64,000 bases of DNA, taken from Paragordius varius (taxonomy: Eukaryota > Animalia > Nematomorpha). The stretch spans positions 1,488,001-1,552,000 of the forward strand of contig OZ176056.1 of the NCBI GenBank assembly GCA_964247055.1, in the 5' to 3' direction. The notes under the pieces were generated by a model that was not told where the DNA came from, searched no databases, and worked only from the letters and a program-made list of their open reading frames with translations. Both the position numbers and the translations under genes were made by a program. This document shows, piece by piece, positions 1-64,000 of the stretch (its first letter is position 1; each line of letters begins with the position of its first letter).

Positions 1-431
1 GTTATATAATTTTTATTACAATTGATAGAATTTTAAGTTAAGAAACTATTTATATATATTTATATAAAATTTAAATAAAAAAAAAGCAAAAAACTAGATG
101 AAAAATAATTTTTGTTAAATTTAGAACTTGGTTTTTTTAATAAATCAACGTAGGGGGATTGAAACTAAATAGGTATAAATTGGTAAAAAAATATATTGTA
201 TATAATAGCATGATATTAATTATATGGAAAAATTAAGAATAAATAAAATATGGTTTTCTTGATTAAATTTTTAAGTTTTATTTATTTTGCTTTTAAAATT
301 TTAATTTTAGTATAATTGCAAACTAATTCCTATTGATAACTTTTAAGTTATATAGTAAATTTCCATTTTAAACCAAATATTTTTATTTCCAACAAAATCC
401 TCAATCAATTTCAAGATATGCAAAAAATTAC

Positions 432-3400
432 CAATTGGATAATCCATATAACTTTTAAACGAGGAGATCAAATCATCACTGCCATCTTTTATATTATTAT
501 TATTCCTGGATTTAAAAGTTTCATTCATTAAAAGCGAAACATTTGATGATTCTTGATTATTTTCAATTTGTGTCACATTATTTTGGGCAAAATTGTCGGA
601 AAAATCCATATTTTCCATAGTTTTGAGACTTATATGATTGTTGACGCTTTGGTTTTTTACTAAACTTTCATTACCCATTATTGAGGGGATATCAGGTATT
701 CTTTCAGAATGCGTTAACATGGGTGTTCGAGATAAACCTTTTTTAATCAAAAAAAAACCCTCTTAAAATCCAATATTTTAAAAAACTTACAAAAAATAAA
801 TTAAAAAACCCCAAAAAATTAATTTTTTCACTATAGATTTCAAATTCAAAACGTTAAAAGAAAAACAATAACTTTTATAGTTTAATGAGGGAATATCAAA
901 AAATTATCAAAAAATCAATTTGCAAATTTAAAACAATAAAAAAATATCTAAAAATATTAATTAAGATTAATTAAGATTTACTTGTGGCCAGGTAAGGTTT
1001 CCAATAGATGGTAGGAAACCCGATAGGATAAATTACATTTTTACTATTTTCACTTTGCTGTACATCATCGTATTCAATGTCATCTGTAAAATAAAATAAA
1101 ATCATTTTATTTCCAAAAAAAATTTTTTGTAATAAATTTTAAAAATTTTTCTTAAAACAAAAATTTGAAAATTAATATAAATTTTTCCCCCTCGAAAAAA
1201 TTAAAAAATATAGCTATAATAATATCATCAAAAAAATATGGTAATGTAATTATGATATGTTAATTAGGTATTAATAAGGTATTAATCGAGCTAACATATT
1301 ACAAAACATTTTTAAATTAACAAAATTTTTGCCCCAAAAAAATTGAAAAATATAGCAATAATTTTATAAAAATATATATATATATATATTTTCATCTTAA
1401 ATTTGAAAATAATCTTTTAAAAACTTAAAATAAAAAAACCATTATCCGGTTGACTTTTTAGTAATCGATTATTTCGCTCAATTTTTCCAACATCAGTGTT
1501 GTCGCCATAATAAAGCTCAGAATTGGAGTTTACGTTAGGATTTTGGACATACAATTGTCCATTATACGTGCCTTAAGAAAAAAAATTTTTAAAATTAAGG
1601 CTAAAAAATTAAATTTTTATAAGAATAATAATAATAAATAATTTATAAAATTTCTTAAGTTAAATTGCTTTAAAACACTCTGCGCGTTCTTCAAAAACGC
1701 TTATATATATACCTATTTAGTAAATCATTTATTTTTATTTTTTTCTTTACGAATAATAAAATAAATAATTGATAACTTTATTATGTAAAAAATTATGATT
1801 AAAAATTACTATAATCTAAATAAATAAATAAATAAGGTAAAATTTTAAATATAATAAATATATATAAAATAAAGCCAGTGTTTTTCATAAAAAAACGCAA
1901 GTAAAAAGCAGAAAATCTTTAATTTTGAAAAAATCCAATTATTTTCTGTGGAAACAAAACAATATCTCTTTACAAGTTCAATAATCCATACTATTGTAAT
2001 AAAACTAATTAACTAAAAATATAATCTATTCAAAATTAAGATCTTTTATCATTTTAAATATTATAGTTTTACCACTTAATTTATAAAAAAACTTCAAAAA
2101 TTTTAGATATATACGCTAAAATATTAACACGGTAAAATTTATACCAATGTATATATAATATAAGACTTCCTTGGGGTAGTGTATTAGATTTTAGATTAAA
2201 AAATTATGTTACCCTACGTATTAATATCTTCTCTCAAAAAAATTCAAAAACTTAAAATTTTACCGTAAAATGTTAACTTTACGATTAAAAATACCAAAAT
2301 TTTATAACAATAGTTATGAGACTTTTTTCAAATTGTGTTAGATTTTCTCAAATAAAAAAACTTTTATTTTTTTAATAGAATACCTATAAATCTTATATTA
2401 CCCTATGAATTATTTATCTTATCCTAAAAAATATCAAAATTTTCAAAATTATACGGTAAAATAGTGATTTTCAATAAAAAAATATAAAATTTGAACCAAT
2501 ATTTATACCATATATAGAACTTAATTGAGTAATGTATTAGAGATTTTAAAAAATTATATACCTACGAATGTTTTATACCTTATTATCTGAAAAAACTTCA
2601 AACATTTCTAAATTTTCCGTAAATTATTAAATTTACTGTAAAAAACCCAAAAATTAATGATTTCGCCAATGTAAATATATGACTACCTTAGAGTGTTTTA
2701 AATATTATAAAAATCATATATTACCGTACGGATTTTAAATCTTATTCTCTCAAAAATTTACTCAAAAAATTATTAATTTTACCGTAAAATTATTAATTTA
2801 CTGTCAAAATTTTGTATACCAATATATATAGAACTTACTTTGAGGTAATGTATTAAAAATTATAAAAAATTATAAAAAATTATGTTACCTAGAGTTTTAT
2901 ACCTTCTCTCAAAAAAATTTCAAACTTTCAAAATTTTACCGTTAAATGTTCACTTTACGATATATAATACCAAATAATAATATTATTTATGAGACTTGCT
3001 TCAAATTGTGTGTTTTCTAAATCAAAAAAACTTTTATTTTTATTAAAACACTTATAAATTGTAAATTACCCTATGAATTTTATATCTTGTCTTAAAAAAA
3101 TATTTAAATTTTCAAAATTATACGGTAATAGATTAATTACCAATAAAGGACTTACTTGGCCTATAGTTTTTATACCTTATTTAAAAAAAAATTTCAAAAG
3201 TTTCTAAATTTTACCGTAAAATATCAAATTTACTGTAAAAATCAAAATTTTAACCAAATTTTATACCAATATATATATGGGACTTACTTGGGGTAATGCA
3301 TTAGAGATTATAAAAAATTATGTTACTTAGAGTTTTATACCTTATCTGAAAAACATAACATTTCTAAATTTTTCCGTAAATTATTAAATTTACTGTAAAA

Positions 3401-6400
3401 ACCCAAAATTTTAACCAAATTTTGTATACCAATATATATAGGACTTCCTTGGGGCAGTGAGTTAGATTTCAAAGCGCCAACATATTGTCGCCCATGTAAA
3501 TCGATTAATTGTAATTGTCCTTGAACCAAGGACCACACTTTAGCTATAGGACAGGTAAACTAAACAAATTTATAAATGGAATTAATTGGTAAAAAAAGGA
3601 TTTTTTGAGATAAAATTTAAAATATTATATAATAATACATTTATAATAAAAAAAATAGTTTATTTTCTAGAAATAATTTTTATAAAAAAAAAATTATTTT
3701 AAACTCTAAATATAATAAGTTGGCATAATTTATATAGAATTGGAGGGTATTTTAAATTTCTCTTATAAATCTTGAAAAAAACGAGTCTTGCTGGTTAAAA
3801 ATGGAGTCAGGAGCTTGATTTTTTTAAAAAAATATAAGCAAAAACATAGATTTATCATCTCTTAAATTATGTAAATAAATAATAAAATAGATTATAAGTA
3901 TAATTTTAAAGGCTATCAAAACAAATTAATTAACTTATTTCGTAATATACCATTTAAAATTCAAATTAACCTTTGAACATTTCAAATTCACCCTAAAAAT
4001 AAATTATGTGTTTTCGGGATATTATAACTCATGATTAATAAGAAATATATTTTTACGACATTGTTTATTAATTTTTCATTATAAATTTAAACGAAATTTC
4101 ATTTTTTGATATAAAAAAACATAATTTTTTAATTTTAAAAAACATAAATTTTTTAGGGTAAATTTGAATTGTTCTAGGGTATATTCGAATTGAAAATGGT
4201 ATATTATTATATACTTTAATATATTTAATAAATTTTTAATTATTGAGTTTAATTAAATTGTAAAAAATAAACAAAAAAAATTATTTTTTAGATAAAAAAA
4301 AGTCACTTACACTTTTATGCCATTCATGTTCTTTGGTGAAGGAATAAGATCGATTCCTTGATTTTTCACCTTAAAATTTATATAAAAAATATAAATATTT
4401 TTTAATTTTTTTTATATAAAATAATCTAATTTTTTTCTTAAATTACACCGCAAGTATTATAAATATATATAGAAATAATGAAAAAAGTAAAAAAAACCCA
4501 TATTTTTTATTTAAAAATCATATTTTTAACCTTATTTTATGTTTCAGAGTAGTCTAACAAAAAAATTTAAGGATAAAAAACGATAATTTAAATTTTATTT
4601 TTATTTTTGTAAAAAAATTTAAAAAAAATACCTTTAAAATATTTTTCCGCGGTATTATTTGATTTTAAAGGCCTATAACCAGTTATAACCCCTTCTGGTA
4701 CATGAACAGTAACTCCATAAAGGCTAAACATATTATCATCATCACTAAAAATGAAAAAAAAATAAATTAAAAAAAATGATAAATTATAAAAGAATTAAAA
4801 ATTTTGATAACTATAAAAAAATTTTAAATTTTATATTATTAATCTTATTTCAGTCCTTTTTTTGTATCTTTCAAAATTTTGATTTATAGAACCTATTTAA
4901 CTATAAACCTCCATATTTTATAAATTAAAAGATATTAGCACTATAAAAAAAGTATTAAGGTTTTACCTAAAAAATATAGAAAATTAGCAATTTTTTTCCA
5001 AAAAATATTAAAAAAATTTATAACTATCTTAACTTAAAATTTAACTTTCAACTTTTATTTAAAACTTTATCTTAAAATTTTCAATATTTAATAAATAAAA
5101 ATAAAAATTAAAATTATTACTTTTCTGGCATATTATTATCTAAATCCTCATTTTCATCATTTAATTCAGAATTTTCTGGAAAAAATGTGTTGTAATTTTC
5201 AGATGTAGGGTGTTTTGATTGAAAACGGTCATCATTTATCAAATGATTAATGGTTGATTTTGAAACTTTGTTATTAACGCTTATAAGTTCAGTATTGGCT
5301 ACCATATGAGCAAAGTTATCTATAAAAATAAGATTTAAATTTTGATATATATCAAAAAAAGCTTTATATGTAAAAAAAATAATATTTCTACAATTTTAAT
5401 ATATATATATATATATATATATGAAAAAAAGTTTTAAAATTATCTACAAAATAAGATATTTCTAAAATATTAATATATATATATATATATATATATATGT
5501 GGTAAAAAATTTTAAAATTATGTAAAATTTTTAAAATTATCTACAAAATAAGATATATCTACAATATTAATATATATATGTGATAAAAAAAATTTATATA
5601 AAAATTTCTAAAACTACAATTACAATATTAATATTAACAAAAAAAATTTCTATGAATGAAAAATAATTATTAAATTATATAATTAATAGATTAAAATAAA
5701 AGCGTAGTTTTTAATCCAAGATTTTTTGATTGAATATTAACTAGCGTTTTGAAACGTGAAATAAGGAATAAAGACAAGATGTAAATTGCTAACATATTCC
5801 ATTTTATACCATTTATGGAATTCAAATTCACCCTAATGGCATAGTTTATTAAATTTCTGTATTAATTTTAACAAAATTTAATTTTTAAAAAATATAAAAA
5901 AATCGTAAAAAACATAATTTTATTTTAAATGAATTTGAATTGTTTTCTATGGTGAAGAAGTGTAAATGGTAATATTTAAATCAAATTATAATTATGATAA
6001 TATAAAAAATATCGACCAAAAAAATGGTTTTCTTTATTTAAAAAAATATTAACTATAGTTATAAAATTTTAAAAAATAATTTAAAAACTAAAATCTTAAT
6101 AGTTATAAAGAGTAACCCCACCTTTTTAATTAAAAGATAAATTATAAATTATAAAAATTAAAATCTAAAACCATTTTTATTGCGCAAATTTTCAGACGGA
6201 TAATTTTGTTGTTCATTAGATTGATATTGAATAGCTTTTTTGGGTATTTGAGTTACATCTTTTAGGGGTGTCACAAAACCTGGTTTAGGGCGTAAAAGTT
6301 TGACTTCTATGTCCCCAACACTAAAATTCCATCTAAAAAAATCATTAATATTGGATATTTTTCTATTTCATTATTTTATATAATAAAAAACACTCAAAAA

Positions 6401-9400
6401 GCCTTATTCTAATGATAAAAATTTGAAATTTTACATATTTATTACGGTTAAAATTAATATAATGTGTTTTTTTAAAAGACAACCAAACTTAAATCTTGAT
6501 TCTTTTCAATATAACTCATTGTTTAGAATGGCAAAGTGTTAAATAAATATATACAAACACAATCATTTCTACATATTTTATAATTTTTACTAATAGCTTA
6601 TATAAGAAAAATTGAGGTTTTAAGAAGAAAGTATGGTTATAATTTTTAAATAAAAATATATGCCTTTATATTTTTACGTTTTGTCCGTATAATTTAAATT
6701 TTTAATGCATTTTAAATATTTCCATGTTAACTTAAATTACATCAAAATTAATTTTAATCAAACACAGACATATAAATATAGCAATTTAAATAATTATGGC
6801 TATGAATGTGATCCCATATAATAAAATTAAAATTTTTTACATTCTTTATTCAAATATTTTAATTTAAAACAAAAAGAATTTGAAAAACAAAACAGCTGAC
6901 TAAGTTTTCTTTAAAATTTTATTTTTAATCCATAAATATACTACCGTTCTTTCCCCCCGTAACTTTCAACACTTCGAATTATTCGATTTACACGTTGAAT
7001 CAAGATTTGATCTTTTGGTGGATTTGAAACATGATTTTCAGTGTTAAAGTATTGACAACCATCGAGGTTACACATGTAATTGAGCTAAAAAAATAAAAAA
7101 ACGAAAATAAAAAAAGTTAAATATTGGAAAAATTAAAATTAAATATATATATACATCATTTACAATTCATATTCACCCTACAACACTTTAAATTCACCCT
7201 AAAACACTTCAAATTCACCCTCGAACAATCCAAATTTTCCTTAAACAATTCGAATTCACCCTCGAATAATTTAAAATAACCCTTGAACAATTCGAATTTA
7301 CCCTCGAACAATTTAAAATCACCCTTGAATAATTCAAATTTGCCATTAAAATTCACCCTCGAACAATTTTTATTCACCCTCGAATAATTTAAATTCACCC
7401 TTAAACAATTCAAATTCACACCCTAAAATAAATCATGTGCTTTATAGCTCAAATATTCCCCACACTTTTTTATATTTTAAAAAAATGAAATTTTGCTTAA
7501 AATTAAAATATACTGAAATAATTAACTATGTCATAAAGATATATTTTATATAGATATGGTAATGAGTTAGTTATATTAGCCTGAAAACACATAATTTATT
7601 ATTAGGGTGAATTTAAATTGTTCAAGGGTTAATTTAAATTGTCAATGGTATATATATTCAAAAAACCACTGTACTTTCTTTTTTGAAGATAACTCAATGT
7701 TTTAAATTGCAAATTATGAAATAAAGATGTATAATAGTAACAAAGCATTTTACAATTAAAATTTAACAATTAATATGGGAAAAATTAAAAAAATAATTGT
7801 TTTTTTAAAAAAGAAATATACTGTATAATTTATAGAATTTTTACCTAACCCCCCCCCCCTCTTTCAAAATTACACATATAAGTTAAATAATTTAAATAAT
7901 AAACAATTACGCAATAATTACATAATGACTAACATATAGAATATATAATTGTTGGGCTATAAAAATTAAAAAAAATACGGTATTTTAAATTTAAGACAAC
8001 TCCAATTAAATGTTAAAAATCTTTACAAGTTTGTGTTCAAAATGTCCAACTAAGATTCGGGGATTTTCCTTAAACACTTTAATAAAATGTTGAAAAATTA
8101 TCTATTTCAATAAATTTTTGGCAACTATTTTTATTTCAAATGTAATCTAAACACGTACTAAAATTTTGTAGTAAGACATGTATTAATTTTAGTGGTGATA
8201 TATTTAAAAGTTTAAGGGCAAAAATAAAATATGTTTAATAAAAGAGCTGTTTGAATCTTAAAAGCAGCCGTTAAAATATTAAAAAAAACTATTGGCAATA
8301 AAAAAATTTTAATTAAAAATATGCAAAATTTAATTAAATATTCAGCTTAGCAGATTTTTATTCATATAATTTAAAAATATTAAAACGAAATTAACAATCA
8401 CCTTTGATTTGATTTAAGTTTAATTACACCATATACCTTACATTTTTTAGATATATGAATGGATTTTAAAACAATCATACTAGTTTTAATTTTATATAGC
8501 CGTTCAAAAAAGTAAACCCTTCGATATTTTTATTAGGGTAACTTTTGATATTTAATGTAAATTTAAATATATGTATTTTTTAAAACTACATTTTTTTATC
8601 AAAAAAATACACTAAAAAGTTAAATTATAATGCGGACAAAAGGTAAATAAAGAAATAATTTTTTCAAAAGACACCTGTATTTTTTTTTTGTTTTCTTATT
8701 CAATATAACCTATTTAATTAAAATTTTATTATCGATAATTGATTGTGATTTTTTCCAATAACATCCTTAATCCATACTTTAAAATTTAAAACAATGAGTT
8801 ATATTTAAAAAAATGGTTTATACAACGGTCTTTAGATTAAAGATTTTTGTCTTTATATTTTTTTATATTATAAAATATTTTCAATTTTTACAGTGATTAA
8901 AAAGCAAAAAAAAGTTAATATAAATAATTCCAATTTTTTTTGTATTTAAGGCACATATATATTTTAACATATTTTCAATAAAAATAATTCCAAATTTTAT
9001 AATAAAATCTTTTCAATTTCTTATTACCTTTCCAGTATGTAGATCCAAATTATAAGTGGATATATATTCACCCCCGACCAAGAATACATCATCACCAAAT
9101 TTCAAACTGCTTTTCAACAGGTTTGACGTTGAAAATGGGAGAGCGCTTATAACTTCATTTCGGACTTCGTAATGGTCAGTGGAATCACCATGGCAACCGT
9201 TGCCATGGCAACGCATATTTTGGTTTTCATCATTATTATCACTAGGAATAATTTTAGCCTGTTCATATTGATAGAGGCGACCATCTAGGGATGGTATAAC
9301 ACGTACACGAATACCATTACGTACAGCCTGTAATTAGTAAAATGTATAAAATTTAATATTTTAAAAAATTATAAAAATAATTTTTTGTGATTGATAATTA

Positions 9401-11375
9401 AAAACCAAATCTTTTTTAGCCCTGAATTATTGTGCAAATATATTATGATAAATACAATAAAAATTGAAATTTTACGGACATAACGTTAAATATAAGGACA
9501 AATATTTTTATTCAAAAAAAGACAACCATACTTTTTAAAACCCTAATTTATGCTATATAAAATATTTAATTCAATCGTAAACTACATAATTGAATGTGCT
9601 ACCAATACACATTTTTATATTAAATTTTGCAGTTTAAAACAATCAGTTATATTAAAAAAATCAAAATTCTAAAAAATGGTTGTCTTTTAGAAAAATTTGT
9701 CTTTATATTTTTACGTTTTGTCCGTATTATTTCAAATTTTACTGTAAATTCAATCAATATAGAACCCAAAATCTATTCCTATATTTTATTTTGACAAAAA
9801 GTTCCAAAATAATTTCATATAAAAATCAGTTTGTCAAATCCTCACAAAAAAGTTTCAGTAAGTATTTTCAAAACCATTTTAATAAATTTTTTATTTGCAA
9901 TATTTTATCGAAAAAAACCAATTTATCTATCAGTATATTCATACAAGTGCACATTTCAATACTCATTTATACATTTAAAGCTTGAATTATAAAATATGCA
10001 AGGATTCAGTTTATTTAGTAGTTAAAAATGGTTAATTAAAGAATTTCCAAAAAAAATTTCAAAAAATGTCAAATAACATAAATACTTCGGCTTTGCCTAG
10101 GCTTGACGATATCAAAGGTTTGTCCCCTATTCGATAATTCCAAATCTCTTTACCTTCATTATTTAAATCGAGGGCATGTAAGAAGCCATCCAAAGTATTG
10201 ACTAGTAAGATTGAACAAGTCGAACTGTATAGATATGTAAAATTACAGTAAAATTACAGTAAAAATTAACATTTATACGGATAAAACGTAATTATATAAA
10301 GACAAATATATTTTTTACAAAAGACGACCACACTTTTGAAATCTTAATATTTTCGATAAAAATGATTGTTTTAAACTAAAAATTATGATTCAGCTATAAA
10401 ATTACATAAATTTATCATGATTTTTCGATTACTACAAGTAATCCTTGTCAAACGTAAAAAATAAAATTAATAAACTGAAAAGTATAAATTAGAGAAATAA
10501 TTGGTAACACAATCCATATGTATTGTGCGATTATCATTAACTGATTTTTATAGGATAAAATAAGGTTTAAAATATGTGGGGTAGTTTTTTGAAAGAAAAT
10601 ATTTGTCTTTATATTTTTACGTTTTGTTCGTATAATTTTATTTTTACCGTTATATAAATAATATAATAGTTTAAAACAGGGGTGTCCAACCGTATAGCCC
10701 CCGAAAATATTTTTGCAAAAAATTTAAAAATCCAAGTAAAATTAATTTTTCCCTAAAAAATTATCTGAATCAGAGAGAATTTCGGTAATGATCTATATGT
10801 TTAAAACTAATAAATTATTTGCTAAATCCGATATATTTGAACCCAAGAAGTTTATTGTAAGGGACAGCCCTGGTTTATGGATAAAGGTAAAATTATAACA
10901 AAAGATAAAGACAAAAAAGTAAAATATAAAATATTAATATATTAAAACACGTTTTTTGTAAAAACATGATTTTTTTCAAATATTATAAATAATCTTTTGT
11001 TTTGGGTTGCGAAATAACAATTCTAATATTTGGTAAAAACTCAGATACTTCACAATCATCAATGCTACACATTAATAATGGAAAATAAAAATAATGGTCC
11101 TCTATATTCAAAAATATTTATTATTTATTTATATATTTAATTAATTACAATTTAAGTCACAACCTAATATTAACAATTATCAAAAAACAGTAGATAAATT
11201 AAAATTTTTACGTATTGAATGTATAAGAGAATTCTTCGGTATCATTTGCAATGACGTTATTGCGAGGACCATATAAACTTTCATAACACATGGATTGGAA
11301 GAGTAGGCATATAAAACAAGTTATAACAATTTTCAAATAAAGAAAAACTAAATTTAATGCATAAATTATATTCAT
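432..11375 (-). CDS. EIF2AK3: PERK (eIF2-alpha kinase 3), signal peptide and luminal domain exons; gene continues beyond the left edge of the window
   Basis: Phase-compatible GT-AG exons: 11375-11212, 10224-10086, 9327-9028, 7084-6945, 6332-6172, 5319-5121, 4744-4632, 4369-4311, 3559-3430, 1571-1440, 1083-982, 737-432. The translation has a hydrophobic N-terminus (MNIIYALNLVFLYLKIVITCFICLLF), then LLVNTLDGFLHALD...W...LISSSLGKAE, VIPSLDGRLYQY, LPFSTSNLLKSSLKFGDDVFLVGG, QRVNRIIRSVESYGGKERWNFSVG, FTCPIAKVW, IYIGTYNGQLYVQ, FPTIYWKPYLATSLSRTP. These match recalled human PERK luminal motifs (STLDGRIAALD, IIPSLDGALFQW, ESSYKFGDDVVLVGG, EKWNFSVG, VYLGMYRGQLYLQ, LPTIKWKP). The donor at 432 is the least certain boundary; the TM and kinase domains are not in the window. 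Confidence 0.93.
2030..3470. repeat. Degenerate ~160-170 bp tandem array in a PERK intron; the unit includes the 3' end and donor site of exon 3559-3430
   Basis: Recurrent TTTTACCGTAAAAT and ATACCAATATATAT..GACTT[AC]CTTGGGG motifs, the latter near 2141, 2494, 2811, 3137, 3261 and 3425 (the real exon end). Confidence 0.8.
3948..4201. mobile_element. MITE with TACCATTT...AAATGGTA termini and 21-bp subterminal repeats
   Basis: Inverted ends TACCATTTAAAATTCAAATTAACC / GGGTATATTCGAATTGAAAATGGTA. Related copies lie near 5805-5975, 7152-7650, 19060-19252, 22819-23105, 50400 and 58580-59400. Confidence 0.65.
7152..7650. mobile_element. TACCATTT-family MITE with an expanded 21-bp array (AAATTCACCCTCGAACAATTT) in one arm
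   Basis: About 12 tandem 21-mers at 7170-7420, with the inverted counterpart at 7600-7650. This explains the spurious ORF 7156..7419. Confidence 0.65.
9184..9213. promoter_or_regulatory. Perfect palindromic RFX X-box-type motif (GTTGCCATGGCAAC, 9199-9212) plus an adjacent near-perfect copy (9184-9197), inside a PERK coding exon
   Basis: The plus strand reads ATCACCATGGCAAC-C-GTTGCCATGGCAAC-G, matching the established RFX consensus GTNRCC(N0-3)RGYAAC. Function is untested. Confidence 0.35.
9460..9746. mobile_element. Tc1/pogo-like MITE family (TA-CAGTAAAA-type ends; arms with CGGACAAAACGTAAAAATATAAAGACAAA...AAGACAACCATAC)
   Basis: About 80-bp imperfect inverted arms. Related copies or halves lie near 6440-6700, 10246-10650, 14530-14770, 14960-15225, 23460-23690 and 39950-40025. 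Confidence 0.55.
10677..10872. mobile_element. Small hAT-like MITE
   Basis: Left end CAGGGGTGTCCAAC, right end GGGACAGCCCTG; the 8-bp flanks GTTTAAAA / GTTTATGG match only partially. Confidence 0.4.
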
Positions 11376-13213
11376 AGAATGATAGGAAAACCATACAATT
11401 GAGCAATTTTAGGTAACTCCCTTTGAGTCAAGCAGGTGATCCGACGTATTTAAAAGTTAACCATAAAAATGTACATCAACCTGAAATTTTTCAAGATAAA
11501 ATTATATAAATAGTATGGTTAGGATTAAATTTATTTTTTGCAAAACCAAATTAAAAAAATTTTACTATAGATAATTTTTAAATCTTTAGAAATTTCAAAT
11601 TTAAATGATACTATCGGAATAAATTGTTTTAACATAAGATATTCTCAAATGTATTAGGGTTCTCATGGTACTTTTAAATTAGTACAATAGTCTGATTTAA
11701 AAAAGTCTATTTATGCTTTTTAGTTAATTGCTAATATTATAAAAGCGCAAAATTTTTGCATATCCAAAAGATTTTTTCGGTGAAATAAAAAAGCTTCATC
11801 CCGAAATCACCGATATAACATATACCACTTATAAAGAGCAAACGATTAATCTTTTATTTAAATTTTAGATGTAGGCTCCGAAAGTCCCAAAATTTCTAAC
11901 ATCTTTTAAATGGCTAGTTCTTTTACAATCAAAAATGCCGGCGCGTGAAAAAATTTTAAATAAAAAAATTTTTGACATCAATTATAAATATTTTTAAAAA
12001 ATGTATACTTTCAAAAATTTATTTTTTACCAAAATGCGAATATTATTTTAAGGGATGATGGAAAAGGTAGAAAAACGCTTGAAGATATTAAAAAACATTT
12101 ATACTGCCTCCATAATCAAGGGGTATAAAAAATAACCTATTTTTTAGGAAAATGTATCAGGATTATCATGGTGCTTTGGTTTTGAACTATACAAGTGTTA
12201 TATAAGAATACACTTTCGTGGTAAGTATATCAAATAATGGCAAAATTTGCGTTAATTTTTAAAAATAATTTTTTTTGTGAAATAGCGGCTTCAGTTCAAA
12301 AATATTAGTAAATATATTATAAATGATATAAGAAAACAAGGTTCGTTTGCTTTTTATTTTTTAAATTTTTGTTAAAAACACAATATTAATTCAATTAATT
12401 AGGAGACGAAGGAATATATTAATTAAAATTCGGATGTAACAGAAATGTTCAGCATTATCGAATTAAAAGTTTTTTTATAATATCTAAAAGCGTTTTTACC
12501 CGTTTCCATTCTGACTCAAGATATTATGAATATGCCTCAACAAAATTTTGATAAAAATTAAGTTTTTGAAATATGCATTATTTAGATTTTTATCGCGCAA
12601 TCTCGAAATTTTTGTGTTTAGCTTAAGATGCCCATTTTAAACGGGTTCAAAAATTTGGGAATTTTGGAGCTCACATCTAAATTTTATAATTTTTTAAATG
12701 TATTACTTTGCTATTTTAATATAGTTTATGATATATTTTAGTAAATTTTTTTAAATGAGCATTTAGCTTTTACCATTATTATTCAACAAAATTTGCGACC
12801 ATTTTCTGATTAGCTTACACTAAATGGCGACTTTCTTATATAACTCGTACGACCATCATCAAAAGTCCTGAAACTTTTTTATCATAATATATATATATTT
12901 CAAATATTGCGGAAACTGTGTAGATACAACATTTTAAAATTTGAAAGATATCTGAATTGGATATTACAGTGAGTTTTTTTAGGTAAAAATTATGAGTTTC
13001 AGGCTGCTTTAAAAGATTTCTAAAAATTTTATGTAAGAAAGGAGTATAATAACTAGATTAAATTAATTTGTCGTTCCAAATTTTGGTAACAGAGTAAATT
13101 AAAACTTTATATATTATCAGTTATGAATCATAACCCTATTTTAGTGCATGTTGTTATATTCAATTTATTAATTCTCGTTTGATATATTATTTACTGCAAG
13201 TTCAGTAGCTGCT

Positions 13214-13225
13214 AATATGGCCGCC
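13214..13225. promoter_or_regulatory. YY1-like motif (AATATGGCCGCC) in the divergent intergenic region between PERK and the coiled-coil gene
   Basis: Resembles the AANATGGCGGC/AANATGGCCGCC YY1 consensus and is a GC-rich island in an AT-rich background. This is a motif match only. Confidence 0.2.
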
Positions 13226-13408
13226 TAGAATAGAGTTAGGCACTTCTACTTTAGATTGATTAATACAATACAGTAAAAATTACAATTTCGCAGACAAAAT
13301 GTAATATCTTGACAATTAACTTTTAATACCGCTATATACATTTTATACCTTTAGAAAAAACTATTAAATTACAAATTAAATTATACAACTGAGTTTATAA
13401 ATATATTA

Positions 13409-13603
13409 ACAGTATGAGTAAGTATACATTGCTAGAAAGTTATTGATTATTGCCAAATAGCATATACTGCAAAGGATAGCATTATTGGCTTATAGTTTTT
13501 TCTTTCACTTTTTACCATTATTAGCCAATAATACCGCCCTTTGTTGGATATACTATTTGACAATAATTAACAACTTTCTAGCAATGTATAATTACTTATA
13601 CTG
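13409..13603. mobile_element. ~195-bp hairpin-forming MITE
   Basis: ACAGTATGAGTAAGTATACATTGCTAGAAAGTT... is inverted against ...AACTTTCTAGCAATGTATAATTACTTATACTGT; the imperfect arms extend about 90 bp each. Confidence 0.65.
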
Positions 13604-14379
13604 TACTCTCTAGCCTTTTTTTGCGACCCAAAGCATAATAATATTAAAAACAAAGAAGTGTTAAAAATATGGTGAGGTCTTTAAAAAAATTTTATTTGTA
13701 TATATACCTTTTGTCCTTAAACCTTTAATTTTTTACTGTAATTTTGATTTTAACATCCCTTTTTATCCAATTTCTTATTGATAGCCAATCCATAAAAATG
13801 TCTTAAAATTCTTAAAAAACGAAATTAGCGATGATTAGCGAATTTTTAAGCCAACATGACTTTTTCAAAAATACAGTTTTAAGTTTAAATAAATTATTTC
13901 AAAAAAAAAATAAACGCCGACTTCATTTAATCTGAAAAATTTTGAAAAATCGTTTTTTTAATTTTTTTGTTCAAAGCAGAACCGCTCATTAATTGTGTTT
14001 TCAATTATAAATTTTTATATTGATGATAACAATTGCTTTTATACATTCTTTTATTATAACAACTAATAAATATATATTAAATTTTTATTGTTTTAATTAA
14101 CCATTTTTTCTCTCCTCATTATTTTATTTATCATTATATTAACATTACAATGTATAAGTTTTTAAAAACTAACTTTTTTTTAAAAAATTCATATTATATT
14201 TTTTATCAAATACATGTTATTTTTATATTTGATATGAATTATATCTATCTATGTATTGATTTTTTGACAGAATCGTTATCTCTTATTTCAAAAAATTTTA
14301 TATTAAACAATAAAATTATCACAAATGCTGTTTTTTGAATAAGTTAATAAATCATAATTTATATCTATTTGGAATTTTG

Positions 14380-17300
14380 ATGAGTTCTACACGCCTTAGC
14401 GCTTTAAATAAGCGAAATATTCGAGAAAAACGAAAATGCACTGGTCTTTATCAATCTGGATCTCTGGATAATAATACTACTAATCCCATAAATAATTCTA
14501 CTCTTTCTTCTATGGATTCGGTATAAATTAAATTTAACGGACAAAATGTAAAAACATAAGGACAAATTAGTAAAGACCACCATCTTTTTAACCTTAATTT
14601 TCTTTTAAATTTATTTGATTACAATATTAAAATATATAAATCATTAATTGTGTATTATCAATTTACATCTCTAAACTACGTTCACCGCAAATTGATGAAT
14701 TATTATTAAAAAATTTTAAAAAATATGATTGTATTTTTAAAAATTATCTTTGTTTTTAGATTTTGTCCTTAATTTTTTGAAATTTTTTTAATAATTTACA
14801 AAATTTTAGCCGTCTCAAAGTGACATAAATCAAGCCTCCAATACTAGTTTATCCAATTTAATGTTGGAAACTGTAGAAAGAAACCCTTCTCCAGATGCAG
14901 ATATTGAAGAAGATCAGATTGTAATTATTTTTGTAATATTTTTTGTGGATACGATAATTGAAATTATTCAAACAAAACGTAAAAATTATAAAGACAAATT
15001 TTGTTTCCAGAAGCGGCCATTTTAAACTTGATTTTAAATATAATTCATTGTTTCAAACTGCAAAGTTATTAAATAGAGATGCAAATTGGTAAAACAATCC
15101 ATTATATAATTTACTATGTTATTAAACATTTTTTATGGGAAAATCATTAATAAGTATGGTTGTTTTTTGGAAAAAATTAGTGTTTATTGTCTTTACGCTT
15201 TGTCCGAATTATTTCAATTCTTACAAGATTTTTATATTTTATATTTAGTTCATAAAAATTCCATCCAACGAAACGTTAATCAAGTAATTTAAAGTTTTGT
15301 TTCCACAATATTTAAAAAATGTAGTTTGGCCATTTATAAGATATGTATAATAAAAAAGCAAACAATTGAATATGAACTTTTTACATTTTTGTTTTACTCT
15401 TTTGAAACTTTTATTTTTGAACTTTTCGTTTTTTTTTCGAATGAAAAAGTGCTCGATCAAAACAACATGGCTTCTCTAGTTTAGATGAAAGTTTTAATAA
15501 TACATCATTCTCAACTGCTAAAACTACTATGAAATCAAATGTGGATCAACAAAAATATTTATCAACGCGAAAATTTGCTAAGGTTGACAGAAGTCCAACC
15601 CTACCCCTTTTAGATGGAAACAATCGTGAGAACAACAGTTTTATTCAATCTTTGCTAAAAGAGGATCCCGGGTCTCTGATAGCCTCAAAACAATTCGATA
15701 ATTTAACGGCAAAAGCGGAAATACTAGAGCTTTTGAATGAAATTGATGAGGTATATTCGTTGATTTTAATTCTTTAAGTTTTATATATAGTAAAGAAAAA
15801 TTTATCAATATATATGTTTATTTAACGCGATAATATAAGCACCCGAAAACGGGTTAAAAATTAAAACTGTTTATCAAAATGTAGGAACTAGGCTAGATGG
15901 AAAATTTAGCTTTTAACACTTCGATTCAAATTGGGGTATCTAAATACCCCAAACTATATTTAAATTGTAATTTTTTAAAAACTACTGAAAGAAACGGTCC
16001 AATTTAAATTTATGCTTCTATCCTAATACAAATTATATAAATAAGCCAAAATATCTAAATAAAATTTGGTTTTGACAAAAAAGTTCCATATCAAACTACA
16101 TCGACGCCATTTTCATTTTACAATTTTTTCCAAAATATCGTGTTTATTTGATTTTAAAGCTAAAATGAAAGCTAATTTTTTATTTAAATTACATTTAACA
16201 TTGATAAAAACACTAAAAAATGGTTTATTTTGTTTTAATTTTAAATTTACCTTGTGCACACATGTCATGTTGACTAAATTTTTACCTTAAGGTTTTACCT
16301 AAAAATAAGTAATATCAAGTATTTTTAAACGAAATTTTTTATAAATTTAAATTCATTAATGTTATAAAAGTGCAAATTTTTGCCATGGTTTCAATCCATT
16401 CCATATTTTTTAAATTATTTAATTTTAAACAGGCCTGGGATATTTAACTACCCCAATTTGAATCGAAGGACCAAAATGACTGTGTTGTATCTAAGTGTTA
16501 AACAGTAATTTAATTTTAATAAAAATTTATGCCCCAAAAAAAGGTATAAATTTCATTTTAATTTTATAAATTTTTTTGTTAAAAGTAATTTCATCTTCTT
16601 CTTTATCATTGTACCATTTTAACATTTTTTCAGTTTTTTAATAATCCATCAGTTACCACAAAATTTTGACCTCAAAGAAATTTTTATTTTGTTCAAAATT
16701 ATGTTTGTCATTGATGGAGATCAAAGAAATTGTATTCCGCTCTAATTTTTTTAGTATGACACAAATGGCTTTTTAACTAAAATTTAATAAAAGTTTTATT
16801 TAATTATAATTTTTTTTTGATTATATAAATATAAATACACTTTTATAAAAAGTTAATTTAATTTTATTATATATAAGTACTGCTATTCTATAAAAATATT
16901 TTACGTCAAAACACAAGCATTCAAACTAAAATAAATATATTTGATTTTATTCAAACAACTTTTTATTAATCACTAAATGACATTTTTTCCAGTATCATTA
17001 TTTTATTATCAAAATTAATTTAATTCTATTTAATTATGTAATATAAATTAAATTAACTCTACAATTATATCATACATTTCTTTGATCCAAAAAAGTCATT
17101 TTAGTTCAGTCAGTTCCGCATTTTTAATTCAAATAAGAAATGTTATCTATCGTATTTTATAATTAAAATATTTTAATGCTTTTTATTGTATTTTATAATT
17201 TTTAGCTTAAATTAGCGCTAAAGGAGGAAAAAGAAAACAACAGTTTTTTAACTCAGGCTTTAGAGGCCAGTGAAACAACCATTAAAAATTTAGAGGCCGA

Positions 17301-18562
17301 AATTGAACGCTACAAAAAAGGTTGTGGATTTTTATTTAAATTTAAATAATTGTTGAAAAATTTTATAAAAAATGTTCAGATTTTAATAAGTAATTTTGAT
17401 AATCTTAGTAGAATTTCGAAAAATATTTAAAATTTATAATTATGCTTTGGAAATAAAGTAATGCAAAAATCTTCCAAATACTAAACGACATTTGTTCTAA
17501 AGACAACCATACTTTTTTAAACCATGATTTTCTATACAACTTATCGTTTCTTAAACTAAGGAATAGAGATGTAAAGTCGTAACTAATTAAATTATATATT
17601 TTAAAATACTAATATATAGTTTTATAAAAAGGTTTAAAAAATATGGTTTTTAATAGATTTGTCTATTAGTTTTACATTTTGAGTGTATATATTTTTTACT
17701 GTAAAAACGGTTTTATTTTTTGTGTGTTTGATAATTTTTAGATTTTTAAACATTATATTCAGGAAAACTTTAACAAATAAATATTTTGATTTAATTATGA
17801 TCAAAAAAAAATTTAATTTAAAATATAGGAACTCCAGAGTGACTGTGAAATTTAAAAAATCCTTTCTATGCAGAACCACCTACATTCCCCAACTTGAGAC
17901 AAACAAATGAGGGCAAAATAACAATCTTTTCCTACATGATTTATACATTTATATATATAAATATATATATAATTAATAAAATTAATTTTATACAATATAT
18001 AAATATTTTAATAAATGTGATTCAATATAATTAATTTTAACTTAAATTAATTAACTAATGCGTATGTTATGTTTTAAAGCGTTACTTAAATACATAGTGC
18101 ACTAAAGTTGATAATTCCAAACCGCGGTTTACCGTAAATCCAATATTACAAAAAAAAAGTATTGTTCTATGCATATTAATTAAAACATCTCACAAATCCA
18201 AAATATATCCCTTTAAAAATTAATTATAATTTTGCAGCATTTTTAATATATATTCTGTAGAAACATCAAAATTATAAGACACTTAAAACGATAATATTTA
18301 TTCATCCTTGATTTTTTTTATAAAACCAATATGATTATAATTGTAAATTTTATATATAACCAATTAATTATCCTGTAATATGTGTTATAAAAAGTATTAA
18401 ACTTGAATATTAAAACTTAATTTTACAATTTACATTATTATGTTTTTAATTTCCAAAAAAATTAGTATTTAAAAAAAGTGTCTATTCATTTTTTCAGCGG
18501 TCAAAATCAATTAAAGTTTAAAATAATTTGTATTTTCAGGTGAAAGATCGAAAAATTATTAA
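14380..18562 (+). CDS. Uncharacterised Ser/Asn-rich protein with a C-terminal coiled coil (about 240 aa)
   Basis: Exons 14380-14520, 14810-14920, 15249-15283 (uncertain, needed for phase), 15450-15750 (start uncertain), 17206-17320, 18540-18562 (alternative acceptor near 18498). The heptad-like segment is AKAEILELLNEIDE|LKLALKEEKENNSFLTQALEASETTIKNLEAEIERYKK. No family recognised. Confidence 0.6.
15917..16497 (+). mobile_element. piggyBac-like MITE (TTAA TSD, CACTT ends)
   Basis: TTAA-CACTTCGATTCAAATTGGGGTA ... TACCCCAATTTGAATCGAAG-(spacer)-AAGTG-TTAA. Confidence 0.8.
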
Positions 18563-18891
18563 TACTGAATTCATTTATTTGAGTTAGGGGTAAAAAAATA
18601 ATTTTAGGGTTTCATATTAAAAATAAATAATTTTTCTATTGCACATAAAATATATTTTTTGGTATTGTGATATAAAATTAACCATTATTACAGTATATAT
18701 ATATTGTAAAGTTAAATATTTTATAAAAAATGTTTTAAAAGCGATATCATTATCTAATGTAGTAAAACCCGTATATATTGGTATAAAACTTGGCTGTTTA
18801 AATCACAAACATAAAAAATATATATTTTTTGTAAACATTATTATTACAGATGCAAATGCGATTAAGTTCAATTTCAAAATCAAATTAAATC

Positions 18892-19021
18892 TCAGGATTT
18901 CGCCGCGTTTTCAAAGATTTTGCTGATAAGAAGGGAGAAATTAATAGCACAAAAGATTCCCAGAATTAAAAACAGGCATGCCATCATAGCTGCCAATGAG
19001 GCTTGATTCGAAGGAACTAAA
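18892..19021 (-). CDS. Duplicated alternative terminal exon (TM11) of the ENT gene
   Basis: Acceptor ttttattccag, the same phase as exon 22127-21995, encoding (N)LVPSNQASLAAMMACLFLILGIFCAINFSLLISKIFENAAKS*. Confidence 0.85.
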
Positions 19022-20049
19022 CTGGAATAAAAAAAATTTTTTTTGAAAAACATATATATATAAGATCACCCTTGAACATTTATTATTTCAAAATTACCTT
19101 AAACATTTTACAAATCATTCTTTGGGCTAATAATTTAACTTAATGTTTTGATATTGAAATTTATTAACATTTTTGGATTTTTAAAAACACATAATTTATT
19201 TTGAGGCTAAGTTTCAAATGTTCGAGGGTGAATATGTAAAGTGTAAATGGTATGCATAAAAAAATTAAATTTCCTAAAATTTTATATAAAATAGGGATTA
19301 TTGGCATTTTCCGAGGAAAGTTTAAAAAAATATTATCGAAAAAAATAAAGTTATGATTTACAGAGGATGTTTATAATTAAGCAATTTTCTTATCAGAACA
19401 ATTATAGATAGCGAAAAGAGTTAGACTTTTAATACAAGCACCGAACGTTTTTAATTTATATGGTTTTATATAAATAAATGTTGAATGACACTAGGAGTGA
19501 TTGATAGTTAAAAATATATATAAAATTAGATTTTAGAAATTACCTTCCGAAGATAAATTATTTATAATTAAAAAAAATAATTTTTTCATCATATTAGGAC
19601 AAATAAAAATTTGCACACATTATGTTAGTTGAGCCCTAAAAATGGGCTTAATTCAATATTTTCAATCAATTTATAAAATATATTCAAACTAAAGGGTAAC
19701 TTAATAGTAAGCTTTATGAAGATAATATATATCAAAAATCATCCAGAACAGATAGTGTTTATAAAATAAATGCAAAAAAGCCGCAATTATACGATGAAAT
19801 TAATCATTAAATATATTAGTAGTAAACAGTTAAATAAAAGGTAATTATGATATTACATCATATTACAAACCATATATTAGTTAAAAGCTTTTTTTCGATT
19901 GCTGGTTATATATTAAGTTGATTGCTAATTTTTCAATCATAACTAGATATCGATATCTTTAATGGTGGCGAATTCCATAAATGTATAAAAATATTTGAAA
20001 GTGTATTATCAAAAACGATTGATAAAATTTGGTTTATAAATATATGTCT

Positions 20050-20710
20050 TTTGATTTCTAATAACTGATTCTCGGGCGCTTTTAGGCGATTTCGATTATT
20101 GATGCGAAGAATAAAAGGGGTTAAATAATGTCTTACTTACATAAAATGATTTAAAAATAATATAAATTTGTGATGCATATCAGCGGTTTAAGCGTAATGC
20201 GAAAAAAATTATCTAGTGTCGTTTTCATTAAAACTATAAAAATAATTTTTATGGACATTTTATGATTTGATATATTTTAAATAAAAGCAAAATGTGATAA
20301 ATATTAAATCCCGGTGTTTTTTTGTCGATTTCGATTATTAATGTGAAAAAATTACAGATTAATTTAAAAATTAAGCGTGATTCAATAAATAAAGAAATGG
20401 GAGTGAATATAGTACAGCGATAAATTAAATCAATGCGAAAAAAAATTATCTAATGCCATTTAAGTCAAACTATAAAAATAGCTTTTATGTAAATTTTATA
20501 TCGATGCGATGCAAACAAATTAAGTTTCGAATGAAAGTGATTTGTATTTATGCTAAAAAATCTCGGGAGCTTTTAGGCGATTTCAATTTTAAATGTAAAA
20601 AGATATGAATGCTTTTAAAAATTTGATTAAAAAGGGAATATAATATGAATTCTGCGAAAAAGATACAGCGATAATATTGTATATAAAGAATTTTTGAGCG
20701 AACGGTTTTT
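20050..20710. repeat. About three degenerate ~245-bp tandem units
   Basis: CTCGGG.GCTTTTAGGCGATTTC...CAGCG...GCGAAAAAAATTATCTA-type motifs recur near 20070, 20310 and 20560. Confidence 0.5.
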
Positions 20711-21023
20711 AATATGAGCCTAGTATACAAATATGCAATTTGAATTTAGATTATTTAAACACTTAATATACATTACCCACATTATATTTGACCAAGTCAC
20801 ATTATTGTAGGACAATTGGCAATACTGTAGCGTATAATATAAAACAAATTTTAGGCTTGTAAGAAAAGAAAAAATCGTTTATTTTTCACCCATTGATATT
20901 TTTACTTATACGTTACGGTATTGTCAATTGGCCAAAATGTAAGGTGGTCAAAAATAGATCTGGAAATCGTAATAGTCAATGAACCTTTTATAGAAAAACA
21001 TAAATGAAAGCTTTAGATATATG

Positions 21024-21063
<40 letters not shown>

Positions 21064-21994
21064 TTTATTTTATGTACAGTGATATTGAATGATTATGGAT
21101 ATATATAGGTATATGTATAGATATGCATGTATGAGAAACATAATTAAGCATTATATTATGTGCATTGGGTATTCAAAACAGATATTAATCAATGCAAAAT
21201 TTAAGAACACGTCATATTTTTGTGGTAATTTTAAAAGCATAGTAACCCTAAAAGTTAAGAAAATCCTTAAAATGTTTTTCGAAAATTTATCAGCATTTTA
21301 AAAGATTTAAAAAGCTAAAATTGTTGCAAAAATATTTAAGTTTATCAAATTCAGCGCCTTAAAGAAAAATTAATTAAGAAATAAATTTAAAGATAAATTC
21401 ATTGGGAATTATATATTGAGATACATTCTATTATGATAAAAATGAAAGTGTCTGATAATAATATCTGAGCAAAACAAAAAGTGTATGTGCATGCAGTTTT
21501 TAAAATAACTAATATCTGAGCCGTTTATTGTCTTCAAAAAGAAACTAAAACATTAATTGTTAGCGCAATACAGAATCTATTTGCTGCATAATTCATAAGG
21601 CAGAATAATTATAATAAAATTCATAAAAAGATAAAACACTACAATAAACAGCCATATTATTAGTTAACTAGGTCTTTTATTTGGTTAATAGAAAAAAATT
21701 TCATAAAAATATTAACTTTTAAGCTTAAAATGATACATAGTGTTAAGAAAGCAAAACAATAAATTTTGGTCAAATTATTTTCACCAATAACCAATTAAAA
21801 AACCAACATATCCAATAATATTAAACTGTTGATGAATTTATAATGATAGAAATAAAAATGTTCATGCTTTAAAATAAACTACACAAAATAAAAATAATTC
21901 AAATTATAGTTTTAAAAACAAAAAAGAGTAATTAGAACATAAAATTAAAATCAATATAATAAATCCATTTCAAAACACACAAAAATAAATTTAA

Positions 21995-22910
21995 TTAATG
22001 TGCCGCATGCAGTGAAGAAAATATTTTTGAGATTAGAAGGGAGAAATTTATGCCAAAAAAGATTCCTAAAATAAGGAAAAGGGCAGCCATCATTCCAGCT
22101 AGGGGCGCTTGGTTAGGGGGCACTAATCTAAGATATAGTAGGGTACAATACAGAAAAAAGTATCAATAAAGTTAATTTTTGTGGTGCTAAAAAATGTGTT
22201 AGTTATATATTTTTTGGATTAAACCTGAATTGTTCAAATCATAAAATGGATAAATTGCATTAATTTTACTATCAGAATATAAATGTTCATCTGTAAACTT
22301 TCTAAAGCCATATATTATATAAAACACAAGTATATGTAACCCGTTTGATTAAATTTTTTTTACACGTTAATCAACATTCTAAACTAGAGGGCCTTAAAAA
22401 ACATAACCATAAAAAACTCATATTCTCCGAATCTATTGTCTTTAGTAAAAAACTGAGCATATATAACCTTTTAGAACACTATACATTCTTAAAACCTTTG
22501 AAAACATTTTTTTTTAAAAATAGTCAAAAAAAAGTTAAATAAACTTACTTGGGGGCATACATCATAGTGAGTGAACTAAAATATCCACTGGTGACCGACA
22601 TAAAAATACCCAACAAAGCATAAATCCAATCACTCTTTATATAAACTGGGAACCGTCTTATATCAGGTCTGTAATTACAGCACAGGAATATGGGAATTAG
22701 TAAGGCACGAGCTACAATAGGCACCCAAACCCATTTAGGACCAGGCTTAAAAAATTGAGTTTCAGAAAAAAAACGTAAATTTCAAAAACATAAAAATATA
22801 TATAATAATTTAAAAATAAACCATTTCCACTTCAAATTCACCCTTGAACAATTTAAATTCCCCCTATGAAATAAATTAAAGGTTTTTTTTAAGATTAAAA
22901 ATTACCTGTA

Positions 22911-22949
<39 letters not shown>

Positions 22950-24117
22950 TTAAAAAAAATTGTTTAGAACTTAAATTATATTAATAAATATACTAAGCCA
23001 TAAAGATATTCATATTAATAATAAGTTATATAAGTTCGAAAACACATAATTTATTTTTAGGGTGAATCGAATTGTTCAAGGGGTGAATTTAAATTGTAAA
23101 TGGTATTTTTAATATAATTTTAAAAAAAGGTAATAAAAAATTATATTTTAAGATAACATATGTGAAAGAATAAAATAAACGTCCTTTATACCAATACGCA
23201 TATTCAAAATTCTAAAACATAAAAAGTTTGGCAAAAACCATATGATGCCCAATATATATGTATATATATATATATATATATTTATAATATATATATGCAG
23301 ATATATATAATATAAAAAGTTAAAAAAATTAATAACTAAATTCAGGGCCATAAAAAGGTACTTTTAGGACCGTGGTTTAAAAACCACTAAATTCCATTTT
23401 ACAAATAACAAGGCTACATATTATTTATATACATAACATCTCTCTTTACAATATAGAAATTAAAATATAAAGACAAATAATTGTTTAACCATATTTTTTA
23501 ACCTTGAATATTTCCTATATTTAATTATCATTGATTGTGTTACCATTTACATTTTTATCGCATACTTTGCAATTAAATCAATGAATATTTAAATAAAACA
23601 TGTTTATAAAAGTATGCTTTTCTTTTGAAAAAACAATAATTGTCGTTATATTTTACGTTTTTTATGTACAATTTCAGTTATTACTGTAATAAGGCGCTGT
23701 ATATTTGAAAAAAAGCCCATTTCTAAAGGTGAAGGGGGGGGGGGGGAAGGGAGCAAATTTTACGATCCTTGATTTTAAATCAATTCGTCCTAACATGTAG
23801 TATATTTCGTTTTTTTACTTAAATTATATGGTAAATTCAAAAAATAGCAAAAATATCCTATGTACATTCTACTATGGCACTGTGTGATATTCCATTTTAA
23901 TTAAAAATCAATCATCAATATAGTATTGATGTTAATAAAATATCACCTACCTTTGTTTTATATTATGAAACATAATTGTAAAGCATATAAACAATAGTCA
24001 TCACCCTTTTCCCTAATAAAGGGTACGGAATTAAAAATTATATTAATATGCGTGTAGTACCAAAAATACAGAATAAATTATGTATTTCAAGTTAAACGAC
24101 CCCCCCTTATATATATA

Positions 24118-24152
<35 letters not shown>

Positions 24153-26616
24153 AAACAAAACTTAATTTATGCAAAAAAGACTGACACATTAAAATAACCC
24201 ATTTGGAAATAGAGACATTTCTATTTTTATCTTTGTCAAATGTGCTCTTAGAAATAATATTTCTAAGAAAAATTATATGAAATTTAGATTTTGAATAGCT
24301 CATAAAATTAAATATAAACAAATTACCTTACGAACATATTCGGATATCATATTCCCAATTAAGGCAAACAGATTGAAGTTAAGGAAAGTGATGATGGGTT
24401 GATAATATTTTTCTAAAAAATAAAATTTAAACTATTAAAGCTTAAAAACTAATATATTTAAAAGGACAATTTTTGTATTTATATTATTTTAAACCATTTG
24501 TTTTGGGGCTTCAAAAAAGGAAATAGAGATGTAGATTGGCAAAACACTTAATTACATATTTTTACAAATAAATTATTTAGATATAGATGAAGAAATAAAA
24601 AAATTTTCTCACATAAAAAGATATTTTTTGTATGCATTTACATTTTAATTTATATCAAAACTCAATATAATATAGAAACCAAAATGATTTATAATTCTTA
24701 AAATTCAATGAAAAATTAATCCTAAAAAATACCTGATATAAAAAAGTTAGGATCACTCCTATGTATGTTTGCTTGTATGGCAGGAAATATGGTTAAGGTT
24801 ACGAAAAAGCTAAAAAATACTCCAAAACATTGAACCCAAATCTATTAATATAATATGAATAAATTTGAATTTTATTCAAAAGGCTATTAATTTGAAATTT
24901 GCATAAAAACAACCATTTAAATTAATGACCTTGAGAGTTTGCTTGTGATTAATATATAATTAATGACAAAAATATAATATTTTGACCTATCAAAAATATT
25001 TATATGGTCTTAATCGAGTTTTAAATGGCCTGGTATTATTTTATTGGCACAAATCCAATAATTTATGGTAGACTAATTATCATGCAATAAAAATAGATTA
25101 TCATCTATTAATACATCACATTTCTTTATAGCCTAAGGCCAAATGTTATATATAAACACACATGGATTGTGTTTAATAATGAGCTTATAAAAATAGACTA
25201 TAGCACATTTTTTCTCACGATATAATTACGAGAAATAAAATGGTAAAAAATGCGTAATATATTTTCAAAATTTCCTAATTTCTAAGAACGGTCGGTCGGT
25301 ATATCCAATTTTTAAAATAATCAAAGAGGAAATGGAGTCATATTATATAAAAAAATTTGTATAAATTATATTGAATTTACCTTTTTAAAAACTGAAATAT
25401 AATCGTCTCGCGAGTATTTGGCACGTTTTGTAGTTTTGAGTGTGGCATCAACACCTTGTTCTAATAATTCTTTAGCCAAAGGTTCAGTCTTCAAATGGTG
25501 TCGATAAAATCGCTAGAATATTTATATAAAAATTGCAAATATGGAAAAAAAATTTCCTTGAATAAAAATGGCCATAACCAAAAGCAATCGTAAAAATTTA
25601 AAAAACATAGAGACAAAACATAAAATGTGACACTTAATATTAGTTTAAAAACCAACCCTAATTTACCCAATTTAACCCATGTTGTATTTGGATTTAAAAT
25701 AAAAGAAGTATATTGATCAAACACACAATTTAATATTTCGCATTTTGTAATCTCCTAAATATATTGGTTTAAAATTTGGACGTAAAAAATGATATTTCTT
25801 TTTAAAAAAAGTTACCGTTAAAGGCAAAGCAAAATACGAATCAAAGCAGACGAGTAAGATAAGTTGTGCAGCTATGAAATACCATATGGCAGCGAGTCGT
25901 GGGTTTGGCGAAACAGCAATTACAAGAATATTAACGAGAGCCACAATAGTTCCACACAAATTATTTCCAATAACGACGGCATTTGTGTAACTCATGGGTA
26001 AACTCCCAACTAAACCATAGATTGAATTTTGATACAATCCAGTGGCACTGTTCATAACAACAACCGTAATCATGGTGAGAACAAAAAATATTTTGGGCCA
26101 TCCTGAAGTGTTAGCAATGGCTAAAATAACGGTAAAAATGCACATAAAAACATTGATAAGGATTGATATAGGTATCCGCGGGTGTGTTTGATAATTCAAA
26201 TTGCTATCTTTATTCCGTGAATCGCCAAATTGAATGAATAAGTTTACGGCATTTAAGATGACATTGGGGATTTGCGACGCAATACCCAAATAATTCAAAA
26301 AATTGTCTCGGTACTCAGTGGTACCAGTAACATTTGGGCTTAGTTTGAAATCAACAAAATACTATCTAATTAAAAAATAAAAATATACTGAATTCGCATT
26401 GATAAATACATTCCATGGAATAAGAATCCCAATACCATGTATAATCATTATAATATACACCAAATTAAACCTAGCCAATTTTACAAATTTTTACTTATCA
26501 CGCGGTGCATAGTCCGTACTAAACTGCCCTTTTTCACTGTCGATCTCTAATTTTGAGTTATCTTGATTGTCAGAGTATTGGGAGTTATCTACAAGAGATT
26601 CATTGTGTTTTTCCAT
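21995..26616 (-). CDS. Equilibrative nucleoside transporter (SLC29/ENT family), 468 aa, 11 TM
   Basis: Exons 26616-26495, 26470-26389, 26361-25816, 25512-25381, 24841-24733, 24412-24327, 22745-22549, 22127-21995 (1407 nt, in frame). Family motifs: PRDKFNLVYII..HGIGILIPWNVFINA, YFVDFKL, GLYQNSIYGL, YTNAVVIGNNLCG, FFVTLTIFPA, FNLFALIG, TSGYFSSLTMMYAPK, AGMMAALFLILG. Confidence 0.95.
26362..26388 (-). other. 27-nt intron (GTATATTTTTATTTTTTAATTAGATAG)
   Basis: It contains an in-frame TAG; removing it joins ...INANS to YFVDFKL as in ENT homologues. Confidence 0.85.
26471..26494 (-). other. 24-nt intron (GTAAAAATTTGTAAAATTGGCTAG)
   Basis: Retention gives an in-frame TAA; removing it joins APRD-K-FNLVY, the conserved pre-TM1 motif. 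Confidence 0.85.
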
Positions 26617-26754
26617 AACTTTCAATATTAGGCGCGGGTTCGATTTTAGGGTGTGTAAAATCTTTAAAGTGTATCACATGATACAAACCACAAAATAATT
26701 ATTTTGGTTTACAAATTTTTCCGAACTTTATTTAATCTATATCGAAAAAATCAC

Positions 26755-26789
<35 letters not shown>

Positions 26790-26814
26790 GTATTGTTAAG
26801 TTTTACAAGCGAAT

Positions 26815-27260
26815 ATTAACATTTCATTACCTTTTCTTTTTTTGTCCTAGTTTACATATTGGGGTAGTTTTGTCCAGAGTTTAATTTTGTTATAATATTT
26901 TTAAAATCTAATCAGTTATTGTTCTCATGCATAAAATTTTATTTTGGTTTTGGGACTTTTAGAATTTAAAATTGAAACAGCTCCAAAATACAATTGAAAT
27001 ATATTAGGTTTTTGCTGGTATTAGCCTAAATTCTTAAAAATAAATTACACCTAATTATACTATGCCTATATGCCTGTGTTTCGATGATAAAATTTATAAA
27101 ATGCCGGACAAAATAATTTGACATGATGTTTTTTAAAATTTTACATTTTTTAAAGATTAAAGAAAGCATCAATTCGGATTAATACCTTTAATGAGAAATT
27201 CCAAATCGCTCTAAAATATAAAAATACCCCAAAAGCTGGAGTGCTAAAATGTTTCAAAAT
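26815..27260. repeat. Dispersed ~450-bp repeat family; other copies at about 56295-56790 and 61465-61935
   Basis: Shared start CCTTTTCACTTTTTT..CCTAGTTTAC and shared end AAAA.TAC.CCAAA.G...TGGAG.G. Confidence 0.5.
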
Positions 27261-27704
27261 AATTTATATGCTGTTTTGAATAAAATATTTTAGAAATATA
27301 GTTTTAACAAAATCGATAACAATATCTTTTATCCAAAATATACAACCTGGAGGATTTAATTAAAAAAAATTACACACGCCCAAAAATAATATTATTTAAT
27401 ATATTTATTATCAGGATTACCCAAAACACCGAAACCAAAATTAGCATTATACTAAATATAATATTATCCTGAATGCTAGTCACTTATATTTAAAAATGTT
27501 TAGGTAAGGTATACTTTACTATGCGTCAACTTCAAACACATAGGATTTCGCAAGAGCTTAGTTTTTATGAACGCAAAAGAGCCGATATGTAATAATAAAT
27601 TAAACGATATTTACGCATTGCACATTAAATACATTTTGAAGAATGCATTTTCTGAGGGAAAAATACATTAGACTTCGTGGTCCTTTTGGTTTTTTGTTAT
27701 TTAA

Positions 27705-28284
27705 CACTTCGATTCAAATTGGGGTAGCTAAATACCCCAGAGTAAATTTGAGTTAGGATTTTTAAAATATTACTGAAGGAAACGGTCCCAATTTAAATTT
27801 ATGCTTTAATCCTAAAAATTATATAAATATGCCAAAATATCTAAATAAAATTTTGTTTCGAAAAAAAAGTTCCATGTCAAACTACTTCGACACCATTTTT
27901 ATTTTACAAAATTTTTGCAAAATATGGTCTCCATTTAACTTGAAGGTTATAATTAAAGCTTTTTTTTTATTGAAATTACATCTAACATTTTATAGAAATA
28001 GAAAAAGCTGTTTATTTTGTATTATTTTTCAATTTTACCATTTCACACATGTCACGTTGACTAAACTTTTACCTTTCGGTTTTAGCTTTAAATAAGTAAT
28101 ATCAAATATTTTTGAATAAATTTTTTTATATACTTCGGTTTATTAATGTTATATAAGTGCAAGATTTTGCCATGGTTTCGATTCCTTCCATATTTTTTAT
28201 AGAATTTAATTTTAAACAGGCCTGGGGTATTTAACTACCCCAATTTGAATCGAAGGACAAAAATGAATGTGTTGTATCCAAGTG
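27705..28284 (+). mobile_element. piggyBac-like MITE copy
   Basis: TTAA-CACTTCGATTC...GTATCCAAGTG-TTAA; the interior is homologous to 15917-16497. Confidence 0.8.
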
Positions 28285-29292
28285 TTAATAAAGTCATTGC
28301 CATTTAAGTGGTTACTTTTAAGATAAATCGCCAAATTAGTGAATATTTGCTAAAAATATCTTTTGATGAAGACTTGATACTCTCTTACAAAATTATAAAA
28401 TATATAAACTAAATTTTAAAAACCCAACGATATTTATATCAATATTAAAATTGTTAACGCATGATCCGAAATATATAAACCGCTCTAGTAAGGTAGTTTT
28501 TTAATAAAGTGCCGAGATTGCGCCTCCCTGTATTATGGATTATAACATTAAAAACATTTTTTTGAATACATTCATATGCTTTAAATGCAATTTTAGCAAA
28601 ATAGCCTAGCTCATGGTATTTTGCATGGTGGAAATGGTATAAAAGCGATTAAAGATGTCATAAAGACACTTTTTTATATAGCGATGATGCTTAACATTCT
28701 CCTCAGTTTTTTAATAAAAAATTTGTTGGTTTCCCAGTTTGAGAAGTTAATACTTGGTACAAAAAAGAATACCATAACACACCACGAGATTTTATATCAT
28801 CTATTAATAAGTGAATGACTTTATCAGTGGCGGGCCTATGAATGAGTCCCCAGAAGGATTTAATGTTGGCCCCCCATACTCCCACAAATATCCATATAAT
28901 ACTCTATATTGTTCGTTTGGTTATGCCGTAAGTTTTGTGTAAAATCATACCAATTTGTTTTTAGTTATCTTTTCACCGAGCGCATTACTTAAATTCGTTT
29001 AGATATTTTTGTTTTAAAGATGATAACACTTGCAGAACTGTCATCCTGAATCTAGTTTATTTTTAAATATCATGGTTAGTACCCATTCGCTCAACCTAAT
29101 CGACGCCTATTTAATCTTAGAACGATCATTTTTGAAAAGTTGAAATAACTTAAGAGCATGATAATTGAAAAAGGATTGAGGAATATATTGTATGGGCGCA
29201 AATGGCGGATTAATGGAAGAAAATGGAGAATATGATTTTAAATATGATTATTGATTTTAATAAATGTCATTTATGCAGAGATTTAGTATTAA

Positions 29293-29845
29293 CACTTGGT
29301 AACAACACATTTATTAGTCCTTCGATTCAAATTGGGGTACTTGGATACCCCAGGCCTGTTTAAAATTAAATATGTTAAAAAATATGGGAGGAATCGAAAC
29401 CATGGCAAATTTTGCACCCAAAATCGAAATATGTAAAAAAATTTATTCAAAAATACCTGATATTACTTATTTTAATGTAAAATGCAAAGGTAAAAATTTA
29501 GTTGACGTGACATATGTGAATTGTCCAAATTGATATATAAATAATACAAAATAAACCACTTTTCTATTTCTATCAATGTTAAATATAATTTAAATAAAAA
29601 ATTATCTTTGATTTTAACACGATATTTTGCAAAAATTTTGCAAAATAAAAATGCCTTCGTAGTAGTTTGACATGGATTTTTTTTACAAAAAAAATTTTAT
29701 TTAGATATTTTGGCTCTTTTCTATAATTTTTATTAGGATAGATGCATAAATTTAAATTTGGGACCGTTTCCATCAGTATTTTTTATAAAAATTCTAACTT
29801 AAATTTAGTCTAGGGTAAATAGATACCCCAATTTGAATCGAAGTG
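29293..29845 (-). mobile_element. piggyBac-like MITE copy (reverse orientation)
   Basis: TTAA-CACTTGGTAAC...AATCGAAGTG-TTAA. Confidence 0.8.
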
Positions 29846-31007
29846 TTAACTCATCCTGATGTAAAAGCTATATGGCATGGTAAAAATTTTCACAGACAAA
29901 CTAGGTCAAAAATTATATAGATTATTTTATAATTATTTGGGTTATAGTATTTAATTTATAAAGAAAATCTTTGAAAAAGCTTTTGGTTTGTTTTTATAAT
30001 AAAAAATTATCAATATAATTTTACCTAGTGGATTATAAATGCATAATTGTAACTGTAAATTTATTACACAATAGCTATAACCGATCAAGACTTTAAACCG
30101 TATTTTTAATCTTTAAAATTTGGAAATTATAAGCTTTCTAACGAAAACAATTATTATTAATATAATGGTATATTTTTAGAAAAACCAAAAAATTAAAAAT
30201 GGCTTTTTGGAAGGACATAAAAGCAAAGCAATGAATTAGTCTTTTAAAAAACTTTCCTATGTTGTCTTTTTTGGATGATCATTGGCATCTACACAAAGTT
30301 GGAGCTAATTAGAAAAACAAATTAATTAAGATTCGCTGGTTTATCGCTTCCTCTGTCCAATATTAACTATCGATGTAAAACATATTAGTATGCATTTTAT
30401 AGGGTGTCCAATACTCTTTCAAATGATTGATTACAAATGGGCATTAGTTGTATATTTTATAATAAAACCATTTTTTAGTAAAATTTTAATAAAGAGGGCG
30501 CATAATTATATAAAACAAATTACGCAAATTCTTAGGTGAAATTATAATTTTTACTTCAGATTTATTGTTAAACTTATAGTAATTATTAGAAAATGCAAAA
30601 AACTCGAGTGGCAAAATATTTGTTGACTAGTGTTATAATAAAAAAAATTCCCAAACCAAGGAGTGTAGCTCAATATTATATTCAAAATTTTTATTTCTAT
30701 AATGATTATTTTTGATTGTTGCAATATTTTATATGTTATGCTTAATTTTTCATATTACAATCATTCACAAACAAGGTAGTTGAAATTGACGATAAATTAT
30801 ACCAATAGGCAAGATTTAATAATCATTATTTAAATTCAGAACAAATAAAAAATGAAATCGGTTATAGCTTTTGTTAAGTCCGCGCATATTTTTTAAAAAT
30901 TGGATAGAAAAATCTATACTAACCGAAATCAACTAGCTGTATCAGAAAAAAGCCCGAACCCCAGAAAATATAATTTGTAAAAATAAAGAATGACAAACTA
31001 ACGGAAA

Positions 31008-31463
31008 ATGTTCAAAACCATAATATATCAATTTTCCTCATCACTAATATATCTCGTCTTAACCGTTATACCCAATTTAGGGAGCAAAGAAATTGATTTG
31101 ACTTCCATTAACCACACATTTAAAAATGAGTTGACAAATTTAGCGGTACAAAAATCTCTGGAATCCGATTACCTGGGTTATGCCCTGAAAAATACATCCT
31201 CAACTGCCCAATCACAAATTTTGGGTAATGGTTTAGTTTTTAACGATGATTTTGTTAGCCAGAATGCAGAAAATGTTTCACATGCATTGTATGCAGATAA
31301 TATTTATATACAAGAGCATATGTTAAATGTGGAACACTGGATAATTGGAACTATAGTCTTGTATGCAATCTTAATAGCGTTACTTTTACTAATTCTCATG
31401 CATATAGCTATTAATTATCGAATTGAAACGCGTTTTCACAACTATAGTTACACTAGATGCTGA
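31008..31463 (+). CDS. Single-exon orphan protein, predicted signal peptide plus one C-terminal TM helix (151 aa)
   Basis: A 456-nt ORF in very AT-rich DNA with a hydrophobic N-terminus, N-glycosylation sequons NHT, NTS and NVS, TM WIIGTIVLYAILIALLLLILMHIAI and a short tail. A minimal uORF (ATG ACA AAC TAA) lies at 30990-31001. Confidence 0.7.
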   Translation: MFKTIIYQFSSSLIYLVLTVIPNLGSKEIDLTSINHTFKNELTNLAVQKSLESDYLGYALKNTSSTAQSQILGNGLVFNDDFVSQNAENVSHALYADNIYIQEHMLNVEHWIIGTIVLYAILIALLLLILMHIAINYRIETRFHNYSYTRC

Positions 31464-32233
31464 AACCAAATCAATAAATTTAGGATAAATTTAAATCATC
31501 CATTTGTTAGACAAGAAAAATAAAAAATTTTAATTTTTACATATTTGTATAGCAAAAAATTTGATATTTTACACATATTTTTTTTGAATATCTGTTTTTT
31601 AAATATAACTCATAATTTGATGTGATGGCACTTAATAGAGATGAATTGGCCTACATTTAATTAAATCAAATGTAATCTAATATAGTTTATGTGAGAAAGA
31701 AACAATAAGATTTAATGAAAGTATAATTATCTATTTTTTAAAAAAATTATTTTTTCAATAATTTTACATTCTGTCTGGATATTTACATTTTTACGGCATA
31801 TGTAAAAAAATAATAATTGGCTTTAAAAAACCACATCCAAAAATATTCTTTTTCGCGGATATTAGTGATAAAGACAGTGAACAGAATTCCCACAAAATAA
31901 CTTTACAGTAATTGATTAAAATATTAGAGTTGGGTTTAAGCAACATTAATACTATAAGATGATATATTTTAGAGTAGTAGCGGGTTAATAAAAAATGAAT
32001 TGAAAATTTATGCCGTAAGGGAATAAAAATATTTATTCACTGTTGAGTCCATATGTTTTGAATAGGTTTTATAAAAAATATGCTGTAAAGCTGGCTATTT
32101 TTATATGGTGTCGTAATTAAATTCGAATGTTGCCCTAACCATGAGGCAAATAAAGAACCTGACCCGCATTTGTAGCTTATTGGAAAATATTTAAAACATG
32201 CTTTAAATATATATACATATATATATATATATA

Positions 32234-35200
32234 TACCATTTTTCATGCAAAAACATCATTTTTTCAACCAAATGCAACATTTTTTCAACCAAACACAACA
32301 TTTTTTCAACCAAACACAACATTTTTTCGAGCAAACGCAACATTTTTTCAAGCAAACGCAACATATTTTCAAGTAAACGCAACATTTTTTCAACCAAAGA
32401 CAACATTTTTTCAAGCAAAAACAACATTTTTTCAACCAACGACAACATTTTTTCAAGCAAAAACAACAATTTTTTTAAAATAAAAAACCATTTATTTATT
32501 TTATGACATATTAAATTTAAAGTTAATGTAAATTAATTTTAGCGTAGAATTATGATTTTTATTGTTTTATCATAAATATTTGATGGTACATTTTAATTTA
32601 GCCCATAAATTGCATTATTTATTTATATTAATTATTATTTTCTTTTACAATTTAAGTTTCTCCTAATCAATCTATACTGCGCTTCAAGATTGTTCTTTTA
32701 CATTTAAACTTAGTCCTATAACACTTCAAGTTGAACCTTCAATATTTAATTTTTATTCTAACGTTTATTTATGAGGCAATAAAATATTCATTATTTAATC
32801 ATTTAAACCTATTTTTTTATTAACCTAAACCTTTAAGTGAATACATTTCTTTCATAAGAACTGTAAATCCTTATTGTATAAATTAATATTAAAAAATATC
32901 TATGCTTTGTGGGTTATTGATGGTAATATTTAGTTTAAAACAATAATAAATTTATAATATTGATAAATTTAATAAAATTTTCAAACAAAGTTGTTTTACT
33001 ATAATAATATTAATTTTGATTCAAAAACTAATAAATAGAGATATTAGTTTAAATTTAAAAAATAGATAATTACACACAAAAATAACGGTTGTATGGAAAC
33101 TGCTAAAATGTAAGGAATTTTAAGCGAAGGATAACTTTAAATTTTTAAAGAGAGTCTTAAAGTGCAAATTGTATTGATTGATAAAAAAAATATTTATAAA
33201 TAAATAATGCAATTTATGGGCTAAATAAAAATGTAAATCAATCATACCATCAAATATTGATGATAAAACAATAAAAATCATAATTCTAGTTAATTTACAT
33301 TAACTTTAAATTTATGTCTTAAAATAAAAAAAATGGTTTTTTATTTTAAAAAAAATTGTTGCATTTGCTTGAAAAAATGTTGTCGTTGGTTGAAAAAATG
33401 TTGCCTTTGGTTGAAAAAATGTTGCGTTTGCTCAAAAAAATGTTGCCTTTGCTTGAAAAAATGTTGCGTTTGCTTGAAAAAATGTTGAGTTTGGTTGAAA
33501 AAATGTTGCATTTGGTTGAAAAAATGATGTTTTTGCATGAAAAATGGTATACATATATATATATATATATATATTTTTATCAATCAATACAATTTGCGCT
33601 TTAAGACTCTCTTTAAAAATTTAAAGTTATCCTTCACTTAAGATTCCTTACATTTTTTGCAGTTTCCATACAACCCTTATTTTTGTATATAATAATCTAA
33701 TTGTTTAAATTTAAAATAATATCTCTATTGATTAGTTTTTGAATCATAATTAATATTTTTATAGTAAAACAACTTTATTTGTTTCGAGGTAATTTTCTTT
33801 AATATATTAATATTATAAATTTATTATTGTTTTAAACTAAATATTACGATCAATAACACACAAATAGATATTTAATATAGTTAATTAATAGAAAATAATA
33901 AGGATAACGGTTCTTATAAAATTAAAGATTTAAGTTATAAAAAAAAATAGGTTTAAAATGATTGAATAATGAATATTTTATTGCTTCATTAATAAACGTT
34001 AAATCAAAATTAAAATTTTGAAGGACCAAATTAAAGTGTTCTAGGACCAACTTTAAATTTACAAGAACAATCTTGAAGCGCAGTATAGATTGATTAGGTG
34101 AAACTTAAGTTGTAAAAGAAAAAAAATAATTAATATAAATAAATAATGCAATTTATGGGCTGAATTATAATGTTTAAAAATCAATTATACCTCAAATATT
34201 TATGATATAACAATAAAAATCATAATTCTAGGCTAAAATTAATTTACATTAACATCAAATTAATATGTCGTAAAATAAAAAAAAGGTGTTTTATTTTAAA
34301 AAATTGTTGTCTTTGCTTGAAAAAATGTTGTCTTTGGTTGAAAAAATGTTGCATTTGGATGAAAAAATGTTGTCTTTGGTTGAAAAAATGTTGCGTTTGC
34401 TTGAAAATATGTTGCGTTTGCTCGAAAAACTGTTGTCTTTGCTTGAAAAAATGTTGCGTTTGGTTAAAAAAATGTTGCATTTGGATGAAAAAATGTTGTC
34501 TTTGGTTGAAAAAATGTTGCGTTTGCTTGAAAATATGTTGCGTTTGCTCGAAAAACTGTTGTCTTTGCTTGAAAAAATGTTGCGTTTGGTTAAAAAAATG
34601 TTGCATTTGGATGAAAAAATGTTGTCTTTGGTTAAAAAAATGTGCGTTTGCTTGAAAATATGTTGCGTTTGCTCGAAAAACTGTTGTCTTTGCTTGAAAA
34701 AATGTTGCGTTTGGTTAAAAAAATGTTGCATTTGGATGAAAAAATGTTGTCTTTGGTTGAAAAAATGTTGCGTTTGCTTGAAAATATGTTGCGTTTGCTC
34801 GAAAAACTGTTGTCTTTGCTTGAAAAAATGTTGCGTTTGGTTAAAAAAATGTTGCATTTGGATGAAAAAATGTTGTCTTTGGTTGAAAAAATGTTGCGTT
34901 TGCTTGAAAATATGTTGCGTTTGCTCGAAAAACTGTTGTCTTTGCTTGAAAAAATGTTGCGTTTGGTTAAAAAAATGTTGCATTTGGTTGAAAAAATGAT
35001 GTTTTTGTATTTTTCAACCAAACGCGCCATTTTTTCAAGCAAACGCAACATTTTTTCAAGCAAAGGCAACATTTTTTCAAGCAAAGACAACATTTTTTCA
35101 ACCAAATACAACATTTTTTCATCCAAACGCAACATTTTTTCAAGCAAAGACAACATTTTTTCAAGCAAAAACAACACTTTTTTAATATTACAAAGAATTA

Positions 35201-36406
35201 CTATTTATTGTATGACAATTTAATTATAAATTATTTATTTAATTTTAAGTTAATGTAATTTATTTTTAGCGTTGAATTGATTTTTATCGTTTTATCATCA
35301 TTTGATGGTAAATTAATGGATTTTCAAACATTTTGATTTTGCCCAATTGCCTTATTTATTTATATTAATTATATTTTTCTTTTACAACTTTAGTTTCGCC
35401 TATAATGATTTTATATAATTTGCACTTCAAGAGTTTTTTTGAAAGTTTAAAGTTGTCTTTCACTTCAAGTTGCTTTTACTTTTTTATTTTGTTTTTAACT
35501 TTTATCAATTAAATCGAAAATGATTTATCTGTTTTATTGTTTTTAACCTATTTTCTATTATTTAACATAAATTTTAAATCGATATCAACTTTTAATCTTT
35601 GAGAAACCGCATATTAATTTCTTAAAATAATTTTAGATTATAAGATTTTATTACGAAATGAAAAAATATATGAGTTTTCTGGGTTATTAATTGAAATTTT
35701 TCATAAAAAACATTAAAAGTTTATAATTTTGTTCAATTAAAAAAATATTCTGAAACAAAAATGTTTTTCAATAATTTTTTTATTTTTAAATGGATAAATA
35801 TATGATAAATAAAGAAAATTAGGTTAATAAATAATAAAAAAAAATAAATGCAAAAATTAGGGTAAAACAAAATTTAAAATTTTAAGGACCAACTAGAAGT
35901 GTTCAAGGACAACTTTAAATTTTCAAAGACACTCTTGAAGTGCAAATTATATAAAATGATTATGGTGAAACTAAAGTTGTAAAAGAAAAATATAATTAAT
36001 ATAAATAAATAAGTTAATTGGGCAAAATCAAAATGTTTAAAAATCAATTAATTTACCATCAAATATTGATGATAAAACGATAAAAATCATAATTCAACGC
36101 TAAAAATAAATACATTAACTTAAAATTAAATAAATAATTTATAATTAAATTGTCATACAATAAATAGTAATTCTTTGTAATATTAAAAAAAGTGTTGTTT
36201 TTGCTTGAAAAAATGTTGTCTTTGCTTGAAAAAATGTTGCGTTTGGATGAAAAAATAGGGTATTTGCTTGAAAAAATGTTCCGTTTGCTTGAAAAAATGT
36301 TGCGTTTGCTTGAAAAAATGTTGCCTTTGCTTGAAGAAATGTTGCGTTTGCTTGAAAAAATGGTGCGTTTGGTTGAAAAAATGATGTTTTTGCATGAAAA
36401 ATGGTA
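32234..36406. mobile_element. Nested foldback complex with TACCATTT/AAATGGTA termini and 21-bp (AAAAAATGTTGCGTTTGCTTG-type) arrays
   Basis: Arrays at 32234-32470 (-), 33350-33549 (+), 34295-35008 (+), 35009-35175 (-) and 36195-36406 (+). 32234-32640 is inverted against 33190-33549, 32470-33185 against 33575-34290, and 35170-35420 against 35930-36190. The termini abut (TA)n tracts. Confidence 0.8.
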
Positions 36407-36769
36407 TATATCTTCCAACTTTTATCGCCATTTTAATTTTTAGAGTGGGTCTTTACCCTGGTTAGTTTGATAAAAGAACTGAATTAAATTTATTGTTTCA
36501 TGAGTAAAATGCAAAGTTGATTGAATGATTTATTTTTAGAAAATTAGTTTTATTGAAAGGGAGCTTACGAGGAGAGCGGATTAAAATAGGGGCTAATTCA
36601 ATGGCTAGACCAGCGCTTTCATATATCGTTTATATGATTTAAACTAAAATAGGGGTCCTCCTATTACAGTTGACTGAAACTATATAGGCAAATAAAAATA
36701 TAAAGACACATATTTTTTTCAAAAGACAACCATTTAACCTTAATTTATATATTTATAAAAATAGAAAAT

Positions 36770-39640
36770 GCTGGCTTTGTGATCTGGTAGCGGAAAACCG
36801 ATAGGATCATTCAAACCCAAATATCGAAAAAATATAATCATTAATGAATGCCCCGACAATAGCTTCGCCCTTTTTTGAAATAGGCCCCCAGTTCGGGCCC
36901 ACCCCGTGTGAAAAATAAAAATGGTGTCTTTGAGACAATTTTACGGAGAACGTGTTGGACCATTATTTCAAATATCATTTTTGTTTGGTTATTTTCGATT
37001 GCGCCGAACACAGTCGTCTCGCTTTTTTAATTTAGGCCCTCTTATATCCGCTCTCCACCGTAAAATGCCATTTTTTTAAAAAAACAAAGTCAACAAAAAA
37101 TTTTTTTTGAATCTATTTTTCGCCAAAGGTATGAGACCGTAAAAATTCAATGCGGATTCTACGTATTCCCTGTTTAAAGACAAAAATTTTAATCAAGCAT
37201 TTCTTTAATGATAGCTGCTGGGTAAAGAGCTACCCGTTATAAACTGATCCGTCATGTGGCTTTGTGATCTGGTACCAGAAACCCGGTAGACCCATTCAAA
37301 TCCAAATATCGTAAAAATATGATCATTAATGAATGCCCCGACAATAGCTTGGCCCTTTTTTTAAACAGCCCCCAGTTAGGGCCCATCCCGTGTGAAAAAT
37401 GGTATTGTTTTGAAAACAGAATCCCTACAAAATCGTGTCTTTGATACAATTTTCCGGAGAACGTGTTGGACCATTCAATTTCAAATATCATTTTCATTTG
37501 GTTATTTTCGATTGCGCCGAACATAGTCGTCTCGCTTTTTTGATTTATTGCCTCTTTTAACCCACTTCCCCCATAAAATGCCATTTTTTTCAAAAAACAA
37601 TGTCCACTAAAATATTTTTTGAATCTATTTTTCGCCAAAGGTATGAGACCGTAAAAATTCAATGCGGATTCTACGTATTCCCTGTTAAAAGGCAAAAATT
37701 TGAGTCAAATATTTTGATGTTTGCTGCTAGGTAAGGAGCTACCCGTTAAAAACTGATCCGTAATGTGGCTTTTTCATCTGGTACCGAAAAATCGGTAGAC
37801 CCATTTGAATCCAAATATCGAAGAAATATAATCATTAATGAAAGCCCTGACAATAGCTTCGCCCTTTTTTTGAAATAGACCCCCAGTTCGGGCCCATCCC
37901 GTGTGATTTTTTTTTTGAAAACAAATCCCCACAAAAATCCTGTCTTTGAGACAATTTTCCGGAGATGTTGGACTATTCAATTTTAAATATGATTTTTGTT
38001 TAGTGATTTTCGATTGGGCCGAACATAGTCGTCTCTCTTTTTTGATTTAGGGCCTCTTTTTACTCGCTCCCCCCGTAAAATGTCATTTTTTTCAAAAAAC
38101 AATGTCCACTAAAATATTTTTTGAATCTATTTTTCGCCAAAGGTATGAGACCGTAAAAATTCAATGCGGATTCTACGTATTCCCTGTTAAAAGGCAAAAA
38201 TTTGAGTCAAATATTTTGATGATAGCTGCTAGGTAAGGAGCTACCCGTTAAAAACTGATCCATAATATGGCTTTGTTATCTGGCACCGGAAAACCGGTAG
38301 ACCCATTCAATTCCAAATATCGAAGAAATATACTCATTAATGGCCCCGCGTCCTATTTTTGAAATAGGCCCCCAGTTCGGGCCCATCCCGTGTGAAAAAT
38401 GGTATTTTTTTGAAAACAGAATCCTTATAAAAATCCTGTCTTTGAGACAATTTTCCGGAGAATGTGTGTGACCATTCAATTTTAAATATGATTTTTGTTT
38501 AGTTATTTTCTATTGCGCCGAACATAGTCGTCTCGCCTTTTTGATTTAGTGCCTCTTTTTACCCGCTCCCCCCGTAAAATGCCATTTTTTTCAAAAAACA
38601 AAGTCCACAAAAATAATTTTTTAGATCTATTTTTCCGCAAAGGTATGAGATCGTAAAAATTCAATGAGGATTTATTCCCTGTTAAAAGGCAAAAATATTA
38701 CACAAGCATTTCTTTGATGATAGCTGCTGGGTAAGGAGCGGCGCGTTAACAACTGATCTGTAATGTGGCTTTGAGATCTGGTACCGAAAAATCGGTAGAC
38801 CCATTTGAATCCAAATATCGAAGAAATATAATCATTAATGAATGCCCCGACAATAGCTTGGCCCTTTTTAAATCAGGCCCCCAGTTCGGGCCCATCCCGT
38901 GAAATTTTTTTTTGAAAACAAAATACCCACAAAAATGGTGTCTTTGAGACAATTTTCCGGAGGTGTTGGACTATTCAATTTCAAATATCATTTTTGTTTG
39001 GTTATATTCGATTGCGCCGAACATAGTCGTCTCGCTTTTTTAATTTAGGCCCTCTTTAACCCGCTCCCCCCATAAAATGCCATTTTCTTCAAAAAAACAA
39101 TGTCGACAAAAATAATTTTTTGAATCTATTTTTCGCCAAAGGTATGAGACCGTAAAAATTCAATGCGGATTCTACGTATTTCCTGTTAAAAGGCAAAAAT
39201 TTTGGTCAAACATTTCTTTGATATGATAGCTACTGGGGAAAGAGCCACCCGTTAAAAACTGATCCGTCATGTGGCTTTGTGATCTGATACCGGAAAATCA
39301 GTTGACCCATTCAAATCCAAATATCGAAGAAATATAATCATTAATGGCCCCTCGCCCTTTTTTGAAATAGGCCCTCAGTTCGGGCCACCCCGTGTGAAAA
39401 ATTGTTTTTTTAAAAAAAACAGAATCCCCACAAAAATGGTGTCTTTAAGACAATTTTCCGGAGAACGTGTTGGACCATTCAATTTCAAATATGATTTTTG
39501 TTTAGTTAATTTCGTTTGCGCCAGACATAATCGTGTCTCTTATTTTATTTAGGACCACTTTTTACCCGCTCCCCCCGTAAAATGCCATTTTTTTAAAAAA
39601 AACAGTCTACAAAACTAAATTTTTAAATCTATTTTTCACC
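36770..39640. repeat. ~500-bp relatively GC-rich tandem satellite, about 5.7 units
   Basis: GGTATGAGA[CT]CGTAAAAATTCAATG recurs near 37128, 37640, 38142, 38642 and 39143; CCCCAGTTCGGGCCCA is in each unit. Confidence 0.9.
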
Positions 39641-41958
39641 CAAGTAAACAATATGTTCGTATAAATGCACCGTTTTAATCCTGTGAGATCATAGCTATTA
39701 AAAAATGTTACGAAATAATACACGTATCTGGATCATTTTATTGTCCCTTTTTTTAAATGGCCCCCCAGAAGTCCGAAGGACTTCCTCGGACTGCGTAGCA
39801 GCTCGAAATAGTCATTTATAAATATATATATATGTGTATAATTACAATTGTAAAATATATGATTGATTGTTTTACCAATTTACTTACCAACAATTTCATA
39901 CTTTGTAGTTTTAAAAAACAAATTATATTTTAAAAAAACAAGATTTAAAAAGTATGGTTGTCTTCTAGAAGAAAAGATTTTCTTTATATTTTTACATTTT
40001 GTCCGTATTTAAATTTTTACTGTATAATAATTCCAAAGACATGTAATGAGAAACTATATTAAACCCATTTAAAAGGGTAGATTCAAAATGGCTCAACTAA
40101 ACTTCGCCTATTAATAAATATAAAATTGAGTTTAAATGGGTCTACTACATTTTAAAATAAAGGTTAACTCAAGCAACATTTTACATCTCCATTATAATAT
40201 CGTTTACTAATTTGATAGATAAACCAATTTATGAAATTCAATTTTGTTGTTCATCGAAGCTTTGAATATTTAATACAAATTTCAAGTTGCTCCCTTCTCA
40301 TTTTTTTAAGCCTACATGGCACTAAGTACGATCTTGACAAATTTGCATTGCAAAGACATCTGATCGAATATTTATTCTTAGGTTGAATCCAATTTTAGTG
40401 TTAAACCGACCGACAGTCTATGAATCCATAATTGCAAAATTGTCTTAATTATATTGGAAAATTTATACGTTTTAATTCTATTAAAAAATAATTTTAAATT
40501 GATACCTACTAAAATAGTGTACAACAATATTAACAAACGGTTATAAATTCAAATTTCATTATTTATATGATATTTCGATCAATTTTCCATCATATCGAGC
40601 TTAAGGGTATAATTAGTGTTTATTCGGTTAAAGGTTTTTAGACCTAGCCCTTCGAAAAACAAATTTTATAGTTTGTACTCTAAAAACAAATCGTATATTT
40701 GAATGATATTTAGTTTACATTGTGATATTTACTAAAACAAAATAAATCCATACGTGGCTACAGACAAGTAAATAATATCCTCTCCTTTTAGCCAATAAAA
40801 AAACAAACATGACCGATAGTAGAGTTCGTTAGTGTAAAAAGTACGTATTTGTTTTTAGATTGTTATGGAAATTCCCAAAACTGTAATGTTGTAAACATTT
40901 GAATACATTCGATCGATAAGTTTGAAGAGCTTAACATTATACCAGTTAGTAAGAAAACATATTATTTTAACACGTTAGCAAAGGGAAAAAGGTTGCTTAT
41001 ATATAATACTGCCTTTTAAAGTTTAATCAACTAACAATTTTTAGATAATTTAATATATTTTTATTAATTATTTTTTTTTATCTTTTTTTCAAACCACATC
41101 ACAATTCCAATAAAAATGGTCAACATTTACAAAGCCGGGCTTGAGGTAAAACTTAATCATTTCAATATAATTTAAGCAGGACTGCCTAACACAAGTGGCT
41201 TATTATATCTGTAGTTTCAATAAGAAAAAATTAATATTTATTTTTTTACCGAGATTTAGATATTATCGCATGAAAATATGTAATTATTCGGTCCTTTTTA
41301 AAATAATTGGCGGTTAACGTAATATTTCGGAGACCTCTTAAAGATTTACATAATTGGTCTATTTTAAATATCAAAAACCAAATTTTTTATAATATAAGAC
41401 ATTAATAGTTACCACTTTTTTATTCTCCATCCTGCGATTTTAATATTATATATATTTTTTTAAAATTAGCTAAATTAATAATATGCATGGGACATTTTAT
41501 GCGTATTATTAAAATTTGAAAATACCGCCATAAAAAATTCTAAATTTTGTTATTATGGCTAATAAGACCGTAAATATGCTATGTTTAACACATAAATTTA
41601 AATATCCTAAAAAATATTTTTTAGAATGTGTCAGAAGAGTGCGTGCAATTATTGATTTTATTATAAATTTTATTTCAAACTAGTATAAGCCAAACCCGAA
41701 ACTCTAAAACTTTTAAATTATGATCCAATATGATAAAGAAAATAAGAAATAAATATTTATATAACAAAAATTAAACCCCGGGACGAACACCTCGTATTTT
41801 TGTAAATCATATGAGAAATTCGTAGTTTTATCTTAAAACAACCAATTGAAGGTAATCATAACAAAAACATTTCTTAATAATTTAATTAAGTCTGTTTACG
41901 AATGTTGTTTTTTACATTGTTTAATTAGTTCATCTAAGTAAATAACCTTTCTTTTTAA

Positions 41959-42529
41959 CACTTGGATACAACACACTCATTTCCTTCGATTCAAATTGGG
42001 GTAGTTGGGTACCCGAGGCCTGTTCAGAATCAAATATTTTAAAAAGTATGGAAAGAATCATAACCATGGCGAAATTATGCACTAATATAACATTAATAAA
42101 CCGAAATATATAAAAAAATTTATTCAAAAATACTAGATATTATATATTTTAAACCATAACCGAAAGGTAAAAATTTCGTCAACGTGACATGTGTGAAATA
42201 GGAAAATTAAAAAAAATACAAAATAAATCGCTTTTTCTATTTTTATCAATGTTAGTTATTCAAATAAAAAAGCTTTAATTTTACACTTAAAATTAAATGA
42301 GCACGATATTTTGCAAAAAATGTTAAAATAAAAATGGCGTCGATGTAGTTTGACATGGAACTTTTTTTTTCAAAACAAAATTTTATTAAGATATTTTGGC
42401 ATATTTATATAATTTATATTAGGATAGAAGCATAAATTCAAATTGGGATGGTTTCCTTCAGTAGTTTTTTATAAGTATTAATTTTAATTTAGCCTCGGGT
42501 ATTTAGATACCCCAATTTGAATCGAAGTG
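41959..42529 (-). mobile_element. piggyBac-like MITE copy (amplified with the segmental array)
   Basis: TTAA-CACTTGGATAC...AATCGAAGTG-TTAA. Confidence 0.8.
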
Positions 42530-44034
42530 TTAAAATAAAGTTTGTGATATATTAAAATCTTTTTATGCGTTTTATATTGTTTTCATCATACATTATTGTA
42601 TCATAAAACGTTTTTACAAATAAAATATTATATTTTATCATTATAAAGCATTATTTTAAGCTCATATCGCACGATCTCGTCGCTTTATTTTGTAAACACT
42701 TTATACCGAGGTTCTAGAGTTTAAAATTATACATAAAATTGTTCTTCAAATATAGATTTAAATTATATATTATAACAAGTTTTACAAATTATATTGCGTT
42801 CAGCCTTGGTGTCATTAAAAAGTATTGAGCCAAGTATTTATTGTAATAAAGCGGTGTCGAAATCGAATTAAGGGAATATTTTAAATCCAATCATAGAGAT
42901 ATGTTTAGCTTATTCGCACAGCTTGTTTTCCGCCTGATTTTAGTCGTTTCGATATCTCAATTATACATATCTCTAAACAAATGAATTATAACATAAGGTA
43001 AGTCGATTTCAAAAATTTCCATATGGACATGTGGATCAATAAAAGTGAAAAAACTTTCTTAAATGTATGGTAAGCACCAAAATTAAAAGCAGATGAGAAT
43101 CCTACATATTCTTACCAAAAAATCAGTAACTTAATCTTTATTACCCGATAATGTGCAAAGGTTTGGAAGAAAATTAAAAGGCGCATTGAAGTCAAACGTG
43201 CTGTGTCTATAAAAAGAGTACGCATTTTAAAATTATATATTTTATTAATAGTACTATGTGTCTATTTTTTTAAGCCCATGACACTAAAATGCGTGCTATC
43301 TTGACAAATTTGTAGTTAAAAGGCATCTGATCGACTATTTATTCTTGTGTTGGGTTCAGATTTGTGTTAATTACCGATTGTCTATGAATCCATAATTGCA
43401 TAATTAGAGCCTAATTTTACTGATAAATTATGCGTAAAAATATAAAAACATTTTATCATTAAATTAATACCAACAAACAAAAACTTGATAATTAAATTTA
43501 AAAATTCAATGATTATATGATTTATTTCGATCGATTAATCACATCAAGCTTAAGAAGTATGATTGGTTTAGTTTATTAGCGAATACAGGCCTTTACGACC
43601 TGCGCCTTAGAAAAACAAATTTTTTAGTTCGTACTGTAAAAACAAATCGTATATTTGAATGATATTTAGTTTACATTGTGATATTTACTAAAACTAAATA
43701 TATCCATACGTGGCTACAGACAAGTAAATTATATCCTCTCCTTTTAACCATTTAAAGAACCTAAATTGCCAATAGTAGATCTCGTTACTGTAAAAAGTAC
43801 GTATTTGTTTTTAGATTGTTATGGAAATTCCCAAAACTGTATAGTAGTAAACATTTGAATACATTCGATCGATAAGTTTGAAGAAATAAACATTATACCA
43901 GCTAGTAATAGAACATATTATTTTAACACGTAAGCAAAGGTACAAAGGTTGCTAATACAGAACACTAGCTTTTTAATATTCGTGTGTTAACGTCGTGTGA
44001 ATAATGAAAGAAAATAAAAATAAATTTATTATAG

Positions 44035-44068
44035 ACTCAAATTTTCGCCCAATGGCATCATCAGGAGT
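44035..44068 (-). ncRNA. Minimal type I hammerhead ribozyme-like motif (left arm)
   Basis: Exact reverse complement of 46473-46506. Confidence 0.55.
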
Positions 44069-44447
44069 TGTTAAAAGAAAAAACTTAAAATAAAGTATAA
44101 CCAAGAAAAAAATATAAAATGAAATTAAATGTGAGACAAATTAATGCTTATAAATTGATATAATAGACAAAGGAAAGTAACATAAAAGAAAACCGTTATA
44201 ATCTTGAGCGCATGTGCAATATATTTTTTATAGGAACATAAATATATCTACATTAGACAAAACAAACAAATTATAAAAAATAAAAAATTTAAGTAATATC
44301 AATGCTGTATAAAGTGATATAATAGACAAAGGAAAGTAACATAAAAGAAAACCGTTATAATCTTGAGCGCATGTGCAATATATTTTTTATAGGAACATAA
44401 ATATATCTACATTAGACAAAACAAACAAATTATAAAAAATAAAAAAT

Positions 44448-45518
44448 TTAAGTAATATCAATGCTGTATAAAGTTTTTGGAATAAAAATACTATGGTTTT
44501 TTATAAAAATTTTGGTTTGTGGGTGAATCTCTCTTTTCTCTTCTCGCCTATTAAGAAGTTCATGTTCTGAGCTCTGTATGTATAAGGCTTCCTTTGTCAG
44601 TCTAGACTTTAGTTTCTTCTCGATGCCCAAGATATTTATTGTTGTAGAACAACGGTGATCATTGTCTAAGCAATGTAAGAACATGGCTGAATTCTTGCAT
44701 CTTAGGTGTTCTTTGTACCTCAATTTTATGTCGCGTTTTGACTGGCCTATATATTTGGCAGGACAGTCACTACAATTCAATCTGTATATTGTGTTTTCCA
44801 GCTCGACATCGCGAGTTCTCAACATAGTGAGAACGTTCGCAGTAGGTTTGTAGTAAACCTTTAAATTCTTTTTCCTTTTTAAAATTTTGCCTAGACTGGT
44901 AGAAAATCCGCTGTAAGGAAGGCAAACATTGCGAACAATTGGGATACTAGATGATTGCGATTCATTTGTATGACAAGTGATCGGTGTTGCAGTGTGCTCT
45001 GTGTCATTAATAGGATTGATCGATGCTGATGTATTTTTGTTTTTTAGGACTGTGTTAACGGCCGACGTAATCCATTCCTGGTGGTAACCCTGGCGTAGCA
45101 GATATTGTACGACTTCACCTGTCTGTTTTATCTGCATTTCTAATGTGTTTGGTAGAAGGAGTGTACGCTTTATATAGCTAGATACTATGGCTTTGTATGT
45201 GGATGGCGGGTGATTAGATTCTAATGATAGGAAGCTGAAATTAAATAATTTTTATAATGAACTTTGGTGGTTATGGATATCTGGTTGTCATTGCGGATTT
45301 TAGATATGACAATGTCTAAAAAAGGTATTGAGTTGTCGACTTCCTCTTCTTTTGTGAATTTTAATTCCGATTCGTTGTTTAGGGCTATAAATAATTTATT
45401 TTGGTTAATTTCTGAATCTATTATTAAGATGTCATCAACATATCTCTTGTAAATTTTATTTCGTTGTTTGCCAAAACGCTTTTTTCAATGTGTCTGAGGC
45501 ACAACTCACCTATGACTG
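44448..45518 (-). pseudogene. Penelope RT C-terminal remnant plus GIY-YIG endonuclease (frameshifted, 5'-truncated)
   Basis: Reads SVIGELCLRHIEK.. / YKRYVDDILII..LKFTKEEEVDNSIPFLDI.. / SNHPPSTYKAIVSSYIKR..GY..TIYRLNCSDCPAKYIGQSKRDIKLRYKEH..SAMFLH..RLTKEALYI..LLNR. Two frame breaks are visible in the RT part. Confidence 0.88.
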
Positions 45519-46252
45519 AAAGCTATATAAAGCGTACACTCCTTCTACCAAACACATTAGAAATGCAGATAAAACAGACAGGTGAAGTCGTACAATATCT
45601 GCTACGCCAGGGTTACCACCAGGAATGGATTACGTCGGCCGTTAACACAGTCCTAAAAAACAAAAATACATCAGCATCGATCAATCCTATTAATGACACA
45701 GAGCACACTGCAACACCGATCACTTGTCATACAAATGAATCGCAATCATCTAGTATCCCAATTGTTCGCAATGTTTGCCTTCCTTACAGCGGATTTTCTA
45801 CCAGTCTAGGCAAAATTTTAAAAAGGAAAAAGAATTTAAAGGTTTACTACAAACCTACTGCGAACGTTCTCACTATGTTGAGAACTCGCGATGTCGAGCT
45901 GGAAAACACAATATACAGATTGAATTGTAGTGACTGTCCTGCCAAATATATAGGCCAGTCAAAACGCGACATAAAATTGAGGTACAAAGAACACCTAAGA
46001 TGCAAGAATTCAGCCATGTTCTTACATTGCTTAGACAATGATCACCGTTGTTCTACAACAATAAATATCTTGGGCATCGAGAAGAAACTAAAGTCTAGAC
46101 TGACAAAGGAAGCCTTATACATACAGAGCTCAGAACATGAACTTCTTAATAGGCGAGAAGAGAAAAGAGAGATTCACCCACAAACCAAAATTTTTATAAA
46201 AAACCATAGTATTTTTATTCCAAAAACTTTATACAGCATTGATATTACTTAA
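45519..46252 (+). pseudogene. Inverted duplicate of the Penelope thumb/GIY-YIG region
   Basis: Identical protein to the minus-arm ORF from SYIKRT onward. The N-terminus of supplied ORF 45464..46252 is antisense RT sequence. Confidence 0.85.
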
Positions 46253-46472
46253 ATTTTTTATTTTTTATAATTTGTTTGTTTTGTCTAATGTAGATATATT
46301 TATGTTCCTATAAAAAATATATTGCACATGCGCTCAAGATTATAACGGTTTTCTTTTATGTTACTTTCCTTTGTCTATTATATCAATTTATAAGCATTAA
46401 TTTGTCTCACATTTAATTTCATTTTATATTTTTTTCTTGGTTATACTTTATTTTAAGTTTTTTCTTTTAACA

Positions 46473-46506
46473 ACTCCTGATGATGCCATTGGGCGAAAAT
46501 TTGAGT
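46473..46506 (+). ncRNA. Minimal type I hammerhead ribozyme-like motif (right arm)
   Basis: ACTC-CTGATGA-T-GCC-ATTG-GGC-GAAA-ATTT-GAGT: stem I ACTC/GAGT, core CUGAUGA/GAAA, 3-bp stem II and a palindromic AATT stem III. Confidence 0.55.
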
Positions 46507-47730
46507 CTATAATAAATTTATTTTTATTTTCTTTCATTATTCACACGACGTTAACACACGAATCTTACTAGCTTTTTAAGTTTAATCAACTAACAATTTC
46601 TTTTTAGATAATTTAATATATTTTTATATTAATTATTTTTATTATCTTTTTTTCAAACACATCACGATTCCAATAAAAATGGTTATGAACATTTACAAAG
46701 CCGGGCTTGAGGTAAAACTCAATTATTTTTATATAATTTAAGGCCTAAAAGTGGCTTAATATTTTTGTAGTTTCAATAAGAAAAAATTATCGATATTTAT
46801 TATACGCTGCGATAATTTATTTTTCTTAGATTTAGATATTTTCGCATGAAAATATGTATTTATTCAGTACATTTTAAAAGTAATATTTCGGTGTTAAAGA
46901 TTTAAATGTTATTATAAAATATAAAGAATGTTCTCAAATGATCTACAAATTCTTAAAAGTTTGACACAAAAAGACCTATTTTTACATCATTTCCGCGGAT
47001 TGCAATATTAAATTATTATTTAATTAAATATACATACAGCCATTTTAAAGCTAAAGATAAATTGTTACACACTGTTAATAAAGAAAAAAAAATTTACTAC
47101 ATTAATTTCTTCATATAATTGCTTTATTTAAAATATCAAAAACCAAATTTTTATATAAGACATTAATAGTTACCACTTTTTTATTCTCCATCCTGCGAAT
47201 TTAATATTATATATATTTTTATAAAATTAGCTAAATTAATAATATGCATGGGACATTTTATGCGTATTATTAAAAATTTAAAAATACCGCCATAAAAAAT
47301 TCTAATTTCGTTATTATGCCTAATAAGACCGTTAATATGCTATGTTTAACATATAAATTTAATTATCCTAAAAAATATTTTTTAGAATGTGTCAGAAGAG
47401 TGCGTGCAATTATTGATTTTATTATAAATTTTATTTCAAACTAGTATATGCCAAACCCGAAACTCTAAAACTTTTAAATTATGATCCAATATGATAAAGA
47501 AAATAAGAAATAAATATTTATATAACAAAAATTAAACCCCGGGACAAACACCTCGTATTCTTGTAAATCATATGAGAAATTAGTAGTTTTATCTTAAAAC
47601 AACCAATTGAAGGTAATCATAACAAAAACATTTCTTAATAATTTTTTTTTGTTAGTTAGGTCTGTTTACGAATGTTGTTTTTTTGATATTGTTTAATTAG
47701 TTTATCTAAGTAAATAACCTTTTTATTTAA

Positions 47731-48288
47731 CACTTGGATACAACACACTCATTTTAATCCTTCGATTCAAATTGAGGTAGTTGGATACCCCAGGCCTGTT
47801 CAGAATCAAATATTTTAAAAAGTATGGAAAGAATCATAACCATGGCTAAATTTTGTACTAATATAACATTAATAAACCGAAATATATAAAAAAAATTATT
47901 CAAAAATACTTGATATTATTTATTTTAAGCTAAAACCGAAAGGTAACGTCAACGTGACATGTGTGAAATAGTAAAATTAAAAATAATACAAAATAAATCG
48001 CTTTTTCTATTTTTATCAATGTTAGTTATTCAAAAGCTTTAATTTTACCCTTAAAATTAAATGAGCACGATATTTTGCAAAAAAATGTTAAAATAAAAAT
48101 GGCGTCGATGTAGTTTGACATGGAACTTTTTTTTCAAAACAAAATTTTATTAAGTTGGCATATTTATATAATTTATATTAGAATAAAAGCATAAATTTAA
48201 ATTGGTATGGTTTCCTTCAGTAGTTTTTTATAAGTATTATTTCTAATTTAGCCTGGGGTATTTAGATACCCCAATTTGAATCGAAGTG
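47731..48288 (-). mobile_element. piggyBac-like MITE copy
   Basis: TTAA-CACTTGGATAC...AATCGAAGTG-TTAA. Confidence 0.8.
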
Positions 48289-51200
48289 TTAAAATAAAGT
48301 TTGTAATAAATAAAATCTTTTTATGCGTTTTATATTGTTTCCATCATACTTTATTAATGTATTATAAAATACGTTTTTACAAATAAAATATATAATTTAA
48401 TGATAAAGCATTATTTTAAGCTCATATCGCACGATATCGTCGCTTTAGTTTGTAAACACTTTATACCGAGGTTCAAAAGTTTAAAATTATACATAAACTT
48501 ACTTTCCAAAATTTTATTATATATTAACAAGTTTTACAAATTATATTGCGTTCAGTCTTAGGGTCATCTTAACAGTATTGAGCCAAGTATTTATTGTAAT
48601 AGAGCGGTGTAGGAATAGAATTAAGGGAATGTTCGAGATCCAATCATTGGGATATGTTTGGCTTATTACACTTGTAACCTGATTTTAGTCGTTTATCTCA
48701 ATTACATATCTCTAAACAAATGAATTATAACATAAGGTAAGTCGATTTCAAAATTTTCCATATGGACATGTGACTCATAAAAGTGAAAAAACTTTCTTAA
48801 ATGTATTGTAAGCACCAAAATTAAAAGCAGATGAGAATCCTACGTATTTTCACCAGAAAATAAGTTACTATAATCTTATTACCCGATAATGTGCAATGGT
48901 TTGGAAGAAAATTAAGTAAAAGTTGCATTAAAATCAAACGTGCTCTATCTATAAATAGAGTACGCATTTTAAAATTATATATTTTATTAAAAGGACTATG
49001 CTTATTGTAACACTTATTTATTAAAGGTTAATAATGCAAAAAGTGTGATTAAAATCACTGTTCCAGTAGCAACAAAAAATCGCATGGTTTTTTAATATTA
49101 TTTCAAGTTATCCCCTTGTCTATTTTTTTAAAACCACATGACACTAAAATGCGTGCCATCTTGACAAATTTGTATTCAAAAGGCATGTGATCGAATATGT
49201 TATTCTTGGGTTGTCCAGTTTTAGTGTTAAACCGACCGACTGTCTCTATAAATCCATAATTCCATAATTATAGCCTAAATTTTACTGAAATTATGGGTAA
49301 CACAATATAAAAACAAAATTTATCATTAAATTGGCACCTAATATTTAATATACTGTTACTATATGAACAAAAAAACTTGATATTTAAATTTAATGATTAT
49401 ATGATTTATTTCGAACAATGTTCCATCATATCGAGCTTAAGAGGTATGATTGGTTTAGATTATTAGCGATTACAGGCCTTTTTGACCTAGCCTTCGAAAA
49501 ACAAATTTTTTAGTTTTTACTGTAAAAACAAATCGTATCTTTGAATGATATTTAGTTTACATTGTGATATTTAGTAAAAAGAAATAAATCCATACGTGGC
49601 TACAGACAGTAAATTATAGCCTCTCCTTTTAACCATGTAAATAGTTTATATTTGATTGTTATGGAAATTCCCAAAACTGTATAGTAGTAAACATTTGAGT
49701 ACATTCGATCGATAAGTTTGAAGAAATTAACATTATATCAGTTAGTAAGAAAACATATTATTTTAACACGTAAGCAAAGGTACAAAGGTTGCTAATACAA
49801 AATACTAGCTTTTTTAACCAACTATCAATTTGTAGATAATTTAATATATTTTTATATTATTTATTTTTATTATCTTTTTTCAATCCACATCACAATTCCA
49901 ATAAAAATGGTTAAGAACATTTACAAAGCCGTGCTTGAGGTAAAACTTAATTATTTTAATATAATTTAAGCAGGACTGACACAAGTGGCTTAATATTTTT
50001 GTAGTTTCAAGAAAAAATTTGCAATATTTATTATACGATGCGATAATTTATAATTTTTCTTAGATTTAGATATTTTTGCATGAATTTTAAATAATTGGCG
50101 GTTAACGTAATATTTCGGAGGCCTGTTAATGATTTAAAGGTTATAACAAAATATAAAGATTGTTGTCAAATGATCTACAAATTCTTAAAAGTTTGACATA
50201 AAAAGACCTATTTTTACACCATTTCCGCTGCTTGCATTTTATTGCTATCAAATATGTCAAAAATCAATTTTTTTATACAATAAAAATTAATGGTATTTAT
50301 TTATCACATCACTTCCTTGCTTAATTTTCATCCTGCGATTTTAATATATATACATATATAAATATATATATATATATGTAAGTATTGTTGGAACTGATTA
50401 ACCATTTACGATTTAAATTCACCTTAAAAATAAATTATGTGTTCATCATTAATGTGAAATATATCTTATTAGCATAGTTTATTATTTTAATTTTAAAAAA
50501 TAATTTATATTTAACTGACTAGACTAAGCTCGGCCAATTTATAAATATATAATAAATATAGAATTTGTAATATAATGGCCCTACTTTTTCAAATAAAAAT
50601 CAATTCAAAGCAACATTGTACATCTCCATTATGATAACGTTTACTAATTTTATATCCCATAACTCAATCTTTAAAACGGGATTATTTTTATGATTTGTTG
50701 TTTAACTTTGGTTTTTTGATATCAATTTCAAGTTGCTCTTTTTTATATTTTTTAAGCCCATATGACACTAAAATGCGTGCGATCTTGACAAATTTGTATT
50801 TAAAAGGCATCTGGTCGATTATTTATCCTTGAGTTGGGTCCAGTTTTAGTGTAAAACCGACCGACTGTCTACCATAATTCCAAAATTGTCTAAATTATAT
50901 TGGAAATACGTTTTAATTCTATTATAAATAAAATTAATTTAAATTGGTACCTAAAATAGTGTCCAACAATATTAACAACGGCAATAAATTATAAATTCAT
51001 TAATTATATAATTTATTTCAATCCCCATTTTCTATCATATCAAGCTTAAGAGTTATAATTAGTTTGGTATATTATCGAATACAGGCCTTTTCGACCTAGC
51101 CCTTCGAAAAACAAATTTTTTAGTTTGTACTGTAAAAACAAATCGTATATTTGAATGGTATTTAGTTTACATTGTGATATTTACTAAAACGAAATAAATC

Positions 51201-51928
51201 CATACGTGGCTACAGACAAGTAAATTATATCCTCTCCTTTTAGCCAATAAAAAATAGTAAACATTTAAGTACATTCGATCGATAAGTTTGAAGAAATTAA
51301 CATTATACCAGTTAGTAAGGAAACATATTATTTTAACACGTAGGCAAAGGTATAAAGGTTGCTAATATATAATACTGGCTTTTTAAGTTTAATCAACTAA
51401 CAATTTTTTTAGATATTTTAAAATATTTTTATATTATTTATTTTTATTATTTTTCTTTTCAAACCACATCACGATTCCAATAAAAATGGTCAAGAACATT
51501 TACAAAGCCTGGCTTGAGGTAAAACAAACATTTTAATATAATTAAAGCAGGACTGCCTAACACAAGTGGCTTAATATTTTTGTAGTTTCAATAAAAATTA
51601 GCTATATTTATATTTTTTACTTAGATTTAGAGATTTTTGCATGAAAATATGTATTTATTCAGTACTTTTTAAAATAATTGGTGGGTTAACGTAATATTTC
51701 GGAGGCCTGTTAAAGATTTAAAGGTTATTATAAAATATAAAGAATGTTGTCAAATGATCTACAAATTCTTTTGACATAAAAAGACCCATTTTTACACCAT
51801 TTCCGCTGCTTGCATTTTATTGCTATCAAAAGCAAAAATCATTTTTATAAGACAATAAAAGTTAATGGTATTTATTTATCACATTACTTCCTTGCTTAAT
51901 TTTCATCCTGCGATTTTAATATATATAC

Positions 51929-51975
<47 letters not shown>

Positions 51976-53555
51976 AGTATTGTTGGAACTGATTAACCAT
52001 TTACGATTTAATTCACCTTAAAAATAAATTATGTATTCATCATTAATGTGAAATATATCATATTAGCATAGTTTATTATTTTTTCAGTATTATTTTAATT
52101 TTAAAAAATAATTTATATTTAACTGACTAGACTAAGCTCGGCCAATTTATAAATATATAATAAATATAGAATTTGTAATATAATGGCCCTACTTTTTCAA
52201 ATAAAAATCAATTCAAAGCAACATTGTACATCTCCATTATGATAACGTTTACTAATTTTATATCCCATAACTCAATCTTTAAAAGGGGATTATTTTTATG
52301 ATTTGTTGTTTAACTTTGGTTTTTTGATATCAATTTCAAGTTGCTCTTTTTTATATTTTTTTAAGCCCATATGACACTAAAATGCGTGCGATCTTGACAA
52401 ATTTGTGTTAAAAGGCATCTGATCGAATATTCTTGAGTTGGGTCCAGTTTTAGTGTAAACCGACCGACTGTCTACCATAATTCCAAAATTGTCTTGGAAA
52501 TACGTTTTAATTCTATTATAAATAAAATTAATTTAAATTGGTACCTAAAATAGTGTCCAACAATATTAACAACGGCAATAAATTATAAATTCATTAATTA
52601 TATAATTTATTTCAATCCCCATTTTCTATCATATCAAGCTTAAGAGTTATAATTAGTTTGGTATATTATCGAATACAGGCCTTTTCGACCTAGCCCTTCG
52701 AAAAACAAATTTTTTTAGTTCTTACTGTAAAAACAAATCGTATATTTGAATGGTATTTAGTTTACATTGTGATATTTACTAAAACGAAATAAATCCATAC
52801 GTGGCTACAGACAAGTAAATTATATCCTCTCCTTTTAGCCAATAAAAAAACTAACATGGCCAATAGTAGAGTTCGTTAGTGTAAAAAGTACGTATGTATT
52901 TGCTTGTTATAAAAATTCCCAAAACTGTAATGTTGTAAACATTCGAATACATTCGATCGATAAGTTTAAAGAGCTTAACATTATACCAGCTAGTATGAAA
53001 ACATATTATTTTAACACGTTAGCAAAGGGAAAAAGGTTGCTTATATATAATACTGCCTTTTAAAGTTTAATCAACTAACAATTTTTAGATAATTTAATAT
53101 ATTTTTATTAATTATTTTTTTTTATCTTTTTTTCAAACCACATCACAATTCCAATAAAAATGGTCAACATTTACAAAGCCGGGCTTGAGGTAAAACTTAA
53201 TCATTTCAATATAATTTAAGCAGGACTGCCTAACACAAGTGGCTTATTATATCTGTAGTTTCAATAAGAAAAAATTAATATTTATTTTTTTACCGAGACT
53301 CTAAAACTTTTAAATTATGATCCAATATGATAAAGAAAATAAGAAATAAATATTTATATAACAAAAATTAAACCCCGGGACGAACACCTCGTATTTTTGT
53401 AAATCATATGAGAAATTCGTAGTTTTATCTTAAAACAACCAATTGAAGGTAATCATAACAAAAACATTTCTTAATAATTTAATTAAGTCTGTTTACGAAT
53501 GTTGTTTTTTACATTGTTTAATTAGTTCATCTAAGTAAATAACCTTTCTTTTTAA

Positions 53556-54127
53556 CACTTGGATACAACACACTCATTTCCTTCGATTCAAATTGGGGTA
53601 GTTGGGTACCCGAGGCCTGTTCAGAATCAAATATTTTAAAAAGTATGGAAAGAATCATAACCATGGCGAAATTATGCACTAATATAACATTAATAAACCG
53701 AAATATATAAAAAAATTTATTCAAAAATACTAGATATTATATATTTTAAACCATAACCGAAAGGTAAAAATTTCGTCAACGTGACATGTGTGAAATAGAA
53801 AAATTAAAAAAAATACAAAATAAATCGCTTTTTCTATTTTTATCAATGTTAGTTATTCAAATAAAAAAGCTTTAATTTTACACTTAAAATTAAATGAGCA
53901 CGATATTTTGCAAAAAATGTTAAAATAAAAATGGCGTCGATGCAGTTTGACATGGAACTTTTTTTTTTCAAAACAAAATTTTATTAAGATATTTTGGCAT
54001 ATTTATATAATTTATATTAGGATAGAAGCATAAATTCAAATTGGGATGGTTTCCTTCAGTAGTTTTTTATAAGTATTAATTTTAATTTAGCCTCGGGTAT
54101 TTAGATACCCCAATTTGAATCGAAGTG
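53556..54127 (-). mobile_element. piggyBac-like MITE copy
   Basis: Near-identical to 41959-42529. Confidence 0.8.
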
Positions 54128-55096
54128 TTAAAATAAAGTTTGTGATATATTAAAATCTTTTTATGCGTTTTATATTGTTTTCATCATACTTTATTGTATC
54201 ATAAAACGTTTTTACAAATAAAATATTATATTTTATCATTATAAAGCATTATTTTAAGCTCATATCGCACGATCTCGTCGCTTTATTTTGTAAACACTTT
54301 ATACCGAGGTTCTAGAGTTTAAAATTATACATAAAATTGTTCTTCAAATATAGATTTAAATTATATATTATAACAAGTTTTACAAATTATATTGCGTTCA
54401 GCCTTGGTGTCATTAAAAAGTATTGAGCCAAGTATTTATTGTAATAAAGCGGTGTCGAAATCGAATTAAGGGAATATTTTAAATCCAATCATAGAGATAT
54501 GTTTAGCTTATTCGCACAGCTTGTTTTCCGCCTGATTTTAGTCGTTTCGATATCTCAATTATACATATCTCTAAACAAATGAATTATAACATAAGGTAAG
54601 TCGATTTCAAAAATTTCCATATGGACATGTGGATCAATAAAAGTGAAAAAACTTTCTTAAATGTATGGTAAACACCAAAACTAAAATGAGAATCCTAGGT
54701 ATTTTCACCAGAAAATAAATCTTTAAATACTTAATAATTTTCAATGGTTTGGAAGAAATTAAGTAAAAGGCGCATTGAAATCAAGCGTGCTTTAGGTATG
54801 ACTAAAATTATGCATTTTCAAATTATATATTTTTTATAAAACTGCTTATTGTAACACTAACTATATTATTTAAAGTCAATAATGCAAAAAGTGTGATTAA
54901 AATCACTGTTCCAGATAGCACCAAAAAAGCTTGCCTATCGGGCGATTTTTATTTTTTACTGGGCTGTTATTAAACTACCTGGTTAGTAATCTTTTTAAAT
55001 GACTTCTGCGACAAAATTAACAAAAGCCAAATACAATGCAGTAAAGGAAATTTTACTGAGTTTTTTTTAAATTAAATTATTTATGGATGGAATTAG

Positions 55097-58000
55097 ATGT
55101 GTGCCCTCTGTATTATCCTGATGCAATTAACCTATGTGGCTCCACAAACCTTTGAAAATATGAGCATTGGATTCGAGATATACTATGAAAGTCAATGTAG
55201 GGACAGTAAAAACTTTATTGTTGATCAAATCTTACCATTTTTGGCCAATTTTAACAATGTTTCAACGTCATCTGAAAAGGCTCTGCTTTCTATTGAATTT
55301 ATTCCGTTTGGAAAAGCTAACGTAAATACTTTATTTTAAAAATTATTTTAAACATGCAAGCAGTGTTAGAATTCCTTGAATAAAAATTATGAAAATATAC
55401 AATAAAAAAGGCTTTGTGCGGATTATGATTTAAACAAACATAAGCTAGTAAATCGTATTTCGATAATGTTGTTAGTTCAAAATGCGCCATATATTTTTTA
55501 TATTAACGTAATATAATTTTTAAATAAAACCCTAAATTTTGTATATTTTATGTCATGCATTTTCAAAAATTAAAATAAAGGAGAATTTAAAGAGTTAAAT
55601 GTCTGCAAGATTAAAAAATCTTTGATAAAAATTAATTTAAATTATTATAAAATAAAGCTTTAGGATTCAATTTAACACTTAAATACAACACATTCATTTT
55701 GGTCCTTCGATTCAAATTGGGGTAGTTAAATACCCCAGTCTTGGTTTAAATTAAATTCTTTAAAAAATATGGAAGAAATCGAAACCAAGGCAAAATTTTG
55801 CTCTTATAACAATAATAAACCGAAATATATAAAATAAATTACTCAAAAATTCTTGATATTACTTATTTTAAGCTAAAACCGAAAGGTAAAAATTTCGTCA
55901 ACGTGTAATATGTAATATGTAAAATGGTAAAATTGAAAAATACAAAATAAACCGCTTTTTCTATTTCTATCAATGTTAGATGTAATTTAAATAAAAAATT
56001 AGCTTTGATTTTCCTCTTAAATAATGAAGACGATATTTTGTAATTTTGCATAATAAAAATGGCGTCGAAGTAGTTTGACATGAAACTTTTTTTTCAAAAC
56101 AAAATTTTATTTGGATATTTTGGCATATTTATATAATTTTTATTAGGATAGAAGCATAAATTAAAATTGGTACCGTTTCCTTCAGTAGTTTTTTAAAAAT
56201 CCTAACTTATATTTAGTCTGGGGTTTTTGGATACCCCAATTTAAATTAAAGTCTTAAAAAACTTGTAGATCAGCCTCTTTTATTTTTCTTAATTAACACT
56301 TCATTCCCTTTTCACTTTTTTATCCTAGTTTACCTTTTGTGGTAGTTTTATGTCACAGAGGTAAATTTTGTAAATAAACTACTGTTATATAATTTATTTT
56401 AGTTAAGATTAATTATCAAAAATTGTTCTTATGCTTTAGCAAAAAGCCTATATTTTTTACAGTTTTGTTTCTATAGTCTAAAATTGGGACAGTAAAACAG
56501 GATTGAACAGCTTACATTTAAAAATTTTGCTGATAAAACATAGCCTAAAAGCTTTTTAAAGTTGATTGTTTACATTTTATAACCATAACATAATATAAAT
56601 TTATTTGCCTGTTCTATGGCGATTCAAAATATTTATAGAAAGAATGGCGGTGCATGAGAAAATTTTTTTTTATACATTTTGCATTTTTTTAAAAAAAAAT
56701 TTGTATTATAAATTCGGCCTAATACCTTAAATGCTTTTCATTATATTCAAATTTCGAATCGCTTTGGGTTAAAAAACTACTCCAAAGGGTAATGGAGAGT
56801 TAAGCGTCCGATTAGAAAATTGGTTTTTATTAGTACAAAGTGCAATTGATAAATTACAATGTGTGTATGATTTTATTTTAAATAATAAAAAATATAATCA
56901 GAAGCGTAATAAATTGACAAATACTTTTTCCAAAGATCGCTGTACTATTTAAACTCAATTTTTTGTCCTAATTTATTGTTTTTAAAATGCAAGGTATGTA
57001 ATAGGAATGTGAATTGGTATAAAATCCATTACATGATTTACAAATGTAATAAATGGTTTTTCCAGATAAAGTAATGAGACCAGATAGGCTGTTTTTCGAC
57101 AGTGCTGGATTTTCAGAAAAAAACTGGACTGTACTTTTGTACTGCTTTTTGAAATTAAAATAAAAATAATTATTTATAAAATTATACCTTTTATTTATTC
57201 AAAAAAATTATTTTAGTATTGGAATTAATACCTTCTGTAAAAATAATCCCATATTTTGTAAAGTATGGTTTATTTTGCGGTAAAAAACTAAGATTGGCCT
57301 ATTTTTAAATGGTTAATATTTATTCTCTGTTCGAATTATACATAAAATTGGATTTTGGATCGGTCAAACCGCTTATGCAGCCTTTCGCCCAATGGCTCTT
57401 TCACTCAGGGCTTCCGCAAAAAGAGGTGCCTCAATTAAAATTAACATTAATTTATGCTATTTTCATTTATAAAAATTTTTTGTTATAAAAATCAAACGTA
57501 AATTGTATTCCCGTAAAATTAAGAATTTTTCACGTTTTATATACTCATTAGGTGAAAGGTTTGATATTAACTTTAATTTTTTTTAGTTTTCTTTTTTTAC
57601 ATTTAAAAAATTTAGATATTTTGTTGAAGCGTACTGCAAACTATTTTAAAGCATGATGGAAACGATTTAACTCTTCAAATTCTTTGATGTTGAACATTAC
57701 AACTGATTAAAATTTAAAGGTTAGTTTGTTTGAAATTTAATGAATTTTTCCAAAGAAATACTTATTCTGAGTGAGAAAACGTATATTCAATTATATATAT
57801 AGTGTTATTAAATTTTTACCGTTTATATCGTTTCCATCATGCTGAAAATAGTATGAAGTACGCTTCAACAAAATTTTGTTAAAAACTAAATTTTTGAAAG
57901 TATGCATTTATTTAAAAATATATTTAATTGATATCAAAATTTAACTTATATTTTAAATCATTGCACAATGTCGGAATCTTTGCGTTTTCTTTGGATGGCC

Positions 58001-60786
58001 AGTCCATTTAATACGAGCCAAAAAATTTGGGACTTTCAAAGCCCACATTTAAAAATTTAAACCAAAAGCACCATGATAATCCTGATATTTTCCTATCAGA
58101 ATATATTTATTTGATCGCGATATTTTTTGTGGAAACTGTGTAATATACCACACCGATGGTGTCGTTTTAATTTTGTACTCTGGTCACATTAAGATAAAAT
58201 AAGTTATAAAATTATGGTTAAATTTGGAAAAAAAATTATTTTATGTATTATGCTACAAAAAATAAAATGTTATTATATTTTCAATCAAATAATCTATAAT
58301 TTAGTACACCCTGACGAATGAATCCCGATATGATTTTGAAAATTGCCAACATGGACATCGTGAATGTGTTGGGAATAAATGGCATGTAATATAGTAAATT
58401 AAATTAAAAAGACGAACAAATAATAAAACATTTATACAGTTTTAAAAGACTTTTATAATAAAACTAATAAAAGTGGTTGTTTAAAATGCAATTTATTAAT
58501 TTTTCATTATACAGAAAATGCAGTTAAGCTTAACTACTTATATATCTTTTTAAAAAATAATCCACCTTAAATAAACCAGTTACAACTCAAATTCACCCTT
58601 GAACAACTTATTTTTACCCTTGAACAATTCAAATTCGACTTTAAAAAATTATGTCTTTTCGGGATAATATACTCATTACACTGTGCAACAAAATATGGGG
58701 TCAATTTTCTGGAGCTTATTTTAATAATATTTTCTGATTCCTTATGGTATCGTGATCAGATTTGCGTAAAAAAATTTTTTACTTACTCAGCTCGTTTTCG
58801 ATTATATGGGACTTTTTCCATATTTGGACACATCCAAAATTTTTGTTTGTAAATATTTTTCGCTATGTAAACAAATAATATGTGGCTTACATAAGTATTT
58901 TTACAAGATATTACCAATTTGTTTTCAATATAAAAAAAATCTACTCAAAATATTCAATACATTTTGTTCCAGGGGGCAAAAACCTTCAAAAACGGGGGAA
59001 GTTAACATTTTTTGACACAAATATTTTTCATCATCTTATTAAATGAAAACACATTTTATTTTATGTTCTTGGATGTTAATAATGTTTGTTTAATTATAAA
59101 TATCATTGTGTAATAGCTTTGTGGACTTTAATTTTTAAAAATAAATTTAATTTTTACAGCTTTTTTGCTGTTTTTTTTATGTAAAAAATGATTTAATTTA
59201 CTCAGCTGCATATATATGAAATATTTTTTTACGGCCTAAAATATTTTTACAAGTATTATGTTTTTCTTAAACGAAATTTCATTTTTTTGAATATAGAAAT
59301 ATGGGTAATTTTTAATATTCTAAAACTCACTATTTTAGGGCGAATATGAATTTTTAAAGGGTGGTGAATTGTTTGAGGGTGATTTGAGGTATAAATGGTA
59401 TATAAACGAAAATTAATTTTCTATCACAGTATTTATAACATTATTATATTATAGGCTTGTTCCCTTAAACATAACAGAGATCCAAGTTTCAAAGTTCTTA
59501 AATGTTTGTTTGAAAAATGTACCTGTAACCTTGAGAGTATGAAAGAGGTCATTTATTTATTTTTGTAATACTAATATTAATTAATTGCTAATTATCGATA
59601 GGAAAAATATTTTTTTGATCAAAAAAATTAAAACATATCACTATAGTGTGAAATAAGCAACTATTTATATGCATACGGTATATAAAAAGTAAAAGAATTA
59701 AATGTGCCAAATATTTGAATTATAGTTATAAGATTTTGTGATATTCTGTGTAAAAAATTTTAAATTAAGTTAAATTAAGCCAATTTTTTGTGTATAATCC
59801 ATATAAGTGTAGGATATTTCAGGTTTGATGTATATATTAAAAAAATAATAAGGTAATGTTTAAATATATTTTCTCGTGCAAATTTTCATATCAATTACAG
59901 CAATCGGAGTTACAAATTTTAGTTAAAATAATAGTATAGAGACAAAATGTAAAACTAAAAACAAATATTTTAAGCTTGGATACAACACATTTCAGTTGTC
60001 CGATTCAAAATGGGGTCTTTGGAGAAGACTGGTTTAATCAAATATGTTTGTTGGAAAATAGAAAAATATAATGATACACCGAAATATATAAAAAGATTCA
60101 TTCAAAAAACATTAATATTTATTTTATAATTAAACCAGGTAAAAATTTAGTCAACACGACAAGTGTGCTTTAGCTAAATATAAAAATAGTGGAAAATAAA
60201 CCCCCTCCTGATAGTTTCGATGTTCAATGTGATTTTAATAAAAAATTAGCTTAACTTTAGTTAGCGTTATAATGAAATAGACACGATATTTTGCAAAAAT
60301 GTTGTAAAATAAAAATGGCGACAAATTATTGATATAGTTTTTTAAATTTAACTCAAAGATTTCGGTTTATTTATTAAGTCTTATCAAGTTAGAAGCATAA
60401 ATTTAAAAAGAATGGTTCTCAATACGGTTTGGGGTCACTAGATACCGTAATTTCGAAGAATTAAAAGTATTGTTCACACATTAGATTATATATTTTAAAA
60501 TTTTTATTGTAAAGTTTATGTAATATATATCAATGTTTCAAAAAGTATGGTTATTTTTGAGAAAATATATATTCTTTTTCATTTGTATAATTTAATACTG
60601 TATCTTTTTATTTTTTAACATTTTTTATGGTATTTTGCTGTTTAGTGTATGAACAAAAGCGGTATAGATTACAATGCCACCAAACAATGTGTTGACACTG
60701 TCGATTTCGAATTAAAAGCAATGGGGGATAGAACTAGAGAGATGCTAAAAATGTACAATTATGTGCCCTTAGTTATTTTGAAAGGG
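55097..60786 (+). CDS. GILT (gamma-interferon-inducible lysosomal thiol reductase)-family protein; terminal exon(s) unresolved
   Basis: Phase-0 exons 55097-55321, 58305-58385, 59455-59547, 60646-60786. Motifs: signal-like N-terminus, IYYESQCRDSKNFI..QI, IPFGKA, the signature CQHGHRECVGNKWHAC (CQHGx2ECx2Nx4C), and YVPLVIL. Candidate last exons lie at 60955 (DISCLM*) or 62378 (GNLTVCPP*). Confidence 0.88.
55676..56253 (-). mobile_element. piggyBac-like MITE copy in GILT intron 1 (one end degenerate)
   Basis: TTAA-CACTTAAATAC...CCTTCGATTCAAATTGGGGTA; the interior is homologous to the other copies. Confidence 0.7.
59974..60470 (-). mobile_element. Old, degenerate piggyBac-like MITE copy in GILT intron 3
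   Basis: CTTGGATACAACAC...CCGATTCAAAATGGGGT and diverged interior motifs. Confidence 0.5.
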
Positions 60787-62605
60787 GTATGAAATCTTTT
60801 TTAGATCTTTTAAATTAAAAAAATATTTTTTACTTTAAAATTAACGGAAGAACCGGAATCGGATGTATTAAAATTTTGGAATTTCGTTTTAAATGAAAAA
60901 AAACGTTGCAAAATAGTTTTCTTTCAAAATTAATTGTTATTATTACGAATTTAGGACATCAGTTGCCTTATGTAATTAAATTTAATTTTAAAAAAAAATT
61001 AATTAATTTTAATTATTTTACTGTTTGCATTTAATCGAATTTATTCGGGGCCAAAAAAATTTGAACTGGAAGCTTAATTCTAAAAATATGCCGAGTTGGA
61101 ACCGAAGCCAGAAAGCAATTTGAAATTATACTATTCCCTAAAATTAAGTTCTAATACTCTACCTACAAGATATTAATAATTTTAATCATGTTTTATATGT
61201 GTGATTTATAATTTATAAAGCCTTGCTATAGAGAATAATATTAGGGAAATTATTTATTGCATTTAGCAAAACCATAGCATGCATATACAAAACAGATCTG
61301 AAACCGATTTTTCTGGCCTTGTGTGCGAGTTAATGGTAAAAACTTTATATTAAAATTGAGTTATCACAGTATTATTATCTCACTAATTTAAGCTTTTATA
61401 TATATATTCTACAAATCAAAGGTTTAAAGTTTTTTTAAACCCTAGGTTCCATGGTAAGATTTTTATCTATTACCTTTTCACTTTTTTGCTTAGTTTACCT
61501 TCTGGAGGAGTTTTATTCAGCGCTCAATTATTTTAGTTATAATTTAATTAGTATCAGTATATCAAACATTGTTCTCATGTGTCAGATAAAAAAGGCTGAT
61601 TTAATGGGATGATATTAAAATCAAAATATAAGCTTTTGCTGTTAAAATGTAGCCTGAAAACTCTTCAATATTAATTATTTACATTTTGTAACCTTAATAT
61701 GCATTTGTTTGTCTGTTGCAAAAGCGATTTAAAAAATGGAAAATGGCGGCAAAAAGGGAGGATTTTTTTAGAATTCTACATTTTTTTTAAAAAAATTTTG
61801 TATAATGCTCCTAAAAGTGTAAACAAAGCATATTTTAAAATTCAGCTTAATAACTTAAATACCTTTTTAATATTCAAATTTAAAGGCTCTCTGGGATATA
61901 AAATTATACCAAAGGTACTGGAGTGTTTTAAAATTATCTTAATTTACTTTTTCCCATAATTTTTTTAGTTTTCTCCGTAAATGCATAAATTGAAAATTAT
62001 TTTTTACTTAATAACTTATGGTGTTATAAAAACTCATTCAATAGCGTCTTTAGGATACTTTTTAAATTTTGCAAATTAAAATGATTGACAAAATAGACTA
62101 TTTTCCGCTAAGTAGGATATAACCACTAGTGTATTTGTATGCCCGTAGTTTTTAAATTGTAAATAATTAATTTACAATCTTTAAATTTCATTTTGTAATA
62201 ACTTTTATAGTTTATTATGAGTAAAAAAATGAAGACATTAATAGGTTAAAATATAATATAAATCGGAATTTTTTTTATAAAAATTTCAAAATTTTATGAT
62301 GGAAATATTTTTGCGACAAATGATCGGTCATAAGGTAAATTACATTTTTTTATTAATTTGTTTTCATATATTTGCAGGGCAACCTAACTGTTTGTCCACC
62401 GTGAAAATTTACAAGATATTTCATATTATCCCAAATTAATCGAAATATGTTTATGATTTTTAAACATAATTTATATAATAATGGGTTTATTACATGATTC
62501 TTTGGATAGGTGTTGGGAAAAATAATTTGTATCTTTCATTTATGGTTCAATAAATCAATATAGATTGGGGGTATAAAATATTAATTTTAGCTATATATTA
62601 TAAAG

Positions 62606-62913
62606 ATGGGGTGTCCAACATACAAATGGCTTCGCGGGTCGCATTTATGATTCATAAAACTGACAGGGGCAGTATTCGAAATTTATATATGGACATTCAT
62701 AAGGAATTTTTTAGATTTACCAAACATAAAACCAGAAAATGCAGATATAGTAATTTTTTTTTAATTCTTGCCTATTAGATAGAGTTATTTATAAAAATTG
62801 AGGAAATATTAATTTTATTAAGATTTTATGAGAATATTTTTTTAATCTATGGATACCGAATTTTTCGCGGGTCCCACCCAAAGTTACAAGACTATTTGTG
62901 TTGACTACCCCTG
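62606..62913. mobile_element. hAT-like MITE
   Basis: Ends ATGGGGTGTCCAAC / GTTGACTACCCCTG; the 8-bp flanks TTATAAAG / TTTTAGAG match at 6 of 8 positions. Confidence 0.5.
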
Positions 62914-63089
62914 TTTTAGAGTGTAATTTGCGCTAAAGGTTTAATCTGTAACTTTGGCCTTTTATTTACATGTATAACAGTTAAGATTTCTACAGTATAA
63001 AATTTGGATAGCGTCTAAATCCGAATGGAACAAACAGCTGATTTAAAATAAATATGCAAATATTTACCATAATTAATCATTTATATTAA

Positions 63090-64000
63090 ACAAAGTCCAC
63101 AAAAATAATTTTTTTAACCTATTTTTCGCTGAGACCGTAAAAATTCAATAAGAATTCTAACTATCCCCGTTAAAAGGCAAAAATTTTAGTCAAGTATTTC
63201 TTTTATGATAGCTGCTGGGTAAGGAGGTACCCGTTAAAAATTGATCCGTCATGTGGCTTTGAGATTTGGTACCGGAAAACAGGCCCAGTCAAATCCAAAT
63301 ATCGAAAAAATATAATGATTAATTGCCCCGCGCCCTTTTTTAAAATAGACCCCCAGTTTGGGCCACCCCGGTGAAAAATTGTTTTTTTTAAAAAACAAAA
63401 TCCCCACAAAAATGGTGTCTTTAAGACAATTTTCCGGAGGTGTTGGACCATTCAATTTCAAATATCATTTTTGAAGGTTATTTTTGATTGCGTCGAACAT
63501 AGTCGTCTCGCTTTTTTGATTTAGGGCCTCTTTTTATCCGCTCCCCCCGTAAAATGCGATTTTTTCAAAAAACAAAGTCCACAAAAATAATTTTTTGAAT
63601 CTATTTTTCGTCAAAGGTATGAGACCGTAAAAATTCAATGAGGGTTCTACTTATTCCTGGTTAAAATGCAAAAATTTTAGTCAAGCATTTCTATGATGAT
63701 AGCCGCTGGAAAAGGCGCTACCCGTTAAAAACTGATCCGCCGTGTGGCGTGATCTGGTACTGGAAAACCGGTAGACCCATTCAAATCCAAATATCGTAGA
63801 AATATGATCATTAATGAATGCCCCGACAATAGCTTGGCCCTTTTTTTTAACAGGCCCCCAGTTCGGGCCCATCCCTATGAAAAATGGTATTTTATTGAAA
63901 AGAGAATCCCTAAAAAAATCCTGTCTTTGAGACAATTTTACGGAGAATGTGTGTGACCATTCAATTTTAAATATGATTTTTGTTTAGTTATTTTCGATTG
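63090..64000. repeat. Second array of the ~500-bp satellite, running off the right edge
   Basis: Same unit and orientation as 36770-39640 (GAGACCGTAAAAATTCAAT near 63131 and 63622). Confidence 0.9.

Follow-up and report, generated by a model that had tools for sequence, protein, structure and literature searches.

Two candidate last exons, each encoding a version of the final membrane helix, in one ENT/SLC29 nucleoside transporter gene

Can a single nucleoside transporter gene end in either of two homologous exons, each encoding its own version of the last membrane helix? The question is raised by a stretch of 64,000 nucleotides (here called the window), the minus strand of which carries a complete, single ENT/SLC29 gene at 26616-21995, with eight coding exons as read from the sequence, and, further downstream, a second copy of the last of these exons. 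The proximal copy is referred to here as 8a and the distal copy as 8b. An earlier reading of the same DNA from its letters alone (the sequence-only reading) had proposed that both are old, constrained and interchangeable ends of one gene. An answer depends on whether the gene is complete upstream of the two copies, on whether 8b belongs to this locus at all, on how long both copies have been kept as coding sequence, and on whether 8b could by now be out of use.

The upstream part of the gene could be assigned exon by exon on the minus strand. Coding exon 1 (26495-26616) opens with an ATG at 26616, and its N-terminus aligns weakly to the Gordionus proteins P0156 and P0151. Exon 2 (26389-26470), which contains TM1, has 92% identity with residues 40-65 of P0156 and is contiguous with exon 3 at residue 66. 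Exon 3 (25816-26361; 182 codons) matches Pfam PF01733 with an E value of 7.9e-24 and is 75% identical to P0156. Exon 4 (25381-25512), which encodes the central loop, and exon 6 (24327-24412) were recognized by blastp against the nearest database proteins, and exon 5 (24733-24841) is 77% identical to residues 289-323 of P0001. Exon 7 (22549-22745) covers TM9-10, matches PF01733 with an E value of 1.8e-17 and ends in phase 2. On the PF01733 (Nucleoside_tran) profile, exons 3 and 7 score 85 and 64.1 bits, respectively, against a gathering cut-off of 29.8, and phmmer returned 282 matches at E<=1e-10, of which those with a source name are ENTs. In an exon-by-exon blastp comparison, exons 2 to 8 follow one another in the Gordionus proteins with zero residues missing, which confirms the junctions read between them. 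As in other SLC29/PF01733 ENTs, those of Gordionus being the nearest, the full exon set for 11 membrane segments is present, and the predicted coding capacity is that of a full 11-helix ENT including the C-terminal TM11. Two of the introns, both within 26362-26494, are very short. The one between exons 1 and 2 has 24 nt (GTAAAA...GGCTAG) and is placed by the ENT N-terminal motif together with the reading frame; the one between exons 2 and 3 has 27 nt (GTATAT...AGATAG), and the Gordionus proteins are continuous across the junction. Introns of 0.4-1.6 kb occur in this gene as well.

The donor of exon 7 at 22549 (...ATG TAT GCC CCC AA|GTAAGT) is in phase 2 and is common to both possible endings; unspliced read-through of it meets an immediate stop (AAG TAA). 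The proximal last exon 8a (21995-22127, minus strand) encodes TM11, a 7-residue tail and a stop, and matches PF01733 profile positions 277-307 of 309 with an E value of 0.0095. It is preceded by ...tatcttag and its translation is (K)LVPPNQAPLAGMMAALFLILGIFFGINFSLLISKIFSSLHAAH, then the stop. The distal last exon 8b (18892-19021, minus strand), found by tblastn, lies 3106 nt downstream of 8a on the same strand and encodes TM11, a 6-residue tail and a stop. It is in the same phase and has a CAG acceptor (...ttttattccag) behind a T-rich tract; its translation is (N)LVPSNQASLAAMMACLFLILGIFCAINFSLLISKIFENAAKS, then the stop. Joined to 8a, the codon split by the intron becomes AA|A (Lys); joined to 8b, it becomes AA|T (Asn), a difference that the sequence-only reading had not included. 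Both acceptors are AG with 12-14 pyrimidines at -22 to -3, resembling the other acceptors of the gene. The two exons are thus homologous, in the same phase and each equipped with its own acceptor and stop, and the earlier description of these signals agrees with what is found in the sequence. Downstream of the stops, the first AATAAA follows after 313 nt for 8a and after 312 nt for 8b (window 21681 and 18579). We take the likeness in spacing as a probable coincidence, given that the 3' regions are unalignable and the genome has an A+T content of 77%.

When every exon was compared with the whole window by tblastn, 8a and 8b were the sole pair (79% over 38 aa, E 6e-15), and no second copy of any other ENT exon scored better than E 0.1 in the 64 kb. 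The earlier observation that no further ENT exons lie between the copies therefore holds, and it extends to the sequence around them. The spacer (19022-21994, minus strand) has a GC content of 0.23, with a (TA)n run, and contains no ENT relic and no ORF of at least 75 aa on either strand. At about 19960-20610 it includes three tandem units of about 240-250 nt that are 66-83% alike, with no coding potential seen. A MITE-like element, about 200-300 nt long and bounded by terminal inverted repeats, occurs in two copies, one in intron 6 (22814-23110, with arms at 22814-22866 and 23058-23110) and one at about 19060-19266, the end of which is some 40 nt upstream of the acceptor of 8b.

It is important to ask whether 8b might be an artefact of assembly, either a haplotype left uncollapsed or a piece of some paralogue put in the wrong place, or might be an exon of some other gene. 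Nothing speaks positively for these explanations; the genome is repeat-rich, and a MITE-like copy lies just upstream of 8b. Against a haplotig, the two exons share 71% nucleotide identity with flanks that cannot be aligned, a combination incompatible with two versions of one allele. In four sequencing runs of this species, 80-85% of the words that make up the 4.2-kb stretch are present, and an assembled contig from a separate study, from a relative that is about 5% diverged, covers the 3' half of 8b together with the flank downstream in a piece of 198 nt with zero differences. Because some non-coding pieces are equally difference-free, this piece is not evidence of constraint; what it shows is that 8b exists in an independent sample. 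Against another gene, the spacer lacks any ORF of at least 75 aa, and the nearest non-low-complexity ORF of that length below 8b (15529-15777) is on the plus strand. A haplotig or misassembly was rejected on divergence, flanks, word coverage and the independent contig, and the circumstance that the sequence-only reading had named as fatal to its proposal, a paralogue exon displaced by misassembly, is contradicted by the same divergence, coverage and contig. Taken together, we regard an artefact or a foreign exon as highly improbable.

The divergence between the copies indicates how long both have been kept. Over the 36 compared codons, 8a and 8b share 30 of 36 residues (83%), and 31 of 108 bases differ, distributed over codon positions 1, 2 and 3 as 7, 5 and 19. 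Fifteen codons are identical, 15 differ only synonymously and six change the amino acid, exactly the synonymous and replacement counts given before; one Ser codon is switched between TCA and AGC. Comparison of dN and dS, which the sequence-only reading had suggested as a check, gave a low dN of 0.12-0.14 (about 0.13) with saturated dS, undefined by the Nei-Gojobori method and estimated by maximum likelihood at 4.7, a value that should not be taken literally. Outside the coding sequence no alignable flanks were found: the introns on the acceptor side and the 3' UTRs fail to align, and similarity ends at the coding borders. From the unalignable flanks and the diverged synonymous sites it follows that the duplication is old and that the protein-coding part alone has been kept. 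Gene conversion between the copies was considered and rejected, since it would have homogenised the synonymous sites. The base composition of 8b (GC 0.40, GC3 0.43) resembles that of the other exons (GC 0.26-0.42), and its flanks have a GC content of 0.18-0.22.

How much of this history 8b could have spent free of selection was estimated by simulating neutral, AT-biased drift of the exon and scoring how often it retained no stop and had at most six replacements. This outcome had a probability of 0.26 at 0.10 substitutions per site, 0.043 at 0.15, 0.004 at 0.20 and 0.0001 at 0.30. Neutral drift of 8b is capped in this simulation at about 0.15-0.2 substitutions per site, with about 0.1 still compatible, and a long-dead pseudo-exon is ruled out. 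Since saturation at synonymous sites puts each branch at about 0.5 substitutions per site or more, the cap means that 8b has been selected as coding sequence for most of its existence. On this reading of the sequence it must have functioned as a coding exon through most of that time, in a signal that is silent on its present use and on constant membership in the ENT gene. The pattern of saturated dS, dN of about 0.13 and rejection of the neutral model points to long-term purifying selection on both copies, as had been proposed from the letters alone, and it is compatible with recent relaxation. The last point leaves room for a different history, in which 8b is a recently orphaned and now unused relic, either the last exon of a tandem ENT paralogue that was long functional and has lately had its exons 1-7 deleted or a former alternative exon that has lately fallen idle. 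Drift up to about 0.1 substitutions per site fits the simulation, and such a relic would be too young for decay to show. It would, however, need special timing, with use lost within roughly the last fifth to third of a branch of about 0.5 substitutions per site per copy, and the acceptor, frame, stop and exon-like GC of 8b are all intact. We consider a relic of this kind, the main rival explanation, rather unlikely, though with a chance that deserves to be weighed against the remaining evidence.

The relatives of the gene bear on the same question. Both among 1.84 billion representatives and in a word search, exon 3 is closest to five or six ENT models from Gordionus sp. m RMFG-2023, at 68-75% identity, and the next matches have about 50%. 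Identity to Gordionus is 62-75% in exons 3 and 7 and ranges from 36 to 92% across all aligned exons. That the protein's nearest relatives are those of the horsehair worm Gordionus makes the earlier premise of a parasitic animal most likely correct. Gordionus has at least five ENT paralogues, all on one 54.6-Mb contig, and the presence of so many on one chromosome favors a relic to the extent that tandem ENT duplication takes place in the phylum. In a tree of the exon 3 region, however, the Gordionus paralogues group together (97/95 support), and the window gene is sister to them. Their clade excludes the window gene, so the Gordionus array arose after the split; there is no sign that the window lineage ever had such an array, and no trace of another ENT exon from a deleted neighbor in the 64 kb. 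Of the Gordionus models, P0152 alone has TM11, and it is 61% identical to 8a and 56% identical to 8b. It is further from both copies than they are from each other (83%), which suggests that the duplication of 8a and 8b is younger than the Gordionus split. The models of the closest Gordionus paralogues, P0001 and P0151, are without TM11: P0001 ends one residue past MMYAP, as donor read-through would, and P0151 runs on past the donor with 19 unrelated residues. Annotation has probably missed the last exons of both, which would be located far downstream.

The amino acid differences between 8a and 8b can be read against a C-terminal alignment of 114 ENT homologues. In the loop and TM11 there are six replacements from 8a to 8b (P>S, P>S, G>A, A>C, F>C and G>A). 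At tail position 4, where 8a has Pro and 8b Ser, Pro is the commonest residue (45/114); at position 11 (Gly in 8a, Ala in 8b) Gly is found in 104/114; at position 15 (Ala, Cys) Ala in 96/114; and at position 25 (Gly, Ala) Gly in 113/114. Position 24 (Phe, Cys) is variable, with Cys in 17/114. Thus 8a matches the ENT consensus at positions 4, 11, 15 and 25, conserved small residues, and for this reason 8b is the faster, derived copy. The replacements in 8b are all small-for-small and compatible with a membrane helix, and they would fit either a tuned alternative helix or some relaxation. The departure of 8b from near-invariant Gly residues is therefore to be counted on the side of a relic and against present use, Ala at the Gly kept in 113/114 and at the Gly kept in 104/114 being equally readable as relaxed constraint. 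Searches of PDB sequences with the 42-43 aa encoded by exons 8a and 8b gave no significant match. We take tail positions 21-25 to correspond to G441-L442-A443-L444-G445 of hENT1, in which case the equivalent of L442 is presumably Ile in both 8a and 8b and the copies differ two and three residues further on. The statement in the sequence-only reading that Leu442 of human ENT1 affects selectivity and inhibitor binding is backed by the literature, where L442I in TM11 lowers adenosine uptake (PMC5359181).

Searches at the transcript level add to the case for a relic, as they gave no RNA support for 8b. The stretch was found in the four runs of this species and in one run of a close relative, and none of these is recorded as RNA. 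Three small runs that we guessed to be RNA, compared with 18500-22800, showed no exon coverage and no joints, with two spurious matches of about 20 nt. Word searches of protein databases found no fragment matching 8b (range covered 23-73 aa) or exon 7 (range covered 36-114 aa). A search for docking/selector RNA pairing in intron 7, below 8a and above 8b found best duplexes no stronger than those of shuffled sequences. Two further points count against use of 8b: recent loss is compatible with the drift of about 0.1 substitutions per site that the simulation permits, and the nearer, good acceptor of 8a and its poly(A) site would have to be bypassed.

Having weighed these points, we think it reasonably probable that the locus is one ENT gene with two alternative last exons derived from a local tandem duplication. 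This reading is favored by the shared phase, the acceptors, the stops, the relation of dN to dS, the exon-like GC and the lack of any relic of exons 1-7. Both would descend from one exon that was duplicated locally in tandem long ago, with a period of about 3.1 kb. Exon 7 would then join either 8a or, by passing over 8a with its poly(A) site, 8b, across a 3.5-kb intron. The products would be two 11-helix transporters, identical apart from the junction residue (Lys or Asn), the six loop and TM11 residues, the short cytoplasmic tail and the 3' UTR. The anatomy, the age of the duplication and the lasting purifying selection on 8a and 8b are seen in the sequence itself. That exon 7 is spliced to 8b at present, and that there is any regulation or functional difference, is something we infer only.

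Tandem duplication of exons is a known source of isoforms, frequently in channels and transporters (PMC9741552, PMC8373072, PMC5740500). Like tandem duplicated, mutually exclusive exons such as 5a/5b of SCN alpha genes, 8a and 8b are homologous, adjacent, in the same frame and phase, old and under purifying selection, and in both cases a single membrane segment of a transport protein is encoded in two alternative forms. Unlike the SCN alpha exons, which are internal cassettes, the ENT duplicate is terminal, and the choice would lie between alternative last exons with separate stops and poly(A) sites, the second copy being a candidate for use predicted from genomic sequence. A limited literature search on ENTs and mutually exclusive exons found nothing relevant, and as far as that search shows a terminal-exon duplication in an SLC29 gene is undescribed. 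We know of no ENT with two TM11 exons. Among 264 ENT proteins there was no pair with shared upstream sequence and a different TM11, a negative result that is weak because isoforms had been merged at 90% identity. If 8b is used, the locus is a natural experiment on a helix of the SLC29 permeation pathway, offering two versions of TM11 with the rest of the protein identical, and it extends the short list of ancient tandem-duplicated exon substitutions by an example at a gene's end. An unused 8b would be an ordinary young relic. The larva of a horsehair worm lives in its insect host and absorbs nutrients there, and the adult is free-living and does not feed. It is conceivable, if doubtful, that the two TM11 variants are switched between these stages by choice of the last exon, with altered substrate or inhibitor selectivity, and that duplication of 3' ends is a recurrent source of isoforms in this genome.

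Elsewhere in the window, two ORFs in opposite orientation, 44448-45137 on the minus strand (229 aa) and 45464-46252 on the plus strand (262 aa), are identical over the 229 shared residues, and the pair looks like a recent inverted duplication of a mobile-element gene. At 34244-36418 a short coding-like repeat forms a long tandem array, in which several frames are open on both strands (e.g., ...NIFSSKRNIFSSK...).

Follow-up and report, generated by a model that had tools for sequence, protein, structure and literature searches.

Two putative spliceosomal introns, 24 and 27 nt long, in a nucleoside transporter gene of the horsehair worm Paragordius varius

At its start, the gene of Paragordius varius for an equilibrative nucleoside transporter (ENT) can be read from an ATG at 26616 on the minus strand in a single frame over 172 codons, and this frame contains exactly two stops (translation of 26616-26100; all coordinates without a contig name are those of the window, that is, the whole stretch of 64,000 nt that was analysed). 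Each stop falls within a very short segment bounded by GT and AG. The question raised by this locus is whether these two segments are introns that are spliced out to make the transporter, or whether their presence has to be explained in some other way.

The two segments and the gene that carries them

The first segment (segment A, 26494-26471, minus strand) has 24 nt and the second (segment B, 26388-26362, minus strand) has 27 nt, both lengths being divisible by 3. A TAA stop is found in segment A directly past ..APRDK, and a TAG stop in segment B, nine codons beyond ..FINANS. When both segments are excised, the translation becomes ..PRDK/FNLVYIIMIIHGIGILIPWNVFINANS/YFVDFKL.. (the slashes mark the junctions). 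Considered as introns, segment A would be in phase 2, splitting a Lys codon as AA/G, and segment B in phase 0, at the codon boundary TCA/TAT. A previous sequence-only reading of the window had given the coordinates and the sequences of both segments correctly; the lengths of 3n and the in-frame stop that it described in each of them were observed again, and the junctions that it predicted, PRDK/FNLVY and NANS/YFVDFKL, result once the segments are excised.

To build the gene model, hairworm and brachiopod ENT proteins were used as tblastn queries and the splice sites were read on the sequence; where the gene itself served as query, its exons were taken one at a time. The features of the resulting eight-exon model, all of them on the minus strand, are the following:

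26495..26616, minus strand: exon 1; ATG at 26616-26614, 40 codons plus the AA of the split Lys codon (ends ..GAT AA); colinear with the N-termini of Gordionus ENT proteins (MEK..P[KR]D[RK])
26471..26494, minus strand: micro-intron A; 24 nt, GTAAAA...GCTAG, phase 2
26389..26470, minus strand: exon 2; 82 nt, from G TTT AAT.. to ..AAT TCA; transmembrane helix 1, motif HGIGILIPWN
26362..26388, minus strand: micro-intron B; 27 nt, GTATAT...GATAG, phase 0
25816..26361, minus strand: exon 3; 546 nt, starts TAT TTT GTT.., without interruption where Lingula has five introns; match to PF01733
25513..25815, minus strand: intron 3; 303 nt, GTAACT..TCTAG
25381..25512, minus strand: exon 4; RFYRHHL..VFKK
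24842..25380, minus strand: intron 4; 539 nt
24733..24841, minus strand: exon 5
24413..24732, minus strand: intron 5; 320 nt
24327..24412, minus strand: exon 6
22746..24326, minus strand: intron 6; 1,581 nt, the sole kb-sized intron of the main model
22549..22745, minus strand: exon 7; match to PF01733
22128..22548, minus strand: intron 7; 421 nt
21995..22127, minus strand: last exon; TAA stop at 21997-21995

The eight exons are all open and add up to 1,407 nt, which corresponds to 468 codons plus the TAA stop. The Pfam family Nucleoside_tran (PF01733, SLC29) was recognized in exon 3 (E=1e-23, 84.7 bits) and in exon 7 (E=1.8e-17, 64.1 bits), with a gathering cut-off of 29.8, and a search over the 110.6 Mb of the genome (44 contigs) indicated that ENT is a single-copy gene. 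Since the gene's own stop is a TAA, the genetic code is the standard one. The introns measure, in order, 24, 27, 303, 539, 320, 1,581 and 421 nt. The kb-sized introns mentioned in the sequence-only reading are thus reduced to one (1,581 nt), the other long ones being of 303-539 nt. A GTA donor is present in seven of the seven introns and a TAG acceptor in six of them, with AAG in the remaining one; given these common starts and ends, the tiny and the long introns share their signals. A single intron of 133 nt (26494-26362) that skips exon 2 was also considered and rejected: with 122 nt upstream of it the frame is shifted, and transmembrane helix 1 is deleted.

Some other elements of the window should be described here. 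A second intact copy of the last ENT exon lies at 18892-19053 (minus strand), 3 kb downstream of the first one; it reads ..AAMMACLFLILGIFCAINFSLLISKIF.. and ends with a TGA stop, and tblastn with Lingula ENT3 matches both copies. The window has a GC content of ~24%, in a genome that is repeat-rich, and no further conserved multi-exon gene was found in it, the Pfam search giving just weak GIY-YIG and low-complexity matches. Two divergent ORFs of 229 and 262 aa, at 44448-45137 (minus strand) and 45464-46252 (plus strand), each with a weak GIY-YIG match (E ~1e-3, under the cut-off), may belong to a mobile element. In addition, the region ~34240-37700, with ORFs of 110-240 aa on both strands, a higher GC content (33-35%), a strong skew in GC and a weak Pfam match of low complexity (LbR_Ice_bind), looks like a repeat array rather than a gene.

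Homologous proteins and ancient intron positions

The closest proteins are the annotated ENT paralogues of another horsehair worm, Gordionus sp. m RMFG-2023, two of which present 74% and 69% identity to exon 3, while the next best proteins reach at most 56%. The six Gordionus paralogues are 68-80% identical among themselves, and their models are fragmentary (240-280 aa vs ~470 aa). If the two segments were translated, they would give inserts of 8 and 9 residues, and such inserts are absent from all the homologues examined, namely the six Gordionus models and proteins from arthropods, annelids, a brachiopod and nematodes. When the Gordionus proteins were compared with the window by tblastn, a gap of exactly 9 residues appeared over intron B; the excess of 8 residues at intron A was placed by tblastn in the N-terminal tail, a variable part in which PKDRMNLNY pairs with PRDKFNLVY.

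The genes of more distant animals have introns at these same places. In ENT3 of the brachiopod Lingula anatina, site A (GAC AA/GT..AG/G TTT ATG) is occupied by an intron of 318 nt in phase 2 and site B (GAA TCC/GT..AG/TAC TTC) by one of 263 nt in phase 0. In ENT3 of the scorpion Centruroides vittatus, introns of 18,891 nt at site A (GAC AG/GT..AG/A TTG) and of 3,557 nt at site B (TCA/GT..AG/TAT) have the phases observed here, and the helix-1 exon of both Lingula and the scorpion presents the same boundaries as exon 2 of the hairworm. In the ENT gene of the nematode Steinernema hermaphroditum there is no intron at site A, whereas site B carries one of 41 nt in phase 0 (TCG/GT..AG/TAT). The bilaterian ENT/SLC29 genes therefore agree with the hairworm gene in the intron positions and phases around the helix-1 exon (Lingula and Centruroides at both sites, Steinernema at site B only) and differ from it in the size of the introns, which is 41-18,891 nt in those genes vs 24 and 27 nt here. 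Another difference is that the five introns dividing the next 546 nt in Lingula ENT3 have been lost in the hairworm gene.

With the two segments excised, the frame becomes exactly colinear with all the homologues examined, and both places are ancient intron positions; the segments are therefore not explained by chance. It is not credible that two GT..AG segments landed by accident on those two codons in the right phase.

As an aside, the Lingula ENT3 locus itself (LFEI02000042.1) contains exons 2-5 twice, at 6401-8002 and 11801-13403, 5.4 kb apart and with 100% protein identity, and the later exons are doubled too. This doubling is due either to a duplication in tandem or to the assembly.

DNA contigs, natural variation and the alternative explanations

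In one study (P1), the Logan contigs of two samples (X1 and X2), with a depth of ~340-360, carry both segments unspliced and without joints, and they evidently represent DNA. In a run of another study (X5), low-depth contigs (depth 2-4, ~98-99.6% identity) cover intron B over window positions 26072-26479. In the contigs of X1, X2 and X5 the segments present 0-3 differences. As the X1 and X2 contigs span both segments without joints, the segments exist in the DNA and are no product of the assembly, and in those samples no excision takes place at the DNA level.

The contigs also revealed natural variation. In sample S2 there is a second haplotype with one additional base inside intron A, i.e. 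a 25-nt allele, which would cause a frameshift if it were coding and so is not coding. Furthermore, four single-base variants were observed in exons 1 and 2 (at 26410, 26428, 26512 and 26542), two of them in exon 2, and all four are synonymous third-position changes; with synonymous sites counted over the complete codons in exons 1 and 2, this outcome has P ~0.004 if the changes are random and neutral. Exon 2 lies between two stops and its variants are nevertheless synonymous; it is thus under coding constraint in that frame, and this is sensible only if both segments are removed.

On these grounds we consider it very probable that both segments (24 and 27 nt) are genuine spliceosomal introns, which would be removed to make the transporter. 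This explanation is strongly supported by the colinearity with homologues, by a position and phase common to three other phyla, by the natural variation and by the DNA contigs of two samples. The same evidence upholds the core of the sequence-only reading, according to which obligatory ultra-short GT-AG introns would exist alongside long ones in an animal gene.

Of the other explanations, the one that survives best, although we consider it very improbable, is that the N-terminus of the gene is dead, either because the gene is a pseudogene or because translation starts downstream, so that the stop-bearing segments would be in-frame insertions which are never removed. In its favour, splicing was seen in no RNA: among the sequencing runs listed as containing the stretch none is on record as RNA, and a run with the same species label, which we guess to be RNA (X9), had no contig placed on it. 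The protein collection gave no transcript-derived protein of this species with ENT exon 3, the full-length Gordionus protein P0005 or a 257-aa alpha-tubulin exon as queries. The best identity found with the alpha-tubulin query in that collection, for which a 449-aa product was eligible, was 94%. The gene being single-copy, there is also no paralogue for comparison. Nevertheless, insertions of this kind would have to start exactly at a GT, to end exactly at an AG and to lie, in the right phase, at two ancient intron positions; exon 2, between the stops, retains the most conserved ENT motif and varies only by synonymous changes; all eight exons are open, with a total divisible by 3; and a transporter without transmembrane helix 1 would presumably not be functional.

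Still less probable, in our opinion, is a programmed elimination at the DNA level comparable to that of the internal eliminated sequences of ciliates, in which case the sequenced DNA would be the unprocessed form. The smallest ciliate internal eliminated sequences are similar in size to the 24-27 nt observed here. Against it, the contigs of both samples contain the unexcised form alone, at full depth and without joints; the GTA..TAG ends are those of the long introns of the same gene; and the positions are orthologous to those of ordinary spliceosomal introns in three phyla.

A readthrough or recoding of the stops, or a variant code, would have the segments translated as inserts of 8 and 9 residues, and it could appeal to the fact that both are in frame, with one frame running through everything. 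We give very little credit to this explanation: no homologue examined has the inserts, the gene ends with TAA at the end point of its homologues, and the 25-nt allele would shift the frame. Finally, an assembly or sequencing artefact, with segments that do not exist in the DNA of the organism, has no observation in its favour and is practically discarded by their recovery, with 0-3 differences, in contigs of the two P1 samples and in the low-depth X5 contigs of another study.

A further observation on the public runs is that those labelled as four other organisms (X5-X8) contain 14-22% of the sequence words of the stretch. It seems that samples recorded as other species contain DNA of this worm, or of a very near relative, perhaps because these species are hosts or through carry-over.

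Splicing signals, in-frame stops and short introns elsewhere

As spliceosomal introns, the 24- and 27-nt segments would derive by shrinkage from two ancient introns of bilaterians, situated on either side of the exon of transmembrane helix 1. Both would be U2-type GT-AG introns, and their excision from the pre-mRNA would be a precondition for making the equilibrative nucleoside transporter. We propose that this excision would be carried out by the major spliceosome through intron definition, with minimal signals that may consist of GTA at the 5' end, TAG at the 3' end and a branch adenosine whose position, ~9 nt upstream of the 3' end, is a guess. What is observed in both segments is the GTA start and the TAG end, a restored colinear open frame, and the orthologous position and phase. 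An A at 9 nt from the 3' end is present in four of the four micro-introns read in this genome (see below), which as a common signal is just a lead from four cases; the word TTTAAT occurs in intron B alone, and intron A has no T(T/A)TAAT word.

A U12-type (minor) intron was also considered and rejected, given that the extended 5' consensus /[AG]TATCCTT and the branch box TCCTTAAC are found in neither segment. A search of the genome showed a canonical U2 snRNA with a GUAGUA box, while the search for U12 snRNA, which is of limited power to show absence, gave no match. In the U2 search a first look returned 12,790 candidates; 46 matches were obtained, graded from 178 to ~38 bits and many of them clustered, on contigs C3 (~257-530 kb), C2 (~11.95-11.99 Mb) and C5 (~12.73-12.79 Mb). 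These matches could be a large family of U2 genes and pseudogenes, or a U2-derived repeat.

Another aspect to mention is the meaning of the in-frame stops. The sequence-only reading had linked the 3n lengths and the stops to a retention made visible to nonsense-mediated decay (NMD), as in ciliates. In these organisms the introns are also very short (~25 nt in Paramecium, 15-16 nt in Stentor) and those of 3n length are policed by translation and NMD, an argument built on the genome-wide depletion of stop-less 3n introns (PMC5014332, PMC8997360). The hairworm introns resemble those of ciliates in their length range and in that a retained 3n intron meets a stop. However, ciliates have solely tiny introns whereas the hairworm ENT gene combines tiny and long ones, and the stops derive here from the splice consensus: the TAA of intron A is formed by bases 2-4 of the GTAA donor read in phase 2, and the TAG of intron B is the acceptor itself of a phase-0 intron of 3n length. 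A GTAA donor read in phase 2 yields a stop with certainty, and so does a TAG acceptor read in phase 0; the stops are thus no sign of an NMD-driven design; even with only GT..AG and the local intron composition fixed, a simulation gave a stop with a probability of 55-70%. The 24/25-nt polymorphism of intron A shows in turn that the 3n length is not maintained, and it should be noted that three of the four micro-introns read were found through being in frame. The proposal of an NMD-visible retention is consequently not supported, the stops being by-products of the splice consensus and intron A having a 25-nt allele. The on/off switch suggested in the same reading is speculation, and nothing was found that bears on regulated retention.

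The two micro-introns besides those of ENT were read in other genes. The gene of ribosomal protein RPS13 (C7:4565952-4569116) has a 27-nt phase-0 GTA..TAG segment after ..RSVPT, at ~1554-1580 of the locus, and its first and third introns are of ~129 and ~100 nt. In the alpha-tubulin gene (C3:3256814-3260530, minus strand) a GTA..TAG segment of 29 nt, not a multiple of 3, separates the ATG from the universal RECISIH (M/RECISIH), and further introns follow, one of ~75 nt, in frame, after ..EPTVV and another after ..CCLLYR. In the portion of actin that was read no micro-intron was found. The ultra-short class is defined by lengths <30 nt and reduced GTa..AG signals, and such are the 24- and 27-nt introns of ENT, the 27-nt intron of RPS13 and the 29-nt intron of alpha-tubulin. 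A majority of tiny introns (a median <30 nt in a compact genome) is not what these genes present, as tiny introns account for just two of the seven in ENT, and RPS13 and alpha-tubulin contain others of ~75-130 nt.

Animal introns of this size have been described recently. According to Hadjez et al. 2026, introns <30 bp occur among animals just in the Myxobolidae (Henneguya salminicola, Thelohanellus kitauei and Myxobolus) and in Dicyema japonicum, with medians of 22-27 bp, a reduced 'GTa' donor, a few A residues ahead of the AG and a canonical U2, and more lineages are to be expected (PMC13644364). The background of the sequence-only reading, which had attributed introns of 20-30 nt to ciliates and nucleomorphs, is therefore outdated. 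The introns of myxobolids and Dicyema share several features with those described here: they are GT-AG introns <30 nt with a 5' signal of ~GTA in genomes with a canonical U2 snRNA, the polypyrimidine tract is replaced by a patch rich in A that lies a few bases ahead of the 3' AG, and they are found at positions of introns conserved in other animals. On the other hand, tiny introns are the norm in the compact genomes of those parasites, whereas here they are two of seven, both at the 5' end, and the others have 303-1,581 nt. In addition, the hairworm belongs to an ecdysozoan lineage and its genome, repeat-rich and with 24% GC, is non-compact, unlike those of myxobolids and Dicyema. Literature searches brought up nothing relevant on the introns of hairworms, and the word 'intron' appears neither in the genome paper of Gordionus nor in a comparative preprint on hairworms.

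The ENT micro-introns would extend the known kind of animal ultra-short introns to a new phylum, as judged from the evidence of the genome. What this locus contributes is an intron orthology, exact to the codon, with three other phyla, together with a natural polymorphism in intron length. For this single gene, the outcome is a complete ENT model of 468 codons. As the sequence-only reading had anticipated, ordinary gene finders could miss such introns, and programs for alignment or gene finding whose shortest permitted intron is 20-40 nt will break or truncate the genes that contain them; STAR, by default, takes gaps <21 nt for deletions.

The published animal introns <30 nt being limited to two reduced parasite lineages, a third lineage would be of interest, above all if its genome is repeat-rich and has long introns. 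It is possible, although we put this forward as a tentative and rather doubtful proposal, that horsehair worms represent, independently of the other two, a third lineage of animals with introns <30 nt, one in which miniaturisation is uncoupled from genome compaction, and that the tiny class occurs only within a few hundred bases of the gene start, with downstream introns of 0.3-1.6 kb or longer. A cap-proximal tiny class, if true, would imply a position-dependent splicing by intron definition with a minimal GTA..A..TAG signal, and such a third lineage would demonstrate that introns of 24 nt can be processed by an animal spliceosome of standard appearance even where the genome has undergone no general compaction.
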